This document shows, piece after piece, positions 1 to 64,000 of a stretch of 64,000 nt of DNA. Below the pieces are notes generated by a model that saw only the letters and a list, made by a program, of their open reading frames with translations, ran no database searches and had not been told where the DNA came from. Origin of the DNA: Heptranchias perlo (Eukaryota); contig NC_090329.1 of assembly GCF_035084215.1 (NCBI RefSeq), positions 70,060,001 through 70,124,000 of the forward strand, in the 5' to 3' direction. Each line of letters begins with the position of its first letter. Within the stretch, counting starts at the first letter, position 1. Made by a program: the position numbers and the translations under genes.

Positions 1-192
1 GCCGGTGATGGACTGGGGTGGACAAATGTAAGAAATCTTACAACACCAGGTTATAGTCCAACAGTTTTATTTGAAAATCACAAGCTTTCGGAGTTTACCT
101 CCATCACTCACCTGACGAAGGAGGTAAACTCCAAAAGCTTGTGATTTTCAAATAAAACTGTTGGACTATAACCTGGTGTTGTACGATTCCTT
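1..192. mobile_element. Penelope-like fold-back insertion (73-bp inverted arms) with hammerhead motif; truncated by window start
   Basis: Arms 30-102 and 120-192 are reverse complements with about 3 mismatches; same sequence family as 20490-20622; carries CTGACGA...(G)AAA motif. Confidence 0.7.
109..143 (+). ncRNA. Minimal type I hammerhead ribozyme, G12 mutated (probably inactive)
   Basis: cac-CTGACGA-a-ggag(gtaaa)ctcc-AAAA-gc-tt-gtg; the opposite arm retains GAAA (81-90 caagctttcg). Confidence 0.65.
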
Positions 193-194
193 GT

Positions 195-788
195 AGTTAT
201 ATAGGGCTTTGGTGAGACCGCACCTAGAGTATTGTGTACAATTTTGGTTTCCTTACCTAAGAAATGATATACTTGCCATAGAGGGGGTGCAAAGAAGGTT
301 CACCAGACTGATTCCTGGGATGGCGGAATTGTCGTATGAGGAGAGATTGAGTGGACTAGGCTTGTATTCTCTAGAGTTTAGAAGAATGAGAGGTGATGTC
401 ATTGAAACATACAAAATTCTTACAGGGCTTGGCAGGGTAGATACAAGGAGAATGTTTCCCCTGGCTAGGGAGTCTAGAACCAGGGGTCACAGTCTCAGAA
501 TAAGGGGTAGGCCATTTAGGACTGAGATGAGGAGAAATTTCTTCACTCAGAGGGTGGTGAATCTTTGGAATTCTCTACCCCAGAGGGCTGTGGAGGCTCA
601 GTCATTAAGTACATTCAAAACAGAGATCAATAGATTTCTAGATAGTAAAGACATCAAAGGATGTGGGGATGGTGCGGGAAAATGGTGTTGAGGTAGAAGA
701 TCGGCCATCATCTTGTTGAATAGCGGAGCAGGCTGCAGGGGCTGGATGGCCTACTTCTGCTCCTATATCTTATGTTCTTATATTCTTA
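195..788 (+). mobile_element. CR1 LINE 3' fragment (ORF2 C-terminus, 3' UTR)
   Basis: ORF 209-691 VRPHLEYCVQFW...RRMRGD...FFTQRVVNLWNSLP; tail TCTTATGTTCTTAT. Confidence 0.95.
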
Positions 789-1419
789 ACAACATGAACA
801 TGAGAAATTACAATAAAGTTGATTGTAAAGCCACTAAAGTCAAAATGGGGAAAACAAATTGGGGAAATTACTAGAGGAGAAAAGTAAACTCTAGTTGAAA
901 ATTGAATGTTTTTAAAGAGATTTCTTGAAAAGTTATTTGGGAGACTTTCCTTCTTTATTTATAAGCAAATGTTGCAATAAATAACAAGCCACCTCAAATC
1001 ACAATTGTATCAGTTCAGGTTGATGTTAGAATGGTGAAAATAACACAGTTTTTCTGACTCTTCTCCCACTTCACAAGAAAAGGTTTATCAAAAACCTTGA
1101 ATGAAAATCATGCTTCTTTAAACATATGAATTGGGAATGGTACAAAAAATAAATGTCCCATATAGAAGTTGGAAGGTTAATGTCAAAAACTAGATTTAAA
1201 TAGTTAAAAGAGGTAAGTTCAAAATGTTATAAATAAAAAACACAAATGTTTATTCATAGATTTAAGGAAACAAGGAGGTAAGAAAATAATAAAAAATAAA
1301 ACTTTAGCTTAAAATTGTTTAAAAGGTAAGTGACAATATTGCTAGCCCTTGTTTGGAAAACTGACCAAAACATGTCTAAAAGATGTAAATGGCACACTAA
1401 TCATGCAGGAACAAACTGA

Positions 1420-1872
1420 TATTTGGTAAATGAAATGCCCGGTGTGGGACTGAGCCATTCAGTCTGGAAGGATCTCAGATGCAATCAGAGCTAGCTGATC
1501 TCAGATGGAGTAGCAGTAAGGGTGTTATATTTTACCTCAACGACCCCGGGGAAGAGGAAAATCAGCCAGTGTCCATACTCACTTTCCCAANNNNNNNNNN
1601 NNNNNNNNNNNNNNNNNNNNNNNNNNNNNNNNNNNNNNNNNNNNNNNNNNNNNNNNNNNNNNNNNNNNNNNNNNNNNNNNNNNNNNNNNNNNNNNNNNNN
1701 NNNNNNNNNNNNNNNNNNNNNNNNNNNNNTGTTAGTCTTTGTATAGTTGCATAACCTGCTGACGCTCACTGTTTAGCCTTACATATGAAAAACGGTCACT
1801 TGGGCAAGGTACTGGAAGGTTGCTGCCACCTGTGCTCAAGTTAGTGCCTTTAGGAGATGAGGAGAGAAAATT
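1420..1872 (+). mobile_element. LF-SINE-like element spanning the assembly gap
   Basis: GAGCTAGCTGATCTCAG...GGAAAATCAGCCAG before the gap and CCTGCTGACGCTCACTG...GGTCACTTGGGCAAGGTACTGGAAGG after it resemble LF-SINE as recalled; similar to 30885-31240. Confidence 0.65.
1591..1729. other. Assembly gap (139 N)
   Basis: Run of N. Confidence 1.
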
Positions 1873-2544
1873 GAAAAAACATCACAAAAAGCAAGAAGAA
1901 AACACAATGAGCTGGATTTTATTAGTGAAGGATTCTTCATCACTGAGCAGTATACTTCAACAATAGCACCAGGATTAAGAATCATCTATTTTATTTTTTT
2001 CTTACAGTTTTGATCTCTCCACTAGATCACAAAGATAAGTACAAACAAGGGAGGCAACTGGCCCATCTAGCTCATCCTCCCATAGAAGTCTATGGTTCCC
2101 CATATCTCAGCAATGTGAATGGTTCCACTATTTCTTTCACTTCACTCACTTGAATGACTCCACTAGCATTTAAAAGCCTTTGTTCTCATTTAACAAGTTT
2201 ACAGGTAAATTCCAAGATTTTAAAAACATTCTTGGTCAGCTTTTATTGAATTTGCCACCCAGCAATTAACAGACTTGTTAACCTAGCTGATTTCCCAGAA
2301 TCTTGTTTTTTATGAATCTCACAAAACCTTTTTCAGCTGTACACGGAATTAGCATAAGATGCAATCTTTTCTCTTGTTGCCTCACCAGCACATCATTAGA
2401 AAATGTAGAAAATGAGAATTATTTATATGAGAAGCATGAAATTGTACTGTGTGATATTAGCGATAAATGCATTCATAGGTTGATATAAAATATTTCTGTC
2501 TGCATTTAAAATGCCTTCATCAAAAGCAGCATACAAAGGAAGTT

Positions 2545-3680
2545 CATACTAAAACACTAACATTTTATTTACTAATATCACACAATGTGATTTCAACTGA
2601 AAATAAATAACTTCAAACATTTTTCTTGAGTTCTTTTGAAACATTGAATTTCTCCACTAATTGTCACTTTGATATTTGTAATATTTATTTTTCCTATTAA
2701 TTGTAATTTTTCAATTAAAAACTGAACAGCATCTGTAATTTTTTTTAAAAATGAAAATGAAAAAACCTACCAGTATTATGCTACTGACAAGTACACCTGT
2801 TCTATTTCGCCGTTACCGAGTTCTTGTCAGCAATGTGTAACAAATTAAAGAGCTAGATTTGAATAACGGGCGTTCCTAACATTCCAGTCAATCAAAATGT
2901 TTCCTGATGTATATGCAATAAACTAGTAAATAAATAATAATAATTCCCAAAACTATATACTATAATGCTACACGTAGAAGGATATTCATGTCATAAACAT
3001 ATACTCTGAGAACTCAGTAAAGGAAATATATTTTTTTATTTGAAATACAGGTGCTTTTAAGCAGTTTAGTGGCATCTGTTGACAACAATGACACTAGCTC
3101 GGGTGTGTGCACTGTTTCTTACAGAGGTCATAAACGGAAACTTAAAAACAATACTTTAAAAGAAAGGTAACAGTTGGTTCTCCAGGCTTCAAATGACATT
3201 TATTACATTCCTCTATATTACAAGGCAGCAATCTGTTAATAATTAAAAGAAAAAAGAAAAAAAGATCCTGTTGTCATTTTATACAGAAACCAGAACATGC
3301 ACAAATGCATATCACATTTGATGAGGAAACTCCGACGCAGAAGCTAAAGACTTCCCTTAATATGGAATAGCTTTTCTCAGCATAATTGGCTCTTTTTTAA
3401 CCCTTAAAGGGCTAGTCATGATATTTGTTGTGCTAACCATCTGGAGTTCCAATTTATTCGGTAGGGCAGGGGTTAATTATGCATAATGTTGTATAAACTT
3501 AGGTACATCTACACTTTCGGCTTCAACTGAAGTCCTTGAAATGATTAGCAGTGTCCATGAAGGTCAGGAATAAGGATTAGAAGTAGGAATCCAGCGCTGG
3601 ATCCATTATACAGTGCACTTCTATAGGTTAGCTTGTTAATACATAGCAGCATCAGAAATCTCAGCAACCAAGTGAGGCTT
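2545..3680 (-). promoter_or_regulatory. rspo3: rspo3 3' UTR (distal end uncertain) with AATAAA signals and AU-rich element
   Basis: Repeat-free AT-rich DNA after the stop; minus-strand AATAAA at 3199-3204, 3035-3040, 2684-2689, 2564-2569; TTATTATTTATTTA around 2927-2943. Confidence 0.6.
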
Positions 3681-3886
3681 TTAGTGAACAGTGCTCACTG
3701 TTGTGGGTATCTGTTTCTTATTCTGCCCTCTTCGTTTCTTGTTTTCAGGCTTTTCTTTCCTTACTCGTTCTTCTCTGTTGTCTTTATTTTCTTTGCCCCT
3801 ACTGCTGACTTTAGCTTGTTTGCCTTGCATTGCTTCTTTATTGCCTTCTTTTGTTGATTTATTTTTCTTCTCTTTGCCCTTAGTTC
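3681..3886 (-). CDS. rspo3: R-spondin 3, last coding exon (basic C-terminal tail)
   Basis: Acceptor ttttatcttag|GA at 3887-3888, phase 1 matching the upstream exon; GTKGKEKKNK...KKRRGQNKKQIPTTVSTVH*; the VSTVH terminus is characteristic of RSPO3. Confidence 0.93.
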
Positions 3887-5469
3887 CTAAGATAAAAGTG
3901 CACAGATTAAGTATCAATAATCCAACTTAAAGTTAAGAACACAAGAAAGCATAGAATAAGAAAAAGTTATTTGGTATGTCCTTTATCAGACCATGTAGAA
4001 TCTGCTCTATCATGGACTCTACTCAACCCATTTCATATCCTGAGGAAGATAAATGTAAATCAAGTAAAACTTCAGAATACCTATCAAGACTTTAATCCTA
4101 CATCACACATCCTAACCTAGTTAAACCAGATAAATACATTTGTTTTGGTCTGCATCCTACCTGTTGTGGATCTCAATGCTTTAAATGCATTTTAGTCCAA
4201 TGGATTAATAAAGTATTGACTGCTGGTTTTGGGCCATGAAGTAAAACATCTCCAGCGCAATCAAGTATTCAACAATGAGTTTAGCTAATGAGCATCATAA
4301 CTACCATTGCTTAAGGGCAGTATAACAATGACCTTAACATATGGGCAGTACAACATGTTCTTGATCACTTCCGACATCCCTGGTCAGTAACTTATCACAG
4401 CAGCCCTTCTCTACAGTTGTTATTATTTATAATATTCAGTGGCTGGATCAAGAGCTGCAGCAGAAGTGGTTTTAGACCAGATTGCCTCTGCCCCATGCCC
4501 CTTCCTGGCTGGAAAAGGTGCAAGGGGTGTGAATAAGAGTAAAATGCCCCCTTCTGCTGCTGGAAAAAAAGAAGGCATGTAAACAAAGGTATTAAATGTT
4601 ATTTGTATTGTGAAATAAATGTTTGCAAATATACCTCAAATCAGGCAGTGCAAAATAACTATGGTGAACAGCTGTCAGATCTTTTTAAAAGAAAAGTTGA
4701 AAAAAGATCATGTATGGCCCACATCTCGTGGAAAAAGAACCCAAATACCTTGATGATTAATCAACAAAGCATGAAACTCAGACATAGCCAAAGAGTTATT
4801 GTTTGACATTTTCTTATAATGAAGATATTACATTTCACAGCTGCACTACAAAAAAGGGGAAAAAAATGTCAAACACAATGAATGGCACATCCTGAGGCCC
4901 TCGGGTGCATTTCGGCATTTCTTAGTTATTGATGATAAAAGGACCCTGAGATCATTGCACTTCTGACTTTTAGTATGTTGCAAACTATTTAGAGCAGTCG
5001 AGATAAAGGGGAGGGTTTTTTGTCGTAGCCGATATGTCTTTGTCCTCCGCATGAATCCTATCAGCTGGGGAATGCATGCTTCCTTCCTCTTTTTTTCTTT
5101 TCCATTTCCATTCTGACTGTTCAAACTAACTACGTCTCTATCATAGTCATTGTGAAACAGCTTTGAAATCCTGTAATACTTCTATATTGTTTCAAGAATG
5201 TAAGGCTCAAAGTTTACTTTTAGCAAGCTGCAGCTGTGGATTGCACATTGAGAAAGACCCCTATAAGTACTGCAAACACAATTGACTCAAGACTGCTATT
5301 TGTACAGTGAAAGCATAATTTCAGTGCATGTGATGTTCAAATATTCCTTTGGGAGTCAGGGTTTCCCCCCAATTTTTTTCCCTCTACTCATGCACTCTCG
5401 TACCTCACACAAGTGGCCATTTTTAAGATATGAGTCTATTTCCTCACACATGAGAAATTTGATATTACA

Positions 5470-5615
5470 ATAGCATGATACAGAACCATTTAGCCTATGA
5501 CAGTTCCAGATTCAGTCCCTGGTCAATGCTGAGTTAGCTGAGGCAGGTGTTGGGGCACTAGAATTCGCCTCACTGCCTCCAGACTAGAGAGGGTGAAAAT
5601 CAGCCAAAGCTTTTG
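5470..5615 (+). mobile_element. LF-SINE-like 5' fragment
   Basis: CCTGGTCAATGCTGAGTTAGCTGA...GGGGCACTAGAATTCGCCTCA...GAAAATCAGCCA. Confidence 0.6.
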
Positions 5616-6087
5616 CTCAATTGAATGGCTCCATGCCCAACTTTCCTTCCTTGCCTGGCCAGATTATGCCATCTTACCAGCATAACCTCAGAGGCAATTC
5701 GGGACCCATTTCTCTTCATAGAACAGTTTGAAGACACTCCATTGTGACCAGAAACACCTGAGGCTGCTGAATGCTGAGCCAACATATTTTGCCATTAATG
5801 ATCAAGTGCTTCTTGGCTCATTAAAGTCCTGAATCCCACTATGCCTTGGAGGTTGAGCATAGTACTGAGTCTAGACATTGCTTGAAAGTATCTATTAATT
5901 CCCTAAAACTACAATTATCTATTCTCACCCCCTTGAGTATCCCTATCATCATCTTCCTAAACCTGTCTGCAATCCCTATCTTCATCTCCTTCACCCCCAT
6001 TTGGATTCCCTATCCTCATCTCTTTCACTCCCTCTGCAATCCATGTCCTTGTCTCCCTCTTCCCCTCTGGAATCAGTCACTTTCACC

Positions 6088-7228
6088 TCCAGAGGTGAGG
6101 TGAGAGTGACTGCCCTTGACGTCAAGGCAGAATGTGGCACCAAAGAGCCTTAGTAAACCTGAAGCCAATGAGGATCAGGGGGAAAACTTTCCAGTGGCTG
6201 GAGTCATACCTGGCACAAAGGAAGATGGTTGTGGTTGTTGGAGGCCAATCATCTCAGCCCCAGGACATCACTGCAGGAGTTCCTCAGGGCAGCGTCCTAT
6301 GCCCAACTATCTTCAGCTGCTTCATCAATGGTCTTCCCTTCATCATAAGGTCAGAAGTGGGGATGTTCGCTGATGATTGCACAGTGTTCTGCTACATTCG
6401 CAATTCCTCAGATAATGAAGCAGTCCATGCCCACGTGCAGCAAGACCTGGACAATATCCAGGCTTGGGCTGATAAGTGGTAAGTAACATTCGTGCCACGT
6501 AAGTGCCAGTCAATGACCATCTCCAACAAGAGAGAGTTTAAGCATCTCCCCTTAACATACAATGGCATTACCATCACCGAATCCCCTACTGTCAAGATCC
6601 AGGGGATCACCGGAAACTCAACTGGACCAATCATATAAACGCCATGGCTACCAGAGCAGGTCAGAGGTGAGTGCCTCATTTCCAGACTCCCCATAGCCTC
6701 TCCACTGCCTACATGGCAATAATCAGGAGTGTGATGGAATACTCTCCACCTGCCTGGATGCATGCAGCTGCAACAACACTCAAAGCTCGACACCATCCAG
6801 GACAAAGCAGCCCGCTTGATCAGCGGCCGATCCACCACCTTAAACATCAACTCCCTAAACCACCAGCACACCATGGCTGTAGTGTGTACTATCTACAGGA
6901 GGCACTGCAGCAACTCGCCAAATTTTCTTCAACAGCACCTCCAAAACCCCAACCCCACCACCTAGAAGGACAAGGGCAGCAGGTGAATGGGAACACCATC
7001 AACTCCAAGTTCCCCTCCAAGTCACACACTATCTTGACTTGGACATATATCACCATTTTTTTGTCGTCACTGGATCAAAATCCTGGAACTCCCTACCTAA
7101 CAGCAATGTGGGTGTGCCTTCACCACATGGACTGCAGCGATTCAAGAAGAAGGCTTACCACCACCTTCTCAAGGATAACTAGGGATGGCCTTGCCAGCGA
7201 TATCCATGTCCCGAGAATTAATTTTTAA
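6088..7228 (+). mobile_element. LINE-B (CR1/L2-group APE-RT LINE), 5'-truncated, diverged
   Basis: RT motifs GVPQGSVL, MFADD, RSVMEYSP; collinear with 55417-58348. Confidence 0.93.
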
Positions 7229-9390
7229 AAATCCTTTTCCTCCTCTTCACCATCTCCTCTCCAATCCATTTCCCCTCCAGTATCTTACCTCATCTGTTAC
7301 TCGCCTACTACTTGTCCATTCAGATAATTCTACATATGAGGTCTTAGCTTTTACAAATAGGGAATACAATACAAAAAGAGTTAATTCTAAAACTGTACAA
7401 ATCATTGGTTGGGCTGCAGTTCAAATATTAGGTCCGATCTTCCTCTCCTGGCATTGTCCGGGAGCAATTAGAACAGATCACCCCAGATGCGCACTCCACC
7501 AGGCCCAGGATCAGTGCCCAAACTTGCTTTCAGTCCTTGGTGGTGCAATTTTGACTGCAGCAATAAAGAGCAAAGGAGGTCTGGGCGCATCCTGGGCCTT
7601 TAAGGCACAAGCACCATTAAAAGGGCAGGCACAATTAAAGCCCCATGGGAAAGCCAGAAGAATTTTTTTTTTGTATATAATGGGGTAGGATTATTACCTG
7701 CAAATCTTCTGACAAAGAATGGTAAGTTTTTTAATGAATGTACGTGTGCAAGAAGCTATGAATTGCATGTTGGTGGTCTTCACGATTATTTAAAGCTTGT
7801 GTACCCTGTAAATGAATTTGTGCTGCTGTATCATGGCTGGTATGGCAGCAACATCCCAAGTAGCAGTTCAGATGATCCTGCAGTCTGCCTTGGAGGGAGC
7901 TGGTAAGAGGGTGGCACTGTGCTACCAAGCAGTAGATGGAGGAACAGGGAAAACAAGTGCAGGTATGAAGAATGATGCTGCAGGAATAGGCGGAGGGTAC
8001 TCCTCTTTTTATTCCAGGTGGCACAGATCTGGTTTATGGTCAGGGTGAGGAGGTTTCCTCCAGTGCGGTAGGGAAACAGATATTTACGGCTCAGGAGAGG
8101 ACAAGGGGAATGACTTCAGCAGCTGTTAAAGGAGCTTTTGGTTGTTTCCCCGTTGTCTGTGACCAAATAAACCATAATCACAAAAGGTGGGGGGGCGGGG
8201 GGGGGGGGGGGGGCACAACACTAAACATGGTCTCCATCGATAAGTTTAAAAGACTAACAGCATTCTGCAACAAGAACAGAAGCAGCAAAATATTTTTGCA
8301 TTCAAAATGCCAAAAATAAAGACTTCTCTTGGCAATAGCAACCTGCATTTTAAGACAGATAGCAGTGAAACAGCAACTCTGTAATCAGTAATGCCAGGTT
8401 TTTGCCTCTGAACTTCAGCCGATGCCATTACAGGAAGTTTGAGTGCAGAGGTCTCTGATGTTCATTACACTACTTTGCATTATTGGGCCAACTTCACGTG
8501 CAGTCAGGTGGCAGACACCATAAAGTTCATGTGTGGTGCTATTCAAGAGAAAAATGAAGGCACTCAGGTGCGCTCCAGCTGCCTGATGCCCAAGTGACTC
8601 CCATATGAACATCAGGCAGTCGGAACGCACCCTTCCTGCACCTGCAATGACCTGAACCTGCTTGTATTTCTAGGTTCAGGTCATTATCATGCCTGGGTGT
8701 GGGGGGTGGGGGGATAGGAAATTGACCCAATGAAGTCTTCATTAAAGAAATGTGCACAAGATTCTCTGAACAGTTACTGACTGTACAAAGCCTGTAACTG
8801 ATGCCATGTGGATTAGAAAGTGAAAAAAAACATGTAGCCAACTTTAATGATACAAGTTCTGTGGGCATACCAAGATTCAAATGGCTCTGGCCTTCCTTGT
8901 CACTTGAGGAATATTAGTGTTGAAAGTAACGATCAGGTAAGCTTATTGCTCGCTTCATGTTAAGGCCATTGAGCCCAGCTGCACACAGACCTGCTAAGGA
9001 ATTAACTTTGGAGGTAACCTGAAATGGTGATTGTGAAACTTGTTGCCAGTTTGTGCCAAGCTGCAATTAGTTTATCCCAGTTTCTTCATAACCCTTGGTT
9101 TTAGGTCATTCCATCATGTTCAAAACTCTTTTCTGTTTTTTTTGTCTGCACTTCTGACCATGCATTCATGCATGTGGCAATTTCTGCCAGGTTTTGAAGG
9201 ACACACTAGTTTTAGCATGTTGGATACCTCTGCGAAATAACTTGGCTGCATTCCTCATTACTTCAACTCACTTACACTATTTTTGGAATCTGGAGCTGCT
9301 ACTACTCTCTATGAGTTTTCAGCATTGAGATCATTATATCCAAGCCTCACTGCTTTCTGAGAATCTTTATGGGGCTAATTAGAAAACATC

Positions 9391-10845
9391 GGGGCCAATT
9401 TTCATCCACCCTGTTTTAGGATGTTAACAGGATGGACGAGGTTGGGAAATCAGCTCCAACGGATTCCTGCTTGTTTTCGGCTCTGCTGAATCTTCCAGTC
9501 AGGCCTGGGATGGGCATATGAAGACCCTGTTTGAAGTCGGTGGGAGCTTCATTAACATATGTAAAAGGGGTCAGGGAAGGATGCTGCTCCATCTTCCAGC
9601 TCGTAAATATTGGATGCTAAGTCCACAATATGTCAATAAAATCCGATGGAAAGGACTTGAGATTTTACAGGTAAGTATTCAGTCCTTTTAAAGGCCCATC
9701 TTGTATTTATTTTTTCTAGCTGCCACTTAGGCTTTCATGAGACATTGTACCAATTGTAATTACTTTGTTTTGCCCTGAGCTCCAGAGGCTTTGCTATTGC
9801 TGGCATGTTCAAAGGAAGAGCAGTTGTTGTGGATTGATGACGGGTGGGTCAGACTACCCGAGAACTGCTTCATGTCCTCCCAGCAGCACCCGTACCCCTG
9901 CATCTGCAGACAGCGGTGAAGTTACCTCACTTCGGTAATCAGTGTGTTGGTGGAGGCTTCTTTTCCCTAAGGAAGCTATGCCAGCAGACCCTCGGTGACA
10001 TGATAATGAGATGTGAATGCCTGACTAACCATGCTGCTAGCAGGTTCTTCAGAAGCATCCCAATCACAATGTGTCATGCCGTACGTGGTACTGCAAGAAA
10101 GAAGGCATACAAGGGTAATCAGGAGCCAGCATTGCCTGTTTGGCCACGCCAGTCAAGATGTCACCAACTATTTCTGCAGGCCCTGGCAGACCTATCTGGG
10201 AATGACCATGGGAACATGCCTCCTCAGGATCAGCGGAGGAGCAGACGTCGAGCTGTGCCATTTCCTGTAGGACACCTGCAGCTACCATGCAGCAAAGGCT
10301 TTGCAAGGACAGTAATGGTCAGCTGCGACCTATGACTTGGCTGCATCTTCTTGCAGGTATGCTGCAGTGCTGACCTATGAGAACTCTCCTTCCAACTCAT
10401 GCAGTAGAAGCCATCAAAGAGGAGGCCAGGTGATGGACTGTGCCGTGCTGTCACTTGTCTGCAGACTTATGCCTGCACCTAGAGGTCCATTTCCATTTAT
10501 CTTGGTCGACCACTTTTTAATCTCATGCCCCTTCAGCCTTGACGAAGGATGCTAATGGTTTGAGATGCCTTTTAAAATTCTCCAGACGATTTCTAAATTT
10601 TTCTTCCCCTGTTTGTGACACCCGCCTTTAATTGTCCTATCGCTATAAATTTGACTTATAATGTTCCTCTTTCTACTAGTGGTGTAATTTCTTGACCCAT
10701 CTGATTTTGCCGCTGGAGCTGTGAATCATTAGGCAAATGAGGTTCGACAGTCGAATTGAATGCTATTTAAACATGAGCTTCAGACGGGTCTTAAAGCAGT
10801 GCAAACCAATTTTGATCTGACTCACACCCAAATTGTAAAATTAGG
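9391..10845 (+). mobile_element. Degenerate Harbinger-like element
   Basis: GGGGCCAATTTT terminus; 10180-10430 encodes remnants (RPWQTYLGMT..CLLR..VELCHFL) resembling the N-terminus of the 59369 transposase. Confidence 0.45.
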
Positions 10846-10996
10846 TATCAGCCTTGATTTGCTTAATTAGTAACACTCTTGCCTCTGAGTGAAAAGGTCA
10901 TGGGTTCAAGCCCCCTCATTATGAGCACATAGGCTGGCAATTCAGTGCAGTACTGAGGCAGTGCAACACTGTTTGAGGTGCTGTTTTTCAGATGCA

Positions 10997-12335
10997 GGGG
11001 TTAAATTGAATAACCTCTGAAAACGGGCACGAGGAGTACGGTACGCTATTAACCCGCGCCCGTTCATAGCTATGGGCAGCCAGCGCTACCTGCGCTGTTG
11101 ATTGGCTGCACGCATCAGCAGGAGGCCCCAACATCGCGAGTGGCTCGTGCTTCTTAAAGGCAATCTGCACGTCTTAAAGGGGAGGTGCATTGTGGCTGCA
11201 AGAAGTGATGGGAGTTGTTTCAAAACTGAATCTGTGCTGTGATACTTTGAAAAATGGCTGCCTCTGGGAGACAACGTGCACCAGGGTTCTCTGATGATGT
11301 ACTGGAGGCCTTGGTGCAAGAGGTGGAGAGAAGGAGGGACATCCTATATCCGCGGGGGGGGGGCGGGGGGGAGGCCCTCCAGACATATGCTCAAGAGGCA
11401 GTGGGAGGAAGTAGCAGATGAGGTAAATGCCAGGAGCAGAGCTCCAAGAACATGGATGCAGTGCAGGAAGAAGTTCGATGATTTAACACGAGTTGTCAGG
11501 GTGGGCGAGTTCAAGTTTCAAGTGGCGTATCCTACCAACTACACCACTAGCCTCATCCACTGCTCAATTCACTGCACCCTCATCACCCACCTATCAACAA
11601 TCTCTTTCAATCAGTACTCAACCATTCAAATCATATGCTTTATCTCACCTTCACACATTTAGCACTGTTGCAAGCCTCACACCCACAATTCACAGTTCAC
11701 ACACACTGGTAGCTATTCAAATATGACAGCCACATCACCCAAACATCTTGTAGGACTCTCACTGACACACTTCCCGCTTTCTTGCAGGAGAAGATGGCAC
11801 ATAACAGGAGGCAGCAGGTGGCAGTGGCTCCATGGATCATGAACCTGCTGTCCTCACTCAGGATGACAGCATTCCTGTCAGCCGGCCAGCCCACTTCCTG
11901 TAGAGTATTGATGCTTTATCCAAGTATAGGAAACCTCCAAAAACAGGTACAAATGCAGCAGCAGCCAGAAGAAATAATCCAGCAACTAACCTGTAACTCC
12001 TGCACGATCCCTTTAAATACCGCTGGTGGGGGTCCTTCATGCCCTTTAAGCCATGTTCAGTTGTACGAGGTTAATACAGTGCATTGGATGGTGTGTGGAG
12101 TTCCAAAATAGCAGCAGACCCTTTAAATCAGTGTTGCATACTGATCCGCGTCATAATCTCCCTACTCTGTAAGCTGCCGGCGGTCAATAGGCATGTGCAG
12201 CAAATCCCTTTACCAAGATGGCACCCTGCGCGCTTCCCGTCGGAAGTGTGTGTGCTCATCTCGGACCCCATTGTCAAGGCTTAGTTGGCCGTGTACTGCC
12301 TGAAAAATGGGCTCTAAAAGGCCCAATTTCACCCC
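10997..12335 (+). mobile_element. Internally deleted Harbinger derivative carrying Myb/SANT exon 1 and the start of exon 2
   Basis: TIRs GGGGTTAAATTG / CAATTTCACCCC; KRQWEEVADEVNARSRAPRTWMQCRKKFDDLTRVVR, donor at 11501, acceptor before 11788 (EKMAHNRRQQ); 11900-12330 is reverse-similar to 58860-59290. Confidence 0.88.
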
Positions 12336-12561
12336 TGCGATGTTTAACTGAAGCCCCATTTGCCCCCTCAGGTGGATGTAAACGATCCTATGGCACTATT
12401 CAAAGACGAGCAGGGGAATTCCCCCAGTGTACTGGCTAAACTTATCCCTCAACCAGTATCACTAAAACAGATAATCTGGTCATTTATCTCATTGGTGTTC
12501 ATGGGACCTTGCTGTGCGCAAATTGGTTGCTGTGTTTCCCAGCATTAGAACAGTAACTACA

Positions 12562-13021
12562 GGGCTGATTTTAACTCTCTCTGCCTGGCAGAAACAGGGC
12601 AGTAGTGGAGTTAAAATTGAGGTAGTCGACTTACCACTCCGATCCCTACCCCTGCTGCTGCCTTTTTAACTCGGACCTTCCGCTGGGAGGTCCAGGTGCC
12701 TGCCTGAATCAGGCGGGAACCTCATTAATCTAATGGAGTCTAATTTTAACGACCTACTGAGTGCTCCTCTGGTCTCCAGAAGAATAATGTAGGCCACTGC
12801 TGTCCTGGGCTCCCTCCTCCGCGATCGCCAGCAGCCCCACCCCTGCCTCCACCTTGCTGGCCAGGTTGGCTCCTGGGCCGCCCAATGTTGCAGCAGCACA
12901 CCCATTCAAAGCGCTCAGCTCATTGGTGGCATGTTAACGAGGCCCGGGCCTCCCGCCGGAGGGATTAGACGGCCGGCCCACACACTCCGCCAGGTGGCCA
13001 CCTGATAGTTAAAATCATTCC
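12562..13021. mobile_element. MITE (Harbinger-like termini)
   Basis: GGGCTGATTTTAACT ... AGTTAAAATCATTCC; interrupts the SINE tail. Confidence 0.75.
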
Positions 13022-14359
13022 TTCCACTTCAAAAGACTTCATTGGTTGTGAACACTTTGGGATATCATGATGTCAAGAAAGGTACCATATAAATGCAAGT
13101 TCTTTCTTCCTTTAATATCATTTGCATCTCAGTATGAATGCAAAAACACACAGATCCACAGAACTGAATTTTAAAGAAATCATACATTAGTCATAATACA
13201 TAGTATGATGCATCACACATGCAGAGAAACACATATAAAGGATGAAATTTAGAAGACAATGAAGGTCCAATGGTGGAGGTCCCATTCATGGCCCACCTGG
13301 ACCATACCCTCTCACCCCCCTACCCCCCCAATTAGTTCCTCCACCCCAGAAAGATGGCAGAGAATCGTCAGCCCCCCACTACCTACTGAACCAACAGCAA
13401 ACTCCAAACCACCTCTCTGCTGCCACTAACCATGATTCCGACTCTTCTCTTTACAGCCTACAGCACTCACTAAGAAGCACCTTCAACCTTGCCTTCGTGC
13501 AGTGCTATATAACTGTATGCGGTTATTTGTACACCCGTGTATGCATAAATAACAGCGGCGCTGTATTAGAGATGGTTCAGATGCTGTTCAGATCTTTTGC
13601 TTCTTAGGTAGCAATAATAACCTTGAATTCAATTATTATCCCAATTTCAAAGTGCTCCACTAGATAGCGCACTTGCAACATTATAAACTGTTTGCCCCTG
13701 TCCAAAGTCAGAGTAAGATCACACTCCCTTCTCTTAACTGTCTAGACAGCTACCAGGACTTTACATATTATGAATGGATGGCTGCCAGCCAGCCCTCCAG
13801 CTGCCTATGTCTGGCCCCACTCATGGGGCACTTGTTGCCTCAAAACATTAATCATCCTTGTACCTACTGTTCAGTTGAAGGGCTCACTCATTTATGCAGA
13901 TGAAAAATGAAGTTAAACTCATACATTTGAAAGAATCATGCAGAAGAAATTTTGGGTAGCATTACAGTTTTTTTACATTTTGATTTTAGAAGAAAAATAA
14001 ACAACAACAGCAGTAACTGCTCTGGAAACGGATGTGCAAGTTATGCTTCGTAGAGGCTGTACATTCTGCAGCATCAACTTTTACAGTGTGACATTAATAG
14101 TTTCATAATATATAGAAGTCATGATTTCCTCTGTTATAATCACTAATATAAATTCTAATATTATCACGTGTCAAATGTCTATTGTTCTTGTAACAAATAC
14201 ATTGCAATTCATACGAAATTCCTCCATGCACTACTTAAGTGCATTTGTTAACTTGTTTTGTTACAAATACCAGTGAGAACAATTTCAATCCTCATACTTC
14301 TAGAATGTGTTATATGGCACCAACACATCCTGGAGTTTAGGTCATGTTAATTACGGGAG

Positions 14360-16445
14360 TGGCTTCACTCTCACTCTCACAATTTATGACAAAGGGGCAA
14401 AGACTCAGGATTATCAGTAGAGGAAAATGTTTTCACATTATTAGAGCGTGGAATGGTTACTGAAACTATAACATAATTTAAAAGGGAATTTTTTTTTTAT
14501 TCGTTCATGGGATGTGGGCGTCGCTGGCGAGGCCGGCATTTATTGCCCATCCCTAATTGCCCTTGAGAAGGTGGTGGTGAGCCGCCTTCTTGAACCGCTG
14601 CAGTTCGTGTGGTGAAGGTTCTCCCACAGTGCTGTTAGGAAGGGAGTTCCAGGATTTTGACCCAGCGAAAATGAAGGAACGGCGATATATTTCCAAGTTG
14701 GGATGGTGTGTGACTTAGGGGAACGAGCAGGTGGTGTTGTTCCCATGTACCTGCTGCCCTTGTCCTTCTAAATGGTAGAGGTCGTGGGTATGGGAGGTGC
14801 TGTCGAAGAAGCCTTGGCAAGTTGCTGCAGTGCATCCTGTGGATGGTACACACTGCAGCCCCGGTCCGCCGGTGGTGAAGGGAGTGAATGTTTAGGGTGG
14901 TGGATGGGGTGCCAATCAAGCGGGCTGCTTTGTCCTGGATGGTGTCGAGCTTCTTGAGTGTTGTTGGAGCTGCACTCATCCAGGCAAGTGGAGAGTATTC
15001 CATCACACTCCTGACTTGTGCCTTGTAGATGGTGGAAAGGCTTTGGGGAGTCAGGAGGTGAGTCACTCGCCACAGAATACCCAGCCTCTGACCTGCTCTT
15101 GTAGCCACATTATTTATATGGCTGGTCCAGTTAAGTTTCTGGTCAATGGTGACCCTCAGGATGTTGATGGTGGGGGATTCGGCGATGGTAATGCTGTTGA
15201 ATGTCAAGGGGAGGTGGTTAGACTCTCTTGTTGGAGATGGTCATTGCCTGGCACTTGTCTGGCGCGAATGTTACTTGCCACTTATCAGCCCAAGCCTGGA
15301 TGTTGTCCAGATCTTGCTGCATGCGGGCACAGACTGCTTCATTATCTGAGGGATTGCGAATGGAACTGGACAGTGTGCAGTCATCAGCGAACATCCCCAT
15401 TTCTGACCTTATGATGAAAGGAAGGTCATTGATGAAGCAGCTGAAGATGGTTGGGCTTAGGACACTGCCCTGAGGAACTCCTGCGGCAATGTCCTGGGGC
15501 TGAGATGATTGGCCTCCAACAACCACCACCATCTTCTTTTGTGCTAGGTATGACTCCAGCCACTGGAGAGTTTTCCCCCTGATTCCCATTGACTTCAATT
15601 TTATTAGGTCTCCTTGGTGCCACACTCAGTCAAATGCTGCCTTGATGTCAAGGGCAGTCACTCTCACCTCACCTCTGGAATTCAGCTCTTTTGTCCATGT
15701 TTGGACCAAGGCTGTAATGAGGTCTGGAGCCGAGTGGTCCTGGTGGAACCCAAACTGAGCATCGGTGAGCAGGATATTGGTGAGTGAGTGCCGCTTGATA
15801 GCACTGTTGATGACACCTTCCACCACTTTGCTGATGATTGAGAGTAGGCTGTTGGGACGGTAATTGGCCGGATTGGATTTGTCCTGCTTTTTGTGGAGAG
15901 CACATACCTGGGCAATTTTCCACATTGTCGGGTAGATGCCAGTGTTGTAGCTGTACTAGAATAGTTTGGCTAAAGGTGCGGCTAGTTCTGGAGCACATAC
16001 TTCAGCACTAGTCGGGATGTTGTCGGGGCCCATAGCCTTTTCTGTATCCATGCACTCAGCCATTTCTTGATATCAAGTGGAGTGAATCGAATTGGCTGAA
16101 GACTGCTTCTGTGATGGCGGGGATATCGGGAGGAGGCTGAGATGGATCATCCACTCGGCACTTCTGGCTGAAGAGAGTTGCAAATGCTTCAGCCTTGTCT
16201 TTTGCACTCACGTGCTGGACTCCACCATCATTGAGGATGGGGATGTTTACAGAACCTCTTCCTCCCTTTAGTTGTTTAATTGTCCACCACCATTCATGAC
16301 TGGAATTGGATATGTGTTTGAAAAAGACATTCAGGAAAAAGGCAGGGAAATCAGAATCGACAGTTCTGTTTAAAGAGCTAGTAGCAGTGGAGACGTGGTG
16401 GGCCAAATGGCCTCCTGCTATGCTGCAATTTGATTCTACGACAGT
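14360..16445 (+). mobile_element. Old CR1 3' fragment, split by LINE-B
   Basis: 14360-14490 and 16305-16445 resemble a CR1 3' end (GGGCCAAATGGCCTCCT; GATTCTA tail). Confidence 0.55.
14490..16304 (-). mobile_element. LINE-B, 5'-truncated 1.8 kb
   Basis: ORF pieces 14635-15925 (ALDIKAAFD, GVPQGS, MFADD); poly(A) at 14489-14500; GGAATT at both ends. Confidence 0.95.
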
Positions 16446-16776
16446 GTTTCAAAAGTGTTGCCAAGTGTTTATGGGGTTTGACAATGTTTTATGTTTGGTG
16501 CCCAACAGTGTTCCATGTCTGATATCCAACAGAATCTCATATGTGATCACCAAATGTTGCCCGTATGAAATCTTGCTGTTCATCACATCTAAAATGCTAT
16601 TGGTCAATATAAATGAAATGTTGACAGACATCAGCTGTGAAATGATGTTGCATAGCAGATATGAAGCATCATTTTTGGTCATTGCACATGAAACACTGCC
16701 AGGCGCCAGACGTGGAATATTAACATGCTTAGAATTATGCGTAAAATTCTATTAAATACCTTATAAAAACACGATA

Positions 16777-16961
16777 TGACTGACTTTAAGTTTCAGCAGT
16801 GGCGGAAAATGGGTGGTAGCAGATTGGACGCCCGTCGTACACCCCGCCCGATTTTCCTTTCTCTTGAAGTTAATAGAAAGGAATAGCAGGCAGTGTATAT
16901 AATGGGCATCCGATCTGCTACTGCCTGTTTTTTTTACCACAGCCGACAGTTAAAATCCACC
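16777..16961. repeat. Palindromic MITE-like fold-back
   Basis: GGTAGCAGATTGGACGCCCG...CCTTTCT pairs with AGAAAGG...TGGGCATCCGATCTGCTACT. Confidence 0.7.
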
Positions 16962-18321
16962 ATTATTGGTCAACACACACAAAAACACTGCTGGACCCCA
17001 GGTGCAAAAGCACTACTGGTCACCAGCTGTGAAATATTCCAGGACACCAAATGCAAAACCCCGCCAGATCCACACATGAAATATTGTCAGAAGCCACATG
17101 CAGAGTGCTTGTCAGCCATCACACCTGGAATATTGTAGGAGACTAAATGTGAACTACTCCTGGATTCCACACACTAATCAGCATCAGACAGAATTTCTTT
17201 CTAGTTAGTCACTTTGATACAACGGAAGAAAATTAAGAGTAAAATTTGTCTTTTTGCCACTTCAATTACGTCCCAAAAATGACTGGAAAAGATCCTGTCC
17301 CACAGGTCAGTGGCATCTCAGAGGAAAATAACCTAAGAAGATGACAAGAGTTGGGACAGACAATACTGTGATCTAAGCTATGATCTGAATAGGGGTGATC
17401 TTATCACTTGGGTCATGCATTGTATTATATTGAATGAAATACTGCTTTTAAATTCATGATATGAAGAAATTGAGATTCCTGTTTTTGAATAGTTACTGGG
17501 TGTATTTATTTGAATTTTCAGAAATGTGATGAAAAATAATTGCGTTTATTTAAAATGTATAGATTTATTGCAGATTTTTTATGTTGACATTGTAGTACCC
17601 AAGCAAAATCATTTACTAATATTGTTCTGTTGTATAGTACTATTTCTGCTACAATAACACTAATAATTTAAAGTATACTTAGGAAACACATTATAGTTTT
17701 ACACACATCTGAAAATTCTACTTGATAATTCTCTTTGTTAGCTATTTGTAAAAGGCACATGATTAAAAATGGACCCAATTTGAAAGGAACAAACAGGGCT
17801 CAACGTCGGTAAAGACTTCCTTCCGCTTTTTCTACGCTTGCATATCACTCATCATTGGCAGCTCACTCCAAGCCAAGAAAACATGGACCCTGAATTTCTC
17901 TGTAACCACAACTAATAGCACTCTGTAATTAGCTAGTGATTCAAGAGGAGCAAGTCAATGTTTTCTTGACTGGCTGAGAAGTTATGAAACTCACTCAATG
18001 GAGACAAGTGAGTTTACTGTGCCCTTCAGTAGAAGGGGCTTAATAATTGAACCAGTGCTGATTGTGGCTGAATTAACTGCATTTGGCAACAACAGAACAA
18101 CTGCTCACATGTAAGATTTTTTATATTTGCTACTTTTGTCATTACCCATTATTGGGGGAAGGTCCTTATGTGTCATCAATGATTAAAGCAGATTGATGAC
18201 TTGTATGGGTTGGCTGTGAACTCTGTAAAGATGGTGAATCCAACACAGATACCTCTTGTGGTAGTGTTTTGGTGATGGAGGATTTCAATGCCTCTAATGG
18301 CACTGGTGCCAGGTTGTTTTA

Positions 18322-18670
18322 AGAAAGAAAGGACTAGTATTTATATAGTACCTTATCACATCCTGAGGACATCCCAAAGCACTTTATATCCAATCGATTA
18401 CTTTATGAAATGTAGTCACCCTTATCATATAGGTAAATATGGCAGCCATTTCACACACATCCAGGTCCCACAAACAGGAAATGACAAGTTAACCTGAACA
18501 AGCATGAGATCTCGGTTTAATGTTTCATCCAAATGACAGTACCTTCAACAATACAGCACTCCCTCAGTTCTGCACAGAAGTATCAACCTAGATTATGTAT
18601 TCAAGTCCTGTAGTGGGGCTTGAACCCACAACTATCTAATTCAAAGGCAAGAGTGCTCCTAAGTGAGTCA
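18322..18670 (-). mobile_element. DeuSINE-like copy with internal deletion
   Basis: Reverse similarity to 33972-34382; B box at GGGGCTTGAACCC. Confidence 0.8.
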
Positions 18671-18902
18671 ATATAAAACTTAAGTTATCAATTTTACATA
18701 TTTTACAAAAATGTGCTCCCAGCAGGAAACTGCCTACCAGAAGCACACTATAGAAAATCGTGGATACACTCTTCAAGATTTCCTGTCTATTCATAACATT
18801 GTCCTTCAAATACCCATCTATGTTGCGAAAGTACATTTTGTGAGTTAGTTAACCATTTCAACTACTAGACATCCTAAAAGTTAAAAAAAAACCTTCAATT
18901 AT

Positions 18903-19250
18903 AGAAAGAAAGAACTTGCATTTGTATATCACCTTTCATCTCCTCAGAATCTCCCAAAGTTTCACAATCAAGGAACTACTTTTGATGTGTGGTCACTGCT
19001 AATATGTAAGCAAATGTGGGAGCCAAATTGCACACATCAAGGTCCCACAAATATCAATGAGATAAATGGCAGTGTTGGTTGAGAGCAGATTTTTGCCCAG
19101 GACACTAGGAGAATTCTTCTGCTCTCTTCAAATATTGCCATGGAATCCTTCACGTCCACCTGAAGAGGTAGACAGGGATTTGGTTTAACATCTCATCCGA
19201 GAGATAGCACTTCTGACGATGCAGCACTCCGTCAGTACTGTACTGAAGTC
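18903..19250 (-). mobile_element. DeuSINE-like copy, 5'-truncated
   Basis: Reverse similarity to the SINE body and tail (AAGAACTTGCATTTGTATA). Confidence 0.8.
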
Positions 19251-19415
19251 TTGTTACTTTATCATTACAAATAGATTGTAACAAGTTGTAATCATTCCTA
19301 AAGTTACCAATATTTATGGACTTGAAGCAGGAAGTTATCAAATGCCTATCAGTCTGGCAGGCAGTGGGGTGTTGTGAAGACTCCAAAGTAAAGCTAACTG
19401 AGATCAGCTGATTTA

Positions 19416-19540
19416 AATACTACGGATGCTGGAAATCTGAAATAAAAACAGAAAATGCTGGAAAAGCTCAGCAAGAGAGGCAGCATCTGTGGAGAAAGAA
19501 ACAGAGTTAACGTTTCAGGTCGAAGACCTTTCGTCAGAAC
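19416..19540 (-). mobile_element. 125-bp Penelope-like terminal fragment with 12-bp TSD
   Basis: TCAGCTGATTTA at 19404-19415 and 19541-19552; same sequence as 29070-29185 and 63895-64000. Confidence 0.8.
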
Positions 19541-19542
19541 TC
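19504..19542 (-). ncRNA. Minimal type I hammerhead ribozyme, intact core
   Basis: Minus strand gagtt-CTGACGA-a-aggtc(ttc)gacct-GAAA-cg-TT-aactc: stem I, stem II and a palindromic vestigial stem III. Confidence 0.75.
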
Positions 19543-20489
19543 AGCTGATTTACTTTGTTTCTTGTTCCCAAATTGCACTCAATGTAAAATAAAGTATCTG
19601 AAATTTTAGTTAAAAGTTAACAGTTGATACAAAATAACAATAAAGCAGGTGTAGGCACGGTAAACTCCACTTAAAATATCAACATCTACAACCACACTGC
19701 ACGATCTCTTCCAAACTACACCCAAAGCATACTGGGGCCACAAGTCTGTAGCCCCTCCATTGCACTTCCACCATATATCTGGGTGTGGCAAAGGGGCCAG
19801 GAATTAGGCCAGGACCCAGCAAATCCGACCCTGGCCTTCTCCACCAGTTTCTGTGGGGCCTCATATGGGAGGGCATCTCCGTCCGCCCCAAACAAGATCA
19901 CCCAAGTCAAAGGAGGCAAGGCCAGGGAACAGTGGACTCCCAGACCAGGAGTGTCCTCATCCCTGGTCTGGCAGAATAGCAGCAGCCAGTGAAAAGAGAC
20001 TGGACACAAAATACTTGTAGTTTACTGTACTTCCAAAGGGTTTCTGTCACTCAGATTTATAATGCGTTGTGCTTTAGACAGATTAATTGTAATGCAGGAC
20101 ATTATTAAATGGAATTGAAAGAAAGCCTATTTGTTCCCAGCTTTTAAATTGGGCCTATTATCAATTATATTGTTTACATATATCTAATGCAGAGCATTAA
20201 CAGAGTTTGATTTCATCTGGTTCCCCAGGGAAAGGGAAAAAAGATAAAAATGAAAGGCAAGTTAAGCTGTCATACTCGATGCAATACCCACCCAAGATCA
20301 ACATTAGCAGAGTGCTGGGGATATATCAGAGTGAATTTTCTGCTGGGTGTTACAGCTGGTTTGATTCAGGGAAATGTGTGGCTAATGTTACTGCCTGGTT
20401 CCTGCTGAACATGTGCTCTGAGCACTTCTGTTGGGGCTGTATGTCCATGGTAATAACACTCCTTTTGAGCAAGAGTAACATTAAACATA

Positions 20490-20622
20490 TGTAAGGAATC
20501 TTACAACACCAGGTTATAGTCCAACAGTTTTATTTGAAATATAACTGTTGGACTATAACCTGGTGTTGTAAGATTCCTTACATTTGTCCACCCCAGTCCA
20601 TCACCGGCATCTCCACATCATT
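20490..20622. mobile_element. Penelope-like fold-back insertion with collapsed centre, 10-bp TSD
   Basis: ATTAAACATA at 20480-20489 and 20623-20632; arms about 20489-20530 and 20541-20583; matches 1-192 in reverse. Confidence 0.8.
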
Positions 20623-23600
20623 ATTAAACATACACACAGCATGTTAATGAAGGCCATGAGCAGGCTTGTTTTACTTTCTAATGAAGGGGGTGGAAGCCCC
20701 ATGCAATAGTACTTCCACACATTCTAATTATCCATTAAAGGGAAGCTGCACAAAGTCCCAATTTAAACGGGACAATATTTTCAAAGTCTTTTTTCATTCT
20801 TCAGTAGAGTAACGAGAGAAGCAGCTGGATTATTGTTCCCAGTATCATAAAGAAACTGACAAGCCAGCAAATCTTTCCAAGAGTTCTGCAGAACAGAAAA
20901 ATCCTTAAAGAAGACAAATTTGTGAAGGCTGTTGCATCATATCAACATTCACACTACCTAAAGCTATGCCAGTGCATCTAACTGGAAGCTACACCAAGTG
21001 CAGTGCCCTTTGGCAAGTCACTGCTACCTTGCTGTTTGGGCAATGCCTGGAAAGCACTTCAATTGCAGTATTTCTAAAAACAAATTTTTATTTCTTTATT
21101 TCTTGCTTCAAGTTAGGGGTGTCCAAGTTTTTGTCTTTGTGGGCTACACAGAGCCTCAGCAGCCACATATAAAGTTTACATCCATATTCCTATTAATGTG
21201 GATATATTTCTAATTGCCAATACTAATAGGTCTTGGTGTTCTGATTTAGGTCTTATCCACCTTTGAGGCAACCGTGCTAATAAAAATAAACCTCCAAGCC
21301 CACACAATTCAAAATAAAAAAAGCAAAAAATGATCAATTTAAGTGCAAATAGGACTGAGGGGCCTCTGCTTTGAGGCCAGAATGCCAGGGCTCAGGTACT
21401 GCATGTAACCCTAGGCCAATTGGCTTCACAGGCTTCAGGTCACCAGGGAGCCAGTTGGTGACTTGTGCCATCTGCTTCAAGAACACGCACAGTCAATCTG
21501 CACCACAGATAGGCACTGTCAGTGCTAGATGAGGTTATCTGTGCACTCATTCCTTCCATTCTAGCACAGACATCATCTGCACTGTCAGCCAATGTGCTGT
21601 CCACAGATATATGAAACACCTGACTGATATATACCAGTATAGCCAGCTATTTTATCTCCTTTCCTTTCGACTGCTTAATTATCACTACATTGCTGCATTT
21701 CCAAAAGTACTTAATGGCAACTATCAGATTCCTGCTTCTCCTCGGCCCTGTGACCCAACCAGTGCGACCTCAAGCTACTGAAGCTCCCAGGATGTGTGCA
21801 GCTGTGCTGGAGCTTATAAACTTGGTGAGAGGGACACATGGTGCCGTGAGTAGCTGTCTTGTTCTGGTCCACTGGCAATGCTGGCAGGCTGCTGTATCAG
21901 AGCTACATTGACAGAAAAGTGATTTAATAAGGCTAATTACACAACCCTGTGATCCCAGTAGGCTGTCCTGTGTGCAGAGAGTGCGAGTCAAAGAGTCGAG
22001 GCTACAGTCTCTGACCTGCACTCAAGCACAGCTTCCTCGTTGGGATTGCGAGATCATGGAATTAACCTTAATTTTACAATGCTACTTCAACAGAGCTTAT
22101 ATAAACTGTGTATGTTGTTTGTGTTTTTTTTTTGTGGGAGTGAATGAGAAAAGGGGCGAGACATTGGAACAGATGGTGCCAGATTGAAGGAGACCTGTTG
22201 CTTTCTTTCTCTTACTTCTTTAAATCTTTTATAGATGAGGCAGGTTTGAACCTAGCTATGACCTTCTGCCAAGCAAGCTAACCAGTTATTCTTGGGGCAG
22301 GGTGCCCTGGAGTTACAAATGCAGCAGTCCTCCTCACATGCATCACATGTAGCTGCATCTCTACTTCGCCAGACATTCGGCAGGCAGTTTGGGATGCACC
22401 ACTCGATCACTTACTCACAGACTCAGTTTCCTCTCTCCACGTTTATTGTGCCAGCCACTGAGTATTGTCAGACCCTTTTTTGTACCAACTAGTCTTTAGA
22501 AATACCTTGAAAGTATTTGCAGCCTTTACAAAAGCTAACAATTTTCACCCCCATATGTGGTACTTACCAGAAGGTCTTGTGGGGTTAGCATTCATCCAAT
22601 TGGGTGGCTGTAAAACCCACTACATGTATGATGACAAATATCGAAAGAACTGTGGGGTTGTGTGAGGGTTTGGCAGTAAATATGGAACAGGTTCATAGAC
22701 TACACTTTGTCGCAAGTATATTTGAAGGGTGCCATAGAATGCCAAATAGGGCAACTCTCCTCACATCCATCTCATGAAGCAACTAGATGGTTCAGATGTT
22801 ATGCTGCTCCTTCACTTGCCTAAAGACTCCTTTTCGTGCCTCCACAATTATTTTTTCCAGCCTTTGGTTTTTGCCAGCCACTTTCCCCCCATATAGCCTC
22901 TGCAAAGGCTGCAATTATATACTTTATTTTCACCTACAACTATATTCAGCCACTAAGTATCTGCATCCCTTTAAATGTTAGCCCTTTAATGGCTGCTGAC
23001 GTATTGGCAATTCCTGCTCTCTTCTTTTGCTGATCACCAGCGCAATATGGGCTATGAACTCACAATGAATAATTCATTAGGACCAACTTAGAAAATCCTG
23101 GGAGTTCGGTCTGGCAGATAGCCAATGAATGTTATGCTTGCTGTGCTCCAGCTTTGCTGCTTTATCCCCAGGACCAGAAATACACCCCATGCCTCAGTTT
23201 GGCAATAGGGCAAAGAAGTTGCAGGTTTACACATGACCACAATTATACTTGTACCCAACACAGGAAACAAAAGAAATGAAGCCCTTAAATTTTACAGTGT
23301 ACCCCACTCTTTGAAGTGATGGGAGACTCCCCGTACTGAAGTAAAGTCCCAAAATTAAAGTTATTGGACTGCTGGTCAGAGGCCAGATCATAAAACATTT
23401 CAGTAATCACTTTTTATGAAAATAATTTTTTAACTCTCAGTGCTAGAATTGTTCATTAAGAAAGAGAAGCATTAAGGTGATCATCACTATAAATCATTCC
23501 AGATTTGTACACTTCAAAACATCATTAAAAATGACTACAAAATAACCCCACAACATCTCGGTGACCCATTTCTACAAGGCGTTTGTAGAAAAGGTCTTCA

Positions 23601-24174
23601 CGCTAGGCTGGGCTCTCTGCAATGTTTTTCCACCTAGAATGCCCAATAATATGCATACTGCTGTCCGAGGCAAGTATTTAGTACTGTTCTAAATTAGAGA
23701 TCACCATAAACAATATGTCTTATACTGGAGACTGGCTGCATTATAGTGAGACGCCTGATAGCTGTCATTATTTATTTGAATTAAATGTCGTTAGTAGGGC
23801 AGTGAACAGCTGTAACATGACATAAAAATGCACAATTTAAATAAAATTTATGAATAATAATTTCCAAACAGGCAGCTGTGATGCCTCAGATTTAAACTGT
23901 TTATAATTTTTTGAGAGTGCTGTACAGTTTTTAGGCGTTATATTTACACAATATTAAAAGGGCTGAACTCTTATTACTATTGCAGATAATGGAGCAATAT
24001 TAATCTGAAGTACCTGTAAACAGAATTAAGAGTTCAGCTCACTTAATAAAAATACCTACCCTCAGTTTCGAAGAAAGAAACAATTCTAGGTAAATTTTCA
24101 TCTTTAGCGCTCCTTGTGTGTGAAGCTCTATACTGGGAGCCCTAAAGGTAACAATTTAGTCCTATATTTTACTA

Positions 24175-24735
24175 AGAGTTACATAGTTACATAGAGCCTA
24201 CAGCACAGACACAGGCTATTCGGCCCAACTGGTCTATGCTGGTGTTAATGCTCCTCATGAGCCTCCTCCCACCTCTCTACATCTAATTCTATCAGCATAT
24301 CCTTCCATTCCTTTCTCCTTCATCTGCTTATCTAGCTTCCTCTTGAATGCATCTATGCTATTCGCCTCAACTACTCCTTGTGGTAGCATGTTCCACATTC
24401 TTACCACTCTTTGGGTAAAGAGGTTTGTCCTGAATTCCCTATTGGATTTATTGGTGACTATCTAATATTTATTTCCCTTAGTTTTGGTCTCACCCACAAG
24501 TGGAAACATCTTCTTTATGTCTACTTTATCAAACCCTTTCGTAATCTTAAAGACTTCTATTAGGTCACCTCTCAGTCATCCCTTTTCTAGAGAAAAAAGC
24601 CCCAGCCTGTTCAGCCTTTCCTGATAATTATATCTTCTCAGTTCTGGTATCTTGTGAATCTTTTTTTGCACCTTCTCCAGTGTCTCTATATCCTTTTTAT
24701 AATATGGAGACCAGAACTGTGCACAGTACTCAAAT
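24175..24735 (-). mobile_element. CR1 3' fragment, decayed
   Basis: TATGGAGACCAGAACTGTGCACAGTACTC (EYCAQFWSPY on the minus strand); tail AGTTACATAGTTACATAG. Confidence 0.88.
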
Positions 24736-27019
24736 TTTTCAAGAGTTTTGGGCAATCGTTTCCTCTTTCCTAATTTTAGTGAAAATGTGATATTAGTAAA
24801 AAGTGGTAAAGTTAGCAGAAAGCACTAACAGATTATCAATCCGTGTTTAGCATTGGTCTGAAGATTTTTATCTCGCCAAAATGCATTACTGAACATTAGG
24901 AAAAAGTGAGAGAAAAAGGAAATTTTTACTTTTTCTGTTCATTAATAATCAAACTAATAGCATTTTGCAGATGTACAGTTAAAGCAAAAAACATTATAAT
25001 TTTGAAGTATCATTACAGCAGTAACAGAAGTTACACATGAAAGTTTTTTGCCAAAGCAAATGGCTGTAGAGGCCACTGCTAAGTATAATTCAACAGAGGA
25101 GCAAGAAGTGAAGGTGCCCCAGAAATGTAAAGTGCATGATTCATATCAGGGTCAAATACAAGGCCATGGCAGAGGAGATTTGTATGACCCACCAGTGAGC
25201 TAGGGATCCACATCAGATTCATATCTGGTCCACAAAGACCTATAGGAACAGTGAAGCATCTGTACTGATCTATAAGTAGCTTAGTATAGGTCTCCATTTG
25301 CCTCAACTTCAATACCACAGGAGTCCTTCCAGGCACCCACAGGGGACGTCTTAGGAGTCGGTCACTTTGTTAGTCTTTTGGATGATTAACACTTTTTGGC
25401 ACAATGATAGTTGATACTTTTCTGCCCAATGAAAGAGTCACAGACAGCAAGATACAATAAGAGTAAATTAATTTTATTCAATTGTGCAATAGTTGTGCTG
25501 TATGTGTTTTGCCAGTGTGTTATCTCTTGTGTGTTTTGAATGGCATGCTGGTAATGCAGGTGCCCTACTACTAGGTCTCCCCTACTTAACAAGTAGCACT
25601 GGTAAGTACTTGCATAAACAATTGGTGAGCTGCAGAGAATGTAGAAAGCCTGCTACTTATATCTGTGACAAACCCAGATATACCTGCATCGATAAAAAGC
25701 CCCTCTTTTCTGGAGTTGACTTGAGCTCATTGCTTTTAGAGGCAGTATCTGCTCTCATTTGTTCAAGGCTATGTATAGAACTGCTGCTAGCATGAGTGGC
25801 AATCAAGTGCTCCCATGTCACTTCACACTTGCCATTTCTGGAGGGCATCACCTCATAATTATCATTGATCTTGTGAGGAAAGAACAATGAGAGGTCTCAG
25901 AATCCCAGCCTCATGGATGCCTGTAATTATTCGCCAAGTGAGCCGAAGCTGGCCATGACTGCATCTCAGAGTTAGGACCCCAAATCGTTTATAGCAGCAC
26001 TGGGAACATTCTACTTCAGATGCCACTGGCATTGCCCTGGACTTAATGACAGATTACAGGGCAGACAATCATTGCTTCATAATGTCACTCGTAGGAGATG
26101 GTGGATTATTTATGGGTGTTGGATTCCTCAACATTATCCAGACCACTGCACAATGTAGTGTGCTGGAGACAACCAGTTCCTTAGTATGGTTCTGCTGCTG
26201 CATCAGGTGGCATTGGAAAGTAGGACAAGTAATGTCTGTATCCTCATACAATTGAGAGGCACTCAGCAAGCTGGCTCTTCAGCCTGTACCACCTGTACCA
26301 TAAACTACCACTACTGCTATTCCTTTCTCACCAGAGCTCAGTGACTCACCCTTTGCTTTCTCCACAACATTAACTACTTTGCCATAGTGTATATATTTGT
26401 GCTGGTTCCTGCTTCAAGAAGCAATGGTAATAGTTAGTGCACTGATGAGTGGTACTTCTCAGGTTAGGCTGGAGAGTAATTGGTTTCTCCTCGCTCTGTG
26501 AACAGAGAGGGTGGTAAGATTGAGTAAATAAACACACATCCACTTGTGTAATGCATTTTCATAACACGTAATATCATATGCTTGTACACAATTATTATTT
26601 CTGGACATGTTGATGTAACATACCATGCAGATCATTGAAGTCTGAATATTATGATACATACCACATGGTGTGCACTCTCCATCAATCTCTGCAGCGTCCA
26701 CACTTTCCAAGCTCTTCCTTCCAAACAGATCTATATAGTTTTATCATAATGATTGAGCAGTTTCGTATGTTGGGATCTAACACACTGCAACTTCCAATTA
26801 TGTACAAGATTAACTTTTAAACATAAAGAGCAACAGTGATTAAGATAGTGATTTAACCCATGGAAATTCCTTCCTCTAGGATATTTTCTCCCATCACGGC
26901 CTGTATAATATAATTTGTGTAACTCTGTTATTTTTGCTTCTATTACCTTACTTGAAATATCCATGGGAATATTTTTCTATGTAAGTACAGCTTTTTAGCA
27001 TATATCTTTAAGAACTAAT

Positions 27020-27767
27020 GGCCCAGAATTTGCTGTAGCCAGTCAACGAACGGCGCCTGCTGTTAGTTAGACTTGTCCTTGCCCATTTAATTTCCATGAG
27101 ACTTAGCACTGGAAGTTGCTGCAAGTGGGAGATGGAAACAGTGCAGCGCCCCCTACAGGGCATCTGGGATCTGTGTGAACAGGGCAGGCAACCGTTTATC
27201 TCCTTAACCAATCAGATTGAAGGATTGTTAAATGAAGAGTCTGAACCAGGAAGTGTAAGTTAGAATAGTGAATTTAATGTCAAATCAGGTACAGATAGAG
27301 AGGAAAAGGAAGACGGCATTAAGAGAGAGAGAAAAAAAGAGACAAAAAGAAAAACTGAAAAATAAATCCCCAACAACAATTAAAACCTGAAGGAATGAGA
27401 CTCCACGTTTATAATAGTTAATTTTCTGTGCCACAGAGGTTGTTTGGCAATAATTAACACTTATCACGCCACTAAAAAGGGTACTTAGACTGAAATTGAG
27501 GAGCCCTAACTTTCTGTGGCGAGTTTAATTCATATCTACCATGCAAGTACAGGAACTTCACACCATTCAATACATTTGACTGGAGAGTCAGATGGCGAGA
27601 TGCTGTTTTCGCAAAGCTAATGGCGGAGTGGCACATCTCGGACAGCAACTTCCGTTTTTTTGTGTTTAACTGCGCATCTGCGCTTGCCTGAAGTTGATGT
27701 GTGATTTGCGCATAAATAACGGTGAGCGCTGTTAGCCTCACTGTTTTTTGACAGCAAATTCTGGGCC
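27020..27767. mobile_element. 748-bp MITE with perfect 17-bp TIR
   Basis: GGCCCAGAATTTGCTGT (27020-27036) / ACAGCAAATTCTGGGCC (27751-27767). Confidence 0.9.
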
Positions 27768-28319
27768 ATTATTTTTCCTCATGTCCTGTACTGTTACTTT
27801 ACGGTAATATTTATGTCTTACCTTTATGTTCTTCTTTAAAGTCCTGACCTTTCTTCTGCCAGATCCTCTGGTCTTTGACACCATGTTCACTCATTCAGTG
27901 AAGCACTGCCATTCTTGTTGCTGCATTTGAAAGCTGCACTGCCCCACCAAAAAATGATCTCCAGAACTGAACTTAACTGGATGCCCAGAGCGTGGTGTGT
28001 GAAATGGACCTTTCTCAAATTTTGTTGAGCCAATTTCTCCAAAATTGAACAATCCACAGATGAATTATTGAACTTTTTGCCATTTATGCTAGTTATGTAG
28101 CAAATTAGCTGCTTCAAAAGCACTATATGATCACTATCACAGCTGCATTCGGATTGGCTCAGATATTTTCTTGCGCTGATAAAGTTGTATTCCAAAGAAT
28201 TCTCACTTTCCAAAATCACCATACTGCAATTGAATTAGTCGATCATGAATTATGAAGTAAAAGTGATAATTCTCCCAATTTTTGAATGGGGAAGATATTA
28301 CCTTATCATTTTTTTTAAT

Positions 28320-28712
28320 AAAGAAAGAACTTGGATTTATATAGCGCCTTTCACGACCTCAGGGTGCTTTACATTGTTGTAACGTAGGAAACGCAGCAGC
28401 CAATTTGGGCACAGCAGGGTCCCAGTGTGATTATAACATGATAATCTGTTTTAGTGATGTTGGTTGAGGGATAAATATTGGCAGCGCACTGGGGAGAATC
28501 CCCCTGCTCCTCTTTGAAATGGTGCCATGAGATCTTTTACGTCCACCTGAGTGGGCAGATAGAACCTTGGTTTAACATCTCATCTGAAAGACGGCACCTC
28601 CGACATTGCAGCACTCCCTCAGTACTGCACTGGAATGTCATTCTAGATTTTGTGCTCAAGTCACACGGAGTGGGGCTTGAACCATGACATTCCGAGCAAT
28701 GGCTGACACCGT
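28320..28712 (-). mobile_element. DeuSINE-like copy
   Basis: Reverse similarity to 33972-34382. Confidence 0.85.
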
Positions 28713-28947
28713 GTAAAACAACATTTTATTTCAAGTTTTAAATTAATATTTCACAGGACTAAGTGATTCTGGACATAACATCAATTTGTGCATTTTGATT
28801 TAGCTTAGGCGAAAATGCATATATAACAAAAACTACTATTTAGTCTTGTGCATCAATATGGAATGTTATCCCAATAAAGGAGAATGCACAAGACCATGAG
28901 AAACCCTGCGCCTTATATATAAAATGAAGTTGCTGTTTTGTTTTATA

Positions 28948-29060
28948 CAACAACAACTTGCATTTATGTTGCGCCTTTAACATAGTGAAACGTCCCAAGG
29001 CACTTCACAGGAACGTTATCAAACAAAATTTGACGCTGAGCCATATAAGGCGATATTAGA
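28948..29060 (-). mobile_element. L2-type LINE 3' end
   Basis: Matches 32660-32760; (CAA)n tail. Confidence 0.75.
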
Positions 29061-29061
29061 T

Positions 29062-29470
29062 CAAAAGGAAAATACTGCAGATGCTGGAAATCTGAAATAA
29101 AACCAGAAAATGCTGGAAATACTCAGCATCTGTGGAAAGAGAAACAGAGTTAATGTTTCAGGTCGATGACCTTTCGTCAGAACTGGAAGAAGTAAAGATT
29201 TAGCCGTTTTTAAGCAAGTACAGAGCCAGGGAAAGGGGGCGGGTGCAGAGATGGGGAAGCGAGGAAAGAACAAAAGGGGAGGTCTGTGACAGGATGGAGG
29301 TCAGGAGTGATTAAATGACAAAAGAGATGATGATGCAAGGCAAAAGGGATGGTAATGGAACAAGTAAAGAAACAAAAGATGGGTCTTGAGGAGCTGTAAA
29401 TGGCAATAGCAGAAATGGCAACCAGCATCTGCTGTCCGAAAAAATGGGAGCAGTGGCTATGAGCTGAAGT
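29062..29470 (-). mobile_element. Penelope-like 3' fragment with a hammerhead motif at 29147-29185
   Basis: Minus strand cagtt-CTGACGA-a-aggtc(atc)gacct-GAAA-ca-tt-aact; pyrimidine-rich 3' region upstream of the motif. Confidence 0.7.
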
Positions 29471-29471
29471 T

Positions 29472-30179
29472 ACTTTACAACCTTCCACAGGCTTCCCACA
29501 TGACAGCCAGCCAGATTGACAGGCTGGCTGCTTGTTGGATGGGAAAGCATCCGGGGAGCAAATACCAGGTAAGTCGGATGTCGGGGGGGGTGGTGGGGGT
29601 TGGTAGGTTAGGACTGGACATCGGTCAGTGGGGGGGGAGGGAGATCGGGCATCGTAGGGGATCGGAGACATCGGGGGGGTGGTCAGAGACATCAGGGGGG
29701 AAGGAGAAAATGGGGGGAAGGAGACAATGGGGGGGGGGAGCTGTGGATAGATCGGTGATTGGACATTGGCGATGGTCGGACATGGGGGGGAGGGTCGGCC
29801 AATCGAGTGTGGCGGATCGCGGCAGGTGGCTTGCTGGGCCTGGAGGATACGCTCCTGCTCCTCCGGGCCCACAAGCAGTGCTGTAAAGGCACTTACCTGT
29901 TGATCCTTCTCGCCTTCTCTTACATGGCAAGAATCACGAGGCCTAGGAATCCCGGCCCCCAGGAGTTAAAAATAAAAAAGCGGTTAAAATGGAGGCATGC
30001 AGCCTCCTTAAAAGATTTTACTGACTGGCCCGCCTCCTGAGAGCAGATTGGTTGTCTGCCTCCATTAAAACTGGAAGTGGGCGGGTTGGAGGTGGGCTGG
30101 GGTCAGGTTTTACCTCTTTACAATTTTTACCTTCCCAAACACCCCCAACTCACCCGTCCTTGGTGGTAAAATTGCCCCC
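29472..30179. mobile_element. GC-rich non-autonomous DNA element, left end truncated
   Basis: Right terminus GTAAAATTGCCCCC; internal degenerate (G)ACATCGG repeats at 29575-29820. Confidence 0.6.
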
Positions 30180-30884
30180 TAGGAATATGTCAATTCTTAA
30201 ATCTTTGCTCAGGTATTATTCAATGCTCATCCTTGGAGATACAGCAGAGATTTGGAACTTGCTGCATGAAGGATCAGGAGCATGTCAACTACATCCTTCT
30301 GCTCAATGATGTAGGACATTGCAGTGCAAGCTCACTAACTGCCCTGCTGTCCAATGTAGCGGTGAGTTTAAACTCTTTTACAGTCTGTGTTTCTTTAACT
30401 TGTCAACACAATAAGATTCTGCTGAGGAAACTGCTTTCCTGATGAATTAGATAATATTCCAGATGACACTTTATCAAAATACAAACATCCTGTTATGCAC
30501 AAAGGGCCCTATTTTCCAAAAGTGTTTTTGCATGCAAGTTAGGATTATGTTATGCACTTTTTTGCTGCTTTTCCCCAAAATGTTATTTTCAATATTTTTG
30601 CACATTTGTAAAAATAAATCACAGATTTACCTGGACAATCAGGCATGTACTAGAAAAATAACATTGCCATAGAAGCTTGAGGAACTTTTGTCCTAATTTA
30701 AAGTTATAATGAATGGGAATTCTCCCTGCCTCAACAAAAATCAATATTAGTAATTAGAAATATTGCCATATTCATCTGTATCATAAAATGAATAATTCAG
30801 CTCCTTCTAATTTTCCTGTGGTTTTCACTTGTGGGGTTGAGCTTGACTCTGCTCCAAAAGTGGCGTAACACAAGCAATGTGAAT

Positions 30885-31240
30885 TGACTCAGCCAGTGAC
30901 TCAGTGGGTAAATCATTGCATGATGTGGCACTGAGCAACTTGCATTAAGGGGGTCCTAAGTTTGATTCCAGGTCAATGCTAAGTTAGCTGATCTCAGCTG
31001 GGGCAGTCATAGGGCAATAACAGTTGTCTTCATTGTTTGAGACCAGTTGAGAGAAATAAATCCCACTCCTGACTACTATCAAGGGAATTGCATTATGAAA
31101 TATTTGGTTTTCAGGTGACGATCGGGCTCAGCTGTGATGCCCTGGGTGGTTAATAGTCTTGTGATACTCACTGCCCAGGTTCACACTTGAAGAATGGCTA
31201 TGTGGGTAAGTTATCAAAGGGCTGCTGGCAACTTTGGGAA
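30885..31240 (+). mobile_element. LF-SINE-like element
   Basis: GCTAAGTTAGCTGATCTCAGCTGGGGCAG; GATCGGGCTCAGCTGTGATGCCC; CTCACTGCCCAGGTTCACACTTGAAGAATGGC. Confidence 0.75.
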
Positions 31241-32169
31241 ATGAGGGCAAACAGGGAGGAAAAAAACAGAAACTATTAGTATAATGCTCTGCAAAGTGTT
31301 TGAAAATGTTCCCAGTGAGGAGCTTTAAATTCTTTTCTCTAATACCCAATGCTGCTCAAAAATAGTGCAAATACACAATCAAGATTTTCAAATTGGTGTT
31401 ATTTTGATGCTAGTGTTAACCGGTTTAAAATAAATGAACTCATTTGCTGTTTATCTCCTATCCTGCTTCTTTGTACCATAAGTACCATGTTACCATGTAC
31501 AGAGTCCAGGACAGTCAATATACACTACAGCACATTTTGAAGATAAGTGCCTATTAACATCTGCAGAATCCCAGTCTGTGCAAGCTACAATTAGAAGTGT
31601 TTCTGTTGAAGCATCCTGTTCTTCATTCACAGAGATCCTGCCACACTTTTAATCATGACCTCCACATCCTGGAGCATTGCCTTTTAATCCCAATTGCATT
31701 CTCAGTTCAGTTTTGATGATACAGTGCAGCAAATGGTCGACATCGTATTAATTATAGTCTTTGATTATGTCTAGCATCAAGCTTTCCTGGTTCTAGCATT
31801 AGCATCACAGGAAGGTAATGTGCAATCTGGATTATTGCATCTTTAACCCCTGCACACATTGGCACTGCATGATTCTCATTTACTCGCATCATATATTAGT
31901 CTTTTACAGAGTATAATTCCAATCCAAAAGTATAGACATTTATAAAAGCAAAATATGTGGATACTGCTTCATTTATTTGCTTTTCCACAACTACTGATTC
32001 TGATCAAGAATATTTTTTTCTGACTAGTCAATCTCTTATGGCATTGCATAAGGAAAGTCAAGACCAAGTGTAGCCTTCACGTGAAGTGGGTTTAAGAATG
32101 GGGGATAATTGGACCAGGGCACGCAGACATAAATCAGTTCCCATTCTATCCTTATTTTTATATTTTGGT

Positions 32170-32348
32170 TATAAATTCCGATGTCCCTATTAATAATGGA
32201 AACTGCCTACATAAACTTGCCATGCTGTAATAATACCCTTCTGCCAATAGTGGCGATACAGCGCTTCCTTTGGCAGGAGGGTATCATTACAGCATGGTAC
32301 GTTTACATAGGCCATTTCCATTAGAAACGTATGTATGAGAATTTATAA
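32170..32348. repeat. Imperfect palindrome (about 75-bp arms)
   Basis: CCATGCTGTAATAATACCCTTCTGCCAA pairs with TTGGCAGGAGGGTATCATTACAGCATGG. Confidence 0.8.
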
Positions 32349-32654
32349 TAAAAGAATGTTGACAGGAAGAGCATGGAGGTGTAAGATATTTTTATTTGGC
32401 CAGATCTGGCTGTCAAAATAACAGTGAGGCTAATGATGCTCGCTATTATTTATGCATAAATAGTACAACTCTAAATGAGGGGTAGATACACGGTTAAATG
32501 CCAATATTCAAAAATTGATGTCTGAGTTGCTGTTAGCTTTGTGAAAACAGCATTTCGCTGTCTGCCTCACCATTGACATGCATTGAATGTTGTGAAGTTG
32601 CAATATTTGCACGGTAGATACCAGCTAAACCCGCTGCAGATATTTACAACATCA

Positions 32655-33238
32655 CCAGCAACAACTTGCATTTATATAGTGCCTTCAATGTAGTAAAACG
32701 TCCCACGAGAGTGTTATCAAACAAAATTTGACACTGAGCCACACAAGAAGATATTAAGACAGGCCACCAAAAGCTTGGTCAAAAAGGTAGGTTTTAAGGT
32801 ACATCTTAAAGGAGAGAGAGATAGAGAGTGGAGAAGTTTAGAGAGGGAATTCCAGAGCTTAGGGCCTAGGCAGCTGAAGGCACAGCCACCAATGGTGGAG
32901 CAATTAAAATCAGGGATGCGCAAGAGGCAAGAATTGGAGGAGCGCAGAGATCTTGGAGGGTTGTAGGGCTGGAGGAGGTTACAGAGATAGGGAGGGACAA
33001 GGCAGATTGAGGCTGAGTTAGATAGATTCCTGATTAACAAGGGAGTCAAAGGTTATCGTAGGCAGACGGGTAAGTAGGGTTGAGGTCACAACAGATCAGC
33101 CATGATCTTACCAAATGGCAGATTAGGCTCGAGGGGCCGAATGGCCTACTCCTGCTGTTAATTCGTATGTACGTATGTTCGTATGAGGCCATGGAGGGAT
33201 CTGAAAACAAGGATGAGAATTTTAAAATCGAGGCGTTG
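32655..33238 (-). mobile_element. L2-type LINE 3' fragment
   Basis: RLDFKILILVFRSLHGL / PPYLCNLLQPYNPPRSLRSS...GGCAFSCLGPKLWNSL. Confidence 0.88.
33005..33185 (+). mobile_element. Short CR1 3' end nested in L2
   Basis: Near-identical to the reverse of 55032-55205; (TTCGTATG)n tail. Confidence 0.9.
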
Positions 33239-33971
33239 TCTAGCAATTACAAGCGTAAGTACCCTTTTAACGGCTTGATAAATATTAATGACTGCGAATT
33301 AACCTCTCTGGCACCGAAAATTAACTATTATAAGTGTGGAGTCTCATTTCTTCAGGTTTTGAATTGTTTTAGGAGATTTTAAAAATGTCAAATTTTTAAT
33401 TTTAATTTTTTTTTCTTATTTTTCCTTTCTGACCCTTTTTTCTCTGTCTCTTGATCCAATCTTTTTTTTCCCTCTCCTTAGTTCTCTTTTGACATTGAAT
33501 TCACCCACTCTAATTTACACTTCCTTCTCCATCCTTCCTTTGTTTATTTCTCAATCCTTCAATCTGATTGGTTTAGGAGATATCCTGTTGATTGCTCTGT
33601 TCACTCAGGCCCCAGATGCCCTGTTTCCCTCAGTGGACTGTTATCAGCTCGCACTTCCAACAACTTGTGCCGCAAAAAATTTTAAAAACTAAGCTTGCAA
33701 GTACATGTCTAACAAATGGCAGATGTTGTTAGATGCCCTGCTACAGCAAATTCTGGACCAATATATTATCCAGATTGTAGAAATTTGAATTTAATAGGCT
33801 TCAAAATTAAATTTCTGTAAACAAAGTCTGATAGACTTTTTGTGATCATGTCTAATTAGTGTTCGTAGTCCAATTTATTATGTCAGAATTTATTCCTGTA
33901 GAATACGGATTAGGATACCTGGATTTATCATCTATTCCAAGCAAGGTTGTATAAATTATCATGCTTTGGCA

Positions 33972-34382
33972 TGCCTTGGCTCAGTGGTAGCACTCTTACC
34001 TCTGAGTCAGAAGCTTGTGGGTTTAAGTCCCACTCCAAAGACTTCAACACATAATCCAGGCTCTCACTTTGTTGCAGTACTGAGGAAGTGCCAATGTCGG
34101 AGGTGCCGTCTTTCAAATGACGTTAAACCGAGGCCCCATCTGCTCTCTTAGATGGACATAAAAGATCCCATGGCACTATTCGAAGAAGAGCAGGGGAGTT
34201 CTCCTGGCCAATAGTTATCCCTCAACCAACACCACTAATAAAAACAGATTGCCTGGTCATTATCTCATTATTGTTTATGGGACCTTGATGTGTGCAAATT
34301 GGCTGTCACGTTTCCTACATTACAACAGAAGTCCTGAGGTTGCGATATGTGCTATATAAATACAAGTTCTTTCTTTTCTTTC
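33972..34382 (+). mobile_element. Near full-length SacSINE1/DeuSINE-like tRNA-derived SINE
   Basis: A box TGGCTCAGTGG 33977-33987, B box GGTTTAAGTCC 34020-34030, Deu-domain-like core GGAGGTGCCGTCTTTC...AAAAGATCCCATGGCACTATT. Confidence 0.88.
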
Positions 34383-35293
34383 TTATGACAGGTACAGTGT
34401 AATTCTGTCAGCAATTCAAGTGGGAATGCAATACATCAAATAGGCTGGAACAACCCAGGTAATTGCCTTCAGCAACATTTTTGAATGTGATCAGTGATCT
34501 TCTAAGACAATTGCAGAGGACACAGGCCCTTTGAAGATAGATGTGGGGTGATTGTCATGACATTCAGGGATCACTGGAAATCAGCACACTTACAGTCCTC
34601 TGAATCCATTTATTATTAATGCTTTATGGCCACTTTTCTTATGGAAACTGAAATATGTTGGTGTTAAGTCAGTGCTTTGTACATTAATTTGGATTATCAA
34701 ATAACTGTAGCTCTGTAACTTCAGTTAAACTGGTAGATAGAGTTTCTCTAGTGCTAATTATTTATGATCTTCATTCATTTACTTCTGGAGGTGGGGGGAA
34801 TTGGTTCAGTTCTCTGTAGTCCATCTGTTGCAATACAGTTGCACTAGTTTATGGACTGGTGTTCAGCATAAGATATAACAAGCTTAAGTTAGCATAGGGA
34901 AATTCAGTTCACCACATAGGACTTGAAATTCCTCTTTTTGCAAAAAAATACAGGAGAGGCCTATTTTTCTCATCTATCATAAACTATTATGAAAGCATGG
35001 GAACGAACACAATTGAAACTTGCATTTTCTGTGAAAAAGACTTTGTTGGTAATAATAAATAAATATTAGTCAATCATGATACATCAGCAGTAATGAAACT
35101 TTAACACTTTCAAAAAAGTAGCCAATGAGCAATTTAATCAGTACAAATCTCCCAAGCTTAATTATTGAAGCTGTGGAGTAATTGTGGTAAGGGAATGGCT
35201 CAAGGGCAAGTAAGAAAATCACAGGGATGATATACTTTTTGACTATAGTTAAACATACCAAGAAAGACTTGCGTTTATATAGCACCTTTCACT

Positions 35294-36895
35294 ATTTTTT
35301 TTATTCATTCATGGGATGTGGGCGTCGCTGGCAAGGCCAGCATTTATTGCCCATCCATAATTGCCCTTGAGAAGGTGGTGGTGAGCCACCTTAAGAACAT
35401 AAGAACATAAAAAATAGGAGCAGGAGTAGGCCAATCGGCCCCTCGAGCCTGCTCCGCCATTCAATAAGATCATGGCTGATTTGATCCTAACCTCAAATCT
35501 AAATTCATGTCCGATTTCCTGCCCGCTCCCCGTAACCCCTAATTCCCTTTACTTCTAGGAAACTGTCGATTTCTGTTTTAAATTTATTTAATGATGTAGC
35601 TTCCACAGCTTCCTGGGGCAGCAAATTCCACAGACCTACTACCCTCTGAGTGAAGAAGTTTCTCCTCATCTCAGTTTTGAAAGAGCAGCCCCTTATTTTA
35701 AGATTATGCCCCCTAGTTCTAGTTTCACCCATCATTGGGAACATCCTTACTGCATCCACCCGATCAAGCCCCTTCACAATCTTATATGTTTCAATAAGAT
35801 CGCCTCTCATTCTTCTGAACTCCAGTGAGTAGAGTCCCAATCTACTCAACCTCTCCTCATATGTCCACCCCCTCATCCCCGGGATTAACCGAGTGAACCT
35901 TCTTTGTACTGCCTCGAGAGCAAGTATGTCTTTTCTTAAGTATGGAGACCAAAACTGTATGCAGTATTCCAGGTGCGGTCTCACCAATACCTTATATAAC
36001 TGCAGCAATACCTCCCTGTTTTTATATTCTATCCCCCTAGCAATAAAAGCCAACATTCCGTTGGCCTTCTTGATCACCTGCTGCACCTGCATACTAACTT
36101 TTTGATTTTCTTGCACGAGGATCCCCAGATCCCTTTGTACTGCAGTACTTTCCAGTTTCTCGCCATTAAGATAATAACTTGCTCTCTGATTTTTCCTGCT
36201 AAAGTGCATAACCTCACATTTTCCAATATTGTATTGCATCTGCCAAATCTCCGCCCACTCACCCAGCCTGTCTATATCCCCTTGTAGGATTTTTATGTCC
36301 TCCTCACTCTCTACTTTCCTTCCCATCTTTGTATCATCTGCAAACTTTGATATGTTACACTCGGTCCCCTCCTCCAAATCGTTAATATAGATTGTAAAGA
36401 GTTGGGGACCCAGCACCGACCCCTGCGGAACACCACTGGCTACTGGTTGCCAGTCCGAGAATGAACCATTTATCCCAACTCTCTGCTTCCTGTTAGATAA
36501 CCAATCCTCCACTCATGCCAGAATATTACCCCCAATCCAGTGATTCTTTATCTTGAGCAATAATCTTTTATGTGGTACCTTGTCGAATGCCTTCTGGAAG
36601 TCTAAATACACTACGTCCACTGGTTCCCCTTTATCCACCCTGTACGTTATGTCCTCAAAGAACTCAAGCAAATTTGTCAGACATGACTTCTTGAACCGCT
36701 GCAGTCCGTGTGGTGAAGGTTCTCCCACAATGCTGTTGGGAAGGAGTTCCAGGATTTTGACCCAGCAACGATGAAGGAACGGCGATATATTTCCAAGTCG
36801 GAATGGTGTGTGACTTGGAGGGGAATGAGCAGGTGGTGTTGTTCTCATGTGCCTGCTGCCCTTGTCCTTCTAGGTGGTAGAGGTCATGGGTTTGG
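35294..36895 (-). mobile_element. LINE-B 3' fragment split by CR1
   Basis: 35294-35392 and 36687-36895 rejoin as GAGCCACCTT-CTTGAACCGC, as in 14581-14600. Confidence 0.9.
35393..36688 (-). mobile_element. Young CR1 LINE, 1.3-kb 3' fragment
   Basis: 335-aa uninterrupted ORF 35505-36512 (GVPQGSVLGP, FADD, RPHLEYC); tail AAGAACATAAGAACAT. Confidence 0.96.
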
Positions 36896-38812
36896 GATGT
36901 TCCAAACCGCTTTACAGCCAAGGAAGTACTTTTGAAGTGTAGTCACTGTTGTAATGTATGGAAACATGGCAGACAATTTGTGCACAGCAAAGTGCCACAA
37001 ACAGCTATGTGATAATGACCAGATGATCTTGTTTAGTGGCGTTGGTTGAGGGATAAATATTGGACAGGACACTGGGGCGAACTCCCCTATTCTTCTTTGA
37101 AATAGTGCCATGAGATATTTTACATCCACCTGAGAGTGCAGACAGGTTCAACGTCTCATCCGAAAAGCCAGAGTAGGAGCATCTCTCATGAACGTTTTCA
37201 CTGCTGCTATGTAGGCTTTATGGTCCAAATTCCAAGGGCTTAATTTCCCCTAATAGTATGCTACCTAATGTATTTGTAGAAAATTTCTTTGCGCATTATT
37301 TGAACACAGTTGTAAACTCATTTAATATAAGTGGGTTAAAATCAACATAAATATAGTACACAAAGGAATTTTACACAAACACATTAAGCAATGCACTACC
37401 AGAGGAAATTAAACCCCAATAAGCAGTCACAGCCAGCTTCAACTCTTTTGGAGAATGGTTACAGGCAACCATAACGGGAGGTTTTGGAATTTTCATATAC
37501 AGCGTGTTATATGCTCAGATAGATTAATGAGAATCTTGAGGTGATGCTCTCCAGCAGCAGAGTGTGTGAAGTAGCGTAGGAGCAGCTGGTCGGCATTCAT
37601 GTTAGTGAGTGTTCTGTGCTATCACCTAGCTCTGTACAAATGATAGCAAATGACTCTGAAAGCCTTCAGCCCACACCAACTCCAGCAAAGGGCACTGCAG
37701 GTATTGATGCAGGTCTGACAGGATTTGTTGTATTTACAGGTAGTGGGCCTTCTGTATCTTTTTTGGCTCACCAGTTTGGCAATGAACCCAGCCATCGGCA
37801 CTCCTCCCTCAACCAGGGGAGTATGTAGTTGCAGAAGAGCACAAGAACCAGCTTGCAGAAGTGAATATTCACAAAGGCATGCATTCATGCACAGTATACA
37901 TTAAGCATATACACTACATGCAATAAAAGCGAATAAAATTAATTCACTCTCATTATATATTACAAGCTGTCATTCTTTTATTGTGCAGAAAAAAAACATA
38001 TAGTTCTGTGAATGTAAACATATCTAATAGAATATAAAGGTGGACAATTTTACAGCTTCCTGGAAGAACTGGCCAAAGAGAGCCTCACACACCTGAATCT
38101 CTTGGTGGAGTGGCTGGTTTGTTATTACACACCAGAACTGCAATAATACCTGGCAGCAGCACCTCATCCAAGCTCATTTGAGGCCTCTATCAATGTGAAT
38201 ATTGTAAAGCCTTCAGTATGTGCTACTGTAATTTCGCTGACCTTCTTTGGGCATATTGTAAGCCACGTCCCCGAGGACCAGTCCAAGCATCTGAAGTATT
38301 ATATTAATACCCCAAATGTCTGGTCAGTGAGCGGCTGGTGTATCTGGGGTATGGGAAATGTACATATGTGTCATCAGCCATGGTTGCAGTGCATTGCTTA
38401 TATCCCTGAGGAGCTAGGTAACCTTCCTTTCTTCTTCTTGAAAGAGATGTAGCATGCCTCCGGTCGCCTTAAAACAAAAGCATCTTGCATACCTCACAGA
38501 AAGTATCAATTGACGTGCATTATTTTCTATCAGGTTGCATACTATTGGGGCATTGAAATAATAGCTCTTTCTATTAGGTATGCCCAAGGGTTGTGGTGCA
38601 CAGATGTGTGCAGTCAGTGTTGCCCTGGTCCATGGGGAAGCCAGGATTTTTTGTGACCCTGTTTCACCGCATCCTGAAATGTATACAGGCATGTGTGTGA
38701 TGAAACAGGGTACTGAACTCCTTAACAGAGTGAACAATGAAAAAGTGGCTGAATCCTATGATGTCCTCTGTGGATGCATAGAAGAACCTATAACTTAAAA
38801 GTTGAGTGCAGT

Positions 38813-41730
38813 TGTGATCTTCACTACCAGTGGTAGTTTTTTGTTTATTCGTTCATGGGATGGGGGCATTGCTGGCGAGGCCATCATTTATTGCCCATCC
38901 CTAATTGCCCTTGAGAAGGTGGTGGTGAAGGTTCTCCCACAGTGCTGTAAGGTAAGGAGTTCCAGGATTTTTACCCAGCGACGATGAAGGAACGGCGATA
39001 TATTTCCAAGTCGGGATGGTGTGTGACTTGGAGGGGAACGTGCGGGTGGTGTTGTTCCCATGTGCCTGCTGCCCTTGTCCTTCTTGGTGGTAGAGGTCGC
39101 GGGTTTGGGAGGTGCTGTCGAAGAAGCCTTGGCGAGTTGCTGCAGTGAATCCTGGGGATGGTACACACTGCAACCACGAAGCGCCAGTGGTGAAGGGAGT
39201 GAATGTTTAGGGTGATGGATGGAGTGCCAATCAAGCGGGCTGCTTTGTCCTGGATGGTGTTGAGCTTCTTGAGTGTTGTTGAAGCTGCACTCATCCAGGC
39301 AAGTGGAGAGTATTCCATCACACTCCTGACTTGTGCCTTGTAGATGGTGGAAAGGCTTTGGGGAGTCAGGAGGTGAGTCACTCGCCAGAGAATACCCAGA
39401 CTCTGACCTGCTCTCGTAGCCACAGTATTTATGTGGCTGGTCCAGTTAAGTTTCTGGTCAATGGTGACCCCCAGGATGTTGATGGTGGGGGAATTTGGCG
39501 CTGGTAATGCTGTTGAATGTCAAGGGGAGGTGGTTAGATGCTCTCTTGTTGGAGATGGTTATTGCCTGGCACTTGTCTGGCACGAATGTCACTTGCCACT
39601 TATGAGCCCAAGCCTGGATGTTGTCCAGGTCTTGCTGCATGCGAGCACGGACTGCTTCATTATCTGAGGGGTTGCGAATGGAACTGAACACTGTGCGATC
39701 ATCAGCGAACATTACCATTTCTGACCTTATGATGGAGGGAAGGTCAATGATGAAGCAGCTGAAGATGGTTGGGCCGAGGACACTGCCCTGAGGAACTCCT
39801 GCAGCACTGTCCTGGAGCTGAGATGATTGGCCTCCAACAACCACTACCATCTTCCTTTGTGCTAGGTATGACTCCAGCCGCTGGAGAGTTTTCCCCCTGA
39901 TTCCCATTGACTTCAATTTTACGAGGACTCCTTGGTGCCACACTCAGTCAAATGCTGCCTTGATGTCAAGGGCAGTCACTCTCACCTCACCTCTCGAATT
40001 CAGCTCTTTTGTCCATGTTTGGACCAAGGCTGTAATGCGATCTGGAGCTGAGTGGTCCTGGCGGAACCCAAACTGAGCATCGGTGAGCAGGTTATTGGTG
40101 AGTAAGTGCTGCTTGATAGCACTGTCGATGACACCTTCCATCACTTTGCTGTTGATTGAGAGTGGACTGATGGGGTGGTAATTGGCTGGATTGGATTTGT
40201 CCTGCTTTTTGTGGACAGGACATACCTGGGCAATTTTCCACATTGTCGGGTAGATGCCAGTGTTGTCGCTGTAGTGGAACAGTTTGGCTAGAGGCGCAGC
40301 TAGTTCTGGAGCACAAGTCTTCAGCACTTCAGCTGGGATGTTGTCGGGGCCCATAGCCTTTGCTGTATCCAGTACACTCAGACATTTCTTGAAATCACGT
40401 GGAGTGAATCGAATTGGTTGAAGACTGGCTTCTGTGATGGTGGGAGGAGGCCGAGATGGATCATCCACTCAGCACTTCTGGCTGAAGATGGTTGCAAATG
40501 CTTCAGCCTTCTCTTTTGCACTCACGTGCTGGACTCTGCCATCATTGAGAATGGGATGTTTACAGAGCCTCCTCCTCTCGTTAGTTGTTTAATTGTCCAC
40601 CACCATTCACGACTGGATGTGGCAGGACTGCTGAGCTTTGGTCTGATCCGTTGGTTGTGGAATCGCTTGGCTTTGTCTATTGCATGTTGCTTCCGCTGTT
40701 TAGCATGCATGTAGTCCTGAGTTTTAGCTTCACTAGGTTGGCACCTTATTTTTAAGTATGCCTGGTGCTGCTCCTGGCATGCTCTTCTACACTCCTTATT
40801 GAACCAGGGTTGATCCCCTGGATTCTTGGTAATGGTAGAGTGAGGAATATGCCGAGCCATGAGGTTACAGATTGTGCTGGAATCCAATTCTGCTGCTGCT
40901 GATGGCCCACAGCGCCTCATGGATGCCCAGTTTTGAGCTGCTAGATCTGTTCTGAATCTATCCCGTTTAGCATGGTGGTAGTGCCACACAACACGTTGGA
41001 TGGTGTCCTCAGTGTGAAGTCGGGACTTCGTCTCCATGAGGACTGTGTGGTGGTCACTCCTACCAATACTGTCATGGACAGATGCATCTGCGACAGGTAG
41101 ATTGGTGAGGACGAGGTCAAGTAGGTTTTTCCCTCGTGTTGGTTCGCTCACCACCTGCCGTAGGCCCAGTCTGGCAGCTATGTCCTTCAGGACTCGGCCA
41201 GCTTGGTCAGTAGTGGTGCTACCGAGCCTCTCTTGGTGATGGACATTGAAGTCCCCCACCCAGAGTACATTCTGTGCCCTTGCTACCCTCAGTGCTTCCT
41301 CCAAGAGGTGCTCAACATGGAGGAGGACTGATTCATTAGCTGAGGGTGGACGGTAGGTGGTAATCAGCATGAGGTTTCCTTGCCCATGTTTGACCTGATT
41401 CCTTGAGATTTCATGGGGTCCGGAGTCAATGTGGAGGACTCCCAGGGCCATTCCCTCCTGACTGTATATCACTGTACCGCCACCTCTGGTCGGTCTGTCC
41501 TGCTGGGGGATAGTTTTTTAATTGTATCATGTGATTTATATCAATTCGTGTTAATTGTATTCAAGTGGTGTGTGTCAATTGGGGACTCTCTTGTATTCTT
41601 TTTATATGAGAGATATCTAGGGTGCGGTGTGTATGTGTAAGGGGAATCTCTGTGAATAAAGGCTTGGAAGCAACTGAAGACCAGGCTCGAGTATTCTATC
41701 CTTCACCACTTGGCCATTCAATTGATAACA
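38813..41730 (+). mobile_element. Probable solo LTR (about 250 bp) split by LINE-B
   Basis: TGTG at 38813 ... ATAACA at 41730; AATAAA at 41655; flanks CAGT/TGGT. Confidence 0.5.
38843..41510 (-). mobile_element. LINE-B, 2.7 kb with APE endonuclease and RT remnants
   Basis: TYRPPS, VGDFNVHH, LDLVLTN, SDHHTV (APE), then RT; TSD TAGTTTTTT at 38834-38842 and 41511-41519. Confidence 0.96.
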
Positions 41731-41867
41731 TGGTTGACTGTCTGCAGATTTTTTGTCCACTTGGCATACTTCAGTCATAGCCATTCTGCTCAGGCACAGT
41801 TCCTTTCCCATGCAGAATAGTTAACTCTGTTAGGCCGGCTGCCTTAGACAGCTCCTGATGTGAGTTA

Positions 41868-43200
41868 AAGAAAGAACTTAGAATTTAATAGCACCTTTCA
41901 CATCCTCAGGACGTCCCAAAGCATTTCACAACCAAACAGCAAAGAGATAAATGACCAGATAATCTGTTTTACTGATGTCAGTTGAGAGACAAATGTTGGG
42001 TGGGACACCAGGAGAACTTTTCTGTTCTTCAAATAGTGCCATGGGATCTTTTATGTCTTTTATTAGAGGCCAATCATCTCAGCCCCAGGACATTGCTGCA
42101 GGAGTTCCTCAGGGCAGTGTCCTAGGCTCAACCATCTTCAGCTGCTTCATCAATGACCTTCCCTCCATCATAAGGTCAGAAATGGGGATGTTCGCTGATG
42201 ACCACACAGTGTTCAGTTCCATTCGCAACCCCTCAAATAATGAAGCAGTCCGAGCCCGCATGCAGCAAGACCTGGACAACATCCAGGCTTGGGCTGATAA
42301 GTGGCAAGTAACATTCGCGCCAGACAAACGGCAGGCAATGACCATCTCCAACAAGAGAAAATCTAACCACCTCCCCTTGACATTCTATGGCATTACCATC
42401 GCCAAATCCCCCACCATCAACATCCTGGGGGTCACCATTGACCAGAAACTTAACTGGACCAGCCATATAAATACTCTGGCTACGAGAGCAGGTCAGAGGC
42501 TGGGTATTCTGCTGCGAGTGACTCACCTCCTGACTCCCCAAAGCCTTTCCACCATCTACGAGGCACAAGTCAGGAGTGTGATGGAATACTCTCCACTTGC
42601 TTGGATGAGTGCAGCTCCAACAACACTCAAGAAGCTCGACACCATCCAAGATAATGTAGCCCGCTTGATTGGCACCCCATCCACCACCCTCAACATTCAC
42701 TCCCTTCACCACCGGCGCACAGTGGCTGCAGTGTATACCATCCACAGGATGCACTGCAGCAACTCGCCAAAGCTTCTTTGACAGCACCTCCCAAACCCGT
42801 GACCTCTACCACCTAGAAGGACAAGAGCAGCAAGCACAAGGGAACAACACCACCTGCACGTTCCCCTCCAAGTCACACACCATCCCGACTTGGAAATATA
42901 TCGCCGTTCCTTCATCATCGCTGGGTCAAAATCCTGGAACTCCCTTCCTAACAGCACTGTGGGAGAACCGTCACCACACGGACTGCAGCAGTTCAAGAAG
43001 GCGGCTCACCACCACCTTCTCAAGGGCAATTAGGGATGAGCAATAAATGCTGGCCTTGCCAGCGACGCCCACATCCCATGAACGAATAAAAAAAATGTCT
43101 ACCCAAGAGGGAAGATGGGCTGTCAGTTTAACATCTCATGAAAAATATGGCACCTCTAACAATAAAGCACTCCCTCAATACTGCATTGAATTGTCAGCTT
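41868..43200 (-). mobile_element. DeuSINE-like copy split by LINE-B
   Basis: 41868-42058 and 43095-43200; ATGTCT on both sides of the insert. Confidence 0.75.
42066..43095 (+). mobile_element. LINE-B 3' 1 kb
   Basis: GVPQGS, MFADD, HHHLLKGN*, poly(A). Confidence 0.95.
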
Positions 43201-46200
43201 TGTATATTACCTTTCCCCTAACCACTCCTATTCCTCCACTAAGAGAAATCCAGCAATTGCTGCTAAATTGCATGCTGCACTGCTGCTGTAGGACAGAAAA
43301 CTCCTCTGTACTACACTGTGATTGCTATGGCAATAATTCAAAAGCTTTCGTTGTCTAATAACAGGTAAGATCTGACATTAGTATGCACTTGCCAAAGAGC
43401 CTCCAATGCTGTGTAATTGTGCACCTTTCCCATGATTGGCCTGAGCAAGCACAACATGACTTTTTTATACTTTTGCACTGACGTTGTTTAATCCATTTTT
43501 CTCAGTTGGGAATTCTTAGAGAAACTCTAAACATTTGCTTTCTTCACAAATTCTGTTATTTTTTATCTGTCTCATTTTTTGCTAAAGTTAATGAAGACAA
43601 GAATGTTGGCCCCTGGTTCTAAACACTACCTTACTATTCAGAGGGTTCTAAGGTACAGATGCTCTGCTGCTGATACAGTATGGTTTAAATAGGTATAAAA
43701 AGTGATTCCTTGAGTTTTCCAATGCATAATGTTTTGCTTGGGATTTTTCATGGCCTTGCACCATCATCTTTTTCAGGAACACAAATTTAACAAACATCAA
43801 TGTTAGCATCCTGCCATGTTTGTGACCCCAGCCCTTGCTGACTTGACAGTATGAAAGAAACATTTTTGAAGTGCTAGGTCTCAACTTCCTTTTTGCATGG
43901 TTTGCCAAGACACAGAAAACCAAAACTCACCATGTAATGGATAACTTTAGGAACCTTGGAAGTGTTCAACACAGCAAAGGATTAAGGGGCACCCTGCATG
44001 ATTACAGTTTAGAATATAATGACAAGGGAAAGAGAAAGAGAATTAGTACATTGACCCCCCCCCCCCCCCATAAGAAGTACTCCACTAAGAGCTGTTCCGG
44101 TCTAGTGGCTATTCAGATAATTAGATTCAATGCTTAAAACAAAATGTTCCAGACCAAAATTAATAAAGCATATTCCTGACAAAAATAATAAGAGGTAAAC
44201 AGCAGAACCCTGAGGACATGCTGAGTTTAAATTGTATGCAGTTCACTTTTGGTGAGTTCAAGCTTTGACCCCTCAGCGTATGTGAAATATAAACACTACA
44301 GCTCAAAGGATACAGTAATTAGTTTTGAGTTAATTTTAAAAGGCTGCAGCCTGCTGGATAATCATGAGAGAAAGGTCATTAACTACACTGGTGTCCATTA
44401 CCTATGCTTGCAGCTGCGATACTGCACAGCGCTACCAGCATACCCCAGCTCCAGCCTGCAAGCACTCTGACCTAGTCATAATTTGACTGGACCAGGGTCT
44501 CGCCTGGGAATTCAGATGTTTTTCTTTTATACTGAAGGGAAATTTAAGACAAGAACTGCACCACAGAAAGGTTAAATTACAGACATAAAACACCCTTTAG
44601 TATTTTTACAATTCATTGCCAATTACACCATAAAAAAGTTAAACACTGGGCATTGCAGCTGCAAGATTTATTAACTTTCTTTTGCACCTTTGGGAAATAA
44701 CTCAGCTGAACTCTGCCAGTGGCTGTTTTTATTTAATTCATAATATTTCAAACCTGCACAATGAAATTGTAATTTCTTACTATTATGATTTTATAGGCTG
44801 CTGCATTATATTACACCCTTCTTTGATTGAATGGGATCTAACTTAATGTATGACTTCTGAGGTTTGAGAGCTCTTGGCTGGTTTCCCTGCCTCTCCCAGC
44901 AGTATTTGACACAGTACTAGGAATATAAGCCAGGGACCCATTTGTCAAATCTTATTGTGGCAGCAAGTAATCTACAATCTTTATCAAAAAGTATTAAATT
45001 ACTAAGCAGCAACTTGGCTATGACCAGGCAAGTCCCTGTTCCTTTAGTTTCTATGGTAAGTTAGAACATGGTCTGTGCAGTAACAAATGGCATCGTTAGT
45101 TGAGCTAACCATGTTTACATCAAGCTTTTTGATTATAGATTAGTTCTAAATTTGGGAACTCACTCAATTAAAACTGCTTTACATAAAGTAGATTTAATAC
45201 ACACACCTTCATTTTTGTTAATCATTAAAGTGATTCCTGTCAAAAGTCTACACTTGCAATGAGACTGTGTGTTGGCTGTTTTATGAGTGTGTATACACTG
45301 GGTGTTACCAGTGTCTCTACATGCACTAGACTTGAAATCATTTCAACTGGTGTTGGTTCAAAATCTCAAAGGTCTCAAATGAATCACATAAATTATGTTG
45401 AAATTGCTCTGAACTAGATTTACTGCAGATTAGTAACATTAGAATTCCAGGAAAAAAAACTACAGCTTCCTATGTCAACTCATCTTATACAGAGCATTTT
45501 AAAAGCAATCAGGCTCCAAAAGGAGGATTCAGTGAATGGGTTTTACATTTTTAAGATTTATATTCTACACTACTGCCAAATGGATTCACTCGCTTAGGCT
45601 GAGCTTCAGACATGTCTGAAGTTTACTTCTGCAAAAGTTTTTCAATTCATTATCATCCATGTTTAGAGTGCATTGGCTTTAGCAAAATTGGCTTTTCAAG
45701 CAATATCCCATAAACGATAACAATCATCACTGTGGATTGTGCTTGCGTAATGTGAATGGGAATTTATGAAATAAAGTTGGCTTACCTACAGGACTGTACT
45801 ATTACACTTCTGAAAATCCTGTCCCATTGTAACTTCATTGTCTTTATGTTTCCACATAGAGCATCCTAGCATCCATCCATCACTAATCCTGCCCACTCAT
45901 TAAGATCTTATCCTCACATATAACATACACAGACTAGTTGTTAAGTGAAATTAAATGTTAGAACAGAAGTTCTTTACTTTTCACCCAATTCTTATTAATT
46001 GCCTTTGATTCCACATGTTAATAGGAACTATGAGACTATAACGACGTCCCTCACAGCAGACAGTACATGAATGTCAAGAAACATAGGCTCCAAAATTCCT
46101 CGAGGGTTCCAGTGGTCTTCTACCATAACTCTGGCGGGAGACCAGCGGAACCCTCAGGAAACCGGTGGAGAATCCAGTTGTGCTGGGTCTCAGCCATTTT

Positions 46201-46206
46201 TGGAGT

Positions 46207-46692
46207 TTAGAGTCATAGAGTTATAGAGTCATAGAGTTATACAGCACGGATAGAGGCCCTTCGGCCCATCGTGTCCGCGCCGGCCATCAGCCCTGTCTAC
46301 TCTAATCCCATATTCCAGCATTTGGTCCGTAGCCTTGTATGCTATGGCATTTCAAGTGCTCATCCAAATGCTTCTTGAATGTTGTGAGGGTTCCTGCCTC
46401 CACAACCCTTTCAGGCAGTGAGTTCCAGACTCCAACCACCCTCTGGGTGAAAAAGTTCTTTCTCAAATCCCCTCTAAACCTCCCGCCTTTTACCTTGAAT
46501 CTATGTCCCCTTGTTATAGAACCCCCAACGAAGGGAAAAAGCTCCTTAGTATCCATCCTATCTGTGCCCCTCATAATTTTGTACACCTCAATCATGTCCC
46601 CCCTCAGCCTCCTCTGCTCCAAGGAAAACAAACCCAATCTTCCCAGTCTCTCTTCATCGCTGAAGCGCTCCAGCCCTGGTAACATCCTGGTT
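46207..46692 (-). mobile_element. CR1 3' fragment (different subfamily tail)
   Basis: RMLPGLERFSDEERLGRLGLFSLEQRRLRGD...; tail (AGAGTCAT/AGAGTTAT)n. Confidence 0.92.
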
Positions 46693-48479
46693 TCCTCAAT
46701 GCCTTGTAAAAGGTGGAACCTCCATCTGCCCCTTACAAGGCAAATGATGGCCTGTAGATGCAGCCAGCATTGGGGGTTCACCAAGCTGGGAATTCCTGCT
46801 CCTGAACCTCAGCGAGGATCTGTTATTTGTGTGGTGGCTAGTACTCTGAGTGAGTAGAGGTGCATCAGCCTCCAAAAGGGAGTGTGTGGGCTTCATTCTT
46901 GGGGCCCAGGACAAGCAAATGGTCTTGACCCATAAAGGGGTAAAAAGGTTTTTTGTTTAAAATTTCCTTTGCTCAGTGGGCTGAGGATATCATGGCCTGG
47001 GCAACCCTCCTCTCCTATAGACAGGGACCAGAGTTTCCAGCAGGCATGGACCAGCGGGCACCAGAGGCAGAGCTGAAGTGCGCAAGCCTGATCCATGCAA
47101 ATAGTGTGCCCTCCCACTGACACCACAAACTCCAGCAGATAAAACACTGGAGGCCCCCATAGGTCGTAACCTCCAGGATCGCAACCCAAAGAATTGCAGG
47201 ACCTAAGGTTTTCAGTAGTTCACTCTGTAGTAATAAGAAACAAAATAAGAATTTTAATAGGATCCTGATAGAGTCAGGAAAACTAGAGACTTTGAATAGA
47301 CTTTCCTGCACTAGTGAAATTTACACAGGCAGGCATTGCTAGGTCTCTGCAATAATCTGAGCAGAAGAATTCAAGTCTATCATCAAATCTATAATAAAAA
47401 TGAATTATTTATGGTGTTGTACAAGCAATCAATAGTGCAGAATGTTTCTAATTGGGAGGCCTAAATTACTCTGAAGTCCTTTTTCAATTGATGGAAATTT
47501 TGCAATGATTTTACAAAGAAAGTATAAGTTAGTGTTGGAGGAAACAGATGTGTAGGCATATGTATTCCTCAAGCCTTGCAATGTGCAATTATTGAACTGC
47601 TGCATCTATTATATGGATTTAGCTCTGAATGTAAAGAATGTATGAATTGAACTGTCCTGAATCAATCCAATTCTGATTATGAACAGGAAAGACTGAGGTC
47701 ACTGATTGAGGAACACAATAGGAGTCTTACATTAGTACTTTACTACAAAATACTGATTGTTATAGTATGTATTTGATCCAGAAAATCCAGATTTTCCTCT
47801 CATCCCCTGAATTTATACATTTGGCTCAGACTTCCTTTGTTTGTATTGAAGACCTTAACTACTTTTACAAGTTAAGAACGCCCTCCTTTTGCCACCTTGG
47901 AAAGCTTCCATTTTCTGATTTCAGTACAAGATGTGGATTAATATGATTTTGATCAAAGTGAGCACAGGCAACCATGTTTTAATGCAAATAACTTAACCTC
48001 AGGTGTAATTCCATTGAATTAAAACTTTACAGACTCTGATAGTACACTACTAGCACACTTGGGCAATTCTGCATTCTGCAGCTAAATGTACTTCAGCAGG
48101 CATGCTTTAGGATTCACTTAAACCAAAGTCACAGTTAAATAAAAATAAAACAAAATAGAGGGTAATTTAGAAAGTTGATCTTTCTCCACTGCCATTTTCT
48201 CCCTTTTAATTGGAAATTACAGATCTGAGCCCAAAACTGAGCAGTAACGAGTAGAATGTCCGATTTTAATTCTGACACCCAAATAGTTGTCGGGAGCAAG
48301 ATCTGATGAAAAGCTTCAGACATATAAATAGTAATCCACTATCAGCATTAAAGGTTCTTATATATATATATACCCATTTCTTTATAATACTTTATGCTTG
48401 GCAATGCCAACCCAGCTTGCATCAGTATTTCTGTATCAAAATAACATAAAACCAGGTAATATTTTTAATTGAGAATTCA

Positions 48480-49500
48480 AGGTGAAGGATCAAGGCTCTT
48501 AGTGAAGGCAACACCAGGGCTGAAGAGACTAAGAGAGGTAAATCAGAAAGTAGTCATTAAGTGACACTAAACTTGTGTTTTAAAAGCCTATAGGTTGTAG
48601 GAGGAAGGGAAGACTGAGGGAGGTAAAGAGTTCTATTATTTTGAGGGCCTGGGAAACAATAAGTTAAGAATAGGAAATGTTAATGCACTGAAGATCTGCA
48701 AGGAGGAAGGAAAGCATTTAGGACCATTTAGGGAGGCAAGTTCAAAGGAGTGGGGCTATAATAGAATTGGTACAATGGGGAGAGACAAAAAAAGACTGCA
48801 ATGGGGAAAAAGCAGTTGGAGAGAAGATATGAGACAGCCAAGAAGTTGTTTCTTGTGTTCTGCCCTGGGGTATGAGAGAGGCGTATAGATGCTCCCCAGA
48901 TATGGGAGCAATATTCTACTCTTGGATGAATTTGGTCATTATTGAGAGTTAAAGGTTATTGAACAAAAGGTGTTTGGCACAAAAGTGGAAACAGAGCTTT
49001 TGCGAGCCACCTTATCAATAGAGAAGTTGTAGGAAGTCCAATTGAGGTCAGAGGAGAAAGCAAGGCCAAGAATGTCAATAGATGAAGATGGTCTAAGGGT
49101 GGAGCCATTCAATGTAGGATCCAAATATAAGAAGTGGAAGCTGTTGGTTAGACTTGCAAGAGGAGAAACATGAAGAAACTGTCTTCAAAGAATTGAAAGC
49201 ATTAAGATTTTCAGTTCCATGTCCAACAGCATGGAGGAGAGCAAAACGTAATGAATGAACCAGTGCAATCCAAGAGAACTGGAGGCTGTGTGCACTGAGG
49301 GCATATAATTTGAAGAAAGTTGATGACTGTAGAGTGTAGCCAACAGTAAAAAATTAGATAGGGGCAGATGCTGAATGAAGGTAATCATTGATTTGAAGAA
49401 GAACTATGTTGAGAGAGGATAAAGCCATGTGTTAATGGAAAAAAATGCCAGATTTAATCTTTGTCTCATTTTAAAGTGTCACTGCCATGTTCGCAGGGAA
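48480..49500 (-). mobile_element. Old, decayed LINE RT fragment (third family)
   Basis: ILGLAFSSDLNWTSY (48939-49124 ORF) and QIHPRVEYCSHIWG around 48893-48935. Confidence 0.7.
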
Positions 49501-50506
49501 GGACACAACTGATCCACCTGCCTGTCACTTTCATCATGAGAATATCAGATATATGTAATGCAGTGCAATTTTTTCCAAGTAATGATGCATTTTGGTTTGA
49601 TTTGCATCATTCTGTCAGAGTATTTGGCAAACAAAGAAAAAAGATTTACTAAATAGTTTTTTTTGAAAGATAGTACTTTGTTAAAGCATCACTGTGCTCA
49701 TGAAAAATATTTGACAAACCTGTTCTTATTTGTTTCTAAAAATGTGGTGCAATGATGTAAGTCACATTGAAATGTATCACTGCATCACTTGCCATGAGCT
49801 CATCGTGACAGAAATGACACATATTCCTTCTGGTACTTCTTCTCCAAATGAAATAAAAGTTTGCCAAACACCTTTTCACGAAGACAGTAGGCGTGAAGCC
49901 GATGGTGTGTCCACAGTGGGAGGCCCAGCCACTTTCAGCTTCGGACTCCCATCAGCCAGCGAGCTACCCAGTGCTCAATCAATGCTAGTGGGCATCTTAA
50001 CAACTGGGGGGCTGAAAATCTGGCAACTGCATGATTGAGCTGAGCTGGAAACCATCAGTAAAAAGGGGGAGTGGGCCCTAACCAGCAGCAAACTGCAGAA
50101 ATTTTGTGGGGCCAGATCCTGCTCATCTTGGCCTGGCAAAATTTCCCGCAGAAAAATGATCCAGGTTGTTTTTGGAGCGGATTCCAGCAGTCGATTAAGG
50201 ACCGCTAGTTAGGCTGCTCACCATCTTGTACGAATGGGCAGAGCGTGCGCCGCTCATCTGTACATGAAAATTGTAAACAGAGTCCTATAACTGGCATAGA
50301 AGCCCGATTTGCGTAAGCAAGCAGCCTCCTGCCTGTTTCGGGCGGGAGACCTGGGCACCCATTTACAGGCTCATCTGAAAAATCGCATCAGGTGGGACTT
50401 GGGTGTCCAAGGGATAGCGGTCACTTTCCCTGCCATTTTCAACTGCCGGTCACCTCGAAAGCAAGGCAGTTGAAAATTGCTTGCAGTGATCCTTTAAAGA
50501 GGCATT

Positions 50507-51123
50507 AGGCTAGAAAGTGGTTGATGCCGCGTCCGTTTCACAGGTGTAAAACGGATGCCTAAGCATCCAATATGGTGGCAGTGTGTGCACTGGAAGTGTG
50601 CCGCCCACCATATTGATAAATGCAGAAAAAAGAGGCGTCAAGGGCCCTCATGGGAAACAGGCGTTGGTCCCTTTGCATATGCAAATAGGGGGCCTCGTGC
50701 CTGTTTCAGGTCCCTTTCCTGAAATTGGGCTGCCCTGAATACTGCCGCGCTGGGCCCGCTGCATTCAATATAACCAAGTCCACATGGTCCTTAAAGGGAC
50801 CACTGGAGGTTGTCACGAAAAAGGTACGTTTAAAAAGACATTCTTACCTGAATGTGGAGCTGGGGGGAAGAGGAGTGCTCCTCCCGGCTGCACAGCAATG
50901 TTGAAGGCCACTGCTTGCCCCCGCCCTATCATCTCCACCCCCTCCCAGGATCTGAAGATGCTGCCAATGACGCAGAGGCCAGAAATTCAAATTCAATTCA
51001 CCGGCAAGCTGCAGACGCCAGCTGGTCTCATGTAATTGAGGCCCGAGGCCCAATATCGGGTGTGCCTTGGGCCTACCCGTTCTGCACAAGGATTGCCTGC
51101 TGGCACAGACCAGTTTCTAGGCC
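50507..51123. mobile_element. MITE with 3-bp TSD (Harbinger-like)
   Basis: ATT-AGGCTAGAAAGTGGT ... ACCAGTTTCTAGGCC-ATT. Confidence 0.75.
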
Positions 51124-51838
51124 ATTGGCTTATAAAAAAAAGTTTCCAAATGCTGTGACACAGTGATGCAAGTCAGGTAACAATTTTCTGCTTAGAAAGT
51201 ATAGTTGTCATCTCTCTTCTGCATTGATCCTCATAATCAGTTCCAAGGATCCCCCTTCCAAAAACAACTTTGAGCCTTATTTTTCACAACACAATAAGGT
51301 ATGCAATAAAATCACCCTGAGTTATCTGAATAAAGTTCACAAAGTATGTTATGGTCATTCGGAGAACCATGATGCAAGTAGTCTGCTTTCACTAAAGTGT
51401 TTGCTTCCAGTGGATGGATGTAACATGTGTTATTGATTGCTCGTAGCTAGTAGTTTGTTGATTACTGCAGCTTTTTATAGTCACTTCAGATGTTGTTTAG
51501 GCCACTTCAACAGGATTCCTACTTCGCGTAACATTGCACATATGTTTCCATAAACCTGAGATTATATGGTCTTTCATCAGCAAAAATACAGAAAGCATTG
51601 CAATTAGATATTAAAAGAGTAATAATTCAAATGAAAAAAGCAAATCGTAACTTTCCTAGTTAATGATTAGTTAGCCCAGCATGCAGTCCTGATAATAATG
51701 ATTGGTAACAGCATTGGTATCAAGCTCAGTCATTTTGAGGTATTCGTAGTTCTAATATTATAAAAATATGGAGTCAGTTATTCTAGTGGCCCATTATCCA
51801 TCCTGGGAATTGGCTGATTCTTACAGGGATCCTCTTAC

Positions 51839-52036
51839 CTTTTTCTCCTGCTGGACATCGTTTTTTCTGCACAGTACATTTCCTTGTCTCAGTGATTTTT
51901 GGACAGGGGTTGCCATGTGCTGAAGGGAACTGCACAATTTCTCGCTTCCTTGACTCACTGCCTCTCCGGAAACCACACGTCTTCCCTCGCTTTGTGCAGG
52001 CACTCCACGCGTTCCACTCGCTTACTTCACAGTGCA
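51839..52036 (-). CDS. rspo3: R-spondin 3, TSP1-domain exon (198 bp, phase 1-1)
   Basis: ttcgtttgcag|TG CAC...AAA G|gtaag; VHCEVSEWNAWSACTKRGKTCGFRRGSESRKREIVQFPSAHGNPCPKITETRKCTVQKKRCPAGEK matches the RSPO3 TSP1 pattern. Confidence 0.96.
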
Positions 52037-52071
52037 CTGCAAACGAATAAACAAAATTGTTCAAGAACTTT

Positions 52072-52470
52072 TTGTTTCCTTTTTCTGGATCAATTTCCCC
52101 ACCGCCTGCTGCCTCCTCTCCTGAAGGTGCTGATTCATGCTGGCTTCACATATAACGGATGCCCTTAGTCTTCACCCAAATATGAGCCTAGGCATTAAGT
52201 GCCAATAGACTATTCAACTGAAAACTGTTCCTGATGTTCCACATAGGTGAATTTTTCACCAGGAGTGAGCAGGAACCTCGCCTATTCCCCCCCCCCCCCC
52301 ACCCCACCACCTGTAACAGGAGCATTATGATCGTTTGTAACGCCTCTACTGTCAACTCAAATGAGATAATCCAACTCGGCATAGACCAAGGATTACATGT
52401 GGAATATTCCTGGTCTGTACGGTTCGGTTATATACTCAATGGTAAATTTACCTGCTGAGTAATTAGGGGA
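52072..52470 (-). mobile_element. LF-SINE-like element, diverged
   Basis: Reverse of GGTCTATGCCGAGTTGGATTATCTCA...GGTTCCTGCTCACT...GAATAGTC...AGGAGAGGAGG; similar to 30885-31240. Confidence 0.6.
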
Positions 52471-52694
52471 GCTCTTTGAGACCTGTCTGATTTTCATTTT
52501 TCTATTTGTGCATTGATGGAAACAAGGGATGAGTGATCATTTCACCTCTTACTGGTGTACGTTGAACTTCACAGGGAACAGATTGACACTGATCGAAATT
52601 CTCTAAGTGTAGAAGCAATTACTTTAAAAGTTTAATTCTGGACAAAAGTGAAGAATGAAATTATGGATTAGGTGGCACTCTGGGCTGGAACCTT

Positions 52695-52844
52695 GGTCTG
52701 GAATTTCCTCTGCTCCTGCTCCTCCACCACAACTTCATCAGAAGTACAGCAGAAACCCCATTTATGTCTGTGAGTGGGGTTTCTGCTGCACTTCTGGCAA
52801 AGTTACAGTGGTGGAACGGGAGCAGCTCTGAGGAAATTCCAAAC
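52695..52844. repeat. 150-bp palindromic MITE
   Basis: GGAATTTCCTC...CAGAAGTACAGCAGAAACCCCA / TGGGGTTTCTGCTGCACTTCTG...GAGGAAATTCC. Confidence 0.8.
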
Positions 52845-55416
52845 TTTTGTCTGAATCTAACTTAGACTTTCGGGATAAATTTTAGTGTGCACTTTCTCTA
52901 CGGACCGCAAGGGTCAGAAATGAAATACGTTTGAGCCGTCTCAATCAAGTTCCTCGTGGGTGCAAAATCCACAGCACAACTCCCTCCCCCCCCCCAAAAT
53001 AATTGTGGTAAACTGTCATATTTTAGGATTGCTGATTATGCCACCGCAGGGGGACATTGGTGCAATATGTTAAAAATGCTACTATTTAGTAAAACTTAGC
53101 TCTCAGTGGTAGGGTGGGGGTGGGGGGGGTTAAACTCAGGACAGTGGAGCTGCAGTTATATATTAAGATTCAGACAGTGTGTCTGAACCTATATACTTCA
53201 GACAATAATAGGTAGATTAATATTCTAGTGTTCAGTCACACTTAATGCTGGAGTGACAATTCTATTCATTCTAACTCAGCAGGAGACATTAGCAGGTTAG
53301 CTTGGGGGATTCCACTCTTGGATGGGTGGGTGGGATAGCCTGTTTGACTGAAAGCTGACACTGGAATCAGGATGACTTGAGAAAAAAATCAGGAGGCTCC
53401 AGGGAGAGGAGGTCCTGCCCTGGGCTGATGGTCAAAATGAATGGGTTCATTTTCTTACAGTTAGTAGTTGTACAGAAAGTAAAATAATTCTGAAAATACT
53501 AGTAAGACAATCCACCTATGTGGAATAGCACGGTGAGTTAATTGTTTTCTTTATGTATGGGAGGTGAAGTTAGTTTTGATTACAACTTGTACCTGTATTT
53601 TCATGTGCTGTGAAATAAAGCAGCATAACAATTAGCATATGGGCTTGTCTCATCAAATGCCTGCTCAGTCCGTCTTCAACAACAACAACATCAACAACTT
53701 GCATTTATATAGTGCCTTTAACGTAGTAAAAATGTCCCACGGCACTTCACAGGAGATTGAAGAAGTACACGTGCGAAAGACAAGAATATCAGTTAAGGTC
53801 ATATGGGCATATTATTGTTACACCCCGAATTACGCTATTGTGCAAATAGATCTAGTGCAGTATGAATCAACTTCCATAGACGTAAGAAGCTCAGACTGCT
53901 TAGGGGAGCAACTAATGCCATTGAACCCAAGAAAGGTATCTATGGCAGACCTGAATTTGTAACATAGGCCATATGACTGGTGTGGAAAATAAAAATGTCA
54001 CAGTGGCATAGAAGGGTTCACTTCTACGGTGGGATTAAGATATTGTTGGAGCTAATTGAGACTCTTCACGGCTATTTTGTATTGGTGTTGTAATGGGTCC
54101 TCCAGACAACTGCTCTTAGTGAGTCCCAGAGGTTTTACATGAAGTTTTCAGCAGACTGTGCAAAAGCCGCACTTTGGGAATTGGTGGGCTAAACAGCCCA
54201 CGGGCACCAATGTAAAAGGGACTTTACTTGCGTTTTGCAGATGCAATACACTTGATACCAACACAGGTTTAAAAAGTGAAAAGTGCTTCATCTCTCAGTA
54301 CTAACGTTCATTTGATGGGCAATAAACTCATCAAGAATGAATTGATACCTCACAACATTCATCTTGAGCCTAGCCGTTGAAAGTATTATGCATGCATCTT
54401 GCATACTACTGGTCTACCTCACCTTGAGTGGACCACATATCATTAGGGACAAAAATAGATGAATTCTACTGTCAGTCTCCGCTTTGTTTCTTATGTACAA
54501 TGAAGTCTGCTATTTCATCAATGTTTTCCTTTGCTGGTTTATTTTTAAAATGTAAAAAAAAGAGCATCCTCTATATTACATTGGTGCAAGTTATTCAAGC
54601 TTAAAGGAGGCGCTCAGAAAACTCTGAAGGATGAACAAAAACAAAAAGACTAAAGTCACAGATACTTACCTCCTTTAATGGAATCTTTCAGAATTGTAAA
54701 ACCCTCTTTATTATAGTAGCAAGCAGTATTTTAGTTATAACAACACTTCTGGTGCAGTAACATTCAGTTCTGCAATGTTATATTACCCCTTTTACTATAA
54801 TAATATATAACACTTTTCCTGTAGTAACATGCAGTCTTTCAGGACAACCATTACATTTGTGTACCAACATCAAATGTATAACCATAGTACACTTTCAAAG
54901 ATTAATGAGAAAAGATTGCAAATAAAGAAAAGCTATGCAATAAAGAATACTTTAGAATATTCATCATTACAAATTTACAAAGGCATATTCACAGAAACTG
55001 AAAGAAAAGTGATTCCTATATGTACGAATTAAGAACATACGAACATACAAATTAAGAGCAGGAGTAGGCCATTCGGCCCCTCGAGCCTGCTCTGCCATTT
55101 GATAAGATCATGGCTGATCTGATTGTGACCTCAACCCTACTTTCCCGTCTACCTACTATAACCTTTGACTCCCTTGTTAATCAGGAATCTATCTAACTCA
55201 GCCTTAAAAATATTCAATGACCCTGCCTCCACCGCTCTCTGGGGAAGGGAGTTCCACAGGCACATGACCCTCTGAGAGAAAATTTTTTTCCACATCTCCT
55301 TCTTAAATGGGGGACCCCTTATTTTTAAACTGTGTCCCCTAGTTTTAGTCTCTCCCACAGGGGGAATCATCCTCTCAGTATCTACCGCTTCAAGTCCCCT
55401 CAGGATCTTATATGTT

Positions 55417-58348
55417 GTACAATCTCGCTAAAAAAAGTCATATTAAGAATAAAACCAGACGGACCACCCGGCATCGGACCACTAGGCGCCGGACACGACA
55501 AAGGCAAACCAAGCCCTGTAAAGTCCTCCTCCTCAATAACATCTGGGGACTTGTGCCAAAATTGGGAGAGCTGTCCCACAGACTAGTCAAGCAACAGCCT
55601 GACATAGCCAGACTCACAGAATCATACCTTTCAGCCAACGTCCCAGACTCTTCCATCACCATCCCTGGCTATATCCTGTCCCACCAGCAGGACAAACCGA
55701 CCAGAGGTGGCGGTACAGTGATATACAGTCAGGAGGGAGTGGCCCTGGGAGTCCTCAACATTGACTCCGGACCCCATGAAATCTCATGGCATCAGGTTAA
55801 ACATGGGCAAGGAAAACTCCTGCTGATGACCACCTACCGCCCTCCCTCAGCTGATGAATCAGTCCTCCTCCATGTTGAACACCACTTGGAGGAAGCACTG
55901 AGGGTTGCAAGGGCACAGAATGAACTTTGGGTGGGGGACGTCAATGTCCATCATCAAGAGTGGCTCGGTAGCACCACTACCGACCGAGCTGGCCGAGTCC
56001 TGAAGGACATAGCTGCTAGACTGGGCCTACGGCAGGTGGTCAGCGAACCAACACGAGGGAAAAACCTACTTAACCTCGTCCTCACCAATCTACCTGTCGC
56101 AAATGCATCTGTCCATGACAGTATTGGTAAGGGTGATCACCGCACAGTCCTCGTGGAGACGAAGTCCCGTCTTCGCACGGAGGACACCATCCAACATGTT
56201 GTGTGGCACTATCACCGTGATAAATGGGATAGATTCAGAACAGCAGCTCAAAACTGGGCAACCATGAGGCACTGTGGGTCATCAGCAGCAGCGAAATTGT
56301 ATTCCAGCACAATCTGTAACCTGGCATATTCCTCACTCTGCCATTACCAACAAGCCAGGCGATCAACCCTGGTTCAATGAGGTGTGTAGAAGAGCATGCC
56401 AGGAGCAGCACCAGGCGTAACTAAAAATGAGGTGCCAACCTGGTGAAGCTACAACTCAGGACTACATGCATGCTAAACAGCTGAAGCAACATGCTATAGA
56501 CAGAGCTAAGCGATTCCACAACCAACGGATCAGATCAAAGCTCTGCTGTCCTGCCACATCCAGTCGTGAAGGGTGGTGGACAATTAAACAACTAATGGGA
56601 GGAGGAGGCTCTGTAAACATCCCATCCTCAATGATGGCGGAGTCCAGCACGTGAGTGCAAAAGAGAAGGCTGAAGCGTTTGCAACCATCTTCAGCCAGAA
56701 GTGCCGAGTGGATGATCCATCTCGGCCTCCTCCCGATATCCCCACCATCACAGAAGCCAGTCTTCAGCCAATTCGATTCATTCCACGTTATATCAAGAAA
56801 TGGCTGAGTGCACTGGATACAGCAAAGGCTATGGGCCCCGTCAACGTCCCGGCTGTAGTGCTGAAGACTTGTGCTCCAAAACTAGCTGCGCTTCCAGCCA
56901 AGCTGTTCCAGTACAGCTACAACACTGGCATCTACCCGACAATGTGGAAAATTGCCCAGGCATGTCTTGTCCACAAAAAAAAGCAGGACAAATCCAGTCC
57001 CATCAGTCTACTCTCAATCATCAGCAAAGTGATGGAAGATGTCGTCGACAGCGCTATCAAGCGGCACTTGCTCACCAATAACCTGCTCACTGATGCTCAG
57101 TTTGGGTTCCGCCAGGACCACTCGGCTCCAGACCTCATTACAGCCTTAGACCAAACATGGACAAAACTGCTGAATTCCAGAGGTGAAGTGAGAGTTACTG
57201 CCCTTGACATCAAGGCAGCATTTGACCGAGTGTGGCACCAAGGAGCCCTAGTAAAATTGAAGTCAATGGGAATCATGGGGAAAACTCTCCAGTGGCTGGA
57301 GTCATACCTAGCACAAAGGAAGATGGTAGTGGTTGTTGGAGGCCAATCATCTCAGCCCCAGGACATTGCTGCAGGAGTTCCTCAGGGCTGTGTCCTAGGC
57401 TCAACCATCTCCAGCTGCTTCATCAATGACCTTCCCTCCATCATAAGGTCAGAAATGGGGATGTTCGCTGATGATCGCACAGTGTTCAGTTCCATTCGCA
57501 ACACATTAGATAATGAAGCAAGACCCGGACAACATCCAGGCTTGGGCTGATAAGTGGCAAGTATCATTCACGCCAGACAAGTGCCAGGCAATGACCATCT
57601 CCAACAAGAGAGAGTCTAACCACCTCCCCTCGACATCCAACGGCATTACCATCGCCGAATCCCCCACCATCAACATCCTGGGGATCACCATTGACCGGAA
57701 ACTTAACTGGACCAGCCATATAAATACTGTGGCTACAGGAGCAGGTCAGAGACTGGGTATTCTGTGGTGATTGACTCACCTCCTGACTCCCCAAAGCCTT
57801 TCTACCATCTACAAGGCACAAGTCAGGGGTGTGATGGAATACTCTCCACTTGCCTGGATGAGTGCAGCTCCAACAACACTCAAGAAGCTCAATACCATCC
57901 AGGACAAAGCAGCCCGCTTGATTGGCACCCCATCCACCACCCTAAACATTCACTCCCTTCACCACCGGCGCACTGTGGCTGCAGTGTGTACCATCCACAG
58001 GATGCACTGCAGCAACTCGCCAAGGCTTCTTCGACAGCACCTCCCAAACCCGTGACCTCTACCAACTAGAAGGACAAGAGCAGAGGCATATGGGAACTAC
58101 ACCACTTGCACTTTCCCCTCCAAGTCACACACCATCCCGATTTGGAAATATATCGCTGTTCCTTCATCGTCGCTGGGTCAAAATCCTGGAACTCCCTTCC
58201 TAACAGCACTGTGGGAGAAACTTCACCACATGGACTGCAGCGGTTCAAGAAGGTGGCTCACCACCACCTTCTCAAGGGCAATTAGGGATCGGCAATAAAT
58301 GCAGGCGTCACCAGTGACGCCCACATCCCATGAACGAATAAAAAAAAA
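55417..58348 (+). mobile_element. LINE-B, longest copy (2.9 kb): Arg-rich leader, APE, RT, 3' stem-loop, poly(A); frameshifted
   Basis: ORFs 55412-56380, 56651-57550, 57513-58055. Confidence 0.96.
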
Positions 58349-59368
58349 TGATTCAACAAGATCACCTCTCATTCTTCTAAACTCCACTGTATTAGGCCCA
58401 ACTTGTCCAACCTTTCCTCATAAGATAACCCCCTCATCCCAGGAATCGGTCGAGTGAACCTTCTCTGAACTGCCTCTGAAGCAATTATGTCATTTCTTAA
58501 ATAAGGAGACCAAAACTGCACACAGTATTCTCGATGCGGTCTCACCAATGCCCTGTACAACTGTAGCAAAACATCTCTACTTTTATATTCCATTCCCCTT
58601 GCAATGAATGACAACATTCCATTTGCCTTCCTAATCACTTGCTGTACCTGCATACTAACTTTTTGTGATTCATGTACTAGGACACCCAGATCCCTCTGTA
58701 CCTCAGAGTTCTGCAATCTCACTCCATTTAAATAATACACTGACTTTCTATTCCTCCTGCCAAAGTGAACAAGTTCTCATTTTCCCATATTATACTCCAT
58801 CTGCGAAATTTTTGCCCACTCACTTAACCTATCTATATCCTTTGCAGACTCCTTGGGCGCTAAATTGGGTTGTGTAGCGCCCATTGTTTCAGCGCTACAC
58901 GGCCTCTCTGACATCCAAGATAGAGTCTTGGATGCGCACGCAGATTTCCAGCGTGACGTGCGCCGGACGCCATCTTGGTATAGCAGTTAACGCACGCGCA
59001 AAAACTGAACGCTGGAAGCATGTAAAGTAGGGAGAAAATGCGTGCAATCAGTGTGCAACGCTGATTTAAAGTGATAGACACCATTTTCGACATTAACACT
59101 CAACTTAATGCACAGTCTTAACCCTGACCATCTGAACGTGTCTTCGAGTGCCTGAAGGACCCCCCACCAGCGCTATTTAAAGGGGCCATGCAGGTGTTGC
59201 AGGTTAGTTGCTGGATTATTGCTGCTGGCTGCTGGTGGAGTAGGAAGTGTTTTCTGAAGCTCCCTATTCTTATTGAGAGTTCCTACAGTACATGTGAGAG
59301 TTGTTTGGCAGGTACTGCTTTACAGGTCGGAAAGTTACAGCTGTGGTTGAACAACATTCCTGCCAACA

Positions 59369-60565
59369 ATGGGCGGTCCACTAGGGCTCCCGCTGGGCAT
59401 TGAGCATGACTGGGACCATGCAGAGAAGCCACATATAGCAGGTCATGCTGCGAGGAGACGGAGGACGAGGAGGCGCAGGGCACTGAGCAGAAGGCCCTAC
59501 CCAATGAGTGCCTTCTGGGACCAATTCTCTTACCTCAACATGACCGAGGAGGATTGCTTTCGACGCCTGAGGTTCACCAAGGAAGCAGTCACCGAGATCT
59601 GTCAACTGGTGCGGCCACAACTGCAGGCTCAGAGCAGGGCAAGGACAGCATTGCCTGTGGCTGTGAAGGTCACCATGGCGCTGAATTTCTATGGCTCAGG
59701 ATCATTTCAGGCCTCTGCTGGTGACATGTCCAACATCTTGCAGCATGCAGTGCACTGCTGCATAAGGGAGGTCACAGACATACTGTACCACATGAGGAAC
59801 AGGTTCATCATCTCTCTTGACAGTGACAAGCAGAACAAGCGAGCACGGGGGTTCACCCGCATTGCTGGCTTCCCCATGGTGTAGACTGCCATTGACTGCA
59901 CACATATTGCCCTGCGTGCCCCGCACATCAACTCGGCTGTCTTCGTCAACCAAAAGGGCTTCTGCTCCCTCAAACTGCAGCTGGTGTGCGACCACACGCA
60001 TCGGATTATGGAGGTCGATGCCCGCTACCCTGGAGCTGTCACGACGCTTTCGTCGTGCAGCAGTCCGACATGCCAGCTATCTTTCACCCGACTCAGTAGT
60101 CAAAGGCTGGCTACTGGGCGACAAGGGCTATCCCCTCACGCCATGGCTCATGACACTGGTCAGGAACCCACGCACACGTGCACAGCAGGCCTATAATGAG
60201 AGCCATGCTATCACACACATCGTGGAGCACACCATAGACCTCCACAAACAACACTTCCGCTGCCCGGACTGGTCTGAGGAGCCCTGCAGTACTCCCCTGA
60301 GCGGGTGGGCAGATTTGTGATGGTATGTTGCATGCGGCACAACCTCGCCATCATGAGGGACAAGCCTTTGCCACCAATGATTGGAGAAGACCCTGAGCAA
60401 GAGGCTAAGGAGGAGGAGGAGGAAGAGGCTGAGGAGGAGGAGGAGGAGAAGGAGGAGGGGGTGGAGCCGCAAGAGGAAGTGGAGGAAGACGCAAGGAAGC
60501 AACAGGAACCACACAACTTGTCTGCAAGGGCTCCGCGTGCTCACCTGATCCGTGCAATAATTTGA
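59369..60565 (+). pseudogene. Harbinger (HARBI1-like) DDE transposase with premature stop and frameshifts
   Basis: CFRRLRFTKE, ALNFYGSGSFQ, GFPMV*TAIDCTHI, LLGDKGYPL, HIVEHTI, CCMRHNL, acidic tail; AATAAA at 60673-60678. Confidence 0.93.
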
Positions 60566-60787
60566 ACTACATCCCCCAACTCACCAACACTCCCCACCTT
60601 TTCGCTCCCACACGACAATCAAATCGCACTCCATCTGATTACACATTGGTGTCCCTCTCAGCTCACTGCATAAATAAAAACCACTACCAAATGCAAAATC
60701 AAAGTCTCATTTATCAATGAATAAATGAAATTATGCAAACATAACAGAACTACTCACCCTTGTGTATTCCCTTATTGCCTTTTGTGT

Positions 60788-62628
60788 TCATGTGCCTTTA
60801 CCTATCCTAGTGCTCCTACGAGGTGCTTCCCCAGTGGCTGGAGCATAGGTGGTGGGAGGCTGCTGGCCTTCAATGGAGGAGCTTGCTGATGGCCTTAGAG
60901 GACGACCTCGAGCAGCTCTGGGCCGGGAGGGCCCGGCTTCAGACTGCACCATCTCAACATGGGCTGCAGCAGTCTGGCCTGGCTGGCTGATAGGCAACAA
61001 CAGGGGTACTGGCAGAGTGGCAGGGGTGGGAGCAGGAAAGCTGTCATCCTGAGAGAGGAAACCAGGTCCGACTGCCATGGTGCCACTCCCACTCTCCCAG
61101 GGTGGCACCTCAGCAATCCTGGTGATCAGCTGGAGAACGGATTGCTGGAGTGCTGTGATGCCCTGGAAGCCCCGTTCCACAGTGGTCCCCAGACCCACGA
61201 TAGCAGCAGTCTGAGCTTCCATGGCAGCAGTCTGAGCTGCAAATGCAGCAGTCAGACCTTGGATGGCAGATGTTTGTGCTGCAATGGAATCTGTGACATC
61301 AATCTTCAGACGCTGCATCATGGTGGGTTCCACAGGTGTGTTGATGGAGGTGACCACCCGTTCTATGTTGGAAAGGATGGGCTCCAAACTCTGCGCAAAG
61401 CCCTGCACCAAGTTGGAGCTGGACTCCTACATGCCCCTTCTCATTGTCCGCAGGCTTTCTGGCAGGCTTTCCAGTGCCCCAAGCATTTGGTGGTGTACGC
61501 CCATCAGCCGTCTTCTGTAGCCTGGCCCATCGAAGTCATCATCTGACTCCTCTGCAGCAGAACTAGTGAGCGACCTCGCCCTCTGGCGAGCTGACACCTG
61601 CGGTATCCGTTCCCCCCGCCCTGGCTCCTGCGCACTTGTGCTCGGTGTCTCATCACGTGCAGATCCCTCCTCTAACCTAACCTCTAAAGGACACGCAGTG
61701 TCAGTCTCTGAGCTGCTGGAAGCGAGTGTCAGATTGAGTGACGGTGTGGCTTCAGTGTCCTCCTCCTCCTCCTCCTCCTCGGACAGTGCCGCTGCGTGTT
61801 CTAGGGTATCTGCAATAACAAAGGGAAACAGATTGAGTTGTGGAGTGGGGAGAGGAGCAATTAAGACGTGTGTGCCTGCAGCATCTGCAGTATGTGAGTC
61901 AGAAAAGATTATGGGAAGAGGGAGATGTGGAAAAGGAAAAGGAGCATTAGATATGCAGAGACCCCCTTCATTGGGACCTCCAGCATGGCATGTTGTGACG
62001 GCTACAGCGACGGCCCATCCAATGATCCTGAGCACTCTCTCCTCTTGGAGAGTGAGGACATGTAAACCCACCCTCATGTCCCTCCTGCTGCCGACTGTTA
62101 TTCGCCACCTTCTCCTGCAAGACAGAGGACCGTGTGTCAGTGAGTCTCCTGCAAGTTGTATGGGTGATGTGCCTGTTGTGGTCGAATAGCTGCCAATTTG
62201 TGTGACTTGTGAGTGGTGGTTGTGTGGTCTGCAAGTGTGGTACTATGTGCGGGTGAGATGCAGCATGTCGAGTGCAGCATTGCATATGGATGAGCAGTGT
62301 TTGTTGGTGGGTCTATGACGGGGAGTGTGATGCATGGAGCAGCGGTCCAGTTGGTAGGATGTGCCACTTGATACTTGCATTCACTCACCTTGACCACTTG
62401 TGTCAAATCATTGAACTTCTTTCGGCACTGCACCCACATGCGTGGTGCAATGCTCCTGGCGTTTACTTCCTGCGCCACAGCCTGCCAATGCCTGCGGAGC
62501 TGCAGTCTGGAGGGTCTCCGGCCACCCTGCGGCTACATGTTGGCCCTCCTTTCGTCCACGCCTTCCACCGGGGCCTCCAGAGCATCATCAGAGAAGCATA
62601 GAGCTCTCTCTCGTGCCGGTCCTGCTAT
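60788..62628 (-). pseudogene. Harbinger Myb/SANT (trihelix) DNA-binding gene, 3 exons, decayed
   Basis: Exon 1 62628-62389 (FSDDALEA...WQAVAQEVNARS..WVQCRKKFNDLT, donor gtgagt); exon 2 from 62114; exon 3 61809-60788; ATA at the presumed start, TAG at 62533 and 61427. Confidence 0.88.
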
Positions 62629-63884
62629 TCTTGTGGTCTTCTTTCCCTCCTCCAAGTAAGCTGTGTACTTGCCATTTGAAATGTGCACTTGCACCTTTAA
62701 GAGGTGCAGGCTGCTGATGATGTGCGCTGTGCACACCCCATTTCCAACTTCCTCATTTTCCATGCAGCCTCTCAGCAGCGCCGATAGCGTTGGCTGCACG
62801 GAGATATCATGATAATTAGCAGGCAGCATAAAGTTCACGTGTTGCCTGCGTAGGGTCCATCGGGCGCGGGGTACTAGCGCATCACGCTACCCCTGCCCGA
62901 AAGCGACCCTTATCGAATTTTTCCCCCCTTAGGTCCTCTTCACAACTTACTTTTCTACCTACCTTTGTGTCATCAGCAAATTTAGCAACCATACATTTGG
63001 TCCCTTCATCCAAGTCATTGATATATATTGTAAATAGTTGAGGCCCCAGCACTGATCCCTGTGGCACTCCACTCGTTACATCTTGCCAACCTGAAAATGA
63101 CCCATTTATGCCTACTCTCTGTTTCCTGTTAGCTAACCAATCCTTTATCCATGCTAATATGTTCACCTCACACCATGAACTCTTATTTTGTGTCGTAGCC
63201 TTTGATGTGGCACCTTGTCAAATGCCTTCTGGAAATCCAAGTACACCACATCCACAGGATCCCCTTTATCCACGCTGCTTGTTACTTCCTCAAAGAACTC
63301 TAATAAATTAGTCAAATACGATTTCCCTTTCACAAAGCCATGTTGACTCTGCCTGATTGCACTGAGATTTTCTAAGTGCCCTACTATAACCTCCTTAATA
63401 ATAGATTCTAGCATTTTCCCTATGACAGATGTTAAGCTAACTGGCCTGTAGTTTCCTGCTTTCTGTCTCCCTTCTTTCTTGAATAGAGGAGTTACATTCG
63501 CTATTTTCCAATCTGATTTTTATTTTTAAAAGTTAAACATATGTTTAGGCATTAAAAAAATTAAACAGAAACAACCTGTCAATTCTAGTGGCACCAGTTT
63601 CTGATGTTATGCAACACATAACACGTGGTAAGTGTTGCATGCTTGGGTTGAAAAAAGGTGACTGGATCTATGGTTCTCAAAGCTTTCCACCACTGGGGTT
63701 TTCCTTGTGCCATGTTGGGAATGTTGTAGACTAATTGATAGAGATTGATTGCTATGATTGGTCAACAGCTCAATTTTTCCTTGTATCATGCGACTATCAG
63801 GATGGTTGAAGGCAAACTAAATGGACCTTGGTCTATTTTCTTCTAGCAAGTCCTATGTTCCTATGTTCCATGTCCACATATTCT

Positions 63885-64000
63885 GTTCTTTTTCCAGTTC
63901 TCCAACCTGAATCATTAACTGTTTCTTTCTCCACAGATGCTGCCTGACTTGCTGAGTATTTCCAGCATTTTCTATTTTTATTTCAGATTTCCAGCATCTG
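63885..64000 (+). mobile_element. Penelope-like terminal fragment, hammerhead core eroded
   Basis: Reverse similarity to 19416-19540. Confidence 0.7.

What the first reader, a model, noticed from the sequence alone, without database searches (positions are those of the whole stretch)
19504..19542. Intact minimal hammerhead ribozyme in the sense strand of the rspo3 last intron
Seen: the minus strand reads gagtt-CUGACGA-a-aggucuucgaccu-GAAA-cg-UU-aacuc. All core nucleotides are present, with a 5-bp stem II, a 5-bp stem I completed by flanking TSD bases, and a vestigial palindromic stem III (AACGUU). It lies in a 125-bp insertion with a 12-bp TSD. Known: Penelope-like elements carry such minimal hammerheads, which are thought to cleave as dimers. 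Inference: it is transcribed with every rspo3 pre-mRNA and could cut the intron, affecting splicing to the basic-tail exon.
Basis: partly seen in the sequence, partly recalled or inferred. Interest (0 to 1): 0.7.

Follow-up and report, generated by a model that had tools for sequence, protein, structure and literature searches.

The report
Penelope stump with dormant hammerhead
The self-cutting-RNA motif in this R-spondin intron is real and complete, but it is the front end of a Penelope-type jumping gene that left about 7,000 such motifs in this genome, and this lone, likely recent copy likely does not cut the gene's RNA or regulate it.

Summary
The minus strand at 19542-19504 has every minimal type-I hammerhead core base, inside a 125-bp insert with a 12-bp duplication, sense in the 48-kb last intron of an R-spondin gene (likely rspo3). 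The insert is the short end repeat (pLTR) of a Neptune-type Penelope-like retrotransposon: other copies run into RT and GIY-YIG frames. 6,994 places carry the intact core plus palindrome (control 0). Stem I's A belongs to the element; only the G is non-native. A related species' contig crosses the site without the insert, and three RNA contig sets from the sample whose DNA runs carry the insert join exon 4 straight to the basic-tail exon. The monomer is predicted to bury its core. The only same-strand partner in the intron is 9.6 kb away with a broken palindrome. Published minimal hammerheads do not cut as monomers, and one needs the element's protein. Core bases vary less than stems across copies, but core G8 decays at CpG, which suggests selection during transposition, not after insertion. 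5' ends cluster at the ribozyme's 5' edge, not at its cut site. The scan noted this kind before in other genomes. Verdict: known kind, likely inert passenger.

The parts
19504..19542 (-). Minimal type-I hammerhead motif: stem I 19542-19538 with 19508-19504; core CUGACGA 19537-19531; bulged A 19530; stem II 19529-19517; GAAA 19516-19513; ACGU palindrome 19513-19510; H17 at 19509 (predicted cut between 19509 and 19508)
   Evidence: matches the min-HHR description in PMC4209133
19416..19541 (-). Solo pLTR fragment of a Neptune-type Penelope-like element, from the A of stem I to just short of the 'tail' end; 97.6-98.4% identical to the closest copies
19541..19552 (.). Target-site duplication copy at the element's 5' side; its last two bases (GA on the minus strand) overlap the element's 5' end
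19404..19415 (.). Target-site duplication copy at the element's 3' side (12 of 12 identical)
29070..29186 (-). Second, longer copy of the same family in the same intron and strand (native upstream sequence continues to about 29420 by eye); core intact, but G16.2>A breaks the palindrome (ACAU)
51839..52036 (-). R-spondin TSP1 exon (exon 4 by analogy), donor of the host intron
3681..3886 (-). R-spondin last coding exon (basic tail), acceptor of the host intron, 15.6 kb downstream of the predicted cut

Best explanation
This is a lone 5'-end fragment (pLTR) of a Neptune-type Penelope-like retrotransposon, one of about 7,000 copies with an intact minimal hammerhead, that landed, likely recently, in the last intron of an R-spondin gene (likely rspo3) and likely stays uncut and without effect there. 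SHOWN: the motif, the duplication, the family and its RT + Zn-linker + GIY-YIG parent, the copy number, the empty site in a related species' contig, and normal exon 4-exon 5 joining. INFERRED origin: the element's RNA likely starts at the A of stem I (the context fits a YYANWYY initiator consensus, recalled). The element's RT likely started internally 100-140 nt downstream, at the known 'tail' sites, copied an uncut RNA to its 5' end and joined it to the target by 1-2 nt of microhomology. The ribozyme is kept intact by selection on mobile source elements, and likely needs a partner copy and the element's protein to fire. INFERRED fate here: as a monomer in host pre-mRNA it is predicted to fold its core onto its own cut site, so it would be far too slow for the roughly 4-minute window before the acceptor is transcribed (15.6 kb at the 3.5-4.1 kb/min mammalian rate quoted in PMC10919898; likely longer in a cold-blooded animal).
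For: Parent element: 7 of the loci compared share >=1,400 bp upstream of the motif, with RT motifs, a CX4CXXC linker and a GIY-YIG-like frame (Pfam GIY-YIG E=0.0097, below cut-off). 3 loci continue downstream into the ORF start. Copy number: 6,994 and 6,452 for a downstream anchor. 26 of 74 copies with a whole hammerhead region are fully intact. Empty site: one 1,744-nt contig of organism B (about 90% identical flanks) joins 19397 to 19560 with 18 letters between. Splicing: 4 of 4 RNA-type runs, 3 from the sample whose DNA runs carry the insert, each give one 1.9-2.5 kb contig joining exon 4 to the last exon. Folding: monomer MFE -11.5 kcal/mol pairs UGACG with CGUUA; open form -8.8; double hammerhead -15.5 vs -23.0 for two monomers. 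Decay: core G8>A in 5 of 40 CpG-context copies, within the range of non-core CpG sites (6-17 of 74). Ends: 21 of 90 copies have their 5' boundary within -5..+5 of stem I's first base (p=3e-5 vs neighbouring positions); there is no comparable peak at the cut site (8 of 30 sampled from 287, against 6 of 30 from 248 one base on); 3' ends cluster at about 94-106 and 128-141. Literature: monomer no cleavage, dimers low (PMC4209133); anole PLE hammerhead cuts only with protein and shows no RNA-seq ends at the site (PMC11167929); slow intronic ribozymes do not affect splicing (Fong 2009 as cited in PMC10919898).
Against: No cleavage assay or 5'-OH/cyclic-phosphate data exist here. The RNA data are contigs, which drop rare isoforms, cannot show ends, and are of unknown tissue. 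Core bases are about 2.5-fold less variable than stems across copies (16 of 740 vs 39.7 expected, p=2e-5; 7 of 490 vs 38 of 735); I read this as source-element selection but did not separate shared from private changes on a tree. This copy is the only fully intact one among about 11 insertions in 264 kb, and its stem I is 1 bp longer than the family's. Stems I and II do form in 5 of 6 flank contexts tested. The 18 letters at organism B's site do not reproduce one duplication copy exactly (25 letters expected), so a deletion in B is not excluded. Nearest-neighbour energies ignore tertiary contacts, Mg2+ and proteins.
Confidence: 0.85

Rival explanations
1. Conditional, element-driven cutting: when the Penelope protein or RNA is expressed (e.g. 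in the germline), it would chaperone or pair in trans with intronic sense copies, so this and many other host pre-mRNAs would be cut now and then, as collateral damage.
For: The anole PLE hammerhead cleaves once protein is added (PMC11167929). About 7,000 intact cores exist. Family-matching contigs are deep in an RNA-type run. Related retrozymes are depleted from introns in Xenopus (bioRxiv 10.64898/2026.07.22.740005, passages).
Against: In the anole system the protein needs RNA reaching 172 nt into the ORF for insertion; this copy stops before the ORF. The trans dimer is predicted 7.5 kcal/mol worse than two monomers. There is no 5'-junction peak at the cut site, so even the element's own templates look uncut.
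Confidence: 0.07
2. One reading: the motif cuts every rspo3 pre-mRNA often enough, alone or as a dimer with the 29.1-kb copy, to lower splicing to the basic-tail exon, as the CPEB3 ribozyme does in its host.
For: Intact core, sense strand, 5-bp stem I; a second sense copy in the same intron; precedent for intronic ribozymes tuning splicing (PMC10919898).
Against: The partner is 9.6 kb away with a C-A mismatch in the 4-bp dimer helix. Monomers of this class show no cleavage. The insert is absent in organism B. Normal spliced contigs in 3 of 3 runs of the carrier sample.
Confidence: 0.04
3. A non-catalytic effect: the insert would act as a cryptic splice acceptor or weak internal promoter in the intron, giving a minor truncated R-spondin isoform.
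For: Four CAG sites in the sense insert have 15-16 pyrimidines in the preceding 20 nt, against 14 for the true acceptor (crude count, windows offset by a few bases). PLE pLTRs hold internal promoters in Drosophila (PMC2377424, passages).
Against: Only the canonical exon 4-5 join was seen in 4 of 4 RNA contig sets. The 29.1-kb copy and thousands of other copies carry the same signals.
Confidence: 0.04

Closest known systems
Minimal hammerheads (min-HHR) in pLTRs of metazoan Penelope-like elements (Cervera and de la Pena 2014, PMC4209133; Lunse et al. 2017, seen only as cited in PMC6765202)
   Same: Type I; full core; unpaired nucleotide between 9 and 10.1; palindromic 15.2-16.2 with no loop 3; 4-5 bp stem I; thousands of solo copies from truncated PLEs.
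   Different: Pair 10.1-11.1 is A-U here, not the usual G-C. A text search of the paper's readable supplement found no shark terms (one of two files not searched).
Neptune-clade EN+ Penelope-like elements (described in PMC8557442)
   Same: RT, CX2-5CXXC linker and C-terminal GIY-YIG; pLTR with hammerhead; 5' truncation, inverted 5' pieces and a 30-40 bp tail.
   Different: The window holds only a 126-bp pLTR piece; the clade was assigned by motifs, not by a tree.
Poseidon element of Anolis (PAc; PMC11167929)
   Same: Two internal RT start sites that define a tail; uncut RNA as template; hammerhead at the pLTR-ORF junction.
   Different: In PAc the ORF starts inside stem II; here the long frame appears to start well downstream of the hammerhead (by eye). 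Activity is untested here.
Host-gene intronic ribozymes: CPEB3 HDV-like (PMC10919898) and amniote intronic hammerheads (named in PMC6765202; the primary paper was not held)
   Same: A self-cleaving motif in the sense strand of a long intron.
   Different: Those are conserved at one locus, and the CPEB3 one cleaves with a 2-3 min half-life. This is a lineage-restricted repeat copy lacking a real stem III.

Membership tests
min-HHR of metazoan PLEs | Core C3 U4 G5 A6 N7 G8 A9, G12 A13 A14 A15.1, U16.1, H17 | tested here: met
min-HHR of metazoan PLEs | Extra nucleotide between 9 and 10.1; palindromic 15.2-16.2, no stable stem III | tested here: met
   bulged A 19530; ACGU (description)
min-HHR of metazoan PLEs | Stems I (4-5 bp) and II form | tested here: met
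   predicted pair probabilities: stem II >=0.94 in all contexts; outer stem I pairs 0.9-0.99 in most, 0.1 in one, 0.6 in another
min-HHR of metazoan PLEs | G10.1-C11.1 pair (typical, not universal) | tested here: not met
   A-U here and in 64 of 74 copies at 10.1
min-HHR of metazoan PLEs | Stem covariation among copies | tested here: inconclusive
   2 compensatory stem II changes in 74 copies of one young family; older families with 10-12 nt spacers keep the core, 287 vs control 42, pairs not counted
min-HHR of metazoan PLEs | Located in the pLTR of a PLE | tested here: met
   copies flank RT/GIY-YIG frames at both ends
min-HHR of metazoan PLEs | Self-cleavage as a dimer or with protein | not testable with these tools
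   needs an in vitro assay
Rfam hammerhead families (canonical HHR) | Covariance-model match | tested here: not met
   no hammerhead family at E<=10
Neptune-clade EN+ PLE | RT followed by C-terminal GIY-YIG endonuclease | tested here: met
   RT motifs by eye (no Pfam RT hit on fragments); GIY-YIG E=0.0097, below Pfam cut-off
Neptune-clade EN+ PLE | CX2-5CXXC linker between RT and EN | tested here: met
   CX4CXXC in several loci; criterion from PMC8557442, shared with Nematis
Neptune-clade EN+ PLE | RT phylogeny places it with Neptune | not tested
   no tree built
Non-LTR retrozyme (tandem HHR repeats) | At least two consecutive HHR-bearing units | tested here: not met
   single unit; next copy 9.6 kb away; criterion from the bioRxiv paper
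Domesticated intronic ribozyme | Conserved at the orthologous site across species | tested here: not met
   absent in the one species whose contig spans the site

The most novel reading that the evidence does not exclude
The thousands of intact sense-strand minimal hammerheads in host introns, this rspo3 copy among them, form a latent switch: when Penelope protein or RNA appears it activates them in trans and cuts host pre-mRNAs, here removing the basic-tail exon from R-spondin. A milder by-product is more likely (about 0.55; interest about 0.35): copy ends record that these elements are copied from uncut RNA that starts at the ribozyme's first base, with a cap-derived G seen mainly at inverted junctions.
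Probability: 0.05. Interest if true: 0.75.

Novelty: new member of a known kind. Interest (0 to 1): 0.15.

Why it matters
As found, it matters little: it is one more copy of a described ribozyme class on a described retroelement class. The family is a usable test bed for the open question of what Penelope hammerheads do, since its core is held under selection while its genomic copies come from uncut RNA. If cutting of host introns were shown, a transposon protein would be regulating host splicing through thousands of dormant ribozymes, which would be new.

Tried and rejected
Rfam scans found no hammerhead family; this is expected for a motif without stem III and is not evidence against it. The idea that the duplication builds stem I was narrowed to one base. 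Cap-derived G for this copy: among copies truncated at the A, G precedes it in about 68 of 142 (extrapolated from 30-locus samples of 75, 49 and 75 matches; background 0.30). The excess lies in inverted junctions (about 32 G, 5 A, 3 T). Simple junctions like this one show none (35 of 101, p=0.18), so the G here is not claimed as cap-derived; copies with C at that place were not counted. A fossil record of cleavage (5' junctions at the cut site) was not found. A spliced-leader origin of the GA copies was rejected because no shared sequence lies upstream of GA in the 30 loci shown (by eye). No RNA holder of the intronic stretch was listed, and RNA contigs do not cover this copy's junctions: no evidence either way. 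The protein atlas was unavailable. Lunse 2017 and de la Pena 2010 were not held. Intron orientation bias could not be tested without an annotation.

Full report
Observation. The minus strand at 19542-19504 carries the motif as described. A 12-bp direct duplication at 19404-19415 and 19541-19552 encloses 125 bp. The host gene is on the minus strand. It has a TSP1_spondin exon (E=2e-13; best PDB match R-spondin-2), a lysine-rich last exon, two Furin-like_2 exons just past the window end, and a RING+WWE gene about 60 kb downstream. The name rspo3 rests on my recall that RSPO3 lies next to RNF146 and ends in STVH; no call named the paralog. The intron spans 51838-3887 and the predicted cut lies 15.6 kb before the acceptor. 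That the organism is a cartilaginous fish is my inference, not a call result.

What it is. The insert is a repeat. A 35-nt hammerhead pattern matches 1,735 places, the core plus palindrome with a free 13-nt stem II matches 6,994, and a downstream anchor matches 6,452; controls were 0 in each. The closest copies are 97.6-98.4% identical. Seven loci share at least 1,400 bp upstream of the motif, encoding RT motifs, a CX4CXXC linker and a GIY-YIG-like segment (Pfam E=0.0097, under the cut-off). Three loci run on downstream into the N-terminal frame. This is the layout of a Neptune-type Penelope-like element with the hammerhead in its pLTR (PMC8557442, passages). The window holds two more copies: 29070-29184 (same strand, core intact, palindrome broken) and 63896-63998 (other strand, hammerhead broken). 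Of about 11 insertions in 264 kb around the locus, only this one is fully intact. Genome-wide that is not rare: 26 of 74 copies with a whole hammerhead region are intact.

Stem I and the ends. In 22 of 30 position-ordered copies the motif is preceded by the element's own upstream sequence ending in CCA, so the A of stem I is native and only the G is not. Of 90 copies picked by the downstream anchor (the first 90 of 6,452, all on contig C1), 21 have their 5' boundary within 5 nt of stem I's first base. That compares with 5 in the 15 nt before and 19 in the 31 nt after (p=3e-5). There is no matching peak at the cut site: 8 of 30 sampled from 287 matches are truncated there, and 6 of 30 from 248 one base further on. 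3' ends fall in two clusters about 30-35 nt apart, the 'tail' signature that PMC11167929 (parts 1-2 of the text read) ties to internal RT initiation. I infer that short copies such as this one are copies of the 5' end of uncut element RNA. A G before the A is enriched only at inverted junctions (about 32:5:3 for G:A:T), not at simple ones like this copy (35 of 101, p=0.18). These figures are extrapolated from samples of 30.

Selection. In 49 of the 90 copies (41 dropped as truncated, gapped or lacking native upstream), non-CpG core positions changed in 7 of 490 cells, stems in 38 of 735 and downstream sequence in 64 of 1,320. In a pooled set of 74 copies, the core had 16 of 740 against 39.7 expected from base-matched stem rates. 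However, the essential G8 mutates to A in 5 of 40 copies where it sits in a CpG, within the range of non-core CpG sites (6, 6, 17 and 17 of 74). I read this as constraint on source elements and neutral decay after insertion; it was not resolved on a tree. Only 2 compensatory stem II changes were seen.

This locus. DNA run X1 covers both junctions of the insert. A 1,744-nt contig of organism B (run X6) matches both flanks at about 90% (67 differences in 640 letters on the listed pieces) and joins 19397 to 19560 with 18 letters between, so it lacks the insert. The join is not a clean single duplication, and it is one species; the fourth run laid, X7, does not cover the site. Four RNA-type runs (three from the same sample as X1, one from organism G) each give one contig joining exon 4 directly to the first bases of the last exon. 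Contigs hide rare forms, so this shows normal splicing occurs, not that nothing else does.

Can it cut? The monomer's best fold (-11.5 kcal/mol) pairs the core UGACG with the cut-site CGUUA. The open-core form is -8.8, and a double hammerhead is -15.5 against -23.0 for two monomers. PMC4209133 (parts 1-2 of 4 read; supplement file 2 searched, file 1 not) reports no monomer cleavage and low dimer cleavage. The review PMC6765202 (passages) says the same, citing Lunse 2017, which I could not open. PMC11167929 found cleavage only with the element's protein, no need of cleavage for insertion, and no RNA-seq ends at the site. PMC10919898 (passages) states that only fast intronic ribozymes impair splicing. 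Together these make an effect on rspo3 unlikely, though untested.

Comparison and novelty. It works like, and by sequence is, a PLE min-HHR; it is not a retrozyme and not a domesticated intronic ribozyme (membership table). One search for hammerhead + Penelope-like + shark gave a single review (listing only), so this family may be unpublished, but five searches of a partial library cannot show absence. The scan holds 146 notes with these words in at least 23 genomes, with the same reading, including copying from a capped uncut 5' end. My note of that idea predates the look-up, and those notes are not independent support. Nothing was listed near this locus. Verdict: real motif, known kind, likely inert here; interest 0.15.

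Noticed in passing
window 29070-29420 (-): Second copy of the same Penelope family in the same intron, with about 230 bp more 3'-end sequence upstream; G16.2>A breaks its palindrome.
   Followed up: partly
window 63896-63998 (+): Third, 5'-truncated copy on the opposite strand, in the intron before the TSP1 exon; hammerhead broken.
   Followed up: partly
window 20483-20590: Near-perfect inverted repeat of about 100 bp; gives only sub-threshold miRNA matches in Rfam; looks like a small transposon footprint or a head-to-head repeat.
   Followed up: no
G000 genome-wide: 5' ends of short copies cluster at the first base of hammerhead stem I, and copies with an inverted 5' piece nearly always have G before it, as expected if a 5' cap were copied.
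   Followed up: partly
L181, L187, L275, L296: Another repeat with a shared GC-rich end sits inserted at the same GTTAAC site beside the hammerhead cut site in several copies, suggesting a target preference.
   Followed up: no
L321-L332 and one search list: Older hammerhead-bearing families with 10-12 nt stem II spacers, some with a GUC triplet (287 matches vs 42 control).
   Followed up: no
window 55349-56377 (+) and 59351-59881 (+): An endonuclease/RT (LINE-type) frame fragment (Pfam Exo_endo_phos_2) and a frame resembling a Harbinger-type transposase (by eye; no Pfam hit) in the intron before the TSP1 exon.
   Followed up: no
L314:1658-2782 (-), about 57 kb left of the window: RING + WWE open frame (RNF146-like) downstream of the R-spondin gene on the same strand.
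   Followed up: yes
window 19487-19429 (-): The sense insert carries four acceptor-like CAG sites with long pyrimidine tracts; none was seen used in the RNA contigs.
   Followed up: partly
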